Shown piece after piece: positions 1 to 64,000 of a DNA stretch of 64,000 nucleotides; the first letter of the stretch is position 1, and the number at the start of each line of letters is the position of its first letter. The notes below the pieces were generated by a model. The model was given only the letters and a program-made list of their open reading frames with translations, did no database searches and had not been told where the DNA came from. Position numbers and translations under genes: made by a program. Source of the DNA: an uncultured cyanobacterium (GTDB taxonomy: Bacteria; Cyanobacteriota; Cyanobacteriia; Cyanobacteriales; Nostocaceae); NCBI GenBank assembly GCA_963706595.1, contig OY970166.1, positions 1,536,001 to 1,600,000 of the forward strand, in the 5' to 3' direction.

Positions 1-1128
1 GTAGTTAACACGGGGTTAGTGCTAATTACTGGTGAAATTACCAGTAAGGCTAATGCGAATTATGTCAATATCGCCCGCCAGAAAATAGCCGAAATTGGCT
101 ACCTAGATGCTGTGAATGGCTTTTCTGCGAGCAGCGCTAGCGTTCTAGTGGCTTTAGATGAACAATCGCCCGATATAGCTCAAGGCGTGAATACCGCCCA
201 GGAAACACGCCAGCAGGATAGTGATCAACTATTCGACAAAATCGGCGCGGGTGATCAAGGTATAATGTTTGGCTTCGCCTGCAACGAAACGCCGGAACTG
301 ATGCCCTTACCCATCAGTCTGGCTCATCGCATTGCTCGCCGACTGGCAACAGTTCGCAAAACAGGCAAATTGCCTTACCTGCGCCCCGACGGTAAAACAC
401 AGGTAACTGTGGCCTACGAAGACGGCTATCCAGTCGGTATTGATACGATTCTGATTTCTACTCAGCATACAGAAAGTATCGGGGAAATAACTGATGAAGC
501 AGCCGTACAAGCCAAGATTAAACAAGACCTCTGGTCGGCAGTAGTAGAACCTGTTTTTGGTGATATTGAGATTAAACCAAATCAAGAAACACGTTTCTTA
601 GTTAATCCCACTGGCAAATTTGTGATTGGTGGCCCGCAAGGAGATTCTGGTCTGACAGGTCGGAAAATTATTGTTGATACCTACGGTGGTTATTCCCGAC
701 ATGGCGGCGGCGCTTTTTCCGGTAAAGACCCCACAAAGGTAGACCGTTCTGCGGCTTATGCGGCTCGGTATATGGCGAAAAATATTGTCGCGGCTGGGTT
801 GGCTCAAAAGTGTGAGGTTCAACTTAGTTATGCCATTGGTGTAGCGCGCCCCGTGAGCATTTTTCTGGAAACTTTTGGGACTGGCAAATTGGATGATGAA
901 ACCTTACTGGATTTAGTCAAAGACCAATTTGAACTCCGTCCAGCCGGGATTATCCATACTTTCAATTTACGTAACTTACCAAGTGAACGAGGCGGACGTT
1001 TTTATCAGGACATCGCGGCTTACGGTCACTTTGGGCGCAACGATTTAGATTTGCCTTGGGAGCGCACCGATAAGGTGGAATTGTTGCAGCAACTAGTAAC
1101 ACAGTCGCTGGCAGCAGCGATCGCTTAG
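1..1128 (+). CDS. metK: S-adenosylmethionine synthetase (5' end outside the window)
   Basis: [35 protein letters not shown] and [16 protein letters not shown] motifs; the frame is open from position 1. Confidence 0.98.
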
Positions 1129-1201
1129 AGTGTCAACAGTCGGTAAAATTTAAGTAGCAGGGGCAGAGGCAAAGGAGCGTATCCTCATCCTCTTGCCCCT
1201 G

Positions 1202-1349
1202 ATATAGCAACGGACAGCCCAGTTAAGATGCTCAAAAAAAGTAGAGACGTGAAAAGCTGACCTATTTACCCTGCGGGCAGCTACTCCGTGTCTACATCTA
1301 TAATTAATTAATTTTTAGGTGTACCTTACTCAGCACATAACTGTTATAG
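1202..1349. repeat. Degenerate MITE-like repeat with TATAGC..GYTATA termini and an internal GTAGAGACG REP-like remnant
   Basis: Starts tatagcaac and ends aactgttata; termini resemble those at 27479 and 46192. Confidence 0.4.
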
Positions 1350-1579
1350 TAGTTACGAAGTTTGACTATTCAGGAATTTTTTTGCTTCTACTAAGTATCT
1401 TTGTAAATATTCATATCAAAAGCCATTAAAGACTAGTCTAATCGTGAGGATTATCTAGTCAGCAATTCTTTGAGCTTTTTCAGGCAAAAGATCATGTTAA
1501 ATGCTAATTATCAATGAATGTGATCGTACAAACAAGACTGATGCGGTCATATTTGCGTGAGGGTAAGGAGGTTTGAGGA

Positions 1580-3304
1580 ATGCAAACTCAAAAACCAATC
1601 CCTGTTGACAGCAGTTCAGAAAGCAAAAAAGTGCCAGAAGTAGAGCCTTCAACAAACGAACTCCCGACTATAGAATTTCCTTCGCGCGGGAAACTCAAAG
1701 CTAGTTCATGGCGCATACATCAAAAAATTGGTTATGGTTATTTTGTTGCCATTGGCATCGGCTTTTTCGGCTCACTGACTGGGTTAGTCATTGCCAATTA
1801 CTACCGAGGAAGAGAAATTAGGCAATTCAATCAAGCCCAAGAGCAAAGAGAACTACTGACAAATTATCAAGATGCTGTATTAGAGGCGCAATTGTATAGC
1901 TCCAATTTAGTTGCAGTCTTGGAAAATTCACAACGATTAACACATAAACAAAAGCAATTTCTTCAGAGTGTTAACACAGCTAAAACTTTAGAGCAAGACA
2001 TTGGTGAATATATAGATACAAAGCCTGATAGGTTAGCCGCAACAAGTGCTAATTTACAAGCTTTATTAGAGGATTATGGCATTAGCTTAAAATTATACCT
2101 TGAAGAAATAGAGACTGTTTTAGAGGAAATTGACTCTCAGCAAGTACAGCCAGAACAAACTGGACTTGTCCGAGAGCAGTTACTTAAAATTATGCGTGGT
2201 GAAACAGCCATGCAGTTAGAGCAACTTTCGCAAAGATTAACTAATATCCTGAAAATTGCCGAAAAACAAGAAAAAGGCCGGCAACAAGATGTAGAACAGG
2301 CTAAAAAGGTTGAGAGATTTATCGTGATGATGAGTATGCTGGTATCAGTGGCTATAGCTGCTATTGTCGCATGGCGCACGAGCCGTGCGATCGCGGAACC
2401 AGTCATCACTGTCACTCAAGTGGCTGAACAAGTAGCGAGAAAATCTAATTTTGATTTACGCGCTCCTGTCACCACTGAAGATGAAATTGGCTTATTAGCC
2501 AAATCGCTAAATCGATTGATTGAACGTGTCTCTGAACGCACAAAAGAACTAGAACAAGCGAAGGAATTAGCTGAAGCTGCAAGTAAAGCCAAAAGCGTAT
2601 TTTTAGCCAACGTCAGCCACGAATTACGTACGCCATTAAATGCTGTGATTGGTTTAAGTCAACTGTTGCAAGACGACGCTACCGATTTAGAGTTATCGGC
2701 AGATTTCATCACTGACTTAGAAACAATCAATTCTGCTGGTAGACACCTGCTGGAACTGATTAATGACATTCTTGATTTGTCCAAAATTGAAGCTGGGAAA
2801 ATGACTCTTTACCCAGAAACATTTGAGATTGCGACGTTGATTAATAATGTGGTGATGACAGTTAAATCGGCTATTGACAAAAATAATAATATCCTAGAAG
2901 TGTATTGTGACCAGCAACTTGGGACTATGTACGCAGACCAAACTCGGATGCGGCAAGTGTTATTAAATTTACTTAGCAATGCCGCCAAGTTTACCACCAA
3001 TGGCAAGGTAACTTTAACAGTTAAGAACGAAAAGACAAACTTACTACCAGAGACTCCTTTTGGTGTGATTACTTTCAGCGTGGCTGATACTGGAATTGGG
3101 ATGACTCATAGTCAACAGCAACAATTATTTAAGCCTTTTACACAAGGAGATACATCTACCACAAAAAGGTATGGTGGGACTGGATTGGGTTTAGCAATTA
3201 GCCGTCATTTTTGCCGAATGATGGGTGGTGAAGTTTTGGTGAAAAGTCAGCCGGGGGTGGGATCTATTTTCACTGTTCATCTACCTCTGACTATCCAAGA
3301 TTAA
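1580..3304 (+). CDS. Membrane sensor histidine kinase (2 TM, HAMP, HisKA, HATPase)
   Basis: Two hydrophobic segments, HAMP DEIGLLA, H-box SHELRTPL, N-box [11 protein letters not shown]-boxes DTGIG and GGTGLGL. Confidence 0.95.
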
Positions 3305-3317
3305 TGGCGCATGAATT

Positions 3318-3340
3318 TAGACGCGATGAATCGCGTCTCT
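3318..3340. repeat. REP-like palindrome (AGACGCGAT-GA-ATCGCGTCT)
   Basis: Inverted repeat just after the kinase stop codon. Confidence 0.6.
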
Positions 3341-3397
3341 ACAAGGCGTTCAAAGTTTATTACCCAGAGGTATACTCTGCTAATATGCAAGTGGTCG

Positions 3398-4697
3398 GTA
3401 AGCAACTCAGGTCTAAAGACACTGAGCTTTAGCCCAGATCGAACATACCAAACAAAGACATTTTTCCAAGTAATTGGCACGTCAGCCCCGGACTTTCGGG
3501 CTGGATTACAGACAACCCCAAAGCAGCAATATTCTTAGCCGCGTTTATATCAGCATCATGTTCAAATCCGCAATGCCCACACTTAAAAACTTTCCCGTTA
3601 CGATACGATTTACCTTTGATTGGGTGAACGTGTCCGCATCGGGAACAGGTCTGACTAGTGTAAGCAGGTGGGACAAATATCACTTTCACGCCAGCAATAT
3701 TTGCTTTGTACCCAACAAACAAACGCAATTGATAGAACGCCCAATTATTAGTTCTGCGACGCTCTATTTTACTTCTAGGTTTGGTATTGAGCGACTGTCT
3801 AATATTAGTCAAATCCTCAAAAGCCAAACTAGCGTTCATTCGTTTAGATTCTTGAACAAGTTGCTTAGAGATATTGTGATTCACCCATTCTTGAAACTTC
3901 CGTTCTCTCCCAGAGAGCCTTCTCAAAAGTCGCCTAGACGACCGAGTGCGTTTGGATTGAACATTAGCTCTGACCTTGCTATAACGGTCACGAACAGATT
4001 GAATCTGTTTACCACTCCACGATTCACCCGTAGAAGTGGTGGTGATATCACGACGAACCAAATCGACCCCAATCACTCTGGGAGTCTTGCCAGTTGGCTG
4101 AGTTGGGATATCAACAACAAAGTTAATAAAGTAGTCATCCTTCTTGGTTTTATTCAGAGTTGCACTGGTCGGGGTTTGACCCCTAAGCAATGCAATCTGG
4201 TATCCACCAATGGACAACTTGAATTCAACCCGTCCACACATCAAAGTCACCCCTACCGATTGGGATTCTTCCTTATAAGAAAAGGTGCGAACGTCCAAAC
4301 TGATAGAGGCAGGTCTAAATTTGTGGATCTGTTTAACAGCCTTAGCGTTACCAATAACTCGACGGATAGCTTGACAAACATGGTTTGCTTTCAATCCCGT
4401 CGCTTCACGGACTGGTTTATAAACCAAGTGGTGAAGTTTGGTAGTGTTCCAGCAATTCTCGCGTTTGGCTACTTCCAAAATCTGATTGCAAGCATCAGCA
4501 AAGCCTTCCATCGTGCGATCAATTTCGCCCCGAAAGTCAGAGGGTACTATAAGCTTGCATTTAACAGATATGTGTTGAGTCATAAGACTATTATAACTCA
4601 TCCAGTGCGATTTTAATGCTGACTGCGGTTAAAACCGCACGAGCAGTTTCCCTCTCAGGGCTAAAGCCTCTGAGTTTCCCACATCCCGCGAGGTTCT
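3398..4697 (-). mobile_element. Non-autonomous IS200/IS605-family (IS1341/IS891-like) element carrying only tnpB
   Basis: Related subterminal hairpins at 3406-3426 and 4654-4674. On the minus strand: right-end guide AAAG with cleavage site TTAC (3398-3401); left-end guide GAAA with target TCAT (4698-4701). Both fit the IS608-type pairing rule. Confidence 0.85.
3429..4583 (-). CDS. tnpB: RNA-guided endonuclease TnpB
   Basis: RuvC-I GVDL, RuvC-II AFEDL, zinc finger CSRC/CGHC, RuvC-III DADINAAKNI. Start placed at ATG 4583 because TATAAT (4590-4595, minus strand) lies 6 nt upstream, suggesting a leaderless mRNA. Confidence 0.93.
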   Translation of the reverse strand: MTQHISVKCKLIVPSDFRGEIDRTMEGFADACNQILEVAKRENCWNTTKLHHLVYKPVREATGLKANHVCQAIRRVIGNAKAVKQIHKFRPASISLDVRTFSYKEESQSVGVTLMCGRVEFKLSIGGYQIALLRGQTPTSATLNKTKKDDYFINFVVDIPTQPTGKTPRVIGVDLVRRDITTTSTGESWSGKQIQSVRDRYSKVRANVQSKRTRSSRRLLRRLSGRERKFQEWVNHNISKQLVQESKRMNASLAFEDLTNIRQSLNTKPRSKIERRRTNNWAFYQLRLFVGYKANIAGVKVIFVPPAYTSQTCSRCGHVHPIKGKSYRNGKVFKCGHCGFEHDADINAAKNIAALGLSVIQPESPGLTCQLLGKMSLFGMFDLG

Positions 4698-4716
4698 ATG
4701 ATCTACCTAAGCCGCT

Positions 4717-7041
4717 ATGACAACAACTATTGATTTTCTCAGCCATCTTAACCCCAGCCAACGTCAAGCTGTGGAACATTATTGCGGTCCTTTGTTAGTT
4801 GTGGCTGGCGCTGGTTCGGGTAAAACACGAGCGCTGACTTATCGTATTGCTAATTTGATTCTTAAACACCGTGTAGATCCTGAGCATATCCTGGCTGTCA
4901 CCTTCACGAATAAAGCCGCACGGGAAATGAAGGAACGCATTCAAAGGCTATTCGCTGACGATTTGGCGATGAAAAAACATGGTCAAAAATTTGATTTGTT
5001 GACAGAATACCAACAAATGCAGTTGCGATCGCAAGTTTATAAAAATACGATCAAAGACTTGTGGTGTGGGACTTTTCACAGTTTATTCTCCCGAATTCTC
5101 CGTTCTGATATCGAAAAATACCAAGACGAAAAAGGCAGACGTTGGACTCGCAATTTCTCAATTTTTGATGAATCCGATGTCATGAGTCTGATGAAAGAAA
5201 TTATTCAGAAACAGCTAAATTTAGACGATAGAACATTTAATGCTCGTTCTGTGCGCTACGCCATCAGTAACGCGAAAAACCAAGGTTTTTCACCGCAGGA
5301 ATTTGAGCGGGAACAACCCAATGCTCGCGGGCGGGAAATAGCCAAAGTTTATAATTGCTATCAGGAAAAATTAGCCGAAAATAATGCTCTCGATTTTGAT
5401 GATTTAATTCTAGTACCTACAAGATTATTTCAGCAAAACGAGCAAGTTCTAGATTATTGGCATCGCAAGTTTGAACATATCCTTGTAGATGAATATCAAG
5501 ATACTAACCGCACTCAGTATGATTTGATTCGGCTGTTAGTGACTAATGGCGAAGAAAGCAACAGTGCATGGGAATGGCAAAATCGCTCTGTGTTTGTGGT
5601 AGGTGATGCGGATCAGTCGATTTACAGCTTCAGAATGGCTGACTTTACAATCTTGTTGGAATTTCAGCAAGAGTTTGGCGATGGTTTAGCTGATGACGAC
5701 ACCCGCTCGATGGTCAAGTTAGAGGAAAATTATCGCTCTTGTGAGAATATTCTGCAAGCGGCTAATGAATTAATTGAAAATAATACTCAACGGATTGATA
5801 AAGTTCTCAAGCCGACGCGGGGAACAGGTGAGCTGATTTATTGCCATAAAGCAGATAATGAAATGGAAGAAGCCGAGTTTGTGATTGGGCAAATTCGCAC
5901 TTTAGAACAGCAAAATCCTGAGTTAGATTGGGGTAGTTTTGCCATCCTTTATCGTACTAACGCCCAATCACGACCTTTTGAAGAATTGTTAATGAGAAAT
6001 CAAATTCCTTATACAGTCGTGGGAGGAATGAAGTTTTACGATCGCAAAGAAATTAAAGATGTCATAGCTTATTTAAGAGTGATCGCGAATCCTGCTGATA
6101 GAGTCAGTTTACTCCGAGTTATCAATACTCCCCGGCGTGGTATTGGTAAAGCCACTATTGAAAGCTTAGTTAACGCCTCCAATGAATTAGGGACGACCCT
6201 GTGGGAAATTCTCAGTGATGAAACATCTGTTAATACATTAGCTGGACGTTCGGCGAAAGCTGTGAATAACTTTGCTAAAATGATCAGCACCTGCAAAGAA
6301 CAAGCCGCAACGGTTCCAGTTTCGGAACTTTTGAAAGAACTTCTAGACGAGTCTGGTTATATTAAAGACTTGCACAACCAAGGTACAGATGAAGCCGAAA
6401 ATAGAATCGAAAACGTCCAAGAACTTTACAACGCCGTATCACAATTTCAAGAAGAAAATGAAGATGTTTCTTTGACAGATTTTCTACAAAGTAGCGCCCT
6501 GAGTTCTGATTTCGATAACTTAAAGGAAGGACAAAAAGAAGTAACTTTGATGACTTTGCACGCTTCCAAAGGTCTGGAATTTCCCGTAGTCTTTTTGGTA
6601 GGGTTAGAACAGGGACTATTTCCTAGTAACCGTTCCATAGACGATCCAAAATCTTTAGAGGAAGAACGCCGCCTGTGTTATGTGGGGATTACTCGCGCCC
6701 AAGAACGGTTATATTTGTCACACGCTCGTGAACGCCGCTTGTATGGTTCTCGTGAACCGGCAATGCGATCGCAATTTCTCAACGAATTACCAGAAGAACT
6801 ATTAAATACGCGTAATAAAGGCCGTCATACGCAGACGAAAACTGCTGCTAAGGCTGGCGGTAAGCCTTATACACCCCAAACTTGGCAAGTAGGCGATCGC
6901 GTCTTACATAAATCTTTTGGTATAGGTGAAATTACGCACGTTTTCGGACAAGATGATAAAGTGTCTGTGGCGGTTAAATTCGCCAGTTTGGGACAAAAAA
7001 TTGTTGACCCCAGAATAGCGCAGTTGCAAAAAGTGGAGTAA
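4717..7041 (+). CDS. pcrA: ATP-dependent DNA helicase PcrA/UvrD
   Basis: AGAGSGKT, TFTNKAA, LVDEYQDTN, VGDADQS, LHASKGLEF and EERRLCYVGITRA motifs; C-terminal Tudor-like tail. Confidence 0.97.
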   Translation: MTTTIDFLSHLNPSQRQAVEHYCGPLLVVAGAGSGKTRALTYRIANLILKHRVDPEHILAVTFTNKAAREMKERIQRLFADDLAMKKHGQKFDLLTEYQQMQLRSQVYKNTIKDLWCGTFHSLFSRILRSDIEKYQDEKGRRWTRNFSIFDESDVMSLMKEIIQKQLNLDDRTFNARSVRYAISNAKNQGFSPQEFEREQPNARGREIAKVYNCYQEKLAENNALDFDDLILVPTRLFQQNEQVLDYWHRKFEHILVDEYQDTNRTQYDLIRLLVTNGEESNSAWEWQNRSVFVVGDADQSIYSFRMADFTILLEFQQEFGDGLADDDTRSMVKLEENYRSCENILQAANELIENNTQRIDKVLKPTRGTGELIYCHKADNEMEEAEFVIGQIRTLEQQNPELDWGSFAILYRTNAQSRPFEELLMRNQIPYTVVGGMKFYDRKEIKDVIAYLRVIANPADRVSLLRVINTPRRGIGKATIESLVNASNELGTTLWEILSDETSVNTLAGRSAKAVNNFAKMISTCKEQAATVPVSELLKELLDESGYIKDLHNQGTDEAENRIENVQELYNAVSQFQEENEDVSLTDFLQSSALSSDFDNLKEGQKEVTLMTLHASKGLEFPVVFLVGLEQGLFPSNRSIDDPKSLEEERRLCYVGITRAQERLYLSHARERRLYGSREPAMRSQFLNELPEELLNTRNKGRHTQTKTAAKAGGKPYTPQTWQVGDRVLHKSFGIGEITHVFGQDDKVSVAVKFASLGQKIVDPRIAQLQKVE

Positions 7042-7129
7042 TGAATTAATTTCACGCACCAGGCGCAGAGTCGCAGAGAGTCCAGTTGATGTGATTTAGT
7101 GTAGTGCGATCGCTGACATCTTAACTCAA

Positions 7130-7780
7130 TTAAAAATAATTATTGAGTAAATAGATAATTGCCGCACAAAACGGCGTATATTGCCCATTAGAATCCATTT
7201 GCTCATAACCTTGAGCAAGTTGCTGGATTTCTGCATCAGTCAAATCTTCAATACCTAATAATGCAGCATCAATTGCAACTTTTCGCATATTTTGCAGTTT
7301 GCTAATGTTAAGTTCAAGCTTCTCAATTGTTGTTTCAGCAGCAGCTTTTTTACCTGAATCATCTGTTGGCAAAATTTCCCCAGAAGCAGGGTAGCGAAAA
7401 AAATCAGCACAGTTGATTTCCAGAGGCGAAACCATTAAACGCTCATCGTACCAATATTTTTTCTGATGTCCACAATGTACTGGAATAGGAGGAGGTTCTT
7501 CACTTTCTCCTTGACATGAAGCAATAAAATTTGTGTACTCCAGCGCCAAATCTGGATAAGCGCTGCGAGGCTGGAGATGTTCTATATGGCTATTTTTTCT
7601 AGTGATACGCATTCCACAATAGCAACAGATATAACCCTGTTCTTGTAGCAAAGCATCATGTACAATCGGTTTTTCTGGCGCTTGAAAATTATCATCCCAG
7701 CTAGGTTTCCAATGATCATTTTCTAAAGCTTTCCAACTAGAAAACTTTTCTGGTTCCTGATTTTTTTTGATATACTTCAT
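7130..7780 (-). CDS. HNH endonuclease, PtuB / TIGR02646-like
   Basis: EQGYICCYCG...HIEHLQPRS...YTNFIASC...HCGHQK; 4-bp ATGA overlap with the ATPase gene. Confidence 0.85.
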   Translation of the reverse strand: MKYIKKNQEPEKFSSWKALENDHWKPSWDDNFQAPEKPIVHDALLQEQGYICCYCGMRITRKNSHIEHLQPRSAYPDLALEYTNFIASCQGESEEPPPIPVHCGHQKKYWYDERLMVSPLEINCADFFRYPASGEILPTDDSGKKAAAETTIEKLELNISKLQNMRKVAIDAALLGIEDLTDAEIQQLAQGYEQMDSNGQYTPFCAAIIYLLNNYF

Positions 7781-9033
7781 CGATTGAGAATTTCCTTGCG
7801 TCGGATGAGTACATCTGCTTTCACAAACTCTGGTTCATCTATTCCAATTTCATTCGCTAACTGTTGACGTAAATTCCTAGCACTTTCTAAATTTCCGGCA
7901 TCAATAAGTCTAAACAGTTCTAAAAGTCTTTCTTTGATTTTCTGTGGACGTTCAGGAACATCCATCAAGTCTTCTAAAATACGATTGCTATCTCTCCCAA
8001 AGGAACTTTCTGGTCGTTTAGCGATAACACCTTTATCTGTTTTTTCTAAAATATAAATTCCTTCTGGTTTCACATTGCTAATTACTTGGGGGGAATGAGT
8101 AGTAACAATAAATTGACAATTAGGAAATGTTCTTGTCAAATCTGGAATAATTCCTCTTTGCCATTTCGGGTGTAAGTGCAGTTCAATTTCATCAATTAAA
8201 ATAATACCACTACCTTGCAGAGGGTCTGATAAACCTGGATTAGCAATTGCCAAACGTCTGGCTAAATCTCCCACCATTGCCAGCAAGCATTTCTCACCAT
8301 CAGATAGCTGATTAACTATAAGTTCTTCACCTTGTTTTTGTAAAGTCATTCTTAACGGAGAACGCCGTACCCGTAAGTTAGAAAAATCTGGAATCAGTGA
8401 AGATATGGCTTGTCTCACTGCTTCTAATTGCACATCTTGGTAATCACGTTTATCTCGTAAAAATTCACTCTCTAAATCTTCTCTATTTCTAAACCATTGA
8501 AAAAAACTCGAAAAATTATATCTGCTACCTATAAGGGCTTTTTCATAAGCCTCTATTTGTTTAAACTGAGTTTTGTTTTGAATCTCTAAACTAATATCAA
8601 TAACAGCGCGATTTACAGGATAGTAAACTGCTAATGGTAGATTGTATTCAGGCTCATTTTGCCAATGTCGCCAAATTGCATTAGCAGCGGCTTTGATCTT
8701 TTCATGACCTGAATCTTTAGATTCTTGATTATGACCTCGGTAAATTTCCCAATTATTTTCACCACCACGAGATGAAACAGTAGTAATATTTAGTCTTGTT
8801 AATGAGTCCTTATTAGAAATATCCTGTTCACTAAATGCTCTTACTTTTTCCGTGGAAGAAATGCCTCCAATCCATTCCAAAAAACGAGAAAGTAAGAGAG
8901 AAAGTGCATCAAGAATACTTGATTTACCTACGCCGTTAATACCTATAAGTACCGTTGGTTCATTTTGATTAAAATCCAACGTCAAATCGCCGATTCCACG
9001 GAAGGATTGCATTTTTAGGCGCTTGACTTTCAT
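7777..9033 (-). CDS. ABC-type/AAA ATPase, PtuA-like
   Basis: Walker A GINGVGKS, signature LSDGEK, Walker B LIDEIELHLHPKWQ, H-loop TTHSP. Confidence 0.88.
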   Translation of the reverse strand: MKVKRLKMQSFRGIGDLTLDFNQNEPTVLIGINGVGKSSILDALSLLLSRFLEWIGGISSTEKVRAFSEQDISNKDSLTRLNITTVSSRGGENNWEIYRGHNQESKDSGHEKIKAAANAIWRHWQNEPEYNLPLAVYYPVNRAVIDISLEIQNKTQFKQIEAYEKALIGSRYNFSSFFQWFRNREDLESEFLRDKRDYQDVQLEAVRQAISSLIPDFSNLRVRRSPLRMTLQKQGEELIVNQLSDGEKCLLAMVGDLARRLAIANPGLSDPLQGSGIILIDEIELHLHPKWQRGIIPDLTRTFPNCQFIVTTHSPQVISNVKPEGIYILEKTDKGVIAKRPESSFGRDSNRILEDLMDVPERPQKIKERLLELFRLIDAGNLESARNLRQQLANEIGIDEPEFVKADVLIRRKEILNR

Positions 9034-9069
9034 AGTTTTAACTCAACAGAATACAGTTTATTTGCTAGT

Positions 9070-9108
9070 CCCCTCCTCGCTTGCGGGGAGGGGGTTGGGG
9101 GTGGGGTT
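9070..9108. repeat. Dispersed palindromic repeat (CCCCTCCTCGCTTGCGGGGAGGGG)
   Basis: Hairpin; a related copy lies near 34189-34225. Confidence 0.6.
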
Positions 9109-9138
9109 CAAGTACCTACTCAACTGAGAAACGCTATA

Positions 9139-10053
9139 TTAAGCAGACTGAAACTTAATAACACCATAATCAAAAACCCGTTTATCAGTACCCATAGCAC
9201 TCACTTCAATTCTATCTGGATACACGTCATAGGCAGCAAAAGCCAATCTGTCAGCAGAACGTTGTGTCCACTTAGAACGCCCTACAGCACGAACACCTGC
9301 ACCACTCCCAGTAGTTAAATAAGTTGTGCCATCAATAGCATGAGTACGCTCATAATGGTGGTCGTGACCATTGATGTAAAGTTGCACATTGTACTGTTTA
9401 AACAAAGGCGTGAAACGTTTAATCAGTGTTTGACTAACTCCATAGTGTCCTGATGAATAAAAGGGATTATGCCCAAATACCACTTTCCAAGGTGCATCAC
9501 TAAGGCTTAATTCTTCCTCTAACCAAACTACTTGTTTTTCCCAATCAGCATTACCGTTAGTATCTAAAGCGAAAAACTGCACAGCGTCACGGCGAAATGT
9601 GTAATAACGCCCCTTCATATTAAAACCGGGATATTTAATTTGTGGATCACCGTTCTCGGTGCGAATATCGTGATTACCTAAACAAGCATGAAATTTTACG
9701 CCCTGAGATAATAATTCTTTGTAGGGACGTTCAAAAACTGCACCGATTTTTTCAATTTCGCCATTGTTGTAAATGTTGTCTCCTGCTAAAACCACTAAAT
9801 CATAAGGCTTTTGCTGGTGATAATAATTCATCGCCCCAGCTACAGCATATTGACCTCTAGCGCCCGTTCCTGTGTCTGCAACGGAGGTAAAACGCAATAG
9901 TAAGTTCTTTTTGGGTGGGGTGGCGGCTATCACTGCTGAACTTGAAAGATCAGCAATTTGGCTATTTTGACGAGCTAGCTTCCAGCCTACAAGTCCTGTT
10001 CCCATAGTGCCAAGAGTACCTAAAAATAAGAATTGACGGCGTTTCAGGTTCAT
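9139..10053 (-). CDS. Calcineurin-like metallophosphoesterase with Tat signal
   Basis: KRRQFL twin-arginine motif; ADTG, GDNIY, GNHD and GHDH motifs. Confidence 0.92.
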   Translation of the reverse strand: MNLKRRQFLFLGTLGTMGTGLVGWKLARQNSQIADLSSSAVIAATPPKKNLLLRFTSVADTGTGARGQYAVAGAMNYYHQQKPYDLVVLAGDNIYNNGEIEKIGAVFERPYKELLSQGVKFHACLGNHDIRTENGDPQIKYPGFNMKGRYYTFRRDAVQFFALDTNGNADWEKQVVWLEEELSLSDAPWKVVFGHNPFYSSGHYGVSQTLIKRFTPLFKQYNVQLYINGHDHHYERTHAIDGTTYLTTGSGAGVRAVGRSKWTQRSADRLAFAAYDVYPDRIEVSAMGTDKRVFDYGVIKFQSA

Positions 10054-10179
10054 AAACTTACCAAACTCAATATTTAGTCAGTTTAGCAGCACTTTTTTGG
10101 TGATACATTAAGGCAACAGGCCGCAGGATTAATAATGCCAGTTATTTGTGTTTGAGTCGCTGCTTTTGGGAAAAGTTCC

Positions 10180-11067
10180 ATGTCACAAGACAATCAAAAT
10201 CCACAACCTGATTCTTCGCCCCAACTACCGATTTGGAAAGTTAAAATCATCCAAATTCTCAGGGGGACGATGGGAATTTTAGAAACGGCGGTAGTCAAAC
10301 TGGAAACTTCACCTCCCCCAGGGACGGAAGCAACTCCCGGTTTTTGGCAAGGTCTGGAAACACAATGGAATAGATTTTTACGACAAGTTCGTTTGTTTAT
10401 ACCTTCAAGTGTATCTAACAATCTGTCAGATACAGTGTTGACGGGAATTATTGCGGTAATTACTGTGGTGGTATTTTGGTCAACTGCAACGGTTTTTACT
10501 CAGAAGCCGACTGAAGTCGCAACGGTTCCCCCAGTTGAGGAAGTTCCCGCACCTACTCCGACAATAACTATTCCACCGGAGTTAACAGTACCGGAACCAA
10601 TTCCCACGCCGGAAGCAATACCAAAAGCTACACCCGAACCAATTCCAGAACCAATTTCAGAACCGGAACCAATTCCAGAACCAATTCCAGAACCAATTCC
10701 AGAAGCTACACCCGAACCGGAACCGGAACCAACGCCGATTATAAAATTGACACCAGAAGAATCTTTGATTGCAGCTATTGAAAATCAAGTAGCCGAAATT
10801 AGCGATCGCTTTGCATCTGGTCTGATACAGTCAATACAAGCTAACTTCCGTACCAGTAATTTGACTATCAAAATTAATGATGATTGGTACACCCTCCCAG
10901 AATCGCAACAAAAGCAACTAGCGGCGGAAATATTACAACGCGCTCAAGAACTTGATTTTACTCATTTAGAAATTCTCGACTCCCAAGATAAGCTGATAGC
11001 CCGTAACCCAGTTGTTGGTAATGAGATGATTATTTTTCAACAGTACAGAAACCAACCATCAAATTAG
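10180..11067 (+). CDS. Hypothetical single-TM protein with Pro/Glu-rich linker
   Basis: Long ORF, one TM segment, PEPI tandem repeats. Confidence 0.8.
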   Translation: MSQDNQNPQPDSSPQLPIWKVKIIQILRGTMGILETAVVKLETSPPPGTEATPGFWQGLETQWNRFLRQVRLFIPSSVSNNLSDTVLTGIIAVITVVVFWSTATVFTQKPTEVATVPPVEEVPAPTPTITIPPELTVPEPIPTPEAIPKATPEPIPEPISEPEPIPEPIPEPIPEATPEPEPEPTPIIKLTPEESLIAAIENQVAEISDRFASGLIQSIQANFRTSNLTIKINDDWYTLPESQQKQLAAEILQRAQELDFTHLEILDSQDKLIARNPVVGNEMIIFQQYRNQPSN

Positions 11068-11084
11068 CACAATAGGACTTCGAT

Positions 11085-12848
11085 ATGTTTAGAGACTGGT
11101 TTGCCAACAACTTGGGAGTAGGTCAAGCTCGGAAAGAGCAAGTGTACCTAGAAATATGCAGTTCCCTTAGTCTGGATGATGCTAGTTATTGGATTCAAGT
11201 TCTGTTTGCGGCTGGTATTGCTACCCTGGGGCTAGTTCTAAATAGCCCAGCTGTAATCATTGGCGCGATGCTGATTTCTCCGTTAATGGGGGGGATTTTA
11301 GCCAATGGACTCGCATTAGCTGCGGGTGATGTAATTTTAGCGATGCGCTCACTGCTGAATTTGTTATTGAGTTGTCTGGTGGCTATTTCCTTTGCTGTGT
11401 TATTGGTGACATTGCTGCCATTTAAGGAAATTACCAGTGAGATTTTAGCCAGAACTCGACCTAATATTCTGGATTTAGTCATCGCCCTGTTTTCTGGTGC
11501 GGTGGGGTCGGTGGCCATTTGTAAAGAACCCAGAGGCGTGGCGACTTCTATTCCTGGTGTGGCGATCGCAGTAGCTTTGATGCCACCATTATGTGTTGTG
11601 GGGTATGGTATCGGTGTCGCTATTAGCCTCAATAGCGCCCAAGGATTACAGGTAGCTAGTGGTGGGGGCTTACTATTTTTTACCAACTTGGTAGCGATTA
11701 CCTTCACTGCGATGCTGGTGTTTCTGGGACTGCATATTGATAATGATCAGGTCAGAGAAAAAGTTAGGGAATGGCGAAACACACATCCTGAGAGTGTCTG
11801 GGTTCAGACTTTATTGGAAAAACTACCTGCTTATGGCAAATTGCGGAAAATTGGCTCGCTTCCAGGGAGATTATTATTAATTTTTATTACCATTGTCGCG
11901 ATTATTTTCCCCCTCAATCGCTCTCTGCGTCAACTTGGACGGGAAATTGCGCTCCAGCAACAGGATAATCGTAACCGAAGTTTGGCTACGGATGTCTGGC
12001 AGAAAAACTTTGCTCAATTACCCGATGGTGAGACACGTTCTTTTATCAGCAATATTTCGACATCAGAAAAAAATGACAAGCTGACAATTCAACTTCAGGT
12101 GTTTACGAGTCAGCAATATTCATCAGATGAACAGGATAGTTATATTGAACAGCTAGCCGCCCGTTTGGGAAGACCTCCAGAATTATTAGCCCTGAAGTTG
12201 GTAGAAATTCCCACCGCTTCCAACGAACTGTTACGCCCAGCACCTACAGAACAGCCCCCGGAACCAGTTTTAACCATCGCTCAATTACAATCAACTTTTG
12301 TGCAAGAAGTTCAATTTGCTTTGCGTAATTTGAGACTTCCCCCGCCAGCAGAAATGGTTAATTACGAGTTAGTTAATAGTCCAGTTGCACCTTTAAGTAT
12401 CAGGGTAATCTATCTGAGTGAACGTGATATTGATGGAGATGCTCAAACTTTAGTCGCTGATAGTATCAGAAGTCTGTTAAATTACGAGTCGGCTATAGTG
12501 AGTATGCAAAGAATAGCCAGCAATCTAGGAGCTATATCCTTTGAAAATGAGCAATCAGAACTTAAGCCAGAAAATACTCAATTATTAGACCGGGTTGGGC
12601 AAATTTTACAGCAACAGCCTAGTTTAAACCTGGAAATGATTGTCAATCAGGAAGAGGGCGAGTTAGCAGAAATTCTCCCCAGGCGATCGCAAGCTATTAC
12701 AGAATATCTGGAATCACAGTGGCAAATTAGTAGCGATGACCGCATCGACTGGCAAACTGGAACAGAGTCTCAACGTAGCGCAATACTCAAACTTACGGTA
12801 AAATCACGGACAAAGCCCCCAGTGTCAACTCAGCCCGAATCGCGCTAA
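11085..12848 (+). CDS. DUF389 membrane protein with a C-terminal OmpA-like segment
   Basis: AVIIGAMLISPLM, EILARTRPN and PGVAIAVALMPPL DUF389 motifs. Confidence 0.85.
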   Translation: MFRDWFANNLGVGQARKEQVYLEICSSLSLDDASYWIQVLFAAGIATLGLVLNSPAVIIGAMLISPLMGGILANGLALAAGDVILAMRSLLNLLLSCLVAISFAVLLVTLLPFKEITSEILARTRPNILDLVIALFSGAVGSVAICKEPRGVATSIPGVAIAVALMPPLCVVGYGIGVAISLNSAQGLQVASGGGLLFFTNLVAITFTAMLVFLGLHIDNDQVREKVREWRNTHPESVWVQTLLEKLPAYGKLRKIGSLPGRLLLIFITIVAIIFPLNRSLRQLGREIALQQQDNRNRSLATDVWQKNFAQLPDGETRSFISNISTSEKNDKLTIQLQVFTSQQYSSDEQDSYIEQLAARLGRPPELLALKLVEIPTASNELLRPAPTEQPPEPVLTIAQLQSTFVQEVQFALRNLRLPPPAEMVNYELVNSPVAPLSIRVIYLSERDIDGDAQTLVADSIRSLLNYESAIVSMQRIASNLGAISFENEQSELKPENTQLLDRVGQILQQQPSLNLEMIVNQEEGELAEILPRRSQAITEYLESQWQISSDDRIDWQTGTESQRSAILKLTVKSRTKPPVSTQPESR

Positions 12849-12872
12849 TTGCACACACACAGAACATTAGTT

Positions 12873-13772
12873 ATGCCAAAGACTCGTTTTTTCAGTTTCT
12901 TTCGTCACGTCAATGGGCGCACCCTGAAAAAAACTTTTGCCAGGACAAATGAAAGGCGACTTTTAGGACTTGGCTCGGAAATTGCCTTCAATGCCATGTT
13001 ATCTTTGTTTCCGGCAATTCTCGCTGTGCTGACAGCTATCGGCTTATTTGAAGAATCCTTCCAAAATACTTTTAAACAGTTCGCTGCTCAATTCAGTCAA
13101 GTTGCACCTGAAGAAGTGCTAGTCTTAGTTCGTGATTTTACCACCAGAGAAATTACCAACTCCAGAAACGGTGGTTTGTTTTCTCTGAGCTTTGCGATCG
13201 CCATTTGGACTGCTTCTGGGGCGATAAGTACGGCGATGGCTGCCTTTGACCAAATTCATCAAATTCCCTCCGAGAAAAAGCGCCCTTTTTGGAAAGCCAA
13301 ACTTATCTCACTCGGATTAACAATCGGTACTATTTTACTGTTTGTTTTGGCCTCTTTCCTCGTGTTTATCAGTGATTTCCTCTTAGGAATAGCGGTGAAT
13401 GAAAGTAGTTATTTGATTTTCTTGCTGCATATTTGGCAACTGTTACGCTGGCCTTTAGCACTGGGTATTATTGCTACCGCCTTTAGCTTTGTCTATCGCT
13501 ATGGTCCGAGCGTCTGGAATTCCGGCACACCAATGATGCCGGGGGCTATATCCGCAGCCGTTTTCTGGGCAATTCTATCGGCCTTATTTCGGACTTATGT
13601 AGCCAATTTCGGTAACTATAACAAAGTTTATGGTGCTGTGGGTGCTGTGATAGTTTTAATGCTGTGGCTCTGGATGAGTGCGGCGGTGATGCTGATCGGC
13701 GACCAATTAAATGTAACTGTCGGTGAACAGATGCAGTTAAAATCCAATCAAAACTTAATGGACAACCAATAA
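12873..13772 (+). CDS. YihY/BrkB family membrane protein
   Basis: AFNAMLSLFP, YRYGP and YNKVYGAVGAVIVLMLWLW motifs. Confidence 0.9.
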   Translation: MPKTRFFSFFRHVNGRTLKKTFARTNERRLLGLGSEIAFNAMLSLFPAILAVLTAIGLFEESFQNTFKQFAAQFSQVAPEEVLVLVRDFTTREITNSRNGGLFSLSFAIAIWTASGAISTAMAAFDQIHQIPSEKKRPFWKAKLISLGLTIGTILLFVLASFLVFISDFLLGIAVNESSYLIFLLHIWQLLRWPLALGIIATAFSFVYRYGPSVWNSGTPMMPGAISAAVFWAILSALFRTYVANFGNYNKVYGAVGAVIVLMLWLWMSAAVMLIGDQLNVTVGEQMQLKSNQNLMDNQ

Positions 13773-13828
13773 GAAAGTCAATAAAGTAGTAAGGTATTTA
13801 ATCTAACCTCAAATAAGCGATCGCCTTC

Positions 13829-14221
13829 ATGCCTGATTCTTATCCACGGGTTTCCTATATTGATTCTGACGCTCAAGCAGTCACATTGAAACGCCTGCGT
13901 CGGCTGAGTCGTATCCTCGATAAAGTTGTGACTATTCCCGGAACACCAATTCATATTGGTTTAGATCCCCTTGTGGGATTTATACCTATTGGTGGCGATG
14001 TTGTGGGAATTATCCTTGCTAGCTACATTGTGATAGAAGCCGCCAAACTAGGTGTTCCTAAAGCTACTTTGAGGAAAATGGTCTTGAATGTGATCATCGA
14101 TGGCTTGGTAGGCAGTGTCCCAGTCATCGGAGACTTATTTGATTTCGCTTGGACAGCCAATGAGTATAATATCAAACTATTAGAAGAACATTTACAGTTA
14201 CCTCTGAGAAGAAAAGTATAA
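13829..14221 (+). CDS. DUF4112 membrane protein
   Basis: GLDPLVGFIPIGGD...GSVPVIGDLFD. Confidence 0.88.
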   Translation: MPDSYPRVSYIDSDAQAVTLKRLRRLSRILDKVVTIPGTPIHIGLDPLVGFIPIGGDVVGIILASYIVIEAAKLGVPKATLRKMVLNVIIDGLVGSVPVIGDLFDFAWTANEYNIKLLEEHLQLPLRRKV

Positions 14222-14303
14222 ACCCTGAATTTATTTTGCCATTGTCTTCATAGCATTCTCGTGATAGTAATTAGAATGCTTCAAATAAGTTATTTATAAA
14301 GGA

Positions 14304-15260
14304 ATGAAAGATTGGTGGCAGGCTACGTTTCCCCAAGGAAGGCAAAGTCTAATTATTACTGATATAAATGGTTATCCTGTAAAAATTGCTTATGGTGAAG
14401 TAGGTACAGGTAAACCCTTAGTATTATTACATGGAATGGGTAGCTGGAGCTACAATTGGCGGCACAGCATCGCGCCATTATCGCAATATTTTCGGGTCAT
14501 TTGCTTTGATGCTAAAGGCTACGGTTTTTCGGAAAAACCTGGGTTGCGGAGAGAACAAAACGGGCATCAACTTATTGAGTTAGAACGCATTCTTCAGGCA
14601 TTATGTGATCAACCTGCTGTGATTGTCGCCGAATCTTTAGGGGGTTTAGTCGCCCTAGCTCTAGCAGAACATAATCCTGAATTAATCGCCCGTTTAATAG
14701 TTATAAATGTGCCTGTGTTCACAGAAAACTTACCCCATTGGGCAATGTGGATACTTGCCAAAACACCCATAGAAATATTACAAACAATTGATACTTGGCG
14801 TTTAGCATATTTATTTGCGCCTCTAGTCAGAGAAATTATGGCCATAGAAAGGCGTAAGGTGCTGTTCGATCCATCAATTCTGACACCTGAAGATGTGTAT
14901 TGGATAACTTATCCATTTATTGAGCTTCCGGGGACTATTGTCAAAGTTGCTGAAGAGTTACAAATAGCAGCGCAGGAAATAGAGAATTGGCAAGTCAATA
15001 AACCGAATATGCTCAGTAAAATTCAAAATAATCTGGGTAATATTAAATGTCCCACACTCATTATGTGGGGAGATCAAGATAGTTGGTTTCCCGCCAGTCA
15101 TGGAGAAAAATTACATCAACTCATCCCCCTATCCCAGTTAAAAATTTTAGATAACTGCTGTCATGATGCTTCGGCTGGTTCATCTGAAGTCGTGAATGGG
15201 GCTATTATTGAGTTTTTGCACAAGACAAATTTTATATATAGCAACCGCCAAGGAGGTTAA
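14304..15260 (+). CDS. Alpha/beta fold hydrolase
   Basis: LLHG, DAKGYGFS, nucleophile elbow ESLGG, WGDQD, late His (CCH). Confidence 0.9.
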   Translation: MKDWWQATFPQGRQSLIITDINGYPVKIAYGEVGTGKPLVLLHGMGSWSYNWRHSIAPLSQYFRVICFDAKGYGFSEKPGLRREQNGHQLIELERILQALCDQPAVIVAESLGGLVALALAEHNPELIARLIVINVPVFTENLPHWAMWILAKTPIEILQTIDTWRLAYLFAPLVREIMAIERRKVLFDPSILTPEDVYWITYPFIELPGTIVKVAEELQIAAQEIENWQVNKPNMLSKIQNNLGNIKCPTLIMWGDQDSWFPASHGEKLHQLIPLSQLKILDNCCHDASAGSSEVVNGAIIEFLHKTNFIYSNRQGG

Positions 15261-15267
15261 GACATAA

Positions 15268-15313
15268 CCCACTCCCTACTCCCTACTCCCCACTCCCCAC
15301 TCCCTACTCCCCA
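15268..15313. repeat. STRR heptamer repeat (CCCYACT)n
   Basis: About six tandem heptamers. Confidence 0.85.
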
Positions 15314-15322
15314 GCTATAAAT

Positions 15323-15489
15323 AAAAAAAGAGTGAGAGGAGGCATACCAAGCGCCTCTAACCTCTCACTCTGGTATTTGCCACTGTAGTGTTCAGGAATA
15401 TGTACAAACGCTGCCCTTTTTTTAGGGGGCTAATATGTATATCAATGACAACGCTCATATACATATAATATTCCTGGTGCGACAAATAC
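15323..15489 (-). ncRNA. Putative structured RNA (multi-stem junction plus intrinsic terminator)
   Basis: Nested stems 15373-83/15479-89, 15393-401/15468-76 and 15433-42/15457-66; G-U pairs form only on the minus strand; 11-bp hairpin plus U7 at the 3' end. Confidence 0.6.
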
Positions 15490-15669
15490 TAAGTCTAATT
15501 ATTAAAACAGTTATCACTTAACATGGTAAATTAGTTCTTGATTATCTCTGTTAACAAAATCCGGTTTGTTTTTTGTCTTCTACAATTTAACTCAGTTCAT
15601 CTGAACATGGTTGCCATTTTGGCAGGTTTTTAGATTTTTCTCAATTGTTCGTAGATCATCCCTTGATGA

Positions 15670-16320
15670 TTAATATTTCTGTAAAATTGTAGGCAAAGAA
15701 TTTTGTTTACGAATATCCATCAAGTCTGCCAAAGTTTCTTTCCTTTTATCCAGTGGATGCTGATGTTCTGATGGTAGAACAGTCACCAATGACTGCGATT
15801 TAGCTGGCTTTGAGATGATATGCTTCAGTGGTTGCCGTGGTACAAACACTGGCGGACTCTTGAAAGTCGTTGGTTCCGATTTTGGTCGATGGCTTGATGT
15901 TAAGGGTCTTGAGGCGCGTTTGATGGGTTTACGGACTTGTTGACTCTTATTCGGTCCGTTGACTAACCGGACAATCATGAAGCAACCACTGGCACAACTG
16001 AGGGCGATCGCACCAACCATCCATAAAGGTGTAGGATTGCTATGATCGGAGGATGTTGTGATTGGTTTTGCCACCACACCAGGGATTTCTTCTACTTTTA
16101 CATTGTCTGCACTACCGGCGTAACCCAAGATATACAAAGCTAAGGACGCAGTGACCATGAGCATTGTGAACAACCCAGTTAACAATAACCCTGGATGACG
16201 TGTCAGCACATAGATAAAAACATTTAAGCTACCGATTAATCCCGATTTACTTTTAGTCTGCCTTCTGGCTTGGGTTGGCTCATCTTGTACGTTCTGAGTA
16301 TGTTCCATGATGACTTTCAC
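15670..16320 (-). CDS. Hypothetical membrane protein (2 TM)
   Basis: Long ORF with two hydrophobic helices and a C-terminal LADLMDIRK. Confidence 0.75.
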   Translation of the reverse strand: MKVIMEHTQNVQDEPTQARRQTKSKSGLIGSLNVFIYVLTRHPGLLLTGLFTMLMVTASLALYILGYAGSADNVKVEEIPGVVAKPITTSSDHSNPTPLWMVGAIALSCASGCFMIVRLVNGPNKSQQVRKPIKRASRPLTSSHRPKSEPTTFKSPPVFVPRQPLKHIISKPAKSQSLVTVLPSEHQHPLDKRKETLADLMDIRKQNSLPTILQKY

Positions 16321-16474
16321 ATTGATCCCCTCTAGTCAATGATTGTACCGGAGGAGTCAGACATCAGGTATCCGTAACCAAATTTGGGAATTCAGTAGCT
16401 TTTTTTTGGAAATATAGACTACCAAATCCCAGATTTTTACTAATTTTAGCGGTTTTAGCGAATTGTTAATTTAG

Positions 16475-17542
16475 CTATGACTGCGATTCGTTACCAGAAT
16501 ATCTTTCGAGCGCTAATTGAATTAACCGATCAACTAATTCTGGAAATGGTATACCACTATCAGCCCAGAGTTGGGGATACATACTGGTAGCAGTAAAGCC
16601 TGGGAAGGTGTTGATTTCGTTAATCAATATTTCGCCGGTAGCTTCTACAAAGAAAAAATCTACTCTTGCTAACCCCGCAGCGTCAACAGCTGCAAAGGCT
16701 TGTAATGCCATATCTTGGATTTGGCGGCTCACAGCATCTGGAATTGGTGCGGGAATCAGTAAATCTGCTTGTCCTGCGGTATATTTAGTTTCATAATCAT
16801 AGAAGTCACTATTGAAGGAAATCTCTCCGACGATAGAGGCTTTGGTTTGATCATTACCTAATACGGCACATTCTACTTCTCTGGCTACTACTCCTGCTTC
16901 GACGATGATCCGTCTGTCGTAAGTCGCAGCATTATCTAAGGCGGCTTCTAATTCTGGACGCGATCGCACTTTGGCAATACCCACTGATGAACCTAAGTTA
17001 GCAGGTTTGACAAAACAAGGATAGTCCAAAGCTGCTTCAATTTCATCGCAGAGTTTGGGAAACACACAAGGATTTGACCAAACTTGCGCTCTGGTTAAGG
17101 CTTTGTATTTCACCTGGGGTAATCCGGCTTGCTCAAAGGCCATTTTCATGGCAATCTTATCCATACCCAAAGCTGAACCTAACACCCCAGAACCGACAAA
17201 GGGGACTTGCATTAATGTCAGTAATCCCTGAATCGTACCGTCTTCACCGTTGGGACCGTGGAGAATGGGAAACCACACATCCACGTCTGTGACTTGCTCT
17301 GGTAATGTCCAGGGACTCAGGTTTTTGTCTTCTATGTGGGGAATATCAGAGTCTAGAATCTGTTGCGGTATTTCTCCCGCTAACCAGCATCCGTCTTTCT
17401 GGATGTAAAAAGGCAGGATTTCGTACTTATTAGCATTTTCCTCTGCACTTAAGGCATTAGCGATCGCTCTTGCTGAACTAATTGAAACTTCATGTTCCCC
17501 GGAACGACCCCCAAACAGCAGTCCCACCCGCAGTTTAGTCAT
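16475..17542 (-). CDS. ddl: D-alanine--D-alanine ligase
   Basis: [35 protein letters not shown] and EINTFPGFT motifs. Confidence 0.97.
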
Positions 17543-17748
17543 TTTTAGTACCTTTATCTGTTATCTCGCAGATAGCGTATCACAACCTGCTCTGGTTACT
17601 ATATTTTTTTCTCGCGACTATAAATTTAGCTTGGGTCGCAAGAAACATACCAGAAGCCGAGCAAAACCACTTAAAGACTCTTCCCCACTCCCCAGAAATC
17701 AAACGGGGTTACAATAACATATTAGATAATGAAACAAACCAGCAGTAA

Positions 17749-18189
17749 ATGACAATGGATAATTTTTTGTTTTTAAGCAGTGTGTTCCCATCAGTTGATA
17801 TTTTTATAGGATTCAAACCTGCTTTAAAAAGAAATACAAAAGGCAAAACGATTTTTAGTTGTTTTGATGTTGATGACAATTTAGTAGCGAGTCGGGTATT
17901 AAAAGAAGCCAGAGGTCTAAAAAAACTCGCAATTCCTTCAATAACGCATAAACTACATATTAAATCATTCAATGAAGATTACTATCTTGTTGATGTCAAA
18001 TCTATGATTGAAGACTGCATTCAAGATAAAATTGCCTACGTTAAAAGGGATTATGGTTTAACACCTGAAGAATATTATCAAGAAATACTAGAAGCTCGTG
18101 CAAAAGCAAGTGTAATTAAAGATGTCGCTTTAAAAATTGATGAACTAGATTTTTCAGAGCTTGAGGCAATTGAAGTTAAGGTTGAGTAG
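17749..18189 (+). CDS. Hypothetical AT-rich protein
   Basis: 146-aa ORF followed directly by a terminator; no family recognised. Confidence 0.55.
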   Translation: MTMDNFLFLSSVFPSVDIFIGFKPALKRNTKGKTIFSCFDVDDNLVASRVLKEARGLKKLAIPSITHKLHIKSFNEDYYLVDVKSMIEDCIQDKIAYVKRDYGLTPEEYYQEILEARAKASVIKDVALKIDELDFSELEAIEVKVE

Positions 18190-18191
18190 AT

Positions 18192-18230
18192 AAAAAAAGC
18201 TTCTACATTTAGTTATAGAAGCTTTTTTTT
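18192..18230. terminator. Bidirectional intrinsic terminator
   Basis: A7-GCTTCTA...TAGAAGC-T8 between convergent genes. Confidence 0.85.
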
Positions 18231-18437
18231 GTCTATTGCTTAATATCCCGTGAAAATTTACCACAAATAGAACATTTCAACCGATGCTTTTAGCCTGTCT
18301 TAACATTTTTGTGACGTTTCCTGACCTACACTGAATAAAGGTAATTTCAGTTTCTGGCGTTGCTGAATCGGGATATGAAAGTCAAAAAATCCATCTCCCC
18401 AATTTTTACTCTCTGTGCTTAATGCGTATATGCTGGG

Positions 18438-20153
18438 TTATTTCAATTTAAATTCATCAAATTTTACCACATCTGAATTGGGTTTACGAGTATCAAAATA
18501 ATAGCTAGTTACTATTCCTTTGCCTGTGTCAAAGATGCTAAAAACTGTGATGTCGTTACTCGCTATGTAAGGAAGCGGTTGATTATCTTCGCCTAACAAT
18601 GGTGCTATTGTCGGGATAACTGGTTGCAATCCGTAAGGATCACCCAGTGCAGTATAATCTTCTTGATATCCAATTGGTATTTCTCGTTTTTTGTTCCCCC
18701 AAGCCGCACCATAAGAGTTACCCACATTTGATGTTTCGAGAAAGTGCATTCCACTAGGACTAACAAAGCGGTTCCATAAATGAGAATGTCCATATAATAA
18801 GAATTGCACCTCAGCCGCTTCTAGTAAGGGGACAACATCACGATTAATGTAATCTGCGTCTTTGGGGTATTCGTAACGAACTGCGGTGATTTTACCGTTT
18901 TGCTCACGTTCAATTGTCTGCACTGGATTCGTATAAGCAGGAACGATATTATCACCCAGAGTATGAGGTGGATGATGGAACATCACAACTTTGTATTTGG
19001 CTTGTTGAAATTCTGGACTGTTCAGTTCTGCTTCTAACCAATTATATTGCTGACTACCTTTAGTAATGGGTTCAAAAATTAACTGTCCATAACCCCAATT
19101 TTCAGGATTTTCTAAATCCTGTGGGGCTTCTTTATATCTACCTTTATATTTTGTATTTAAGTTGGGAGTCCGCCACGTATTGGTGATGTAAAGTACCACC
19201 AAACGCACATCACCAAAGCTAACTGCATAATATTTTTTACCACCTGTTTTACTTTGAGGTAGGCTGAAAATCTCTTCATAAGTATAAGTATTAAAAGAAT
19301 TATCTATTAAAGGTTTCCCACTATATAATCTTTGAGCAACGTCACGAGGAATAGGATCATTAAATTCATTATTTAAACTGTCTGTTCTCTCAAACCGCCC
19401 CATCACTTCATGATTACCAATGGCTGTAAACATGGGCGCGTGTTGAATGATTTCACCCCCTGTATAAATGGTTTTCACGCCATTGTGTGACATTTCATAG
19501 TTCGCCCGACCTTGTAAAGCCGGAAATAATGCACCACCCCGACTATCATCAAACCATTCCGAGGCGCGATCGCTCACATTAATTAAATCACCCGCGAACC
19601 ACACCCCATCAACTTGTCCCACGGTTTCCACCACCTTTTGCAGATTTGCGGCTGTCATTGGTTTTAACTGATGGTCTGAAGTCAATAGAATCTTAAGTGG
19701 TTGTCCTGGTTCTGGAGTCGGTGCGAGGGTAAAAACATCACTGCTGACACTTGCGCCATCTTCGCGCATACTCATCACACGATAGGGAACACGCACCCCA
19801 GGAGTTAACCCAGTCACCTCAGCTTCGTGTCGCCAAATGTCACGTTTTCCAGGTTGATTTATCGTTTGATTTGCTACTTTTGATTGTTGGTCTTCTCGTG
19901 TGCGGCTGAGTTTAGTTGTTATAGCAAAGCTTGATTTATCCAGATTTTCCCCGTAGGTAACTAAGTGGTTTTTACCAGAAAACTCTGTAAACCAAACTAC
20001 TTGTACAGAGTTAGCAGTTGGTAGTTGTAAAAATGGGTCAGTCAGCAGATGCGGTGCTGATATCATAATTGTTTGCCCATAAGAACGCACGCTTACCAGG
20101 GTAAGGCATAGAACAAAGAGAATTATAAACGTTAACAGTTTAGTTTTCGCCAT
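18438..20153 (-). CDS. Secreted purple-acid-phosphatase-like metallophosphoesterase with an N-terminal FN3-like domain
   Basis: Signal peptide; TSDHQ, AGDLI, GNHE, HHPP and GHSH motifs. Confidence 0.9.
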   Translation of the reverse strand: MAKTKLLTFIILFVLCLTLVSVRSYGQTIMISAPHLLTDPFLQLPTANSVQVVWFTEFSGKNHLVTYGENLDKSSFAITTKLSRTREDQQSKVANQTINQPGKRDIWRHEAEVTGLTPGVRVPYRVMSMREDGASVSSDVFTLAPTPEPGQPLKILLTSDHQLKPMTAANLQKVVETVGQVDGVWFAGDLINVSDRASEWFDDSRGGALFPALQGRANYEMSHNGVKTIYTGGEIIQHAPMFTAIGNHEVMGRFERTDSLNNEFNDPIPRDVAQRLYSGKPLIDNSFNTYTYEEIFSLPQSKTGGKKYYAVSFGDVRLVVLYITNTWRTPNLNTKYKGRYKEAPQDLENPENWGYGQLIFEPITKGSQQYNWLEAELNSPEFQQAKYKVVMFHHPPHTLGDNIVPAYTNPVQTIEREQNGKITAVRYEYPKDADYINRDVVPLLEAAEVQFLLYGHSHLWNRFVSPSGMHFLETSNVGNSYGAAWGNKKREIPIGYQEDYTALGDPYGLQPVIPTIAPLLGEDNQPLPYIASNDITVFSIFDTGKGIVTSYYFDTRKPNSDVVKFDEFKLK

Positions 20154-20182
20154 AATTACCCGGAGAGTTACAGGCTTTTGGC

Positions 20183-20215
20183 ATTATACATGGGCAAGTT
20201 TAAAGGGCGGTTAAG
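20183..20215 (-). promoter_or_regulatory. Putative SphR (Pho) box plus -10 element of the phosphatase gene
   Basis: CTTAACCG-3nt-TTTAAACT (11-nt period) followed by TATAAT at 20183-20188. Confidence 0.55.
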
Positions 20216-20246
20216 GCGATCGCTTATTATATTCAACTTTCCACAT
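20216..20246 (-). pseudogene. 5' remnant of a RelE/ParE-like toxin ending at HIP1
   Basis: ATG TGG AAA GTT GAA TAT AAT AAG CGA (MWKVEYNKR) overlaps the antitoxin stop and runs into GCGATCGC. Confidence 0.55.
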
Positions 20247-20445
20247 TTGCACCCATCACTGATTCATAATACTTTAGTGCATCTTCTTTCGAGAGTGGTG
20301 TTTCATCCTCTACTTCCTCCATCAGTTTAGCCAAACCGTAATCTTCAAGGATTTCTTCAATTTTTTCAAACTCAGCAATGGGAATTTGGACAGCAATAGG
20401 TTGCTGATTTTCGTCAAATATATAATTTTTGTGCAGTTTAAGCAT
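20233..20445 (-). CDS. Putative type II antitoxin (acidic, RelB-like)
   Basis: YIFDENQQPIAVQIPIAEFEKIEEILEDYGL pattern of small cyanobacterial antitoxins. Confidence 0.7.
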   Translation of the reverse strand: MLKLHKNYIFDENQQPIAVQIPIAEFEKIEEILEDYGLAKLMEEVEDETPLSKEDALKYYESVMGANVES

Positions 20446-20560
20446 TTTGGTAACTTCTAGTTTGAATTAGCTATTACTCTAGTTGTATTTATATTAAAGC
20501 CATATTTTCTGAAAAAGGTGATTTATTCACCTTAAAAGGTAAAATTTATTAAGTTTATCA

Positions 20561-21712
20561 TTAGTCTTCTTCAGGTTGGAGATCACGGAAAGAATACCTT
20601 TTTTCTGGCGTTCTATCAAGTCTTTCAACAACATCTACAACAACTTGACGATTCACCATAGATCCAATTACATCGTCAATTTCCTCTTTAACATCATAAA
20701 TTTTCTTATTTTCACCATTTACCTTAACTTCAATCCAATCATTATCTAGTTGTAAGCCACGTAATGTACCACGCAATTGAATAATCTGCTGGTCAGAAAA
20801 AATTGGAGAGATTAAGTCCGTCTTTTTCAACACGCTAGTAATAACTTTGCGAGTATCAGGAATAATAACTACGGGAGGTTCTACAAGATTATTCGCTGAC
20901 TTAATCTCAATTTGACTAAACGATTTTCCTGTTGCTGGTGGTGCGAGTTTTCGAGTTAATTTCAAAAATGTATCTCGATATTCTTTGTCAGGTACTATCT
21001 CTACTAGTTTACCTTCTGGATCTTGTGTAGCCCCTCCAACAACTTCCAAGAATTTTTTAGTTATTTGTTCTACCTGCAATTCCATATCCTTCATAAAAGG
21101 AAAGCTTAATTGCTCTTGAGGTTTACGAACACGTACAGCAAATTGATAACTCCCTGGAGGAGCTTGCAAAAGCCAGGGGTTACATAGCTTCTTAACTTCG
21201 GTAGATGGAGCGCCACCCTTACGAAATTCCATATCCAGAAGCATTTCTGTTGTTCGGTAAAAAATATTGCTGATATCTTTTACTTTATCTAAAATAAGAT
21301 CCAGAGGCGCACCACCATAAATAACTTCACCACCACTTACTGAAACTAGCACCTCACCTTCAAGAAATTCAATACCCGATTTTGCAAGAGACTCCTCGAA
21401 ACGGATAACCTGAATAAGCTCTTCTAGCTGTTCTACTGCAAAAGATGGTAACAATTCAGTAGCCAAAAATTTATGAGCAATTCGTTTTGCTTGTTTAAAT
21501 TCACGAGCCTTAAAGTAAAGAGATGCACTACTAACTACCGTTATACCAATTGTTCTGGTCTTATTAGGAGCAAGATCCTCTAACGCACACACCTCTGCAT
21601 CAGCCGCAAGACAGTATAATTCAGCAGCACGGTCAAAGTCTCCCCTTCTAGCTAAATCTTGTGCTTGACTTGCGTACTCTTGACTACGAATGTGATGCTC
21701 TAACCAACTCAT
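20561..21712 (-). CDS. Uncharacterised protein: helical/TPR-like N-terminus, central GSY motif region, possible C-terminal OB-like beta domain
   Basis: 383-aa ORF with a 4-bp ATGA overlap with the upstream gene. Confidence 0.75.
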   Translation of the reverse strand: MSWLEHHIRSQEYASQAQDLARRGDFDRAAELYCLAADAEVCALEDLAPNKTRTIGITVVSSASLYFKAREFKQAKRIAHKFLATELLPSFAVEQLEELIQVIRFEESLAKSGIEFLEGEVLVSVSGGEVIYGGAPLDLILDKVKDISNIFYRTTEMLLDMEFRKGGAPSTEVKKLCNPWLLQAPPGSYQFAVRVRKPQEQLSFPFMKDMELQVEQITKKFLEVVGGATQDPEGKLVEIVPDKEYRDTFLKLTRKLAPPATGKSFSQIEIKSANNLVEPPVVIIPDTRKVITSVLKKTDLISPIFSDQQIIQLRGTLRGLQLDNDWIEVKVNGENKKIYDVKEEIDDVIGSMVNRQVVVDVVERLDRTPEKRYSFRDLQPEED

Positions 21713-22272
21713 GATGATTCATCGACCGTTTGAAGTAAAATTAACTGTGTGCGAAATCCAACTACGGCTGCTATGGCGGGTTTATTACTGTTGCCTTGTT
21801 TTGTTTGCTCAACCTTTTGTTTAAGGCGATTTTTAACGTCATATTTTTTATCACTCTGTGTTCCTGACACCTCAAGTCGGAAACAATCCTCTAAATCTTC
21901 CAAATCTTCCATATCTTCACCAATTGGAGCGATATAATAATCAGCACCAGTGAGTCTTTCTGCTCGTTGTATGGCAAACATACCTCTTAAAAGTTCTGTA
22001 GCTGCAAGTGCTAAAGCATAAGCTCCATCTCTAGTTGCATCATCGGTGTTAGCCCATGTTGCCTTGACTCTATTATCTGCTGAATCCCACTCCACCTTTG
22101 CCACGGATTCTGCTTTATCGTTCTCCAAAGTAAATTCCTTGGGCGAAATGTGATGTTTATCAAGAGAGACTCTTGCAGCTTGCAGATAACTACCGGCAAG
22201 TTCGGATGTAAGTGCGTAATGTCGATTAGCCATGTCTTGTAGAGGTAACAAGGGCAGATTGTTGTCAGTCAA
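21709..22272 (-). CDS. Putative PD-(D/E)xK-like nuclease
   Basis: TGADYY...RLEVSG...QK spacing resembles restriction-endonuclease-fold proteins; TTG start. Confidence 0.65.
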   Translation of the reverse strand: MTDNNLPLLPLQDMANRHYALTSELAGSYLQAARVSLDKHHISPKEFTLENDKAESVAKVEWDSADNRVKATWANTDDATRDGAYALALAATELLRGMFAIQRAERLTGADYYIAPIGEDMEDLEDLEDCFRLEVSGTQSDKKYDVKNRLKQKVEQTKQGNSNKPAIAAVVGFRTQLILLQTVDESS

Positions 22273-22363
22273 GGTTTTCCCCCATATAAATGAAGTATTT
22301 TTGTATTAAAGTAGTCTATTACACTTATTTAATATGATCAGGTAGGCAATATGCAAGAGGCGA

Positions 22364-22645
22364 TCACATTTTTCCTGTTAATTTACCCCACTGCGGTGCT
22401 TGACTCTTTAAAAGAGATAATTCCCACAGTTGAAGTTTAAGCTCAATCTCCTCATCAGTAAAACCAAATTGCCGAAAAATCCGTAAAACATAACCCGGTG
22501 ACATTTCCCTTGCACCCATATCTATAGGAACTACTCTCCTTTTACCTTCAACTTCACGAGTATATAAACAATGATCACCTTTTCCCTCTCTATGAAATGT
22601 GCAACCTGCTTGTTCTAATAACTTAATTAATTCCTTGGGTTTCAA
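22364..22645 (-). CDS. hicA: HicA-family toxin with an atypical C-terminal extension
   Basis: KPKELIKLLEQAGC..REGKGDH...VVPID...VLRIFRQ. Confidence 0.8.
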   Translation of the reverse strand: MKPKELIKLLEQAGCTFHREGKGDHCLYTREVEGKRRVVPIDMGAREMSPGYVLRIFRQFGFTDEEIELKLQLWELSLLKSQAPQWGKLTGKM

Positions 22646-22658
22646 AAAAGGTATATTT

Positions 22659-22922
22659 TTACGCAGAAACCTTCCTCAATTCATAGATTTCTGATTGTTT
22701 TTTTTCTTCAACTAACAAAAATTCATGTAATTCATCTATAGAAATAGGAGATTTATAAATATTATCTTCTGATTCATAAACAACTTCAAAAGATTCGATT
22801 GCTTCCTTTAATTTATTAACTGCATCTTCTTGAGTATCTCCCTGTCCAACAACACCATTTTCTAAACATAAACCCACCCAAGAACCGAAGCTTTGTCTGA
22901 GGATAACGGTGTAAAAGTTCAT
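22659..22922 (-). CDS. hicB: HicB-family antitoxin
   Basis: VGQGDTQEDAVNKLKEAI motif. Confidence 0.82.
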   Translation of the reverse strand: MNFYTVILRQSFGSWVGLCLENGVVGQGDTQEDAVNKLKEAIESFEVVYESEDNIYKSPISIDELHEFLLVEEKKQSEIYELRKVSA

Positions 22923-22964
22923 TTTTGTTTCCCTATTGATTAAATTTAGGATTAAGAGAAAGTA

Positions 22965-23063
22965 TTAATCTACAGCAAACTCAGTCAATTTACGAGTTTC
23001 AGGATCATGAAAAGCTAAAACAATATCCTCTTTGGGTACACCTTCCCTTAATAACTCAGTTGC
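22965..23063 (-). pseudogene. xisI: 3' fragment (33 codons) of a second xisI allele
   Basis: 99-bp copy of 23824-23922 with 5 differences, 4 of them synonymous. Confidence 0.9.
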
Positions 23064-23079
23064 TTTGATAGAGTTAAAA

Positions 23080-23460
23080 TTATTCCTTTTCCAATCTATC
23101 AAAAGGATTAAGTAATTTTAATTCATTAATCCAACGGAAATCATCAATATTTCTAGTTACAACAGTTAAATTATAAACTAATGCTGTTCCGGCAATAATA
23201 GCATCTCCTAAAGAAATTTTTTTAATTTGTTTTAGTTTCACAGCTTGCTCAATTACTGCTTGAGAAACTGGTAAAATTTGAGAAGCATTAAAAAATTCTT
23301 CAAAATAGGTTTTATCCTCATCATTTAGTTGATGATAACCCAAGACTTCGAGATAGGAAAGAGCAGATACATAAGGAGAATTTTCTGCAATAAACTCCCT
23401 TAAAAACTCATTTTCTACTTGTGCTGCATAGATAATAATATTGCTATCAACTAACATCAT
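23080..23460 (-). CDS. vapC: PIN-domain VapC toxin
   Basis: LVDSNIII, YLEVL, DAIIAGTA and VTRNIDDF motifs. Confidence 0.92.
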   Translation of the reverse strand: MMLVDSNIIIYAAQVENEFLREFIAENSPYVSALSYLEVLGYHQLNDEDKTYFEEFFNASQILPVSQAVIEQAVKLKQIKKISLGDAIIAGTALVYNLTVVTRNIDDFRWINELKLLNPFDRLEKE

Positions 23461-23733
23461 TTAATCACGATTAGGAAGAGATTGATCTTGACGAATTTCT
23501 TGTTGCCATTTCTGCGGATCAATTTCGGCGAAAATATTCTTTTTTGAGATTTTCCTTAACGCTTCTGCCATTTTTTGACCATCAGACTTGGTTTTAGCTG
23601 TTGCTGTTTCTTCTAATAAAGTAATATGCACCTTCATTGAACTATTTAATTCTATTTCAGGAGTTTCATCAACCCATTGAATAGAGTTGTTTTTCAAAAT
23701 AGCGTTAAAAGTTTTTAACATGATCTTGTTCAC
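23461..23733 (-). CDS. Putative antitoxin partner of VapC
   Basis: Abuts vapC; C-terminal DPQKWQQEIRQD. Confidence 0.75.
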   Translation of the reverse strand: MNKIMLKTFNAILKNNSIQWVDETPEIELNSSMKVHITLLEETATAKTKSDGQKMAEALRKISKKNIFAEIDPQKWQQEIRQDQSLPNRD

Positions 23734-23754
23734 CTATTAATAATTGGCTAATCA

Positions 23755-23799
23755 AGGTAAGCCATCAAGACTCACCCTCACTCACATTATACTAACAAA
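23755..23799 (-). repeat. Diverged copy of the acnB 3' end plus downstream -10/hairpin leader
   Basis: Matches 24595-24638: TTTGTTAGTATAATGT...GGGTGAGTCTTGATGGCTYACCT. Confidence 0.85.
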
Positions 23800-23823
23800 A
23801 CTTACTACTGTTGATAAACTTCT

Positions 23824-24168
23824 TTAAGCCACAGCAAACTCAGTCAATTTACGAGTTTCTGGATCATGAAAAGCTAAAACAATATCCTCTTTTGGTACAC
23901 CTTCTCTTAATAACTCAGTTGCAATTCCTTCCTCAGTCCAATCTTCCTCAATGTAAATCTTCTCATTTTTAATCCGAACATAAACAGTAATTGCTGTAAT
24001 CTTTTTCTCATCATGCCAACCAACTTGAAACCAAATATATTGATCTCTTTTTTCATCCAAAGCTAAGACGCTATCAACTCCAGAAGGATTAGGCGTTTGT
24101 GATGCTAATTGTTCATATTCTGTCAGAATTTTTTTAATTAAGTTGCGATAAATTGTTAGTTTATCCAT
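23824..24168 (-). CDS. xisI: XisI protein
   Basis: MDKLTIYR...IYIEEDWTEEGIATELLREGVPKEDIVLAFH. Confidence 0.95.
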   Translation of the reverse strand: MDKLTIYRNLIKKILTEYEQLASQTPNPSGVDSVLALDEKRDQYIWFQVGWHDEKKITAITVYVRIKNEKIYIEEDWTEEGIATELLREGVPKEDIVLAFHDPETRKLTEFAVA

Positions 24169-24572
24169 TGAACAATTTCCTCCTTTTTCAAATCAACAAC
24201 AATTAAGAGTAAATTACTTTCTTCAATTACCATTGAAATCGCGTTTTGTTGAAAAAATGATTGATAAATAGCCTTACCAATCCCTAAGTAAATTTTAGTT
24301 TCCGGTAAAATAGCTTTTAATAAAGTACGATAAATAATATATTGACCTAAAGCTGTTTCAAATTCACGCATCGGTGAACGACTAATAAAACTTTTAATTT
24401 CTACAATAATTTGCTGTCCATTCCGTTCAATTTCTAAAGTTCTATCAGCAAGTAAATCAGCAAATAACTGAATTTTTTCATATTTAATGGTATAAGGATC
24501 AGCCGTAATTGTCCAACCATCTTTAATTAAAGCATTTTTAACCGCATCATGGTAAGTATCTTTTGCTGGCAT
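24156..24572 (-). CDS. xisH: XisH protein (PD-(D/E)xK fold)
   Basis: MPAKDTYHDAVKNALIKDGWTITADP...VEIKSF...ALGQY. Confidence 0.95.
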   Translation of the reverse strand: MPAKDTYHDAVKNALIKDGWTITADPYTIKYEKIQLFADLLADRTLEIERNGQQIIVEIKSFISRSPMREFETALGQYIIYRTLLKAILPETKIYLGIGKAIYQSFFQQNAISMVIEESNLLLIVVDLKKEEIVQWIN

Positions 24573-24625
24573 TGTCACGCTGTTAATAACGTTCAGGTGA
24601 GCCATCAAGACTCACCCCAATTACA

Positions 24626-27253
24626 TTATACTAACAAAGCCTGTTCCTCCTGACTAATCACCCTACCTTCATCCTCAAAACCGGCGATTTGATCAAAGTT
24701 CAAATACCGATACAAATCATCAGCAAAAGGATGAATCTTTTCTGCTACAATATCCAAGTATTCCTGCACTGTGGGAATGCGTCCCAACAACGCACAAACT
24801 GCGGCTAATTCTGCCGAACCAAGGTAAACTCGCGCGTCTTTACCCATGCGATTGTTGAAGTTACGCGTTGAGGTAGAAAACACAGTTGTACCATCTTCAA
24901 CTCGCGCCTGATTACCCATACATAAACTACATCCAGGCATTTCTGTACGCGCATTCGCAGCTTCAAAGGTTTCATACACACCTTCTTGCTTTAATTGATA
25001 TTCATCCATGCGGGTGGGTGGACAAATCCACAAACGGGCTTGCACTGCACCAGCACCTTCTAATACTTTACCAGTGGCGCGATAATGACCGATATTGGTC
25101 ATACAAGAACCTACAAATACTTCTTGTACTGGGTCATTAGCAACTTCCGATAATAATTTCACGTTATCAGGGTCATTGGGTGCAGCTACAATTGGTTCTG
25201 TGATTTCGTTCAAATCAATTTCAATGATTTCTGCATATTCCGCATCTGCATCAGCTTCCATTAGCGTGGGGTTGGCTAACCATTCTTCCATTTTCGCTAC
25301 ACGGCGCATAATGGTACGTGCATCTGTGTAACCCCTAGCTACCATGTTCTTTAACAGACTGACATTGGAACGCAGATATTCAGAAACTGTCTCAATACTC
25401 AGCTTAATTGTACAACCTGCACAAGAACGTTCTGCGGAAGCGTCGGTAAGTTCAAAGGCTTGTTCTACTTTCAAATCTGGTAAACCTTCCAATTCCAAAA
25501 TTCGCCCTGAGTAGATATTTTTCTTATTTTTCTTCTCTACTGTCAGCAAACCTTTTTGAATCGCAACGTAGGGAATGGCGTTGACAATATCTCGTAAGGT
25601 GATGCCGGGTTGCAATTCTCCTTTGAAGCGGACTAATACTGATTCTGGCATATCTAAGGGCATGACACCCAATGCACCGGCAAAGGCTACTAACCCCGAA
25701 CCAGCAGGAAAGGATATACCCAAGGGGAAGCGGGTGTGGGAATCGCCACCTGTTCCCACAGTATCGGGTAACAGCATCCGGTTTAGCCAAGAGTGAATAA
25801 TACCATCTCCAGGACGTAAGGCGACACCTGCGCGTTGGGCAAAGAAATCTGGTAATTCTTGGTGAGTTTTAATGTCTACTGGTTTGGGATAAGCCGCAGT
25901 GTGACAGAAACTCTGCATTACTAAGTCTGCACTGAAACCAAGACAGGCGAGTTCTTTTAATTCGTCGCGGGTCATGGGACCTGTGGTATCTTGGGAACCA
26001 ATGGTAGTCATTAGGGGTTCGCATGATGTCCCCGGACGAACACCGGCTAAACCGCAAGCTTTACCCACCATTTTCTGGGCGAGGGTGTAACCTTTGCCTG
26101 TATCGTTGGGTTGTTGAGGACGAATAAATATATTGCTGGGTTCTAAACCCAATGCTTCGCGGGTTTTGTCGGTGAGGGTACGTCCAACCAGTAGGGGAAT
26201 GCGTCCACCTGCGCGGACTTCATCAAAGATGGTTTCGGGTTTGAGGGTGAAGGTGGAAATGACTTCGCCGGCTTCGTTGGTGATTTCGCCTTTGTAGGGA
26301 TGTATGGTAATTACCATACCGGTTTCTAAGTTGCTGACATCGCATTCAATGGGCAAAGCACCGGCATCTTCGGCAGTGTTGAAGAAAATTGGCGCGATCG
26401 CACTACCTAAAATATAACCCCCCGCGCGTTTGTTTGGTACATAGGGTATATCATTTCCTAAATGCCACAATACTGAGTTAATGGCAGATTTGCGCGAGGA
26501 ACCAGTACCGACAACATCGCCGACGTAAGCTAGTGGATGTCCTTTTTGCTTTAACTCGGCAATGGTTTCTAAACTTCCCGGTTGCCGTGACTCTAGCATG
26601 GCTAAGGCGTGTAAGGGAATATCCGGGCGGGTGGTAGCGTGGGTAGCTGGGGATAAGTCATCGGTGTTGGTTTCCCCAGGGACTTTAAACACGGTGACAG
26701 TAATTGCTTCTGGTACTGTGGGGCGAATAGTAAACCATTCCGCATTCGCCCAAGAGTCAACTACTCGCTTGGCGAAAGGATTTGTTTGGGATAATTCCAA
26801 AACATCATGAAAGGCATCATACACCAAAAGGATTTTACTCAGGGCGGCTGCGGCGTAAGCGGCGATGGGTTCTCTACCTTCACCCTTCATGACTAAAGGT
26901 GTTTCTCCGTCTTCTGATTCTCCACTGGAAACTTGCAGCAAATCAATGAGAGATTGCACGTTGTATCCGCCTACCATTGTTCCCAATAATTCTACTGCGG
27001 CGATGGGAGAAACTAAAGGACTGGTAATTTCCCTTTTAGCAATGGCGGTGAGAAATCCCGCTTTCACATAAGCTGCTTCATCTACACCGGGGGGTACGCG
27101 ATCGCACAATAAATGTAATAATGTATCTTCTTCACCCTCTGGTGGATTTTGCAGCAATTCGCACAGTTCTGAGGTCTGCTTCGCATCCAATGGTAAAGGG
27201 GGAATACCGAGTTGGGCGCGTTCCGCAACATGATGACGGTATTGTTCTAGCAT
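24626..27253 (-). CDS. acnB: Aconitate hydratase B
   Basis: [35 protein letters not shown] and GCSLCMGNQ motifs. Confidence 0.98.
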
Positions 27254-27478
27254 TTTGTGTTCTCCATTGGGATGTTCTCCCCTTAATTATGAAATATTTT
27301 TAGGCAAATCTTGGCTATAAAAGTTTACCTGATTTTTATAGCTGAAAGCCTTACGGGTAATTGATTATTAGGAATTTGGTTTTATACTGAAAGTATAGTT
27401 TTTGTTAATTCAATATCTTTCACCTCTGATATAAAATTATCAACTCAGTTTAGTGTTGTTTTATAATCAGACTTGGGT

Positions 27479-27584
27479 TATGGCAATTCCCATTCCAGTG
27501 AAGTACAAGCAGTAATAATTAAACGCAGATAAACGCAGATAAACGCAGATAATTTGGTACGTCAATAGAACAGGAAATGCTATT
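27479..27584. repeat. 106-bp MITE-like repeat with internal (AAACGCAGAT)3
   Basis: Closely similar copy at 46192-46297; imperfect terminal inverted repeats. Confidence 0.8.
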
Positions 27585-27590
27585 GATAAT

Positions 27591-28511
27591 TTATTCTGAT
27601 TGTGGGTTTAACCAAGCTTCTAAATCAGCAACACTAGAAAAGTCTAATAACGCCTCTCCTAAGTTCTCTAATTGTTCAATCGATAATCCTGCGATTCGCT
27701 CAATTAATAACGCATCAATTTCACCGATACGGCGATGGAGTAGACGCATTATTAAGTCTTTTTCTCCCTGTTGTATTCCCTGTTGTATTCCCTGTTGTAT
27801 TCCTTCTTCTTTAGCTTTTTCTCTATCTCTTTGATAAAGTGGTTCTAATCGCATAATTAACTCCCTATCATCTGCTTCTAGTTCTTGATTTACTTTCAAG
27901 TTTTCACGCAAGTTGTAAACTAATTCCAGGGTCGCTTTCTGGTATGGATGATCTAATGGTAACGCTTGCAACTCGATAATTGCTTGTGATTGTACGCTTC
28001 CCCTACCCAAAAGTCTCAACCATAAAGTTTCCGGTGTTTGCGGTAGTTGGTGTATCGCCACAATTACTGTCCGCAAGGCATCTGCTAGAAAATGTACTCC
28101 CGATAACCAACCTTGTTTTTGAACTGTTCCAAAGCTAGATAACCGAGTTTCAGATATGGTGGGGGTTAAAATCCACAACTTAGGAATTTCCGACTCCTGA
28201 ACTTTGATTTTATTGGCTTTGGCTTCTCGTCGCAATAAAGCCTTGATTTCTAATAATTTCAGAATACAGTCGCAGATTTCATCGCTAGAAGCTGGATTGC
28301 GGTATGGTTCTATTATTGCAGGATGTTCGGCAAGTCTTCCTAGTAACCCCAGTATTTGTAAATTAGCACTTTTTTGTTTAGCAGGTGTGAATAAAACATC
28401 TATTTCTTTAATCTCTCCTGAGACTTTTTCTGATGCTTTGACTTCTCCGTAATCTTTTAATAATTCTTCTAGATAGTCTTTAGCGAATTTATCATGTATA
28501 AACCTAGTCAT
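27591..28511 (-). CDS. Rpn-like/DUF4351 PD-(D/E)xK protein
   Basis: HDKFAKDYL..EIDVLF; GIQQ repeats; DUF4351 tail LENLGEALLDFSSVADLEAWL. Confidence 0.88.
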   Translation of the reverse strand: MTRFIHDKFAKDYLEELLKDYGEVKASEKVSGEIKEIDVLFTPAKQKSANLQILGLLGRLAEHPAIIEPYRNPASSDEICDCILKLLEIKALLRREAKANKIKVQESEIPKLWILTPTISETRLSSFGTVQKQGWLSGVHFLADALRTVIVAIHQLPQTPETLWLRLLGRGSVQSQAIIELQALPLDHPYQKATLELVYNLRENLKVNQELEADDRELIMRLEPLYQRDREKAKEEGIQQGIQQGIQQGEKDLIMRLLHRRIGEIDALLIERIAGLSIEQLENLGEALLDFSSVADLEAWLNPQSE

Positions 28512-28743
28512 TAAATTTTGATATTGTGTAAAATTCGGGTTAATTCAAAGTTTTATTATATACCAGTTTTGAATTATCCGTAAGAGGATGTCTGAAAAAA
28601 TATTAGTGTTGTATTCAATTGAAAGTAATAGCGATTTTATCAGCTTTCGAGATTTAACCTAAATTTTTTTTGTGAAATTTGAATATCTTTAATTAATTCA
28701 GATACAATAATATGTTTGTCTGTTGCATCACCTGATTTTATAT

Positions 28744-29064
28744 ATGTCCAACATTTACACCGTTGAAATTAACCACCAAGGTAAAATTTATACTTTACAA
28801 GTTCCTGAAAATGAGACTATCTTATCAGTGGCTGAAGCTGCTGGTCTAGGTTTTCCCAATTCTTGTAATGCAGGCGTTTGTACAACTTGCGCTGGTCTAA
28901 TTACTGAGGGAACTGTAGACCAATCTGATTGTATGGGTGTTAGTTCCGAACTGCAAAAACAAGGTTATGCTTTGCTTTGTGTTTCTTATCCCCGTTCTGA
29001 TTTGAAAATTGAGACGGAAAAGGAAGACGTAGTTTATCAATTGCAGTTTGGTAAAAACCAATAA
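28744..29064 (+). CDS. [2Fe-2S] plant-type ferredoxin
   Basis: SCNAGVCTTC...LLCVSYPRSD. Confidence 0.95.
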   Translation: MSNIYTVEINHQGKIYTLQVPENETILSVAEAAGLGFPNSCNAGVCTTCAGLITEGTVDQSDCMGVSSELQKQGYALLCVSYPRSDLKIETEKEDVVYQLQFGKNQ

Positions 29065-29100
29065 TCAGTTATCAGTTATCAGTTATCAGTTATCAGTTAT
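29063..29100. repeat. STRR heptamer (TTATCAG)n
   Basis: About five tandem units. Confidence 0.85.
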
Positions 29101-29293
29101 TTGATGACTGGTAACTGATTAGAAAGATGAATGAACCGCCTTCTCTTACGAGACGCTACGCGAACGCGTAGCGTATGCCCCCAGGGCGTTAGTCGCCAAG
29201 TTCGCCAAGGAAAGAGTGGGAAGATTTTAGGAGTGATTTATAACTGCTATATTAAGTTATTCTAGAAACTGGACATATAAAGGACTTACCTCT

Positions 29294-29476
29294 ATGACAA
29301 CTCATTTTATTACCGCAGAAGTTGATTTGCAAGAAACTCCGACTGAGTTGGAAAAGGCAATTGAGGCTGAGTTGCAAAAGCAGGGTGAACCTCTACGTTG
29401 GGCGATTACTTCTGTGGATGAATCACAGCAAAAGGCTACTGTTGAAGCTGTTGTGACTACAGCAGATTCCGAGTAA
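29294..29476 (+). CDS. Small conserved cyanobacterial hypothetical protein
   Basis: AGGA RBS; GEPLRWAIT motif. Confidence 0.8.
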   Translation: MTTHFITAEVDLQETPTELEKAIEAELQKQGEPLRWAITSVDESQQKATVEAVVTTADSE

Positions 29477-29506
29477 TCAGTTATGAGTGATGAGTGCAGA
29501 AAATTC

Positions 29507-29790
29507 TCACTCATCATCCTCAATAAAAAAATCATCTTCTTCTGCATAAGTTACTTTAATTAAATCTGTGTCAGAATAAAAAAGTTTTTTTATTAATGAT
29601 TCACAAAGTTTTATTCTGTAGTCATCAAATCCATCACCTCCAAATAAGTGAATCCTGGTAATTAGTTGTTTATTTACTGAATTAGGATATTCTGAAAAGT
29701 AGTACCAGTAAGCAAAGACTTGTCCTACAGCGTGTTTCCAGTTTTTGATATCTTTTACTTCAATCACTTCTTTATCTGTGATTAACAAAA
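29507..29790 (-). pseudogene. C-terminal fragment of a PD-(D/E)xK nuclease
   Basis: ITDKEVIEVK..KNWKHAVGQ motif; the N-terminus is missing at the junction with the DUF3326 fragment. Confidence 0.6.
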
Positions 29791-29797
29791 GAGAATT

Positions 29798-29941
29798 ATG
29801 CAACGTCCTTATACAGCGATTTTAATTATACCTACTGGAGTGGGTGCTGCCATTGGCGGTTATGCGGGTGATGCTTTGCCTGTAGCTAAGGTTATATCAC
29901 AGGTGTGCGGTAAGCGCAGCTATGCCGCCCTTGCTTATCGC
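29798..29941 (+). pseudogene. 5' fragment of a DUF3326 allele ending at an interrupted HIP1
   Basis: 112-bp copy of 32386-32497 (7 differences, 6 synonymous), then a 27-nt insert and ATCGC. Confidence 0.92.
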
Positions 29942-30814
29942 TTAGTTTATGCGGTAGGCTTTGGGAGTTATTCCTGTGATTTGTCGAAATTGCCTAGTAA
30001 AGTGACTATGGCTATCGAACCCGCAAGCCAAAGCGATTTCCACTAAAGACTGGTTTGTGTGTTTCAAGAGTTGCTTTGCCCGTTCAACTCGCTGTTGTAG
30101 CAGATATTGGTGGGGCGATAATCCCATCGATTGTTTAAATAAACGGCTGAAATGAGATTGGCTCATTTTAGCTAACTGAGCCAAATCGGCAAGTTTAAGA
30201 TTCTGATCTAAAGCTTCATCAATATAATGTGTGATCTGGAGCAGTTTGTGATCCCCCAATCCCTGGTTGAACTGAGTAATACGGGGGTGAATAGCAGAGT
30301 AATCCTGAAGCAAGTTTACTACCAGGGCATTTGCTAATGACTCAAGGTATAGTCGCCCCATCCGACCACCCTGGTGTAATTCGGTTTGCAGTAACCGCAA
30401 AAGTTGCTCTAGTTGAGGATTGCGAACCTGAAATGCAGGCATCACGTCTACTCGGTTGGGATTTAGTTCGAGAGCCTCTTCAGCAACCTGTTGAAGAAAC
30501 GATGAGGAAATTTGCACATACAGATAGTGATGATGATCTTCAGCGTAGTAGCTGCTGGGGATGCCAGATGGGGTAATGCAAAGATCACCTTGGCGATACA
30601 GACCGATATGGTGGTAATTACCCACACTCTCATAAGTTCGATGAGGTTGAGTCGTGAGGATCAAAATAATTACGGGATCGACTTCTGCTGGAAACTCCAT
30701 GCCACCAGATGGCTGCTGATACTCTTGAACTAAAACAGACTTCCAGCCTAGATTCTGACTGGAAACAATCGGTAATCTTGGATTCTGGTTGATTTCGGAA
30801 TGAGAGACTTTCAT
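29942..30814 (-). CDS. AraC-family transcriptional regulator
   Basis: C-terminal HTH: LAQLAKMSQSHFSRLFKQSMG...IALACGFDSHSHFTRQF. Confidence 0.95.
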   Translation of the reverse strand: MKVSHSEINQNPRLPIVSSQNLGWKSVLVQEYQQPSGGMEFPAEVDPVIILILTTQPHRTYESVGNYHHIGLYRQGDLCITPSGIPSSYYAEDHHHYLYVQISSSFLQQVAEEALELNPNRVDVMPAFQVRNPQLEQLLRLLQTELHQGGRMGRLYLESLANALVVNLLQDYSAIHPRITQFNQGLGDHKLLQITHYIDEALDQNLKLADLAQLAKMSQSHFSRLFKQSMGLSPHQYLLQQRVERAKQLLKHTNQSLVEIALACGFDSHSHFTRQFRQITGITPKAYRIN

Positions 30815-30973
30815 CAGTGCGATCGCCTACGGCGGGGCGTAGCCCATCGCCCTTTGCAGAACTGAGAGCAGAATTTTGAAAATTTGAGAAGATTTTGATA
30901 GTTCAGACCTTTAAGCTTCCCTAATCTGTGATTATAGCCGATTGAATTACAGATTATAACGCTGGAGATTGTC

Positions 30974-32359
30974 TTGAGCATGATCACCCCAAATACTCAT
31001 CAGTTGAACATTCATACAGAACTTAAAGCATTTCTAAAATTGGCAATTCCCTTAGCCAGCGCTCAAGTTGCCCAAATTGCAACGGGATTTGCCGATACCG
31101 TGATGATGGGACATTTGGGACGAGAAACCCTAGCGGCTGGAGCATTAGCCTCGATTACCTTCTTCTCACTCCTGGTGACGGCAAGTGGCGTGGTGATGGG
31201 TGTCAGCCCATTGGTGGCAGAAGCCTATGGAGCAGGTAACAAAACTCGTATTGAACAAGTTACCCAACAAGGGTTGTGGTTATCGTTGCTATTAGCAATT
31301 CCAATCATGATTGCGATCGCTCATCTCGATATGTTAATGAGTCGGCTGGGACAAGCTGCAACCACGGTGGAGTTAGCAACAAGTTATCTTGATATCATGC
31401 TGTGGGGATTGTTTCCTGCTTTGGGCTTCGCCATGTTGCGAGGCGTGGTTTCAGGTTTATGTCAGGCTCGTCCCATTTTGGTGATTGTAATTACAGGAAC
31501 AGGCTTTAATATTTTAGGCAACTATATCCTGGGCTTTGGCAAATTCGGATTGCCCCGATTAGAGTTGGTAGGGCTAGCTTTAGCCAGTGCTTTGACGTGG
31601 TGGGGAATGTTTGGGGTACTGATTCTTTACCTGTTGAGACACAAACAATTTCAAGCTTACCAATTCTTCTGGTGCTTGCCTCAATTCCAGCCTCAGATAC
31701 TTTGGCAATTGCTCAAACTAGGGCTGCCAATTGGGGTATTTTCTGCTCTAGAAATTGGTGTGTACACAGTGATTAGCTACTTGATGGCTACCTGGGGAAC
31801 GGATGCGTTAGCTGCACACCAAATTGTATTTCAAACGATCAATCTGATCTATATGGTGCCATTGGGAATGTCATTTGCGGCAACCGCTCGAATTGGTCAG
31901 TGGCTTGGACAGCAAAATGTGGCAGGAATCCGACAAGCTGGTTTCATTAGTCTTGCTGTTGGAAGTGCATGGACAACCATGATTGTAATCGCACTTTTGC
32001 TATTTCCTCGACAAATTATTGGGCTATATATCGATGTTCTGGCACTAGAGAATAAATCTATCGTAGCCCTTGCTGTTTCCATGATGCGGGTTGGAGCGAT
32101 CGCGCATCTGTTTGATGGAGTACAAAAAATTGCTTATGGTGCGTTGCAAGGTTTACAGGATACTCGTGTGCCGATGCTGCTCAGTTTCCTGTCTTATTGG
32201 TGCATTGGTTTAACCAGTGGTTATTGGTTGGCATTTAAATGGAATTTAGGTGGCGTAGGTCTATGGTTGGGGCAGATGATTGCAGTGGTTATCGCAGCAG
32301 TGGTCTTTATTTGGCGCTTTCAAAGGCTAACTTCAAACCAAACTGGAGCTAAACTGTAA
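30974..32359 (+). CDS. MATE-family efflux transporter (NorM-like)
   Basis: LAIP...DTVMMGHLG, LAAHQI and GALQGLQDT motifs; about 12 TM segments. Confidence 0.95.
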   Translation: MSMITPNTHQLNIHTELKAFLKLAIPLASAQVAQIATGFADTVMMGHLGRETLAAGALASITFFSLLVTASGVVMGVSPLVAEAYGAGNKTRIEQVTQQGLWLSLLLAIPIMIAIAHLDMLMSRLGQAATTVELATSYLDIMLWGLFPALGFAMLRGVVSGLCQARPILVIVITGTGFNILGNYILGFGKFGLPRLELVGLALASALTWWGMFGVLILYLLRHKQFQAYQFFWCLPQFQPQILWQLLKLGLPIGVFSALEIGVYTVISYLMATWGTDALAAHQIVFQTINLIYMVPLGMSFAATARIGQWLGQQNVAGIRQAGFISLAVGSAWTTMIVIALLLFPRQIIGLYIDVLALENKSIVALAVSMMRVGAIAHLFDGVQKIAYGALQGLQDTRVPMLLSFLSYWCIGLTSGYWLAFKWNLGGVGLWLGQMIAVVIAAVVFIWRFQRLTSNQTGAKL

Positions 32360-32385
32360 ACATCAGTTTTATGCCAATATTTAGT

Positions 32386-33450
32386 ATGCAACCTCCTTAT
32401 ACAGCGATTTTAATTATACCAACTGGGGTGGGGGCAGCGATTGGCGGTTATGCTGGTGATGCTTTGCCTGTAGCTAAGGTTATATCACAGGTGTGCGATC
32501 GCCTAATCACTCACCCCAATGTCCTCAATGGCGCAAGTTTGTACTGGAATCTCCCTAACACGCTGTATGTGGAAGGTTACGGGCTTGACAAATTTGCCTC
32601 TGGGTGCTGGGGTTTACGCCCGGTGCGGAATAATAAAATCGGGTTACTTTTAGACCAAGGGATTGAACCGGAATTACAACTGCGACACCTCCAAGCAGCC
32701 GATGCAGCCAGGGCTACCCTTGGTTTAACTCTCACAGATTATGTGGTTACTGACGCACCGCTAAACGTAGAATTACGCACATCAGCATCAGGGGCTAGTT
32801 GGGGAACCATTGGCAATCCTGACAGTTTACTCAGGGCGGCAGAAATATTAATTAACAAAGCCGGGGCGGATGCGATCGCAGTTGTCGCCCGTTTCCCCGA
32901 TGATATAGATGAAGCAGCAGTACAAAATTATCGTCAAGGTCAAGGGGTAGACCCTTTAGCGGGTGCAGAAGCCGTAATTAGCCATTTAATCGTCCGCACC
33001 TTCAAAATTCCCTGCGCCCATTCTCCAGCCTTAGCCAGCACCCCCCCAGAACCGAATTTATCGCCTCGTTCGGCTGCGGAAGAATTAGGTTATACTTTTC
33101 TACCATGTGTCCTTGTGGGCTTGAGTCGCGCCCCACAATTTATTATAAATAAAGAGTCAATGACAGCTTTAGCCGATGATATTTGGGCAGATCAAGTGGA
33201 TGCTGCGATCGCACCTGCAAATGCTTGTGGTAGTAGTGCCTTAATCAGTTTAAACCAAAGACGATGCCAAATTATCACTGTAGCAGAAAATAAAACTCTC
33301 ATCCAAGTTCCCGCCCCAGCTTTAGGAATCACAGCTTTACAAGTAAACTCATATTTAGAAGCCGTAGGAGTATTAGTAGCCCATAAAGCCGGCATAAATC
33401 CCACCTCCCTCAGTCCTAAAATATCCTCCTTAAAGCCAGTTATCATATAG
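32386..33450 (+). CDS. DUF3326 family protein
   Basis: IIPTGVGAAIGGYAGDA, LITHPNVLNGA, GVDPLAGAEAVISH motifs. Confidence 0.9.
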   Translation: MQPPYTAILIIPTGVGAAIGGYAGDALPVAKVISQVCDRLITHPNVLNGASLYWNLPNTLYVEGYGLDKFASGCWGLRPVRNNKIGLLLDQGIEPELQLRHLQAADAARATLGLTLTDYVVTDAPLNVELRTSASGASWGTIGNPDSLLRAAEILINKAGADAIAVVARFPDDIDEAAVQNYRQGQGVDPLAGAEAVISHLIVRTFKIPCAHSPALASTPPEPNLSPRSAAEELGYTFLPCVLVGLSRAPQFIINKESMTALADDIWADQVDAAIAPANACGSSALISLNQRRCQIITVAENKTLIQVPAPALGITALQVNSYLEAVGVLVAHKAGINPTSLSPKISSLKPVII

Positions 33451-33454
33451 TTTT

Positions 33455-33540
33455 CCATTCCCCACTCCCCACTCCCCATTCCCCATTCCCCATTCCCCAT
33501 TCCCCACTCCCCACTCCCCATTCCCCATTCCCTACCCCCA
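33455..33540. repeat. STRR heptamer (CCCCAYT)n
   Basis: About eleven tandem units. Confidence 0.9.
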
Positions 33541-33547
33541 AAAACTC

Positions 33548-34138
33548 GTGGTTGAACAACAAAATCAAGAACCAGAAATTCCCTACTTGACACGTACCCA
33601 AGTATTAGTAGCTATGGGAGTGACTGCAATCCTGTTGTGGATAGTCGCCAAGATATGGTTAACCTATGGCAATTTTTACTTATTAAAATGGTATTGGTCA
33701 TCAACAGATATACTCTTAGGCTTAGGGCTAGGGTTAATTATTACAACCTTAAGTGGTTTAGCTTATCGCTTTTACCCAAACTACCGTCAAAGCGCAGACT
33801 ATTATCTGGATATAGTTATCAAGCCATTAGCTTTACCCGATTTGATTTGGTTGGGCTTACTTCCGGCGTTAAGTGAAGAACTGTTATTTCGGGGTGTGAT
33901 GCTGCCAGCTTTAGGCTTAGATAATGTCGCTGTAATTGTATCTAGTCTCGCTTTTGGAATTTTGCATCTCAGTGGACCCCAACAATGGCCTTATGTAGTC
34001 TGGGCAACTATTATTGGGTTAATGCTAGGGTTTAGTGCCTTGTTAACTGGTAACTTGTTAGTGCCAATTGTCGCCCACATGATTACAAATTGGGTTTCTG
34101 GCTGTTTCTGGAAATTCCGCCAAGTGAAAACAGCTTAA
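33548..34138 (+). CDS. CPBP/Abi family intramembrane protease
   Basis: EELLFRG, FGILH, AHMITN motifs. Confidence 0.92.
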   Translation: MVEQQNQEPEIPYLTRTQVLVAMGVTAILLWIVAKIWLTYGNFYLLKWYWSSTDILLGLGLGLIITTLSGLAYRFYPNYRQSADYYLDIVIKPLALPDLIWLGLLPALSEELLFRGVMLPALGLDNVAVIVSSLAFGILHLSGPQQWPYVVWATIIGLMLGFSALLTGNLLVPIVAHMITNWVSGCFWKFRQVKTA

Positions 34139-34269
34139 ACTTTTGTTTACGGGGATTCAAATCCCCGTTGACCCCACAAAAATCCTGTTCCCTCCTCGCT
34201 TGCACCGGAGGGTTAGAGAGGGGTTCTTTTTAGGCATCTTTATATAAAAAAATTGGTATCACTACTATC

Positions 34270-35172
34270 TTATGACCTTTGTTGCTCTAACCAGTTGATT
34301 AAGTCCTCTAAAGTTTGCAAATCAAAAATTGCATCTGCTAGACTTTCGATTTGTTGTGAAGATAATTCATTAATTCGGCTTTCTATAGCAGGGGTAATAT
34401 CATTAAATCGCCGCTTTAGTTGTCTTTTAACAATTTTTTGTTCTCCTTGTTCAATGCCCTTTTCCATCCAACTAGTCACTATTTCCATGATTCTTTCCTC
34501 TTCAATTAAATTAGCTTGGTGTAGTTCAGCGTTTAATTCTTGCTCTTCAGTTGTGTTTAATCTGAGATAAGTGTCAATAAAACCAGAAATTAATTCTATT
34601 TTAGCAGGGTTTAATTGCAGCGTAACTAACATCCTTAAGCATTCTAGCTTAACTCTAATTCTCTCTTCTGGTTGAAAGTTCATTTTTGCCATTAAGGCGG
34701 CGGCTACGGGATTTGGTTTGTTTAAAAAACTTCGCCAGTTGAGATTATTTAATTGAATGGCAACATAGTTAAATTCTAAAATTTTGCGATGGGGAAAGTT
34801 AACTACATATTGGCTTTTTTCTGGTCTTTTGGGTTCGTCGTATGAAAATATAACTATAGGGAAAATTGGCATTAAAAATTTAGCATCTAAACGGGCGAAG
34901 TAATGAAACATCCGCCGTTCAATTTCTTTTTGATTATATGCTTGGTTTTCTAGGTGAATTAGAAAATAACTGTCTTCTCCTCTCCATTTGACTTGTGCTA
35001 ATAAGTCTACTCTTCTTTTGTCTCCTGTGGTGACATCGGTAAATATTTCTTCTGTTAAAAAAATGAGGCTGTCTTGTGTAACGTACTCTAAAACTTCTGG
35101 TAAAAATAGTTCTATAAATTCCCAAAAGAATGTTTGGATTAGTTCTTTAAATAGTCTATCGTGATCTATCAT
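34270..35172 (-). CDS. Rpn family/DUF4351 PD-(D/E)xK protein
   Basis: DHDRLFKELI...RRVDLLA...IHLENQ; DUF4351-like tail. Confidence 0.9.
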   Translation of the reverse strand: MIDHDRLFKELIQTFFWEFIELFLPEVLEYVTQDSLIFLTEEIFTDVTTGDKRRVDLLAQVKWRGEDSYFLIHLENQAYNQKEIERRMFHYFARLDAKFLMPIFPIVIFSYDEPKRPEKSQYVVNFPHRKILEFNYVAIQLNNLNWRSFLNKPNPVAAALMAKMNFQPEERIRVKLECLRMLVTLQLNPAKIELISGFIDTYLRLNTTEEQELNAELHQANLIEEERIMEIVTSWMEKGIEQGEQKIVKRQLKRRFNDITPAIESRINELSSQQIESLADAIFDLQTLEDLINWLEQQRS

Positions 35173-35244
35173 TTGAGTGATGTTGGTTTCTGATTTTAGG
35201 GTATGTTTGCAAAGTGCTTGGCTGTGATTTTAGTCAGTTCACTG

Positions 35245-35895
35245 TTAACTGATTTCCCGTGCCGCAGCTAGGGCGATCGCCTGTGGTAAAATACGATGTT
35301 CTTGAATTTGAATTCTGGCATGAAGAGTTTCTGCTGTGTCATCTGGTAAAATCGGCACAGCTGCTTGAATTAAGATGGGGCCGCTGTCTACTTCCAAACA
35401 CACTAAATGTACAGTACAGCCAGTAATTTTGACCCCAGATGCTAAAGCTTGTTCTACAGCATTAATACCTTTGAAACTAGGTAACAAACTGGGATGAATG
35501 TTAATGATTTTATCTGGAAAGGCATCAATTAAAACTGGTGTCACTAAACGCATCCAACCAGCCATAATTACCCAATCAACATCATATTTCTGTAAAGTCT
35601 TGACAATTTGACTGTCAAATGCTTCGCGGTTTTTATAGTCGCGGTGATTTAATAATACAGCTTCCACACCGTGATTAGCTGCGCGGATGGGAGCTTTCGC
35701 TGTAGGGTTATTATAAATTAAAACTTGAATTTGAGCATTTAATTGCTCATCTGCGATCGCTTGAGCAACAGCTTCAAAATTACTCCCACTACCAGAAGCC
35801 ATAACCCCCAGTTTTAAAGGAGTGCTTGGAGAAGATGGGCAAATGCTCAGACTGGGAGCAACCAGGCTAACGGTAGAATCAGGGCGGAGAGTCAT
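35245..35895 (-). CDS. purN: Phosphoribosylglycinamide formyltransferase
   Basis: ASGSGSN, AGWMR, NIHPSLLP, GCTVH and VDSGPI motifs. Confidence 0.97.
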   Translation of the reverse strand: MTLRPDSTVSLVAPSLSICPSSPSTPLKLGVMASGSGSNFEAVAQAIADEQLNAQIQVLIYNNPTAKAPIRAANHGVEAVLLNHRDYKNREAFDSQIVKTLQKYDVDWVIMAGWMRLVTPVLIDAFPDKIINIHPSLLPSFKGINAVEQALASGVKITGCTVHLVCLEVDSGPILIQAAVPILPDDTAETLHARIQIQEHRILPQAIALAAAREIS

Positions 35896-35919
35896 AACAG
35901 CAAAGAGGAAAAATGATAA

Positions 35920-36801
35920 ATGCCAAAAACAGATACTAAGTCTTGGTTAGATAATGATACATTTGCGGCTTGGACTTTTCTTTCCCCAGCACTGATTTTA
36001 CTCAGCATCTTCATCATTTGGCCAATCGCTTATTTGTTCTACCTCAGTTTTACGACTGGAAGTTTCACCTCAACAGGTACAACTTGGGTAGGTTTGAGAA
36101 ATTATTGGCGCTTGCTACAGACCCCAGATTTTTGGCAAGTCTTGGGTAACACAATTTATTTTACCGTCGCCACAGTTATTCCCAGCTTAATCATCCCCTT
36201 GGGGTTAGCAGTATTATTAGACAAATCTCTCGCCTTGCGGGGACTGCTGCGGAGTGCCTATTTTCTACCTTCAATTATCTCCCTGGTAGCTGCTGGTTTA
36301 GGCTTTCGCTGGCTATTTCAAAGTGATGGACCCGCCAACGCATTTTTAGATTTATTTGGCATTGCACCCATTCCTTGGTTAGGAAGTACAACTTGGGCAA
36401 TGCCGGTACTAATTGTCTTGAGTATTTGGAAGCAATTGGGCTTTAATATGGTGGTATTTTTAGCAGGATTGCAAGCTGTTCCTCCCAGTCGCTATGAAGC
36501 CGCCGAATTGGATGGGGCAAATGCTTGGCAGCAATTTTGGCACGTTACCCTACCGGGATTGCAACCGACAATGATATTTGCTACCGTCACCACAGCAATT
36601 TTTACATTACGCAGTTTTGAACAGGTTTATGTAATTACAGGTGGTGGTCCCCTCAATTCTACTAACTTACTGGTTTATTACATTTACCAAGAAGCTTTCG
36701 CTCAATTTGATTTTGGTTACGCCGCAGCCGCAGCCACAGTATTGTTAACCTTTACCTTAGTGTTTGTGTATTTGCAGTTACAAACCTGGGGAGAGGAATA
36801 A
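35920..36801 (+). CDS. Carbohydrate ABC transporter permease
   Basis: EAA motif YEAAELDGANAWQQFWHVTLP. Confidence 0.93.
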   Translation: MPKTDTKSWLDNDTFAAWTFLSPALILLSIFIIWPIAYLFYLSFTTGSFTSTGTTWVGLRNYWRLLQTPDFWQVLGNTIYFTVATVIPSLIIPLGLAVLLDKSLALRGLLRSAYFLPSIISLVAAGLGFRWLFQSDGPANAFLDLFGIAPIPWLGSTTWAMPVLIVLSIWKQLGFNMVVFLAGLQAVPPSRYEAAELDGANAWQQFWHVTLPGLQPTMIFATVTTAIFTLRSFEQVYVITGGGPLNSTNLLVYYIYQEAFAQFDFGYAAAAATVLLTFTLVFVYLQLQTWGEE

Positions 36802-36980
36802 GAGGCAGGGGGGAGAATAAGAGGCAGGGGGGCAGGGGGCAGGGTGCAGGGGGGAGAATAAGAGGCAGGGGGGCAGGGGGCAGGGTGCAGGGGGGAGAAG
36901 AAGAGGCAGGGGGCAGGGGGCAGGGTGCAGGGGGGAGGAGAAGAGGCAGGGGGGCAGGGGGCAGGGTGCAGGGGGGAGAA
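36801..36980. repeat. G-rich tandem repeat, about 41-bp unit x4 plus a partial unit
   Basis: Units start at 36820, 36861, 36902 and 36942. Confidence 0.9.
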
Positions 36981-36992
36981 GACGGTAACTTC

Positions 36993-37030
36993 CTAATGAC
37001 CAATGACTAATGACCAATGACTAATGACCA
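36993..37030. repeat. STRR heptamer (CYAATGA)n
   Basis: Tandem units overlapping the kinase stop codon. Confidence 0.85.
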
Positions 37031-40000
37031 AGGACTGTTTTCCCAGCTAGTCTAGCCACGGCTGCAACTAATTGAGTCGGTTCGGTGGGCTTAGTGACGT
37101 GCATCTGAAAGCCTGCGGATATTGCTTGTTGCTGATTATATTCTCCCGCATAGGCGGTAAGCGCGATCGCAGGTGTCTTTCCCCCTTGTTCGGAAGTCCA
37201 GGTTCTGACTTGGCGAATTAACATATAACCATCCATTTCCGGCATACCAATATCGCTTAATAGGACATCTGCCTTTGATTCTGGCAGGCTTTGCAGTGCT
37301 TCCATCGCCGATGACACTGATATCACTTCTGCCCCTTCTTCTTCGAGGACAAAGCAAATAAAGTCTCGTGAATCCAGGTCGTCATCTACAACTAAAATTT
37401 TAATGCCCTGAAGATTGCCCAAGTTAGAGTCCATTTCTCCCTCACTGTGGCTGTCTGATGTGATTAATTCTGTTTGCAAAGCGGGTAATTGCACTGTAAA
37501 TGTCGCCCCTTCTCCTTCTCCGGCACTGTCTGCAAAAACTCTCCCGCCGTGGAGTTCTACTAATTGTCGCACAATTGCTAACCCCAGCCCCAACCCGCCA
37601 AATTTTCTGGTGGTAGCACTGTCTGCTTGCCGGAAATAATCAAATACATGAGCTAAAAAGTTCGGGTCAATGCCTTTACCTGTATCCATGACTTGAATCT
37701 GAATATGAGCATCAATACTTTCTAGGCAAATTTGGACTCGCCCACCAGGGGGAGTGAATTTTACAGCATTGGAAAGCAGATTCCAGAAAACTTGCTGTAA
37801 GCGGTTGGGGTCGCCCATTACCAAAGCTGTAGAATCAGCATCTGACACGAATTTCAAATTGATGGATTTAGCTTCTGCGGCTAAACGTACTGTTTCCATG
37901 GCCGCAGCAATTGTCAATCCCAGATTGACTTGAGCCACATTTAATGTGAGTTTACCCTGAAGAATCCGTGAGACATCGAGTAAGTCTTCAATTAGTTGGG
38001 CTTGTAATTTGGCGTTGCGTTCAATAGTGGCTAGGGCTGATGCTGTTTTCGAGTCATCAAATTTGCGACTTTGGAGAAGTTTAGACCAACCCAAAATCGG
38101 ATTTAGGGGGGAGCGTAATTCGTGGGAAAGCACAGCCAAAAACTCATCTTTGATACAGTTGGCTTCTTCGGCTTGGGCGCGGGCTTGCTGTTCGGCTTCA
38201 TACAATCTCGTGTTTTCAATGGCTACTGATGCCATTTGGGCTAACTGCACAATAATGGCTTCGTCTTCTTTGGTAAATTCATCTTCATATTTATCAGATA
38301 GTTGAATTAGCCCCATATTGTTACCATCTCGCCCAATTAAAGGCGCAGCCAAGCACCCGCGCATGGGTGGATGTTTGTCTATTTGCTGAGTAAATTCCTG
38401 CCATTGGGGATGGGCTGCGAGTTCAGTTTGAGTCATCCGCAGAGAACGATTGAGTAGGTGCAGATTGGTATTAATGCCTAAGCCTTTCGACTGTTGATTT
38501 TGCGATCGCCATGCCGCATACTTATCTGAAAGTGAAGCTGAACTAATCCAGTTGCCACAGTCTTGATCAATGGTAATGCTGGTGACAGCTTGGTGTGCGC
38601 CAATAATTTCACGGGCTTGTTCAGTAATTATGCGGATGACTTCTTCAATGGAAAGTGCTGAATTGATTGCCAATGCAGCCTCCATTAAACCGTTTAGTTG
38701 TCTGGTATATTCCTGCGATCGCGCTAGCATTCTCTCTCGTTCTACTTCTGCTTGTTTGCGATCGCTAATGTCAATACAGGAACCAATATAACCCAGAAAG
38801 CTCCCGGATGAAGTAAAGCGCGGCACGCCCATATCCAAAACCCAACGATACTCGCCATCAGCACGTTTAAGCCGATATTCCATTTTGAACTCTTCACGGG
38901 CATTAAACGCATTGATATAAGTTTCAAAACAGCGCTGTGAATCTTCTGGATGTACTCCTTGCGCCCAACCGTATCCCATTTCTTGCTCCATTGTTCGTCC
39001 TGTAAACTCCAGCCAAGGCTTATTAAAGTAGCAACACAAATTACTCGTGTCCGACATCCAAATCAGAGTCGGAGAGGTATTTGCCATCTGACGAAATCGG
39101 GCTTCGCTTTCCCTTAAGGCCGCTTCCATCTCTTGGCGTTCAGTCACATCTAGCACCTGAGATAGCACAGAAATCAACTTGCCCGATTGATCACATAGCA
39201 CTGAGTTGTACCATTCACAATAAACCACTGAACCTTTTTTGGTATAATTGCGGTTACAAACAACCACCTGAGTTTCGCGATTAGATAAGCTCAGAACTGC
39301 GTCCTGGACTATTTCTATATCTTCCTCAAACACAAACTGCCAATCGTCAATTTTTTTACCAATCACCTCCTTAGCTGCCCAACCAAAAATTTTTTCGGCG
39401 GCTGGAGACCAGCGAGATATGCGAAATTCATTATCCCATTCAATTACTCCCAGTGGGGAATTTTCCTCGTGGAAAGTCAGCCTTTGCATCACATCCATCA
39501 GCGCCTTTTCTGCGTTTTGGCGATCGCTTAAATCCATCACAAAACAGACACAATTCGGCGGTGACTGCTGCAAAATCGCCCCACAAATCAGAATTGGGAT
39601 CAGAACCCCATCTTTACGGATATATTGCTTTTCAAAAGGCGTGAAGCTGCCAAATTTTAGCAATTCTTGTAATGCTTTTTCATCCAAATCATGATACTCC
39701 AGAGGCGTTATTTGCCGCCAACTGATTCCTGCTGTCAGTAAATCCTCACGGGTATAACCCACCATTTGCAGAAAAATATCATTAGCTTCTATAATTTTTT
39801 CAAAATCTGCCAAAACAATCCCAATAATTTTAGAGTCAAACAATTTTTTAAACTTAGTTTCATTTTCTGCCAATTGCCTGACCATCTCAGCATCAGCAGT
39901 TTTTTGAATGATCTTTAATGGTGGTTTCTGGCTAATATCTGGGGTAATTAGATATCTGTCCCCATAATTGTCCTCAATTGGCTTTGTTTGTAGCTGCGTA

Positions 40001-40416
40001 ATATCAGAAAAAGTAGATACAACTGCATAGGGAGAAGTATCTTGAGGGAGAAATAAAGGCTGAGAACTCATCAACAACCACTTTAAATCTGTATTGGATT
40101 GAGATAAACCCACCACAACATTCAAGCAGGGCTGACCTGTACGCAGTGTCACCATTGCTGGATGAGTTAGCTCAGTCAAGGGCGTTCCGTTTTTGTGAAC
40201 AAATCGCCAAGAGGACTCCGGGGAATTCCATCCATGTATTTGCTCGGCTGTGAGTCCCAGAATCATTTCAGCCATATTATTACAAGCTGGTACACTGCCA
40301 TCAGCCAACTGAAGTATCATCCCTGCTTCCACAGTAGCTATTTTTGTAGTGCTATGTGGCGCATCATCTAACTGTTGGTCAGCCAAGTGATAATCAAATT
40401 TTTGTTGATGTTGCAT
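37021..40416 (-). CDS. Cytoplasmic hybrid histidine kinase (multiple PAS, GAF, HisKA, HATPase, receiver)
   Basis: PAS/PAC repeats, GAF APLIGRDG, SHELRSPL, NLLSNAVKFT, receiver VDDD..DIGMP. Confidence 0.96.
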   Translation of the reverse strand: MQHQQKFDYHLADQQLDDAPHSTTKIATVEAGMILQLADGSVPACNNMAEMILGLTAEQIHGWNSPESSWRFVHKNGTPLTELTHPAMVTLRTGQPCLNVVVGLSQSNTDLKWLLMSSQPLFLPQDTSPYAVVSTFSDITQLQTKPIEDNYGDRYLITPDISQKPPLKIIQKTADAEMVRQLAENETKFKKLFDSKIIGIVLADFEKIIEANDIFLQMVGYTREDLLTAGISWRQITPLEYHDLDEKALQELLKFGSFTPFEKQYIRKDGVLIPILICGAILQQSPPNCVCFVMDLSDRQNAEKALMDVMQRLTFHEENSPLGVIEWDNEFRISRWSPAAEKIFGWAAKEVIGKKIDDWQFVFEEDIEIVQDAVLSLSNRETQVVVCNRNYTKKGSVVYCEWYNSVLCDQSGKLISVLSQVLDVTERQEMEAALRESEARFRQMANTSPTLIWMSDTSNLCCYFNKPWLEFTGRTMEQEMGYGWAQGVHPEDSQRCFETYINAFNAREEFKMEYRLKRADGEYRWVLDMGVPRFTSSGSFLGYIGSCIDISDRKQAEVERERMLARSQEYTRQLNGLMEAALAINSALSIEEVIRIITEQAREIIGAHQAVTSITIDQDCGNWISSASLSDKYAAWRSQNQQSKGLGINTNLHLLNRSLRMTQTELAAHPQWQEFTQQIDKHPPMRGCLAAPLIGRDGNNMGLIQLSDKYEDEFTKEDEAIIVQLAQMASVAIENTRLYEAEQQARAQAEEANCIKDEFLAVLSHELRSPLNPILGWSKLLQSRKFDDSKTASALATIERNAKLQAQLIEDLLDVSRILQGKLTLNVAQVNLGLTIAAAMETVRLAAEAKSINLKFVSDADSTALVMGDPNRLQQVFWNLLSNAVKFTPPGGRVQICLESIDAHIQIQVMDTGKGIDPNFLAHVFDYFRQADSATTRKFGGLGLGLAIVRQLVELHGGRVFADSAGEGEGATFTVQLPALQTELITSDSHSEGEMDSNLGNLQGIKILVVDDDLDSRDFICFVLEEEGAEVISVSSAMEALQSLPESKADVLLSDIGMPEMDGYMLIRQVRTWTSEQGGKTPAIALTAYAGEYNQQQAISAGFQMHVTKPTEPTQLVAAVARLAGKTVLGH

Positions 40417-40967
40417 CTTGTTTGCTATGGATGAATTCAGAGGGAGTATTTTGCCAATAAATAGGTTTTAATTCCTGGCTAAAATCTTAATTAGCGGCTT
40501 TTTAGCCCGATTTGACAAAATCTACAGATAGAAAGATTCGTTTTTCTTGTACTCTAACTAGCGAAGTCAATAAATCCTCCCCAGGATAGGTGTTATGCCA
40601 TAATCTTCCTAATTTGAAAATATTAATTAGCCATGATCACTATTGTGTCCGATACTCATTCAGTGTGGGAGCAAATCTGTAGACTAGATGAGCTATTAAC
40701 TTTTAACGCTGACATTTTTTTACATTATCAATTTTTCATGACTTGTGTGATCATGATTTTTTCGGCAAACTAGTTAATGAGCGTGTTTTCAGCCCACGAG
40801 CCATTTTTGGAGAATTTATTACTAGATTTAGATCCAGTTTATTGGTTTTTCCGGTGTACTCTCGATATACAGTAATTATCACCCACAAACTTATGACTCC
40901 TGAATACTTCCTGGCTCAAAGTTCAGAATACTAATCTTTGTGAATATTGACATTTGAGGTGAATAAC

Positions 40968-41627
40968 ATGAAAAATTATGCTGACACACAGGAATTAATA
41001 TTAAGCCAAATCAAAGATAAATTTTGTCAGCGTAGAGATTTTAGTGGCTGTGACTTAAGCGGAATTGACTTGACAGGAGTTGATTTAAGTGGTGTTAACT
41101 TGATGAGAGCCGACTTACGTGGGGCAAATTTGTCTGGTTCTAACCTCACGGAAACTAAGCTGAATGGTGCAAATTTAATCCAAGCTATTTTACGCAAAGC
41201 TAATTTATCTCAGGCTGATTTGTTTTCAGCTAATTTATCTGAGGCTGATTTAAGCTATGCTAATTTGTGCCGTTCCTGCTTGCGGCGATCGCAATGCAGC
41301 CACATTAACCTCTGGGGGGCTTCTTTATGCGATACAGATTTAACTGAAGCCGACCTGAGCGCCGCTATATTAATTGAAGCTTCCTTGATTTCAGCTAATT
41401 TATGTAGAGCAAATCTCGCCGGAGCCAAGCTATGTGGGGCGACATTGCTTGAAGCTAATTTAACTAAGGTCAACTTCACTAATGCAGACCTGACATCGGC
41501 AAACTTAACTAAGGCTAACTTGAGTGAGGCTAATCTGTGGGAGACAAAAATTAGTTATGCCAAATTGCGCGACACTATTATGCCTAATGGTACAATTCGC
41601 GCTCCTCAGATGATGATTATTGATTAA
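40968..41627 (+). CDS. fraF: Pentapeptide-repeat protein, FraF by position
   Basis: A(D/N)LxX repeats; tail-to-tail with fraE (4-bp overlap), as in Anabaena PCC 7120. Confidence 0.75.
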   Translation: MKNYADTQELILSQIKDKFCQRRDFSGCDLSGIDLTGVDLSGVNLMRADLRGANLSGSNLTETKLNGANLIQAILRKANLSQADLFSANLSEADLSYANLCRSCLRRSQCSHINLWGASLCDTDLTEADLSAAILIEASLISANLCRANLAGAKLCGATLLEANLTKVNFTNADLTSANLTKANLSEANLWETKISYAKLRDTIMPNGTIRAPQMMIID

Positions 41628-42403
41628 AACTCACGTCGCGAGAAAATAAAATTAGCGATCGCTAACAGCATGAAACTATAAAATAAGCCATAGCCGACAC
41701 TGGTAATCAGTGCAGTGGCATCAGGTAAGGCTCGTAAGCCATAAACAGCATCATTTTTTAAATCTAATCGAGTTAAATCTGGCAAGATGAGGTACATTCC
41801 TTGAGTAATGCGTTCAATGAACGGGTTGCTACTGAGACGACCCAAATTGACTAAATCTGGAGTAATATTCCCCATTAAGTAGACTGCAAATGTTAACGTC
41901 ACGGCTAACAGAGAACTGGTAAATACACCGAAGGTAATCGCAATAGCAGTGATTAAAGATAACTGCAAACTCAAAAATGTGGCGGCAATTAAAATGCTGA
42001 GAACTGAATGGGGAATATTCGCAACCTGCAAAAATCCTAAATAAATTCCTGTCATTGCGGCTACAAGTACAGCCAGCACAAGGGATAAACCCAAGAATTT
42101 GCCAGCAAGAATTTCACTGCGGCTCACAGGTTTAGCAATTAATACTAAGATAGTCCGTTTGTCAATTTCTTTATTAACCAGTCCAGTCCCCACAAAGATG
42201 GCAACAATTAAAGTCACAATACTCATTGTTCCCAGACCAAAGTCTAAAAACATTTTATCTTCAGTTGCAGCTGCAAATTCAGGTAATACGCGCCAAGCCA
42301 CGGCAAGTATGAGGGCATAAAACCCGATAATATACAGAATGCGATCGCGCACCATTTCCTGAAATACATTCTTAGCAATCACAAAAACTCTACCGAAATT
42401 CAT
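41624..42403 (-). CDS. fraE: FraE, ABC-permease-like membrane protein
   Basis: EIDKRTILVLIAKPVSR; third gene of the fraCDE cluster. Confidence 0.85.
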   Translation of the reverse strand: MNFGRVFVIAKNVFQEMVRDRILYIIGFYALILAVAWRVLPEFAAATEDKMFLDFGLGTMSIVTLIVAIFVGTGLVNKEIDKRTILVLIAKPVSRSEILAGKFLGLSLVLAVLVAAMTGIYLGFLQVANIPHSVLSILIAATFLSLQLSLITAIAITFGVFTSSLLAVTLTFAVYLMGNITPDLVNLGRLSSNPFIERITQGMYLILPDLTRLDLKNDAVYGLRALPDATALITSVGYGLFYSFMLLAIANFIFSRREF

Positions 42404-42454
42404 GGCTTTTTAGTTAAGACTCAACTATCACTTCAATTATTCCCCAATTTACCC

Positions 42455-43552
42455 TCACCGTTGCGCTGGTGGCTGATCCGCAATAAATTTATTCAAGCGA
42501 TCGCATTCAATTTCCGCCACTGTATTTTGCGCCTCCACTTCGCCCAGAGTGATTCGCGAACTTGTCGCCGATACTGCTATGGGTTCAACCCGACAAGATT
42601 TTTGCAGATAATACCCCTGGGGATTAGAACTTGGTCCCATCCAGACACTTAATAAATCTAATCTATATCCAGATTTAATATTAGCTACACGGGCATCAAC
42701 ACGCCATAATTTTCTTTCTTCATATTGTCCTAGTTTCTGTTCTATAACTTGATTTCCTAAGTTTCCTACTTCCTTTGTTGCGTCTAACAACCATCTTTCG
42801 ACTTGTGACCAAGGTGATTTATTTAATTGTTTTTCTACTCTTATTTGGAGTTCATCGAGGATAGCCACACCATTTTCTGGAATTTTTTGAACTTCTTGTT
42901 TTACTGTGGTTTCGGGTTGAGTTTCAGTTTCAGTTGCAGGTTCAACTGCGATTTCAGGTGCTACCATTCTGACCACAAAGGTACTACGCTCAAAATTATC
43001 TGTGAGTAAGCTGGGATATTGTGTTAACCAATTGTCCATGACAAAGTAAAACTGAATCCAGCAACTTATGACCATACAACTAGCTACTAAAACTATAACT
43101 TTTTCCCGAACTTCTGGTTTAGGAAGTTTGGCTGTAGTCTTGGTATCAGTACCTTCAATAAAATCTGGAAGCGCTGTAATTATTGCCGAAATTGTCGGCC
43201 AAAGTACAATTGTTCTCGCTGTAATTACATCCGTTGAATTACCAAAGGCAAAAACACTAACTAAAAATCCAGTTATTACCGCTCCTACTGGCATAAAAGT
43301 ACCAGGAACCCTTAAAGGATCATCGGTTGTGTACCAAGCTGTACCAGCAATTAAAAACAACCACCCTAAAAATGCAATGATACTTTTTACATAACCTACA
43401 GCCAAAAATGAAAGAGTCCAAGAAAAAACACTTAAATAAATAAATGTCTGCCAGGAATAAGCTTTGGGAGGAGTTAATAACTTGATAATTCCCTCATAAA
43501 TCCCGACAAAGAAACTCAAAAATCCCAAAACATCTTTAAATAATGTTTGCAT
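42455..43552 (-). CDS. fraD: Septal junction protein FraD
   Basis: Five N-terminal TM segments (YSWQT, WIQFYF) and a periplasmic domain; lies between fraC and fraE. Confidence 0.88.
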   Translation of the reverse strand: MQTLFKDVLGFLSFFVGIYEGIIKLLTPPKAYSWQTFIYLSVFSWTLSFLAVGYVKSIIAFLGWLFLIAGTAWYTTDDPLRVPGTFMPVGAVITGFLVSVFAFGNSTDVITARTIVLWPTISAIITALPDFIEGTDTKTTAKLPKPEVREKVIVLVASCMVISCWIQFYFVMDNWLTQYPSLLTDNFERSTFVVRMVAPEIAVEPATETETQPETTVKQEVQKIPENGVAILDELQIRVEKQLNKSPWSQVERWLLDATKEVGNLGNQVIEQKLGQYEERKLWRVDARVANIKSGYRLDLLSVWMGPSSNPQGYYLQKSCRVEPIAVSATSSRITLGEVEAQNTVAEIECDRLNKFIADQPPAQR

Positions 43553-43614
43553 CCTTCACACCTCTAATAAATTCTCAAGTTTATGACTTTTTTTGGTAAA
43601 AATTTCCACTAATT

Positions 43615-44160
43615 CTATTTCTGCCCCAAAAATATAATCAGGGTAATGACACTATAACTCAGCGAATTGGCTATCAATATAGTGGTAACTAAATTGGTAC
43701 TTTGCAATCTAGCAACGCTGGTGCGCCTCGATTTTAAGCGATTATTTTCGGGTGTGTTCTCAGGGATTTTCAAGAAATCTTCTTTTAATGACATGACAAA
43801 AAATCTTAAAAGAAAGAATTTCATGAAGAATGTGATAAAGAAAATTATAAAAGCAGTTAAAATCAGGAAAGCTTGGGTATTAGCTGACCTGAATGTATGG
43901 AAAAATATGTAACTGATTAATTCTGATTTTAAATTTATCGGTAATATTGGTTCTAGGACAAAAAATATAATCCAACCAATAGTACTAGAAAAAAGATTTA
44001 TGGATGTAGCATAAAAAATACTAGTTTTTTTGTCAAATTTAAGCCTTTTGTGGAAAACATAAGCTTCTATGGGAATGGCAGTCAGTAAAAACAAAAATTC
44101 CAACAAAATTACACCGACAGGCAGAATTCTAGGAATAGTGATATCTCCAAGTCCAAGCAT
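43615..44160 (-). CDS. fraC: Filament integrity protein FraC
   Basis: [14 protein letters not shown]...SINLFS..GW...ANSLSYS. Confidence 0.9.
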
Positions 44161-44422
44161 AAAGTGTCAAGAGTAAAGGTGAACGTTAGCGAGTATAACT
44201 GAGATCAGTAGGTCTGATGGGTTCAATTATCTCATTGTTATTGTTCAAAATCATCCAAGTGTGCAAGTATAACTCTGGTTATTCTGGATGATCGAAAAAT
44301 TTGAGATTTGGGATTTGGGATTGGGAATTTTCGGGACAAGCCCGCCTCTTCAGGGCAGAATTAATCCCAAATACTCGCGGCGCTGCGTACGCTTGGCTAA
44401 CGTAAATCGAAAATTGATTGAC

Positions 44423-44816
44423 CAGAGAACGAGACGCAAGTCCCTGGCTTCAGACATGGGGATAAGTCGGAAGCGACTTTAGTCGCATTCAGGAGTGGTT
44501 ATTGGTATAATGGGAAAAAGTGAGTAAGAATAACCATCTACGTGATGATACATCCTAGTGCGGAGAAATCCCGGCAACGGACATATCCAACTTGATTTGG
44601 AATAGTTAAAGGGCAAATAATGGCAGGATGTTGAGCGTACCTAACTGGCGTGGTGATGGACTCGGAAAACATTAAAACCTAAAAAGTAAGCGCAATTACA
44701 GCATCGTAGATCCCGGTAGTTGTTTTGAGCGTCTAGGGTGTTTTTGCCAGCACCATTGAAAGTTTGCTTGCGGACTCTTCAAGAATCCCCCGGCTTTAGA
44801 CGTGGAGAGATGTCAA
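44423..44816 (+). mobile_element. Protein-free IS200/IS605-derived element (PATE/MITE) carrying a structured RNA
   Basis: TTGAC target then left end with guide CAAG and hairpin; right end with guide GAAT, hairpin and TCAA; no ORF of 60 aa or more starts inside it. Confidence 0.85.
44503..44511 (+). promoter_or_regulatory. Extended -10 promoter (TGGTATAAT) inside the element
   Basis: Perfect TGnTATAAT, at the same relative position as the tnpB promoter of the 3398-4697 element. Confidence 0.7.
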
Positions 44817-44836
44817 TAAGCTATGTTCCTCTTGAG
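44518..44836 (+). ncRNA. Putative stand-alone omega-RNA-like transcript (scaffold to 44816 plus a flank-derived guide)
   Basis: Nested long-range pairings and a pseudoknot-like pairing of 44725-34 with 44808-16. Confidence 0.55.
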
Positions 44837-44897
44837 GTGAGAGGCTTCGGCATTTCAAGGTAAAATTAGGGATTGCCACGTTACAGCTTTTCAAGAG

Positions 44898-46034
44898 ATG
44901 ACAAGGAACGGCATCGGTATTCGCACGGCGCAAGTGCGTCCTGAACGGCTCACAGGTCAAATTCACATTTACGATGGAGTGGGTAAAGGTAAGTCTCAAG
45001 CGGCTTTAGGGGTAGTTTTGCGCTCAATTGGCTTGGGAATAAATACACCGGGCGATTCGGGTCGCGTCTTACTGTTGCGGTTTTTAAAGGGGCCAGAACG
45101 TGATTATGATGAAGATGGAGCGATCGCAGCTTTACAGCGTGGTTTTCCCCATTTAATTGATCAGGTTCGCACTGGGAGAGCCGAATTTTTTGGACCAGAG
45201 GAAATTACTCCCTTTGACCGAGAAGAAGCAGCAAGGGGTTGGGATGTAGCCAAAGGTGCGATCGCCTCTGGTTTATATTCAGTTGTGGTTTTAGATGAAA
45301 TTAACCCAGTTCTAGACTTGGGTTTGCTACCAGTGGATGAGGTGGTACGGACATTAAAATCCAAACCTCACGAATTAGAAATCATCGCCACTGGACGCGC
45401 CGCACCACAAAATTTGCTCGATATTGCCGATTTGCATTCGGAAATGAAACCCCAAGACCACCCCAGAGCAAAAGAACTGTTGCTTGAGGGGATTGAAATT
45501 TATACTGGTGCGGGGAAAGGTAAATCTACCAGCGCTTTAGGTAAAGCATTAAAAGCCATTGGTCGGGGAATTAATCATCCAGGGTCTACCCGCGTGTTGA
45601 TTATGCAATGGCTTAAAGGTGGTAGTGGCTACACAGAAGATGCAGCGATCGCGGCTTTACAGCAATCATATCCAGAGGTGGTAGATCATCAACGTTGTGG
45701 TCGAGATGCGATTGTTTGGCGCAATTGTCGCCAAGAATTGGACTATGTAGAAGCCGAAAGAGGTTGGGAAATTGCCAAAACGGCGATCGCCTCTGGATTG
45801 TATAAAACCATCATTCTCGATGAACTCAACCCCACAGTTGATTTAGAACTACTTCCCGTTGAACCCATTGTCCAAGCCTTACTTCACAAACCCCGCGATA
45901 CGGAAGTCATTATCACTGGTCGCTGTCAAAATCAACCAGCTTACTTCGATTTAGCCAGTGTTCACTCTGAGGTATACTGTCACAAACATTATGCCAATCA
46001 AGGTGTAGAACTGAAACGCGGAGTAGATTTTTAA
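44898..46034 (+). CDS. cobO: Cob(I)yrinic acid a,c-diamide adenosyltransferase (tandem CobA/BtuR domains)
   Basis: Two GxGKGKS P-loops, LDE(I/L)N and TGR motifs. Confidence 0.93.
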   Translation: MTRNGIGIRTAQVRPERLTGQIHIYDGVGKGKSQAALGVVLRSIGLGINTPGDSGRVLLLRFLKGPERDYDEDGAIAALQRGFPHLIDQVRTGRAEFFGPEEITPFDREEAARGWDVAKGAIASGLYSVVVLDEINPVLDLGLLPVDEVVRTLKSKPHELEIIATGRAAPQNLLDIADLHSEMKPQDHPRAKELLLEGIEIYTGAGKGKSTSALGKALKAIGRGINHPGSTRVLIMQWLKGGSGYTEDAAIAALQQSYPEVVDHQRCGRDAIVWRNCRQELDYVEAERGWEIAKTAIASGLYKTIILDELNPTVDLELLPVEPIVQALLHKPRDTEVIITGRCQNQPAYFDLASVHSEVYCHKHYANQGVELKRGVDF

Positions 46035-46083
46035 CAGTTGTCAGTTACCAGTTAAGAGAAATAGTTGCGTCGAAATTCTTTAC

Positions 46084-46177
46084 TAGACATCTGGTGAAAA
46101 TAAAATATGCGTGATCACAGAACCGTTGTAGAGACGTTCCATGGAACGTCTCTATCTTCTTTGTCACCAGATGTCTA
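46084..46177. mobile_element. MITE with 14-bp TIR (TAGACATCTGGTGA) containing a 26-bp perfect palindrome
   Basis: TIR 46084-97/46164-77; palindrome 46129-46154. Confidence 0.8.
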
Positions 46178-46191
46178 CTACATTGGTGTGA

Positions 46192-46297
46192 TATAGCAAT
46201 TCCCATTCACGTGAGGTACAAGCACTAATAATTAAACGCAGATGGACGCAGATAAACGCAGATAATTTTGTACTTGATTAGACTGGTAAATGCTATA
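46192..46297. repeat. 106-bp MITE-like repeat, copy 2
   Basis: Similar to 27479-27584. Confidence 0.8.
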
Positions 46298-46330
46298 ACT
46301 GTTCACTGTTCACTGATTTAATTACTCACT

Positions 46331-46459
46331 ATGGAAAACAGCAACTTACTTGATTTAATCACCGGAGGATTGGCGATCGCTATTCTCATCGGCGGGATGT
46401 TAATGATGTTTACCACTGTATTTTCCACCAAATTTAATACCAAGAAAGGTAAAAAATAG
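46331..46459 (+). CDS. Small single-TM protein (42 aa), below the ORF-track cutoff
   Basis: MENSNLLDLITGGLAIAILIGGMLMMFTTVFSTKFNTKKGKK; basic tail; HIP1 read in frame as AIA. Confidence 0.7.
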   Translation: MENSNLLDLITGGLAIAILIGGMLMMFTTVFSTKFNTKKGKK

Positions 46460-46482
46460 GGTCATTGGTCATTGGTTATTGG

Positions 46483-48066
46483 TCATTGGTCATTGTCCCA
46501 CTGTGGAAAAACTTGAATTAATTGGTGTTTTTGGACAGTACCAATCACTTGGTGAGGTGTGGTTAACTTCGCCGCCTGGGTTGCAGAAATCCAAGCATAG
46601 CTAGAAGCTGGTAATTCGGTAATTGAGTTGACTGGTTTACCATGAACGGGAGTGTAGAAATTCAGTAATACCGCAGTTTTGCCGTCTATCTGCAAAAAAT
46701 AAATCGGATGATTTTGGAGAATTGAGGCGATCGCAGGCTGTTGCAGAAAAACTCTCACATCCGGGTTATAGTCACTAAATAAGCCGAGACCACCAGCCAC
46801 AGCCAAAGCTAGCCAACAAGGAATTAACCAACCCGCCAGCCAATAACGAGCTGTGAGAAACTTTTGCTCAAAGTGGTAACGACCAATCCACACCATAGGC
46901 AAAATTAGCCAACCTAACCCCATAATTAAGCCCAGGGTGGCGTACTTGCGAAGCTGAACGTCATCCACCACCATTAAAATAATTATCCCTGCTAGCATCA
47001 ATAAAATGCCCAATCCACCAAAGGCATAACTGAGATTACGAGGAAGTTTCTTGATTTCCCCATCGCCCCATTTCCCCAACCAACTTAAACCCACAGCCGC
47101 CAGCATGGCGATGAAGGGGTAAAGACAAAGGCTATAGTGAGACAGACGAGTGGAGAAAAAACTCAGTTCAGCAAACAGCGTCACAGGGAAACCAACTAAT
47201 ATCAATTGGTAACGGGGAATGGGACGGCGAATTAGTAAAATTACGCCTAAAAGACTTAAAAAGAACCAAGGAAAAGCTTTAATCGGCACATTCCACAAAT
47301 AGAATATCATGCCATTGCCATCACGCTCACTAGATCCCAACTGAAAAACAAACCTGAATAATTCTTCATAACTATCATTGCCATAGCGCATCCAGTTCAG
47401 CCATAGCCAAGTTAAGGTAGGAATTAAACCAACTCCAAAACCTACATATAAACAAGGGTTGCTCAGATGACGATGACGGCGATGTTCCCCAATTAAATAA
47501 GGTAATAAAGCGACAATTGGCAGAAAAATCATCAAGCTTCTGACTAACAAGCCTAAACCCAAACTGAAGCCAGCTAGAAAAGTCCAAAAATAGCCATATT
47601 TAGGATGTAGTTCGGCTTTTAAAAAAGACCAAATAGCTAACAATACCAAAAATATCATGGGGACATCTGGTGTACCTAAGCGGCAATATTGCAGCCAGAG
47701 AAACTGCACACTTAAAATTAAGCCAGCTAGCCAAGCCAATTTTTGATTGAGCAGAATTTTGGCAATTTCATATATTAGTAAGACGCTGAAAATACCAATA
47801 ATCATGCTAGGTAATCGCACACTAGCTTCACTGATCCCAAATAACTGGTAGGAAATGGCAATTAGCCAATAAGGACCGGGGGTTTTATGATGAACAGTAC
47901 CCCAAGGCGCTATCCAATCGCCGGATTCAAACATCACACGCGATCGCCTGGCGTAAAGCCCTTCATCATGCGCCATCAGGCTATTATCCCCAGAACTGAA
48001 TAGCAATAAGGGGAGTATCCACAGCAGTAAACTGATATAAGGAAATAAACGCCATCTATACAACAT
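46483..48066 (-). CDS. ArnT/PMT-like (GT83/GT39-type) membrane glycosyltransferase
   Basis: HDEGLY...KTPGPYW...RLPS; many TM segments. Confidence 0.9.
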   Translation of the reverse strand: MLYRWRLFPYISLLLWILPLLLFSSGDNSLMAHDEGLYARRSRVMFESGDWIAPWGTVHHKTPGPYWLIAISYQLFGISEASVRLPSMIIGIFSVLLIYEIAKILLNQKLAWLAGLILSVQFLWLQYCRLGTPDVPMIFLVLLAIWSFLKAELHPKYGYFWTFLAGFSLGLGLLVRSLMIFLPIVALLPYLIGEHRRHRHLSNPCLYVGFGVGLIPTLTWLWLNWMRYGNDSYEELFRFVFQLGSSERDGNGMIFYLWNVPIKAFPWFFLSLLGVILLIRRPIPRYQLILVGFPVTLFAELSFFSTRLSHYSLCLYPFIAMLAAVGLSWLGKWGDGEIKKLPRNLSYAFGGLGILLMLAGIIILMVVDDVQLRKYATLGLIMGLGWLILPMVWIGRYHFEQKFLTARYWLAGWLIPCWLALAVAGGLGLFSDYNPDVRVFLQQPAIASILQNHPIYFLQIDGKTAVLLNFYTPVHGKPVNSITELPASSYAWISATQAAKLTTPHQVIGTVQKHQLIQVFPQWDNDQ

Positions 48067-48086
48067 TGAATTCAGAATAAACCTTG

Positions 48087-48740
48087 ATGATACTCAAACC
48101 GGACCAACGCCAGAAATTAGACGATACAGACGACAAGCTATTTTACGACTATCCCCGCTTTGTCACTCATGTCGATGATGGATTTATTCAACAGCTCACG
48201 GATTTATATCGCGATCGCCTCAAACCGGACACGCGGATCTTAGATATGATGAGCAGTTGGGTGTCTCATCTCCCCGCCGAGATGGAATTTGCCCATGTTG
48301 AGGGACACGGACTCAACGCCGAGGAGTTAGCCCGTAATCGGCGTTTAAATCATTATTTTGTCCAGAATCTCAATGATCAACCTCAACTACCCCTACCAGA
48401 CCAAAGTTTTGATGCGGTTCTCAATTGCGTTTCTGTACAGTATATGCAGTATCCAGAGGCCATATTTGCCGAAATTCATCGTCTTCTCAAACCCGGCGGG
48501 ATCGCAATTATCAGCTTTTCTAACCGGATGTTTTTCCAAAAAGCGATTCAAGCTTGGCGAGACGCAGCAGAAACAACTAGGGTGGAATTAGTCAAGCACT
48601 ACTTCACCTCAGTCCCTGGATTTACAGTTCCAGAGGTCATTGTGAATAAATCCACCGCACCGAATTTTTTACAGTGGTTAGGTGCTGGCGGAGGAGACCC
48701 ATTCTATGCTGTAATAGCACACCGCACAGATCAAAGTTAA
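48087..48740 (+). CDS. Class I SAM-dependent methyltransferase
   Basis: ILDMMSSW, SFDAVL, RLLKPGG, FSNRMF motifs. Confidence 0.9.
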   Translation: MILKPDQRQKLDDTDDKLFYDYPRFVTHVDDGFIQQLTDLYRDRLKPDTRILDMMSSWVSHLPAEMEFAHVEGHGLNAEELARNRRLNHYFVQNLNDQPQLPLPDQSFDAVLNCVSVQYMQYPEAIFAEIHRLLKPGGIAIISFSNRMFFQKAIQAWRDAAETTRVELVKHYFTSVPGFTVPEVIVNKSTAPNFLQWLGAGGGDPFYAVIAHRTDQS

Positions 48741-48760
48741 AACATCAGGAACAACCGAAA

Positions 48761-49273
48761 ATGAATTTTGCTCGCGTGTCTAAAATTTTACCCGCTTTGT
48801 TATTGTCAGTGTTACTACTGACCACCGCTTGTACTCCCCAAGAACCCGGTCGTTTTGATCAGGTACAGCAAGAAAGTACCCAACAAAAAAGAGGTCAAGC
48901 AGTTGTCGAAAATGCTACTCAAGGTGGAGAATTTAATAAATTCTTTCCGGCGGCTGGTGATGGCTACGAGCGAGTATTTACCCAAGAGAAAAAAGGTTTT
49001 GCAGAAGCTAAATTAAAGAAAGATGGTAAAGATTTAGCGATGTTAGCTGTTTCTGATACCGCCAGCACACCGACAACAGCCGCCAGCTATTCTAATAGCA
49101 CCACAAAAATTGCTGGTTATCCAGCGCGGGAAATTGGCAATACTCAAACAGCAGTATTAGTAAATGACCGCTACCAAGTAAAAGTATTATCCCGTGATCC
49201 GTCATTTACGTCCAGCGATCGCGCCGATTGGATCGAGAAATTTAATCTTGATGGTCTAGCTACATTGAAATAA
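48761..49273 (+). CDS. Conserved lipoprotein
   Basis: Lipobox LTTAC; FTQEKKGFAEAKL. Confidence 0.8.
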   Translation: MNFARVSKILPALLLSVLLLTTACTPQEPGRFDQVQQESTQQKRGQAVVENATQGGEFNKFFPAAGDGYERVFTQEKKGFAEAKLKKDGKDLAMLAVSDTASTPTTAASYSNSTTKIAGYPAREIGNTQTAVLVNDRYQVKVLSRDPSFTSSDRADWIEKFNLDGLATLK

Positions 49274-49314
49274 GTTTAACTACGCTGAGTAAAAACCTCA
49301 ATAAGGAGATTCTG

Positions 49315-50202
49315 GTGAACAAACCAATTTTTGAATTACTTGATGAACTTCCCACTAGCAACTTGACAATTTCCATGTTGAACGCCCTGGATTTTGTCGC
49401 TCCCGGACAGTGGGAAAATACTGTAGGCTTTGTCAATACTATTAAGAAGGTGACTGGTGAAACTGATGAAGATTTAATTCAGCAAATTGGTGAAAGAGCG
49501 ATTTATCTTTACAATGATCGCTCTCAAGGATACCAACGAGCGATGTGGCTTTATCAAACTGTAGACAAGACAGATAAAGCCCTGGGTGCAGCCGCCTTGG
49601 CTAACAAAGTTGGTGAAAAAATTCCTCTCTTGGGTTTTTTAAACAACATGACTCCCAAGGCCGACAAAGCCCAAACTATTGATTTGTGTCTAAAATTAGT
49701 GGTAGAATTAGTGGCTTTCTGCCAAATTAATGGGATTCCCGGAGACAGTATCGGGGATTTTGTCGCTTCTTTGGGTGAATATAGTGGTGAGTCGCTGATT
49801 CGGATGGTGGCTTTAGTTTGTGTTGATGGTTTAATCCCTCTAGGGCCAAACTTCATTGACAAGGCGTTATCTGGAATTAATCAGATGAATCCCCAGGAGT
49901 TAGAAAAAAATTCCACTTTTCAAGGTATCCAAGATGCAATTCCCGGTAACAACGCTAGCAGTAAATTAAACTTTATCGGCGAAAGTTTTGACTCCGTTAA
50001 AGGTTGGATGGGTGGGCTAGTTACCCAAAATAATTTAACACCACAAAAAGTAGTTGGCAATTTGCAAAGTTTTGTACAACTAACTGATGATAAGTTAGAT
50101 TATCTAGCTGCTTTTTTAGATGTAGCCACCAATTACTATGAACACACTGGGACACAAACTTTGGCACATCGCTTGATTGAACGAGCTGTAGCTGAAATTT
50201 AA
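49315..50202 (+). CDS. Conserved hypothetical protein
   Basis: AAGGAG RBS, GTG start; co-oriented with the lipoprotein gene. Confidence 0.85.
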   Translation: MNKPIFELLDELPTSNLTISMLNALDFVAPGQWENTVGFVNTIKKVTGETDEDLIQQIGERAIYLYNDRSQGYQRAMWLYQTVDKTDKALGAAALANKVGEKIPLLGFLNNMTPKADKAQTIDLCLKLVVELVAFCQINGIPGDSIGDFVASLGEYSGESLIRMVALVCVDGLIPLGPNFIDKALSGINQMNPQELEKNSTFQGIQDAIPGNNASSKLNFIGESFDSVKGWMGGLVTQNNLTPQKVVGNLQSFVQLTDDKLDYLAAFLDVATNYYEHTGTQTLAHRLIERAVAEI

Positions 50203-50479
50203 TCAGTTTGACTCCAGCAATTTGCAAGTAAATGAAGCACACATCTTAATAGTATAAATTTTGTGGGGTGGGCATACTTCGGCAAGTGTTACAGTGAGCT
50301 TGCCGAACTGCTCAGTACAAGTCTTGCCCGCCTTGATGTGAAATATAATTTGACAACGAAAAGCGCAACTGCATTGTTGTTGTTCAGTATTTTTAGGTAT
50401 TTTTATCAAAAAATTTGATATTGGTACAAGTATATGGGGAATAATAAAAAAAGAAACAATAACTGTGAGCGACGTTACA

Positions 50480-53400
50480 ATGTCAGTATCATCTGATACC
50501 CTGTCTACTATTCCTGGATATCGCATTATCGAACAAATCTATTCTGGCAGTAAAACCCTAGTTTATCGAGGTATCAGAGAAGCAGACCAAAAAAGCGTCA
50601 TCATCAAATTGATGCGGAATGAACACCCTACATTTGCTGAAATCTCTCAGTTCCGTAATCAGTATATCATCACCAAAAGCCTTGATATTCCTGGTATAGT
50701 CAAACCTTTAAGCTTAGAAAATTACCGCAACAGTGATGTCTTAGTGATGGAGGACTTTGGCGGCATATCGCTCAAAGATTGGGAAGTTATCAAAAATAAT
50801 CCCCAAGGAAATGGTTTAGGGTATAAAGAGTTTTTTCATATCGCTATAGAAATAGTATCTATTCTAGAGAGACTACATCGCGATAGCTTTCGCGAAGCGT
50901 GTGCTTTGCACTCAGCGCTCCACAGAAATCGCATTATTCACAAAGATATCAAACCCGCTAATATATTAATTCACCCCAGCACTCTCGAAGTGAGATTGAT
51001 AGATTTCAGTATTGCTACCTTGCTACCGAGAGAAATTCAATTCGTCACCAACCCCAATATCTTAGAAGGCACATTAGCCTATATTTCCCCCGAACAAACA
51101 GGACGGATGAACCGAGGTATTGATTACCGCAGTGACTTTTATTCCTTGGGAGTCACCTTTTTTGAACTCCTCACTGGTAAATTACCCTTCACGACCACAG
51201 ATCCCATAGAATTAGTCTACTGTCACATTGCTAAACAGCCACCCACAGCTAGCCAAATTAACCCCAATATTCCACCAATACTGTCTTTAATCATCAGCAA
51301 ACTGATGGCCAAAAATGCTGAAGACCGTTATCAGAGTGCTTACGGACTCAAGCATGACTTAGAACAATGCCGCCAGCAGTGGGAACAGACCGGAAATATC
51401 ACAACCTTCGAGTTAGCACAAAAGGATATGTCTGACCGTTTCCTGATTCCTGAAAAACTCTATGGCCGCCAAACAGAAGTAGCAAAAATACTTGCCGCTT
51501 TTGAACGTGTCAGTAGTGGCACAACAGAAATGATTTTAGTAACAGGATTTTCTGGTATTGGCAAAACATCAGTGGTTAACGAAATTCACAAACAAATTTT
51601 GAGCCAACGTAGTTACTTTATTAAAGGAAAATATGACCAATTTAAACGCGACATTCCCTTGTCAGGATTAATACAAGCATTTAGGGACTTAATCGGACAA
51701 ATACTATTGGAAACAGATGCCCAAATTCAAGAATGGCAAACTAAAATTTTGTCGGTGTTGGGGACACAAGGTCAAGTAATTATTAATGTAATTCCTGAAC
51801 TCGAATTAATTATTGGTAAGCAACCGGAGGTGGCAGAAATATCTGGTAGTGCCGCCGAAAATCGATTCAATTTATTATTGCGAAGATTTATTCAAATCTT
51901 CATGACTAAGGAACATCCTTTGGTAATATTTTTAGATGACTTGCAATGGGCTGATATAACTTCATTGAAATTAATTCAGTTATTAATTAGTCAAAATAAT
52001 ACAATTAGAGAAAATATGAGCTTGAGTGTTTCCCTAACAAGTGAAACAAGTCTCTTAATGATTGGTGCTTATCGGGATAAAGAAGTGGTAAAGCCACATC
52101 CCCTAAATTTTGCTCTCGAAGAGATGAAAAACTCTGGAGCAGTCATTCATACTATCACGTTAACATCTTTAAATCAAGGAGATTTAAATCGTTTAATTGC
52201 TGATAGTTTGCGGTGTGGAGAGAATCAAGCGATCGCCCTGACACAAATGGTATTTGCTAAAACTAAGGGTAATCCTTTCTTTATCCATGAATTTCTCAAA
52301 TGCCTACATAAAGATGGACTAATTCAATTTAATTTTGAACTGGGTTATTGGCAATATGACCTATCAAAAATTCAGGCGTTAGCACTGACGGATGATGTGG
52401 TTAAATTCATGTCTATTCAACTGATGAAGTTGCCCAAGCAAACTCAGCAAATTCTCAAATTAGCAGCCTGCATAGGTAACAAATTCGACTTAAAAACTCT
52501 TGCCATCGTATATGAGCAATTAGCAGTAGATACAGCCTCAGATTTATGGCCAGCATTACTTCAAGGGCTAGTTCTACCGCAATCTGAAACATACAATTTA
52601 GTCGCAAAAAGTAGTGATCATCAAAGAAGCACTCTTAGCCAGAGTCACAACCAACTACCAATATATAAATTTATACATGACCGGGTACAACAAGCTGCTT
52701 ATTCTTTAATTCCCGAACACCAAAAACAGTCAATTCATTTAAAAATTGGGCAACTGCTGTTAAAAAATATCCCCATGACTGAACGGGAAGAACTAATTTT
52801 TGATCTGGTAAATCAATTTAATATCGCCATACCAATAATTCATCTTCCTGGCGATCGCGAGCAGCTAGCCCAGATGAATCTAGTTGCTGGGCGTAAAGCT
52901 TTGGCATCAATAGCTTTTCTCTCGGCGCTGAAGTATTTAAATACTGGAATTAAACTACTTGCAGATGATAGCTGGGAGACACAATATGAGCTAACTTTGG
53001 CTTTGCATGAAACAGCAGCAGAGGCGGCGTACTTAGGTGGCAATTTTGAGGAGATGGAGCAATTAGCAGAGGAAGTACTGCAAAGAGCGAACACCCTGCT
53101 AGAGAAAGTCAAAGTCTATGAAATCAAGATTCAGGCTTATACATCGCAGAATAGATTGTTGGAAGCGATTGCGATCGCTCGGCAAGTATTAGAATATTTT
53201 GGACTAACTTTCCCACAGTCACCGACCGAAAATGATATCCAGCAAGGTCTTGAGGAAACCACAGCACTACTTGCAGATAAAACTGCTGAAGATTTGATCA
53301 ACTTGCCGTTGATGACCTCTGCAAACAAATTGGCAATCATTCGGATCGTATCAAGTATGATTCCTCCGACTTACATTGCAGACCCCTTATTATTCCCATT

Positions 53401-56104
53401 AATCATTCTGTCACAAGTTAAGTTATCAATCCACTACGGTAATGCTCCTTTATCTGCTTTTTGCTACGCATCTTATGGCATCATTTTAAATGGAATTCAG
53501 AAAGATATTGAAACAGCAGTTAAATTTGGTAGTTTAGCTCTGAAATTAGTTGATAAATTTAATTACAAAAATATCAAAAATAAAATTTTATATGTTCTAG
53601 GAGCATTTATTTTCCATGGTAAATCTCATGTCCAAGAAGCTCTGCCAATTTTGTTAGAGGGATATAAAACTTCCCTAGAAAATGGAGATTTTGAATTTGT
53701 TGGCTACTGTGTAAAAGATATTTGTCAACACTCATATTTGATGGGTCAAGAATTAACAACCCTTGAACAAGAAATTATAAACTACAGTAGTGTTTTAAAA
53801 AAAATCAAGCAAGCAACCACATTAAACTATTGCCTCATCTGTTTACAATCTGTTTCTACATTGCTGAAAAGTGAAGAAAATACCTGTAGTCCATTGAGCA
53901 ATTTATACAACGAAGATAAGTTAATAGAATTCCTTATAGAAATAAAGGATATTACTGGAATTTATCACTTGTATTTCTATAAGCTGATACTGTGCTACTT
54001 ATTTGAAAATTTTTCCCAAGCAAAAAAGAATGCCAATCAAGCAAGACTTTACTTAGGAGGAGGAACAGGGTTTATTAGTATACCTGTATTTTATTTTTAT
54101 GATTCTTTAACAAGTTTAGCCATATATCCAAACATTAAAAATGAGCAAGATATTCTCCTTAAGCAGGTAGCAGATAATCAAATAAAGTTAAAGCAATTTG
54201 CAGATCATGCTCCAATGAATTACCTGCATAAGTTTTATTTAGTAGAGGCAGAGAAATGTCGAGTTAAAGGTGAATATTTCCAAGGAATAGAATTATATGA
54301 TCAAGCTATTTCTCTAGCCAAAGAACACAAGTATCTTAATGAAGAAGCTCTTGCTTCTGAACTTGCAGCAAAGTTTTATCTGGAATGGGGAAAAACAAAG
54401 ATTGCTCAAACTTATATAATTGATGCCTACTACGGCTACATTCGCTGGGGAGCAATGGCTAAAGTTGCTGATTTGCTAAAACGCTATCCCCAATTGCTAG
54501 CTCCCATACTCCAGCCAGAAAAGTTTAGCCTCTATCCCAGTCCGATAAATACTTCTTCTAGTGATCAATCTCTATTAAGTGTTAGCAACCACCAAACAGC
54601 CATTAGCTCTAACACAAGTATTTCAGACTCTTTAGATTTGGCTGCTGTCATCAAGGTATCTCAAGCACTTTCTGGGGAAATAGATCTGGATAAACTGCTT
54701 GCTACCATGATGAAAGTTGTGATGGAGAACGCGGGAGCCTCTAAATCAGCTTTGATTTTGAACAAAGATGAAAAATTGCATTTAATGGTTACTGCTATTA
54801 CTTCAAGTTCAAATACTGCGACTATTGAGACAAACTTTTCATCAATACACTTGGAGTTGAGCCGCGATGTTCCTATTACTTTGATACAATACGTCAAACG
54901 CACCCTGGAAGTATTTGTAACTGATGATGCTAAAAGTGTGACATTTTTAGCAGGCGATCGCTACATTCTTAGAGAGCAACCTCAGAGTTTGCTATGTATC
55001 CCCATTATCAATCAAGGTAAATTGCTGGGGATTATTTATCTAGAGAATCATCTTACCATAGGAGCATTTACAGGCGATCGCGTCGAAGTCCTAAAACTCT
55101 TGACCACCCAAGCCGCAATCTCCCTAGAGAATGCTATGCTGTATAAAAATTTAGCCCAAGCAAATCAGCAATTAGAAGAATATAATCATTCTTTAGAAGA
55201 AAACGTAGCGCAGAGAACGCAGCAACTCAACGAAAAAAATCAAAGTTTGCAAGAAGCACTCTTAGAGCTACAAAGTACCCAAGCCCAATTGATTCAAAGT
55301 GAAAAAATGTCTTCCTTGGGGCAAATGGTAGCAGGAATTGCTCATGAAATCAATAATCCCATCAACTTTATTCATGGTAATATTGTCCATCTTAATCAGT
55401 ATGTGCAAGATTTACTAGACTTTATTGCCATCTGTCAACAAGAACATTCTCAACATTCAAATCTAGTTAAAAACAAAGCCGCAGATATTGACTTAGAATT
55501 TTTGGTAAAAGACTTACCAAAAATTCTTAATTCCATGAAAGCTGGGAGTTCACGTATACAGAATATTATTTTGGGTTTACGCAACTTTTCCCGCCTTGAT
55601 GAATCTCAAATGAAACCTGTAGATATTCACGAAGGTATTGATAATACCTTAATGTTTTTGGCGCATCGCCTCCAGAAAAATATTGACTATCCAGAAATTC
55701 AAGTTATAAAAACTTATGCAAAACTCCCACGAGTTAATTGTTGTGCTAGTCAAATGAATCAGGTATTTATGAATATTTTAAACAATGCCATTGATGCTTT
55801 AGAAGATTCATTAATCAATCAAAAAATCACAGACAAGCCCGTAATTCGTATTTCCACTAAACTCATAGATACAAAGATGTTGAGAATTACCATTGCTGAT
55901 AACGCTGATGGGATGACAACCAAGGTACAAGAAAAAATATTTGACCCATTTTTTACTACTAAGCCCATAGGAAGTGGGACGGGTTTGGGATTATCTATTA
56001 GTTATCAGATTATTGTGGAGCAGCACAAAGGTCAGCTAACCTGTAATTCTTCTCCTGGAAATGGCACAGAGTTTATTATCGATATTCCATTACAGATGAA
56101 ATAG
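50480..56104 (+). CDS. Ser/Thr kinase-AAA-GAF-histidine kinase (HstK-like multidomain kinase)
   Basis: HKDIKPAN, DFS, SPEQTGR, Walker A GFSGIGKT, LDDLQWAD, GAF region, AHEINNP, GTGLGL. Confidence 0.95.
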   Translation: MSVSSDTLSTIPGYRIIEQIYSGSKTLVYRGIREADQKSVIIKLMRNEHPTFAEISQFRNQYIITKSLDIPGIVKPLSLENYRNSDVLVMEDFGGISLKDWEVIKNNPQGNGLGYKEFFHIAIEIVSILERLHRDSFREACALHSALHRNRIIHKDIKPANILIHPSTLEVRLIDFSIATLLPREIQFVTNPNILEGTLAYISPEQTGRMNRGIDYRSDFYSLGVTFFELLTGKLPFTTTDPIELVYCHIAKQPPTASQINPNIPPILSLIISKLMAKNAEDRYQSAYGLKHDLEQCRQQWEQTGNITTFELAQKDMSDRFLIPEKLYGRQTEVAKILAAFERVSSGTTEMILVTGFSGIGKTSVVNEIHKQILSQRSYFIKGKYDQFKRDIPLSGLIQAFRDLIGQILLETDAQIQEWQTKILSVLGTQGQVIINVIPELELIIGKQPEVAEISGSAAENRFNLLLRRFIQIFMTKEHPLVIFLDDLQWADITSLKLIQLLISQNNTIRENMSLSVSLTSETSLLMIGAYRDKEVVKPHPLNFALEEMKNSGAVIHTITLTSLNQGDLNRLIADSLRCGENQAIALTQMVFAKTKGNPFFIHEFLKCLHKDGLIQFNFELGYWQYDLSKIQALALTDDVVKFMSIQLMKLPKQTQQILKLAACIGNKFDLKTLAIVYEQLAVDTASDLWPALLQGLVLPQSETYNLVAKSSDHQRSTLSQSHNQLPIYKFIHDRVQQAAYSLIPEHQKQSIHLKIGQLLLKNIPMTEREELIFDLVNQFNIAIPIIHLPGDREQLAQMNLVAGRKALASIAFLSALKYLNTGIKLLADDSWETQYELTLALHETAAEAAYLGGNFEEMEQLAEEVLQRANTLLEKVKVYEIKIQAYTSQNRLLEAIAIARQVLEYFGLTFPQSPTENDIQQGLEETTALLADKTAEDLINLPLMTSANKLAIIRIVSSMIPPTYIADPLLFPLIILSQVKLSIHYGNAPLSAFCYASYGIILNGIQKDIETAVKFGSLALKLVDKFNYKNIKNKILYVLGAFIFHGKSHVQEALPILLEGYKTSLENGDFEFVGYCVKDICQHSYLMGQELTTLEQEIINYSSVLKKIKQATTLNYCLICLQSVSTLLKSEENTCSPLSNLYNEDKLIEFLIEIKDITGIYHLYFYKLILCYLFENFSQAKKNANQARLYLGGGTGFISIPVFYFYDSLTSLAIYPNIKNEQDILLKQVADNQIKLKQFADHAPMNYLHKFYLVEAEKCRVKGEYFQGIELYDQAISLAKEHKYLNEEALASELAAKFYLEWGKTKIAQTYIIDAYYGYIRWGAMAKVADLLKRYPQLLAPILQPEKFSLYPSPINTSSSDQSLLSVSNHQTAISSNTSISDSLDLAAVIKVSQALSGEIDLDKLLATMMKVVMENAGASKSALILNKDEKLHLMVTAITSSSNTATIETNFSSIHLELSRDVPITLIQYVKRTLEVFVTDDAKSVTFLAGDRYILREQPQSLLCIPIINQGKLLGIIYLENHLTIGAFTGDRVEVLKLLTTQAAISLENAMLYKNLAQANQQLEEYNHSLEENVAQRTQQLNEKNQSLQEALLELQSTQAQLIQSEKMSSLGQMVAGIAHEINNPINFIHGNIVHLNQYVQDLLDFIAICQQEHSQHSNLVKNKAADIDLEFLVKDLPKILNSMKAGSSRIQNIILGLRNFSRLDESQMKPVDIHEGIDNTLMFLAHRLQKNIDYPEIQVIKTYAKLPRVNCCASQMNQVFMNILNNAIDALEDSLINQKITDKPVIRISTKLIDTKMLRITIADNADGMTTKVQEKIFDPFFTTKPIGSGTGLGLSISYQIIVEQHKGQLTCNSSPGNGTEFIIDIPLQMK
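50883..50927. mobile_element. 45-nt in-frame short-repeat insertion into HIP1
   Basis: GCG|45 nt|ATCGC; removing it restores LHRDRIIHKD. Confidence 0.8.
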
Positions 56105-56174
56105 TAAATTCATGTGAGGTTTTAGATGAATTTACTATTTATTAATTATCGGTATATGATACTATTTAATGCAT

Positions 56175-56957
56175 TCAGCTTGAAGCTAACAATTGACCAT
56201 GCTGAATTTGAGAATTTCCTGTTAGTTGTTGAAGAGCTTCACCATTTGGATGATTGAATGGTTGTTTAATGTGATTTTTTTTAGCATTGATTAGCAGGCT
56301 ATCTACTAATATGCTAAATAAATCAAAGACTTGATTAACCAATTGCAAAGATTCTTTCAAAGTCTCTGTATCTAGATGAATATTTGTAATTATCTCCGCA
56401 GTTTTAGATGTGTACATTTGATGGTTAGACTCGGTGACGATATGATAACTACCAAAATATGGGTATTCTCTATTAGTAGTCAGTTTTAGTTCTTCAGTAA
56501 CTTGTGCCGTTGTTGAGAGAAAAATATCTGCTATTGCTTCTATTGCTTCTATCACGACCAACTTATGAATAGGACTAGCTTGAGCAGTATAGCGATATAT
56601 TTCATGGATTGTCTGCCGTGAAATCTGTGTTTCATCACTCCAAAGAAATTTCAAGCTGTCGTTGAGATTTAAGGATGAATTAAACTCTAACAATTGCAAA
56701 TCTTCCAAGAACCAGATCCAGTGATGATCATCTTCGTGAGTATATTCGTTGATGATAACTTGAATCGGATCACTGTTTGTTTCGTCTCGCCAAACGTATT
56801 TATTCAACTCTGCGAAACCCATGACAAAGGGAGCAAAGTAAGGAGCAAAAGCCAGTCTTTGCATTGGGTCTATGCTTTTGTCTTGTAAAAACTTAATAAA
56901 TGGTGTTTGGCGGAATTGTTGCTTCTTCTCTGCAATTAATGCCAAGACTAATTTCAT
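56175..56957 (-). CDS. Heme-oxygenase-like diiron oxidase, AetD-like
   Basis: D76, H79, E140, H172, E176 and H179 ligand pattern; overall resemblance to AetD as recalled. Confidence 0.8.
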   Translation of the reverse strand: MKLVLALIAEKKQQFRQTPFIKFLQDKSIDPMQRLAFAPYFAPFVMGFAELNKYVWRDETNSDPIQVIINEYTHEDDHHWIWFLEDLQLLEFNSSLNLNDSLKFLWSDETQISRQTIHEIYRYTAQASPIHKLVVIEAIEAIADIFLSTTAQVTEELKLTTNREYPYFGSYHIVTESNHQMYTSKTAEIITNIHLDTETLKESLQLVNQVFDLFSILVDSLLINAKKNHIKQPFNHPNGEALQQLTGNSQIQHGQLLASS

Positions 56958-57419
56958 TGTTTTACCCTCTAGATTTTAGGAATTCCAGGTTGAATACAGT
57001 TGACGGCAACAACACGCTTTATAGACTGCGTGTGAACTTATCTTGAATTTGAATGGTCAAAATTAAACTTACCTCCGTAGTATTTAATAATTACTTTAAA
57101 AATTTAACTGTGATTTTACGTGACTTTTTGGGAAATATTAATTTTTATTAGTACAAAATAAATTACACTAAGAGTTTTATTTAGTAATTTTACTTAGAAA
57201 GCAACACAATTTATTTGGAGATGTCCATTTGGCGGTGAACAGCAAAAAGTAAAAAAACCGCACCTATAAATGTCAGTGCGGCTGCAAAAAATGGTCATCT
57301 AAAATGCCAAGTCCTGGGAAACGCTCTACTTTCAACGAAAAGGCGGAGGGGAAGGGAGCAGGCTTGCCTCTTTTTCAATTCAGACTGCCGATGTTTTCAT
57401 GGAGTTTTGGATGTTACAC

Positions 57420-58181
57420 TTATATGGGTAAGTTCAAATCAGATGCGATCGCACCAAAATAAGGTTGAAAAATTGCCAAATTTTCTAGCTCATCGAATTT
57501 ACCGATGGTCGAGCCGGGAGCAAAAGCTGTGGTAATTACATATATAGCCTGACCATCAAAGGCCGCATGACTGATATGTTGCTCATGTACTCCACCCTCT
57601 GGCTTAATTCCGACAAACCCGTAGCGTATTCCCTGAAGTTTACCAACTGATGCTTGTTGTGTTGGGTAGGCTGAAAACACAATTTTGTTTTTATAAGTAT
57701 CCTGACGGTCTTTCACAGCAGTAGCGTTTAAATCTGCAACCCAAGCCTTCAATGCTGTTAATAACTGCTTTTGGGACTCAGGACTTTGGTAATCTACTTG
57801 AGTATCGAGTGGAATACCCGCATCTGCCAGATTTTGGGGGAAACTTGGATTCTCTTTCACCGGGTAAACACTGATTTCCACCGTACCCAAAACTTTTTCT
57901 TGAGAGGAAACACACAGTAGAGGGGCGTTTCCCTCACAAGGTGCAACTTTCCAACCATTTGGGGTAGGTGTTTTCCCCAAAATTTTCTTCCAAGTATTTT
58001 CTGCTTTGGAATTGGGAGTGGTTGAAGCAGTTGTTGGAGGAGAATTGCTTTGAGTTATCGTTGCTACAGCACTTGGATTTTCGACAACCGCAGGAGAAAA
58101 CCGGGGGAGAATAGTTTTGACTCCCACTGGTGTTAAAGCTAATAAAAAAGCTCCGATAAACAGATGATAAACGCGCAACAT
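57420..58181 (-). CDS. Secreted hypothetical protein
   Basis: N-terminal hydrophobic segment; WKVAPCEGNAPLLC. Confidence 0.75.
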   Translation of the reverse strand: MLRVYHLFIGAFLLALTPVGVKTILPRFSPAVVENPSAVATITQSNSPPTTASTTPNSKAENTWKKILGKTPTPNGWKVAPCEGNAPLLCVSSQEKVLGTVEISVYPVKENPSFPQNLADAGIPLDTQVDYQSPESQKQLLTALKAWVADLNATAVKDRQDTYKNKIVFSAYPTQQASVGKLQGIRYGFVGIKPEGGVHEQHISHAAFDGQAIYVITTAFAPGSTIGKFDELENLAIFQPYFGAIASDLNLPI

Positions 58182-58259
58182 TTTTCGTGATAATCCTGAG
58201 CCAGAACTTGCAGACTAATAGTATCCACCACACCTTGTGAGTATACAAGAAGATACATC

Positions 58260-58305
58260 TGGGGAGTGGGGAGTGGGGAGTGGGGGGTGGGGAGTGGGGA
58301 GTGGG
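58260..58305. repeat. STRR heptamer (GGGGAGT)n
   Basis: About six tandem units. Confidence 0.85.
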
Positions 58306-58389
58306 AAACAGCTTTTTGAGTTGTAAGCGCAAAGCGCAGGCTACGCCAACAGAAATCAAATAGGAGTCCTATATTTATGGCTGTTAGTT

Positions 58390-59241
58390 TTAATTAGCAA
58401 ACTGTGCTAATAACTTTTCAGATGTGTCACATAGTAGTTGGTGATGCTCACCGTTACTCGCCAGCAAACCACCCCACTGATTAATATCTTCGGTGTTATA
58501 TGCCAACAAACTGCCATCGAAGTGTGTAAACTTACCACCAGCTTCTGTTAAAACTAGTTCTGGGGCGGCTATATCCCAATCTTTAGGGGCAGATTTCCCG
58601 GAAAGAGAAACGTAGACATCCGCCTGTTGTTCCAGAATAGCGACAACTTTGCAGCCTATACTGCCTACAGATTTGTATTTTTGACAAGGAAAGTTTTGTA
58701 ATAAGTAATCTAAAGATTCATTGCGGTGAGAGCGACTGGCAACTACAGTTAAATCTGCCACAGGCTTACCTGAAGACACTTGAATGGGAGCAAAGCCATT
58801 CCGGGTTTCCACAAATGTACCCCCACCTTTGGTAGCAAAGTATAACTTTTCTGTTTCTGGGACGGCAACTACTGCTAAAATTGGACGCTTTTCTTTGACT
58901 AAAGCGATGTGAATGGCATACTCCCCAGTTTTTTCAATAAAGTCTCGCGTACCATCTAAAGGATCAATAATCCATACCAATTCAGGGGATTCTTTACTCA
59001 GTTGTGATTGATAGGTTTCTTCACTGATATAGGCAAAATCTTCTTTACCCAAAGCTGCTTGTAACTTTTCTAGAATATATTGACTCACGGCTACATCTGC
59101 AACAGTTACAGGCTCATTCTGTTTGTACTGCACATCTAGATTCGGGTCTTTTGCAGTGCCGTGGTAATAAGACCTGAGTATATCTGATGCACCCCAACTT
59201 ATTTCACGAGCGATCGCTAATATTTCTTGCAAGTCTTTCAT
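58390..59241 (-). CDS. cysQ: 3'(2'),5'-bisphosphate nucleotidase / inositol monophosphatase family
   Basis: PVTVAD, ISEE, WIIDPLDGTRDF and WDIAA motifs. Confidence 0.9.
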   Translation of the reverse strand: MKDLQEILAIAREISWGASDILRSYYHGTAKDPNLDVQYKQNEPVTVADVAVSQYILEKLQAALGKEDFAYISEETYQSQLSKESPELVWIIDPLDGTRDFIEKTGEYAIHIALVKEKRPILAVVAVPETEKLYFATKGGGTFVETRNGFAPIQVSSGKPVADLTVVASRSHRNESLDYLLQNFPCQKYKSVGSIGCKVVAILEQQADVYVSLSGKSAPKDWDIAAPELVLTEAGGKFTHFDGSLLAYNTEDINQWGGLLASNGEHHQLLCDTSEKLLAQFAN

Positions 59242-59291
59242 TCATTCTGCCTTAATTACTGAACTTAGTCTACTCTCTTGTACAGACACCA

Positions 59292-60173
59292 TTAATCGCA
59301 TTTCCCAGTTTCCATCCAGCGACGCGTCCCAAAAAATTCACAGGAGTTAGCAGCAATTTTAGCAGCCTGTGCTAAAGCATCAGTAAAACTTGCCTGTAAA
59401 ATATAATGACAGAAAGCACCGTGAAAAATATCCCCAGCCCCTAGAGTATCAACCGGCTGGATTTGCGGTACATCCACAACACCGATTTGAGTGGAAGATA
59501 AATATTTAATCGGGTTTTCTCCGTGGGTAATGGCGATGTGGGGAATGTCAAATGTACTTAAGTAGGTAAATACCTCTGCTTCAGTGCGGCAGTTAGGGGG
59601 ATAGAAATTAGCCGAACACAGGGCATAATCAACGAAAGGCAAAATTTGCTCAAATCCTGGTTTCCAACTTCCACCGTCAATAACTATGGGGATATTTTTA
59701 GCTTTAGCTGTTTCCGCTATGGTGAGGCTAACGCCCATCTGATGCCCATCAATTAAAACAATATTAATATCCTGTAAAATATCTGGCGGGATAGATGTTT
59801 TACTTGCTTGACTTTTGGCAGCATTTATGGAAACTACAGCACGTTCACCTGTGGCTTGGGTAATCATGATTGAAGATACAGGTGGGGCTGTACTTATAGT
59901 AGGCTGAAGATCAGCGATCGCCACTTGATAATTAGCCAAATCTTCTCGAATCAGTTGCGTCATCCCATGAGAACCCAGCACACCTAAAACTTGAGCTTGA
60001 TTACCTAAATAACTGAAGGTGACAGCCGCATTGGTAGCGGGTCCACCGGCTGCTAAAGTATAGTCAGTAGCGACAATCTTTTGATTATTTCTAGGGGCAG
60101 AATCAGCGAGGTAAATTAAATCCAAGGTGACTAAACCGACAAATAACCCACGCTGGGATTTAAGATTATTCAT
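59292..60173 (-). CDS. PfkB-family carbohydrate kinase
   Basis: GGPATNAA; DTLGAGDIFHGAF. Confidence 0.93.
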   Translation of the reverse strand: MNNLKSQRGLFVGLVTLDLIYLADSAPRNNQKIVATDYTLAAGGPATNAAVTFSYLGNQAQVLGVLGSHGMTQLIREDLANYQVAIADLQPTISTAPPVSSIMITQATGERAVVSINAAKSQASKTSIPPDILQDINIVLIDGHQMGVSLTIAETAKAKNIPIVIDGGSWKPGFEQILPFVDYALCSANFYPPNCRTEAEVFTYLSTFDIPHIAITHGENPIKYLSSTQIGVVDVPQIQPVDTLGAGDIFHGAFCHYILQASFTDALAQAAKIAANSCEFFGTRRWMETGKCD

Positions 60174-60203
60174 TTGTTTAACCTAGCTTTTATTTTCTCA
60201 CTC

Positions 60204-61061
60204 ATGCAGACTGACCCCAAACCAGGAACACTTTACATCGTCGGTACACCAATTGGCAACCTGGAAGATATCACCTTTCGGGCGGTGCGAATTTTGCAAA
60301 CGGTAAATTTAATTGCAGCCGAAGATACTCGCCACACAGGGAAACTACTACAACATTTTCAAGTTAAAACACCCCAGATAAGTTACCACGAACACAATAG
60401 CCATAGCCGCATCCCGGAATTATTAGAGTATATGGCAAATGGGCAGGCGATCGCTCTAGTTAGTGATGCGGGAATGCCGGGAATTTCTGATCCTGGTTAT
60501 GAATTGGTGAAAGCTTGCGTTGAAGCGGGTGTAACTGTTGTACCTATTCCGGGCGCAAGTGCCGCAATTACGGCTTTAAGTGCAGCCGGCTTACCTACAG
60601 ACAGGTTTGTTTTTGAAGGCTTTCTGCCAGCTAAGGCGCAAAAACGGCGGGAATACTTAGAATTGATTCAGGCAGAATCTCGCACTTTAATTTTCTACGA
60701 ATCACCGCACAGGTTACGAGAAAGTTTACAAGACTTTGCCACTGTTTGGGGAAGCGATCGCCAAATTGTCCTGGCACGGGAGTTAACTAAATTATACGAA
60801 GAATTTTGGCGCGGAACCATTGCCGAGGCGATCGCACATTACAGCCAACGTGAACCCCAAGGCGAATATACCTTAGTTCTGGCTGGAATTACTGCCAGTC
60901 AACCCCAACTCACAGAAGAACAATTAAAAGCCGAATTACTCCAGATTATCAGTCAGGGAACATCGCGATCGCAAGCCAGCCGACAATTAGCAAAAATGAC
61001 TTCTTTACCCCGTCGCCAACTTTATCAACTAGCCCTTTCCTTAGAAATCAATCCTGAGTAA
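60204..61061 (+). CDS. rsmI: 16S rRNA (cytidine1402-2'-O)-methyltransferase
   Basis: GTPIGNLEDIT, AEDTRHT, VSDAGMPGISDPG and RELTK motifs. Confidence 0.96.
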   Translation: MQTDPKPGTLYIVGTPIGNLEDITFRAVRILQTVNLIAAEDTRHTGKLLQHFQVKTPQISYHEHNSHSRIPELLEYMANGQAIALVSDAGMPGISDPGYELVKACVEAGVTVVPIPGASAAITALSAAGLPTDRFVFEGFLPAKAQKRREYLELIQAESRTLIFYESPHRLRESLQDFATVWGSDRQIVLARELTKLYEEFWRGTIAEAIAHYSQREPQGEYTLVLAGITASQPQLTEEQLKAELLQIISQGTSRSQASRQLAKMTSLPRRQLYQLALSLEINPE

Positions 61062-61212
61062 CTCAACCCAATCAGATCATAGAAATTTAGCAACCGTATA
61101 TTTACATAATTTCAATTAAATTAAGTAAAATAAAATTTTCATAAACTCCAATATTTTGAGAACAATCACCATATAATTAACTGTATAATTTGCATCTTCC
61201 ACTAAAAAAAAT

Positions 61213-61557
61213 ATGAGCCGACTGTTAATCAAAATTATAGGTTTAAGTCTACTTCTTGTAGGCATCTACTTTTTTGCTCAAAACATCATATTTGTCAGTA
61301 GTTACTATTCAATTTTTTACCGCCGAGTACCTGCAACAATCTCAGTTTTAGCCATCATGTCAGGAGTCTTTTCACTCTTGTTTTTCCGGCGGGAAACTGG
61401 AAACCTGGGATGGTTTTTTCTAGCTATTGGCTTAGTGCTAGTTTTCTTAAGCGGTGGCGTAATTTTTCGCTCAACCAGCTTGTGGAATTTATTAGTGGCT
61501 TTAGGCGCATTAGTATCTGGATATCAACTACTAAACACTGGTAAAGTCCGCTTTTGA
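61213..61557 (+). CDS. Hypothetical membrane protein (4 TM)
   Basis: Hydrophobic 114-aa ORF. Confidence 0.75.
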   Translation: MSRLLIKIIGLSLLLVGIYFFAQNIIFVSSYYSIFYRRVPATISVLAIMSGVFSLLFFRRETGNLGWFFLAIGLVLVFLSGGVIFRSTSLWNLLVALGALVSGYQLLNTGKVRF

Positions 61558-61710
61558 ACCATTGTTGCCGTTTTTGTCAAGTCCTTTGGGCATAACTGTC
61601 CTTAGTTTGTAATTTTGTGTCCAGGAGAGGACTGAAGTCCTGACTACGAACCTCTAAATTTGAGGCTAATATATAAAATGAAAAATATTGATTATGAGGA
61701 TACAGCAAGA

Positions 61711-61887
61711 ATGACCCAAGTCGTTCTAGGAGAAAACGAAAATATAGATTCAGCTTTGCGTCGGTTTAAACGCCAAGTCTCTAAAGCTGGTATATTAGCT
61801 GATGTCAAATTTCATCGGCACTTTGAAACACCTTTAGAAAAGCGCAAGCGTAAGCTAGTATTAGCTAGACGCAATCGACGTTTTTAA
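61711..61887 (+). CDS. rpsU: 30S ribosomal protein S21
   Basis: [28 protein letters not shown]...HFETP. Confidence 0.95.
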
Positions 61888-61918
61888 TCAACCTATATTC
61901 TTATACAAAATGGTTTAA

Positions 61919-61965
61919 CAAAAACCGCGAAATTCCCCATCCGTCTACAGGGTGGGGTACTTCAT
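61919..61965 (+). mobile_element. Possible collapsed IS200/IS605 scar (single hairpin)
   Basis: TTAA|CAAAAACCGCGAAATT-CCCCATCC..GGGTGGGG-TACTTCA. Confidence 0.45.
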
Positions 61966-62591
61966 CAAGGAAGCTCAATAGTGCGGCTATTACAACGATT
62001 CATCGCCTTTTCTACTCCCTGTTTGAAGCTTAATTCTACACACTCAACCACAAACTGAAGTAAGAGAGATATCAGTTGAGTTTCAGCCGCAGAAAATTTA
62101 CCTAAAACATGAGAAATAGATTCAGAATTATCGCTATCATTTGGTTTCCCAATGCCGATGCGTAAACGTGGGAAGTTTTGGGTGTTAAGATGTGAAATTG
62201 CACTCTTCATGCCATTGTGTCCCCCAGCCGAACCAGACAAGCGTAAACGAGTTTTACCCAAAGGTAAATCCATATCGTCATAAATCACCAGCACAGACTC
62301 TGGCGGCAATTTATACCAACTTGTCACCGCTTGCATTGACTGTCCAGAACGGTTCATATAAGTCAACGGCTTGAGTAAGCGGATTTTACCATTACCCGGC
62401 GCTATTCCCTCACCATACTCACCCTGAAACTTGCGATTTTCCCCCAAAGGAATACGCCAAGCACGAGAAAGTGCATCTATAGCAGCAAAGCCAATATTAT
62501 GGCGTGTTTGGTCATACTTAGGCTCTGGATTTCCCAACCCGACAATTAATTGCGGAATTACCAAAGATGGTTTCGTAACAGCTTCTGTCAT
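61965..62591 (-). CDS. pth: Peptidyl-tRNA hydrolase
   Basis: VGLGNP..TRHNIGF, KPLTYMNRSG, GGHNG and RLRIGIG motifs. Confidence 0.97.
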   Translation of the reverse strand: MTEAVTKPSLVIPQLIVGLGNPEPKYDQTRHNIGFAAIDALSRAWRIPLGENRKFQGEYGEGIAPGNGKIRLLKPLTYMNRSGQSMQAVTSWYKLPPESVLVIYDDMDLPLGKTRLRLSGSAGGHNGMKSAISHLNTQNFPRLRIGIGKPNDSDNSESISHVLGKFSAAETQLISLLLQFVVECVELSFKQGVEKAMNRCNSRTIELP

Positions 62592-62655
62592 TTTACCTAA
62601 AATCAATTTCTTCGCAGCACCTCCCCCAACTCACAGGAGAAGAACCAGCACCTTT

Positions 62656-62735
62656 GTAGGGTGTGTTGTCGCGTAGCGCAACGCACCATTCCAGATTATA
62701 GATGCGTTAGGACTAAAGCCCATAACGCACCCTAC
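62656..62735. repeat. GTAG...CTAC REP doublet (REPIN-like)
   Basis: gtagggtgtgttg ... taacgcaccctac inverted ends. Confidence 0.65.
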
Positions 62736-62772
62736 CCAAATAAAAGGTTTGTGGACTTGTGTACACCGTAGC

Positions 62773-63045
62773 CTAAGTCATAGGGGAAGAACCAGCAGCT
62801 TCTTTTTCAGATTTAGCCGCTTCCAGATGCTTGGTTTCCAGTTCAGCAGAACTTTTCACAGCTTCTTCGATTTGTTCAGCTTCCCGTTTAAACTCGCTTT
62901 GAAATTCATTAGAAGCTTCTTGAAAACCGCGCACTGCTTTCCCGAAACTCCGACCAATTTCTGGTAGCTTCTTCGGACCGAAGATTAACAAAGCCACCAC
63001 CATAATTAGACCCATTTCCGGCAGACCGATACCAAATACATTCAT
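62773..63045 (-). CDS. tatA: Twin-arginine translocase TatA/E
   Basis: MNVFGIGLPE...FGPKKLPEIG. Confidence 0.93.
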   Translation of the reverse strand: MNVFGIGLPEMGLIMVVALLIFGPKKLPEIGRSFGKAVRGFQEASNEFQSEFKREAEQIEEAVKSSAELETKHLEAAKSEKEAAGSSPMT

Positions 63046-63079
63046 CCGGTTTTTCCTATAAATATACAATGCAATCAAG

Positions 63080-63187
63080 CTAGTACAGCACGGCATAAAT
63101 AAAGAAACCATTTAAAATCCCTCAAAAGCCTGTTTCATGAGTTTTTTGACTTTTGACTTTTGACTTTTGACTTCACGGCGGCACTAG
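63080..63187. repeat. CTAG-bounded MITE-like repeat containing (TTTTGAC)n
   Basis: ctagtacagcacgg...cggcggcactag imperfect inverted ends. Confidence 0.55.
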
Positions 63188-63248
63188 GCTTTTCCCATCT
63201 ATACCATGCTGACTTATTTAAGGCTAACGTTTTTGGTATCAAACCCAT

Positions 63249-63271
63249 AAAAAAACCCGGACAAGCCGGGT
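63249..63271 (-). terminator. psbH intrinsic terminator
   Basis: ACCCGG-CTTGT-CCGGGT followed by a U-tract. Confidence 0.8.
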
Positions 63272-63290
63272 ACAGGTTCGCTGTCTTTAA

Positions 63291-63494
63291 TTAGCCGCCT
63301 AAACTGCGCCAATCAACCATTACGTCCTGAATTAACAGAGACTTGTTGTAAACTTGCAGAATAATCAGCAAAAATACGAAAAATAGGAGCATAAAAACAC
63401 CCATTACAGGTGTAGTACCCCAACCCGGAGATACCTTACCGTACTCAGAGTTTAAAGGTTTCAGGATATCTCCTAACCTAGTTCGTTGTGCCAT
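63291..63494 (-). CDS. psbH: Photosystem II protein H
   Basis: [21 protein letters not shown]. Confidence 0.98.
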
Positions 63495-63721
63495 AGTTCC
63501 CCTAAGATTCAGTTACCAAAGCTTTTTTTCATCTTCTGGTAATATTCTACTATCATGGAGCGCCTGCCTGATAAATTGCGTCAAGCAAAATAAATTGAGT
63601 CAGTGCCAGCGAAACAAATGTTATAATAATCAAGCCAAAGCACGTAATTGTGCTAATAGGCGCAAAACCTCAAATAATAACACTCATAATTAATCGCAAA
63701 TTTATGGAACAACTTATGGCG

Positions 63722-63853
63722 ATGGAACCCGCAACCATGATTAGTATTTCCGTTGGCATTGCCTTAGTTGCTGTCACTGGTTTTGCCATCTATATGTCCT
63801 TCGGTCCTCCTAGCAAGCAATTGGCAGACCCTTTTGAAGACCACGAAGACTAG
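63722..63853 (+). CDS. psbN: PsbN
   Basis: FGPPSKQLADPFEDHED; divergent from psbH. Confidence 0.97.
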   Translation: MEPATMISISVGIALVAVTGFAIYMSFGPPSKQLADPFEDHED

Positions 63854-63886
63854 CTCTCTATTCTAACTCTGATGAAAGAAAGAACA

Positions 63887-63990
63887 GTAGGTTGGGTAGA
63901 GGCTTTGCGTAGGCGTAGCCTTCTCGTAGAGTAACCCAACTAAACCAGGGATTCTTGGTGTTGGGTTTCACTTTGTTCAACCCAACCTAC
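63887..63990. repeat. GTAG...CTAC REP doublet with an inserted short repeat
   Basis: gtaggttggg ... cccaacctac inverted ends. Confidence 0.7.
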
Positions 63991-64000
63991 GTCTAGTTTC

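Follow-up and report, generated by a model that had tools for sequence, protein, structure and literature searches.

Gene-less IS200/IS605 elements (PATEs) that encode omegaRNAs are already known. In Geobacillus stearothermophilus, protein-less elements of this kind often encode omegaRNAs that need TnpB in trans, and cleavage of empty sites with restoration by recombination is also reported (PMC10055086; here, as for every paper cited, our statements cover the portions of the text available). These elements share left and right ends, the absence of an open reading frame and an omegaRNA for a TnpB in trans with the element described here; however, their host and TnpB clade are different, and the available text describes neither a dedicated promoter with a conserved leader nor an exchange of ends. 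The stand-alone omegaRNAs of OMEGA systems are likewise mobilised, effector-less guide RNA genes that were shown to work in trans, with a role stated to be unknown in the sections available (PMC10691335), whereas the RNA described here has TnpB polarity, with the guide at the 3' side, carries a 165-nt leader and is known from sequence alone. IStrons, which join a group I intron to IS605, also hold a structured RNA inside IS605 ends and exist in gene-less versions, and a gene-less PATE with IStron ends is in print (10.1101/2023.11.20.567912); in contrast, our RNA has no group I intron match in Rfam and is predicted to start downstream of a promoter inside the element rather than at the left end.

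TnpB trims its own mRNA, and reported omegaRNA lengths range from 79 to 466 nt (PMC10278001). In the RIIr-5 clade a Gly replaces the usual RuvC-II Glu and an alternative Glu lies in a loop (PMC10691335). The omegaRNAs of RIIr-5 orthologues 28 and 38 both start AAGUAU and are 170 and 179 nt long (PMC10278001, File S2), and one mapped RIIr-5 TnpB is active with the target motif TTTAC (PMC10278001). These two scaffolds thus begin at AAGUA, as predicted here; orthologue 28 has a similar AAGAAUCCCC...GUCAA right end, and orthologue 38 shares TEESYTS and NADxNG with the partner TnpB described below. Their RNAs are cut in cis from the tnpB mRNA, whereas the 133 nt considered here lie behind a non-coding leader. 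The ISDra2 omegaRNA, which belongs to another TnpB clade, has a pseudoknot between an upstream loop and the right end, as here; its scaffold measures 231 nt, and its 5' half is coding sequence and is dispensable (PMC10097598). In the case of AmaTnpB, an upstream part of the protein's own mRNA inhibits cleavage (PMC10278001). We found no published description of the present family, its leader or an exchange of ends in a search with thin coverage of subscription journals, and a leader cassette common to several IS605 subfamilies appears to be undescribed. Ncr0560, which starts inside a Synechocystis tnpB (PMC8136920), or a 70-copy transcribed intergenic element that was read as a DGR RNA (PMC3610870), may belong to the family.

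The locus lies between fraC and cobO in a 64,000-nucleotide stretch of the genome of an uncultured cyanobacterium of the Nostocaceae (GCA_963706595.1, contig OY970166.1, positions 1,536,001 to 1,600,000; hereafter the window, whose numbering we use). We consider it reasonably probable that it is a non-autonomous IS200/IS605 element of the PATE type that forms a stand-alone omegaRNA gene with a TnpB partner in trans. The gene-less element is 394 bp long (44423-44816, forward strand), with the target motif (TAM) TTGAC just outside its left end (44418-44422). The left end (44423-44486) holds CAAG at 44437-40, a hairpin at 44441-62 and a second palindrome at 44473-86; the right end (44783-44816) holds GAAT at 44783-86, a hairpin at 44786-44808 (98% of cells paired across homologues, two-sided changes in 3 of 5 pairs) and TCAA at 44813-16. 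In IS608-type elements the end tetramers pair with the cleavage sites, and this rule is obeyed by CAAG with TGAC and by GAAT with TCAA. A PATE is recognised by subterminal hairpins with guide tetramers that fit the cleavage sites, by the absence of a protein gene, and by scattered copies that each follow a fixed motif on its 3' side and leave the target unduplicated. The first-pass annotation of this DNA had claimed such a 394-bp unit with ends following the TnpA rule, no long reading frame and ends unlike those of the local tnpB element. The coordinates and tetramers were verified in the sequence, six-frame translation yielded no long ORF, and the difference of ends was confirmed. The second palindrome that it had reported is present, but belongs to the parental left end, as the partner element shares it. 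The local tnpB itself (3429-4628, reverse strand; a 399-aa frame with an HDADIN motif) has a TCAT-type left end, as found in several gene-less family members (hereafter minis) of other genomes, namely L007, L061 and L072, and a different right end.

The element is mobile and has transposed. Near-identical copies number 28 in the congeneric genome G010 and 17 in G224, and G004 has a full-length copy (81%) at another site; within the genus, 10 of 11 genomes give at least a partial match. Ten of the 28 G010 copies were read, of which eight follow TTGAC and two CTGAC, and their flanks are all different. The 20 nt behind the right end (44817-44836), which by analogy with TnpB systems would be the guide, differ at each copy seen. 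The element is absent from all nine orthologous cobO upstream regions fetched, with no exact empty junction among these nine sites. The earlier proposal of a mobile unit that gains a new flank at each insertion is therefore borne out by the many copies, while an exact empty allele was not seen. By BLAST the family is found in 45 of 301 genomes of the order. A covariance model restricted to the promoter and leader (R1) detected members in 14 of the 151 genomes taken from the phylum, every one belonging to that order, and a scan of 185,579 species genomes with a 23-nt 5' motif gave at least 119 loci. Among the matches listed, 79 of 80 carry cyanobacterial titles (Microcoleus, Calothrix, Nostoc, Planktothrix, Anabaenopsis and others) and one that of an unclassified bacterium. 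The motif was not found in viral contigs, and the one match among PLSDB plasmids is to a tnpB 3' end only. In 73 motif-selected loci with full flanks, a right end follows 252-373 nt downstream in 70, no sense frame exceeds 67 aa, and similarity to TnpB occurs in eight, confined to residues 396-422.

The 3' part of the interior is derived from tnpB. Over its terminal ~85 nt it matches the 3' end of a tnpB in the same genome (C1:5421188-5422246) at 85% identity, and a profile of 28 tnpB 3' ends, from which the 4 of 32 loci lacking a right end were left out, matches 44722-44816 at 35.9 bits (E 2e-12). Profile-profile alignment to the tnpB ends reaches a score of 53.8, where shuffles peak at 17.3, and extends back to AAAAGTA (44683); in one family comparison the 14 of 43 loci without an anchor were left out. 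The initial statement that no TnpB remnant is present was wrong, because the last ~133 nt are homologous to the 3' end of a tnpB of RIIr-5 type. As in TnpB omegaRNAs, the predicted scaffold stops at the right end and shares ancestry with the 3' ends of tnpB. A candidate processing motif, A[AC]GTA, is conserved in 33 of 36 thinned minis at a distance of 119-148 nt from the end; the 28 tnpB 3' ends have AAAGTA in 25 cases and AAGGTA in three, and a GTA codon is present in 19 of 19 genes. By analogy with the two mapped RIIr-5 orthologues, both distant, the functional scaffold is probably the 3' ~133 nt from AAGUA (44684-44816), with the ~165-nt leader (44518-44683) trimmed off. The RNA had been thought longer than typical TnpB scaffolds. 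At ~300 nt the whole of it falls within the published range, and its functional part is probably the shorter 3' segment.

Thermodynamic folding gives no signal: the element RNA folds at -67.1 kcal/mol, compared with -74.6 for shuffled sequences (186 of 200 shuffles at least as good), 21 family members have a mean z of -0.02 with none below -2, and four of the helices derived by comparison each reach a probability of at most 0.08 in the ensemble of this copy. The structure is therefore argued from comparison alone, with pair counts on sets of 19, 16 and 39 sequences. On 19 homologues, the four nested helices drawn from this single sequence gave 10 pairs with two-sided changes against 8.7 in shuffles. 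One of them, 44550-56/44625-31, stood (93% of cells paired, two-sided changes in 5 of 7 pairs), but the other three, 58-68% paired, did not. The alternative set (44534-38/44655-59, 44539-43/44635-39, 44550-56/44625-31, hairpins at 44692-44723 and 44737-54, and the right end) is 81% paired, with 28 two-sided pairs against 17.4 in shuffles (0 of 500 as high). In helix 44550-56/44625-31, 6 of 7 pairs covary in 15 loci outside the model set, though found with the model, and again 6 of 7 in 39 loci found purely by sequence motif, where 245 of 272 cells are paired and shuffles reach 219 at most. It is the only leader helix that covaries strongly, the others (44522-25/44660-63, 44534-38/44655-59 and 44539-43/44635-39) being well paired, nearly invariant and of low probability in this copy. 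The leader also has a hairpin, GG-NGNAA-YY-CC (44562-72), conserved in the minis, the loop of which we take to recall GNRA or T-loop motifs.

Downstream, a hairpin at 44734-44754 exposes the loop TTGCC (44744-48), which pairs with the terminal GTCAA at four of five positions in this copy; TTGCC is shared by 10 of 73 motif-selected loci. Among 45 tails, of which four were mis-picked and one unpicked, the loop and end combine as TTGAC/GTCAA in 26, TTGAT/ATCAA in five and TTGAA/TTCAA in three, giving three covarying types in 34. This is the loop-end pseudoknot expected of a TnpB omegaRNA, of the kind described for ISDra2 (PMC10097598). The pseudoknot first proposed, between 44725-34 and the terminus, was ruled out together with the three helices by the pair counts on 19 homologues. 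The earlier picture of a large structured RNA thus holds in its covarying helices, but not as a fold better than chance. A search of the Rfam covariance models, including HEARO, IS605-orfB, group I and II introns and riboswitches, returned nothing even with E cutoffs of 1 or 10, and two relatives gave only chance snoRNA and miRNA matches.

An extended -10 box, TGGTATAAT, is present at 44503-44511, as had been claimed, and predicts a start near 44518. In 45 thinned loci the pattern TGnTAnnnT occurs in 30, compared with a background of 4.8%, and in 24 of these it precedes CCATC by 29-32 nt. This set overlaps the 73 motif-selected loci, 51 of which have the box, and several of its misses are mis-anchored. 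A promoter conserved at fixed spacing across the family is thereby upheld. Family relatives were recovered as contigs from all four RNA libraries considered, including one of 289 nt that runs from the leader to its own right end and one of 411 nt that includes the left end, and one RNA run contained two 151-nt records nearly identical to this locus. These contigs are a weak hint of expression, because they cannot show start, strand or level. We infer transcription from ~44518 through the right end. Judged by these comparisons, promoter, structured leader and tnpB-derived scaffold are shown to have been kept under selection. The reading of the element as a stand-alone RNA gene accordingly gains from its mobility, its lack of a gene, the conserved promoter and the covarying RNA, but is qualified by the tnpB origin of its 3' 130 nt.

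A tnpA/tnpB element with the same ends, which the first-pass annotation had suggested looking for, exists in G010 (L141). It follows TTGAC, its 3' end is alike, and its left end is identical at 65 of 72 bases, TAM and palindrome included; the local alignment score of 113 compares with at most 41 for 12 other tnpB loci. The L141 TnpB has the motifs GIDPG, IVFGWN, TEESYTS and INADANG and is, by motif, assigned to the RIIr-5 clade. A reading of the partner as a 'Derived' TnpB, taken from the NAD motif, was dropped when File S2 of PMC10278001 and PMC10691335 pointed to RIIr-5. The closest relative of L141 in the host genome (G000) has a TnpB 73% identical, interrupted by a premature stop, and of its tnpA just the tail is left. 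This locus (L013, C1:5420700-5422246) has an intact-looking 3' end. A cognate TnpA was not found in G000, where the best candidates reach 35-41% identity. The host encodes three intact TnpBs of the clade with other left-end motifs (TCAC, TTAC) and two intact TnpAs that share TTGAC/CAAG and have a different hairpin. With its cognate tnpA and tnpB broken in the host, this copy is therefore probably an orphan now. The prediction of a partner encoded elsewhere is borne out by L141, though the host itself carries a broken member of the partner family as well. In a hand count of related, non-independent genomes, the TnpB clade is present in 11 of 12 mini-positive genomes and 37 of 69 others; G057 and G268 have minis and no match to the TnpB queries used. 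The host genome contains one site matching TAM and guide with three mismatches, at chance level, and viral contigs contain no exact target.

Under this reading, the TnpA of an autonomous element would move a mini to a position behind TTGAC or CTGAC, and the -10 box would then drive an RNA of ~300 nt plus flank. A RIIr-5-type TnpB from elsewhere would bind this RNA and trim it at AAGUA (44684) to a ~133-nt scaffold with its guide. The leader would take the place of the tnpB mRNA from which omegaRNA is normally cut, and probably protects the RNA or aids loading in trans. The loaded TnpB could cut chromosome copies with an empty site, and recombinational repair would restore the element. Cyanobacterial chromosomes are present in multiple copies, which would favour restoration by recombination. 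The family offers a natural test set, with dozens of guides in one genome, an identified partner and many independent combinations of leader and core. It also adds to the filamentous cyanobacteria a structured RNA that is abundant but uncatalogued. If the leader aids loading in trans, it would explain the means by which a guide RNA can hold its own against the mRNA of the nuclease, and compact TnpB tools might be improved with it; if it is only a protective remnant, the family is a good new example of a described kind.

The origin of the leader bears on the alternative closest to the idea of the first-pass annotation, in which the whole ~300 nt is the working scaffold and the leader is the diverged 5' part of a long omegaRNA spanning the last ~100 codons of tnpB. 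Some features of intact tnpB genes agree with this. Their GEKP codons are constrained at synonymous positions (GGT in 17 of 19, CCC in 15 of 18), the hairpin these codons form lies at about the same distance from the end as the GG-NGNAA-YY-CC hairpin of the minis, and third positions after TEESY are more conserved than those upstream (p 0.001). The conserved mini motif starts 297 nt from the end and the tnpB EESYT codons 298 nt, and the family consensus aligns weakly to this part of tnpB, most strongly at the colinear position; 8 of 1000 shuffles did as well in one comparison and 6 of 300 in another. Five tests of the leader (44518-44683), however, gave no homology to tnpB. The nhmmer search was at chance level; frameshift-aware alignment gave z values of -0.6 for this copy and 0.8 for the consensus, with 3 of 29 loci above all shuffles; in profile-profile alignment 50 and 108 of 200 shuffles scored as high; a leader covariance model run on 32 tnpB loci had a best E of 0.31; and pairwise alignment of this copy was equalled by 102 of 300 shuffles. 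The AAGUA start of the mapped RIIr-5 scaffolds and the dispensable 5' half of the ISDra2 RNA also speak against a long scaffold, which we regard as unlikely though the strongest of the competing accounts. A version in which the entire interior is frameshifted tnpB coding sequence was rejected, holding for the 3' 130 nt only. An old descent of the leader from tnpB coding sequence is possible on this evidence, even if the leader is trimmed.

Upstream of the pseudoknot hairpin the relationship between minis and tnpB elements changes abruptly, the hairpin being the junction at which similarity to the partner tnpB jumps. Downstream of TAG 44734, mini and tnpB cores form close pairs (L001/L013 86%, L057/L152 80%, L048/L084 87%, L071/L086 93%, L058/L099 79%), whereas upstream of it their identity is 50-60%, the background of the aligner; mini leaders are 61-74% identical to each other. 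Many minis share cores among themselves, since of 22 thinned minis just 7 have a tnpB core, and not another mini, as their nearest match. A core tree of 82 columns, built from 16 of 29 minis and 19 of 33 tnpB ends hand-chosen for similar length, needs nine label changes, at least five of them forced by supported branches, and a single mini clade of 3' cores is rejected (AU p 1e-36). Left ends mostly follow the same subfamilies as the cores, leader distances track core distances only in part (rho 0.41), and L018 and L049 have a common core (88%) without a close leader (65%). One promoter and leader cassette is thus, on these alignments, combined with the ends of at least five tnpB subfamilies. 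We infer that the route was recombination or repeated conversion of the ends to those of a resident partner, by which the cassette would have been recombined with the ends and cores of several subfamilies. L055, L064 and L115 sit within, or immediately downstream of, the 3' end of another IS element, and such insertion is a possible route for end exchange. We propose, tentatively and with more doubt than conviction, that the promoter and 165-nt leader form a portable RNA module that has its own task, either to load a guide RNA onto TnpB in trans or to draw TnpB off its mRNA, and that was grafted repeatedly onto IS605 subfamily ends, each graft then a gene-less guide factory that parasitises the resident TnpA and TnpB and changes its target motif at each swap.

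A leader kept while ends and cores are exchanged, the high copy numbers and the inhibitory upstream mRNA of AmaTnpB would also fit an RNA that serves mainly as a decoy or regulator, acting on TnpB by titration or inhibition, or a leader with a function of its own for which the IS ends are a vehicle. We think this improbable: the leader nearly always accompanies a downstream core and right end (a script found no end in only 3 of 73 loci), the pseudoknot stays in register with the ends, which a working guide requires, and nothing in Rfam resembles the RNA.

The element might instead be a neutral relic of internal deletion that matters through its DNA ends alone, its interior being in decay. The tnpB-derived 3' part, the lack of a folding signal and the broken partner in the host are what such a relic would leave; yet the promoter is held at fixed spacing, 6 of 7 main-helix pairs show two-sided changes in each of two further sets of loci, and the length of the minis is constant across many genera. 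We give this account little credence. Finally, a domesticated promoter or 5' regulatory RNA for cobO (44898-46034, forward strand, PF02572) can be set aside as very improbable: the promoter does point at cobO, as first remarked, which lies 81 bp downstream on the same strand with no terminator-like site found, but a role of the element for cobO is unlikely because all nine orthologous sites lack it and keep their own GGTAAAAT-like -10 box, its homologues adjoin unrelated genes, and no cobalamin riboswitch was matched.

Several further loci were recorded. Intact tnpB genes (L081-L110, codons from TEESY to the end) show constraint at the DNA or RNA level inside coding sequence, namely the GEKP hairpin, an invariant GTA (19 of 19) at KV, and a long hairpin with covariation across KVA..LG..GV. 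The host genome holds two more family members with other ends. At C1:3481635-3481966 (L022, L080), before lysS, the left end is lost and the right-end hairpin has a 25-bp insert, and a family member lies between rpsB and tsf at C1:1344289-1344700 (L018, L079). A 70-nt fragment of the leader/scaffold junction without ends is present at C1:1325159-1325231 (L025). In G003, L015 and L020 are solitary left ends, ~33 bases identical to that of the element, with interior and right end absent nearby. Directly left of the element, a ~128-bp repeat (44289-44416), absent from most of the cobO orthologues read, has 11 BLAST matches in the genome, four of more than 90 bases, and looks like a separate small mobile repeat.
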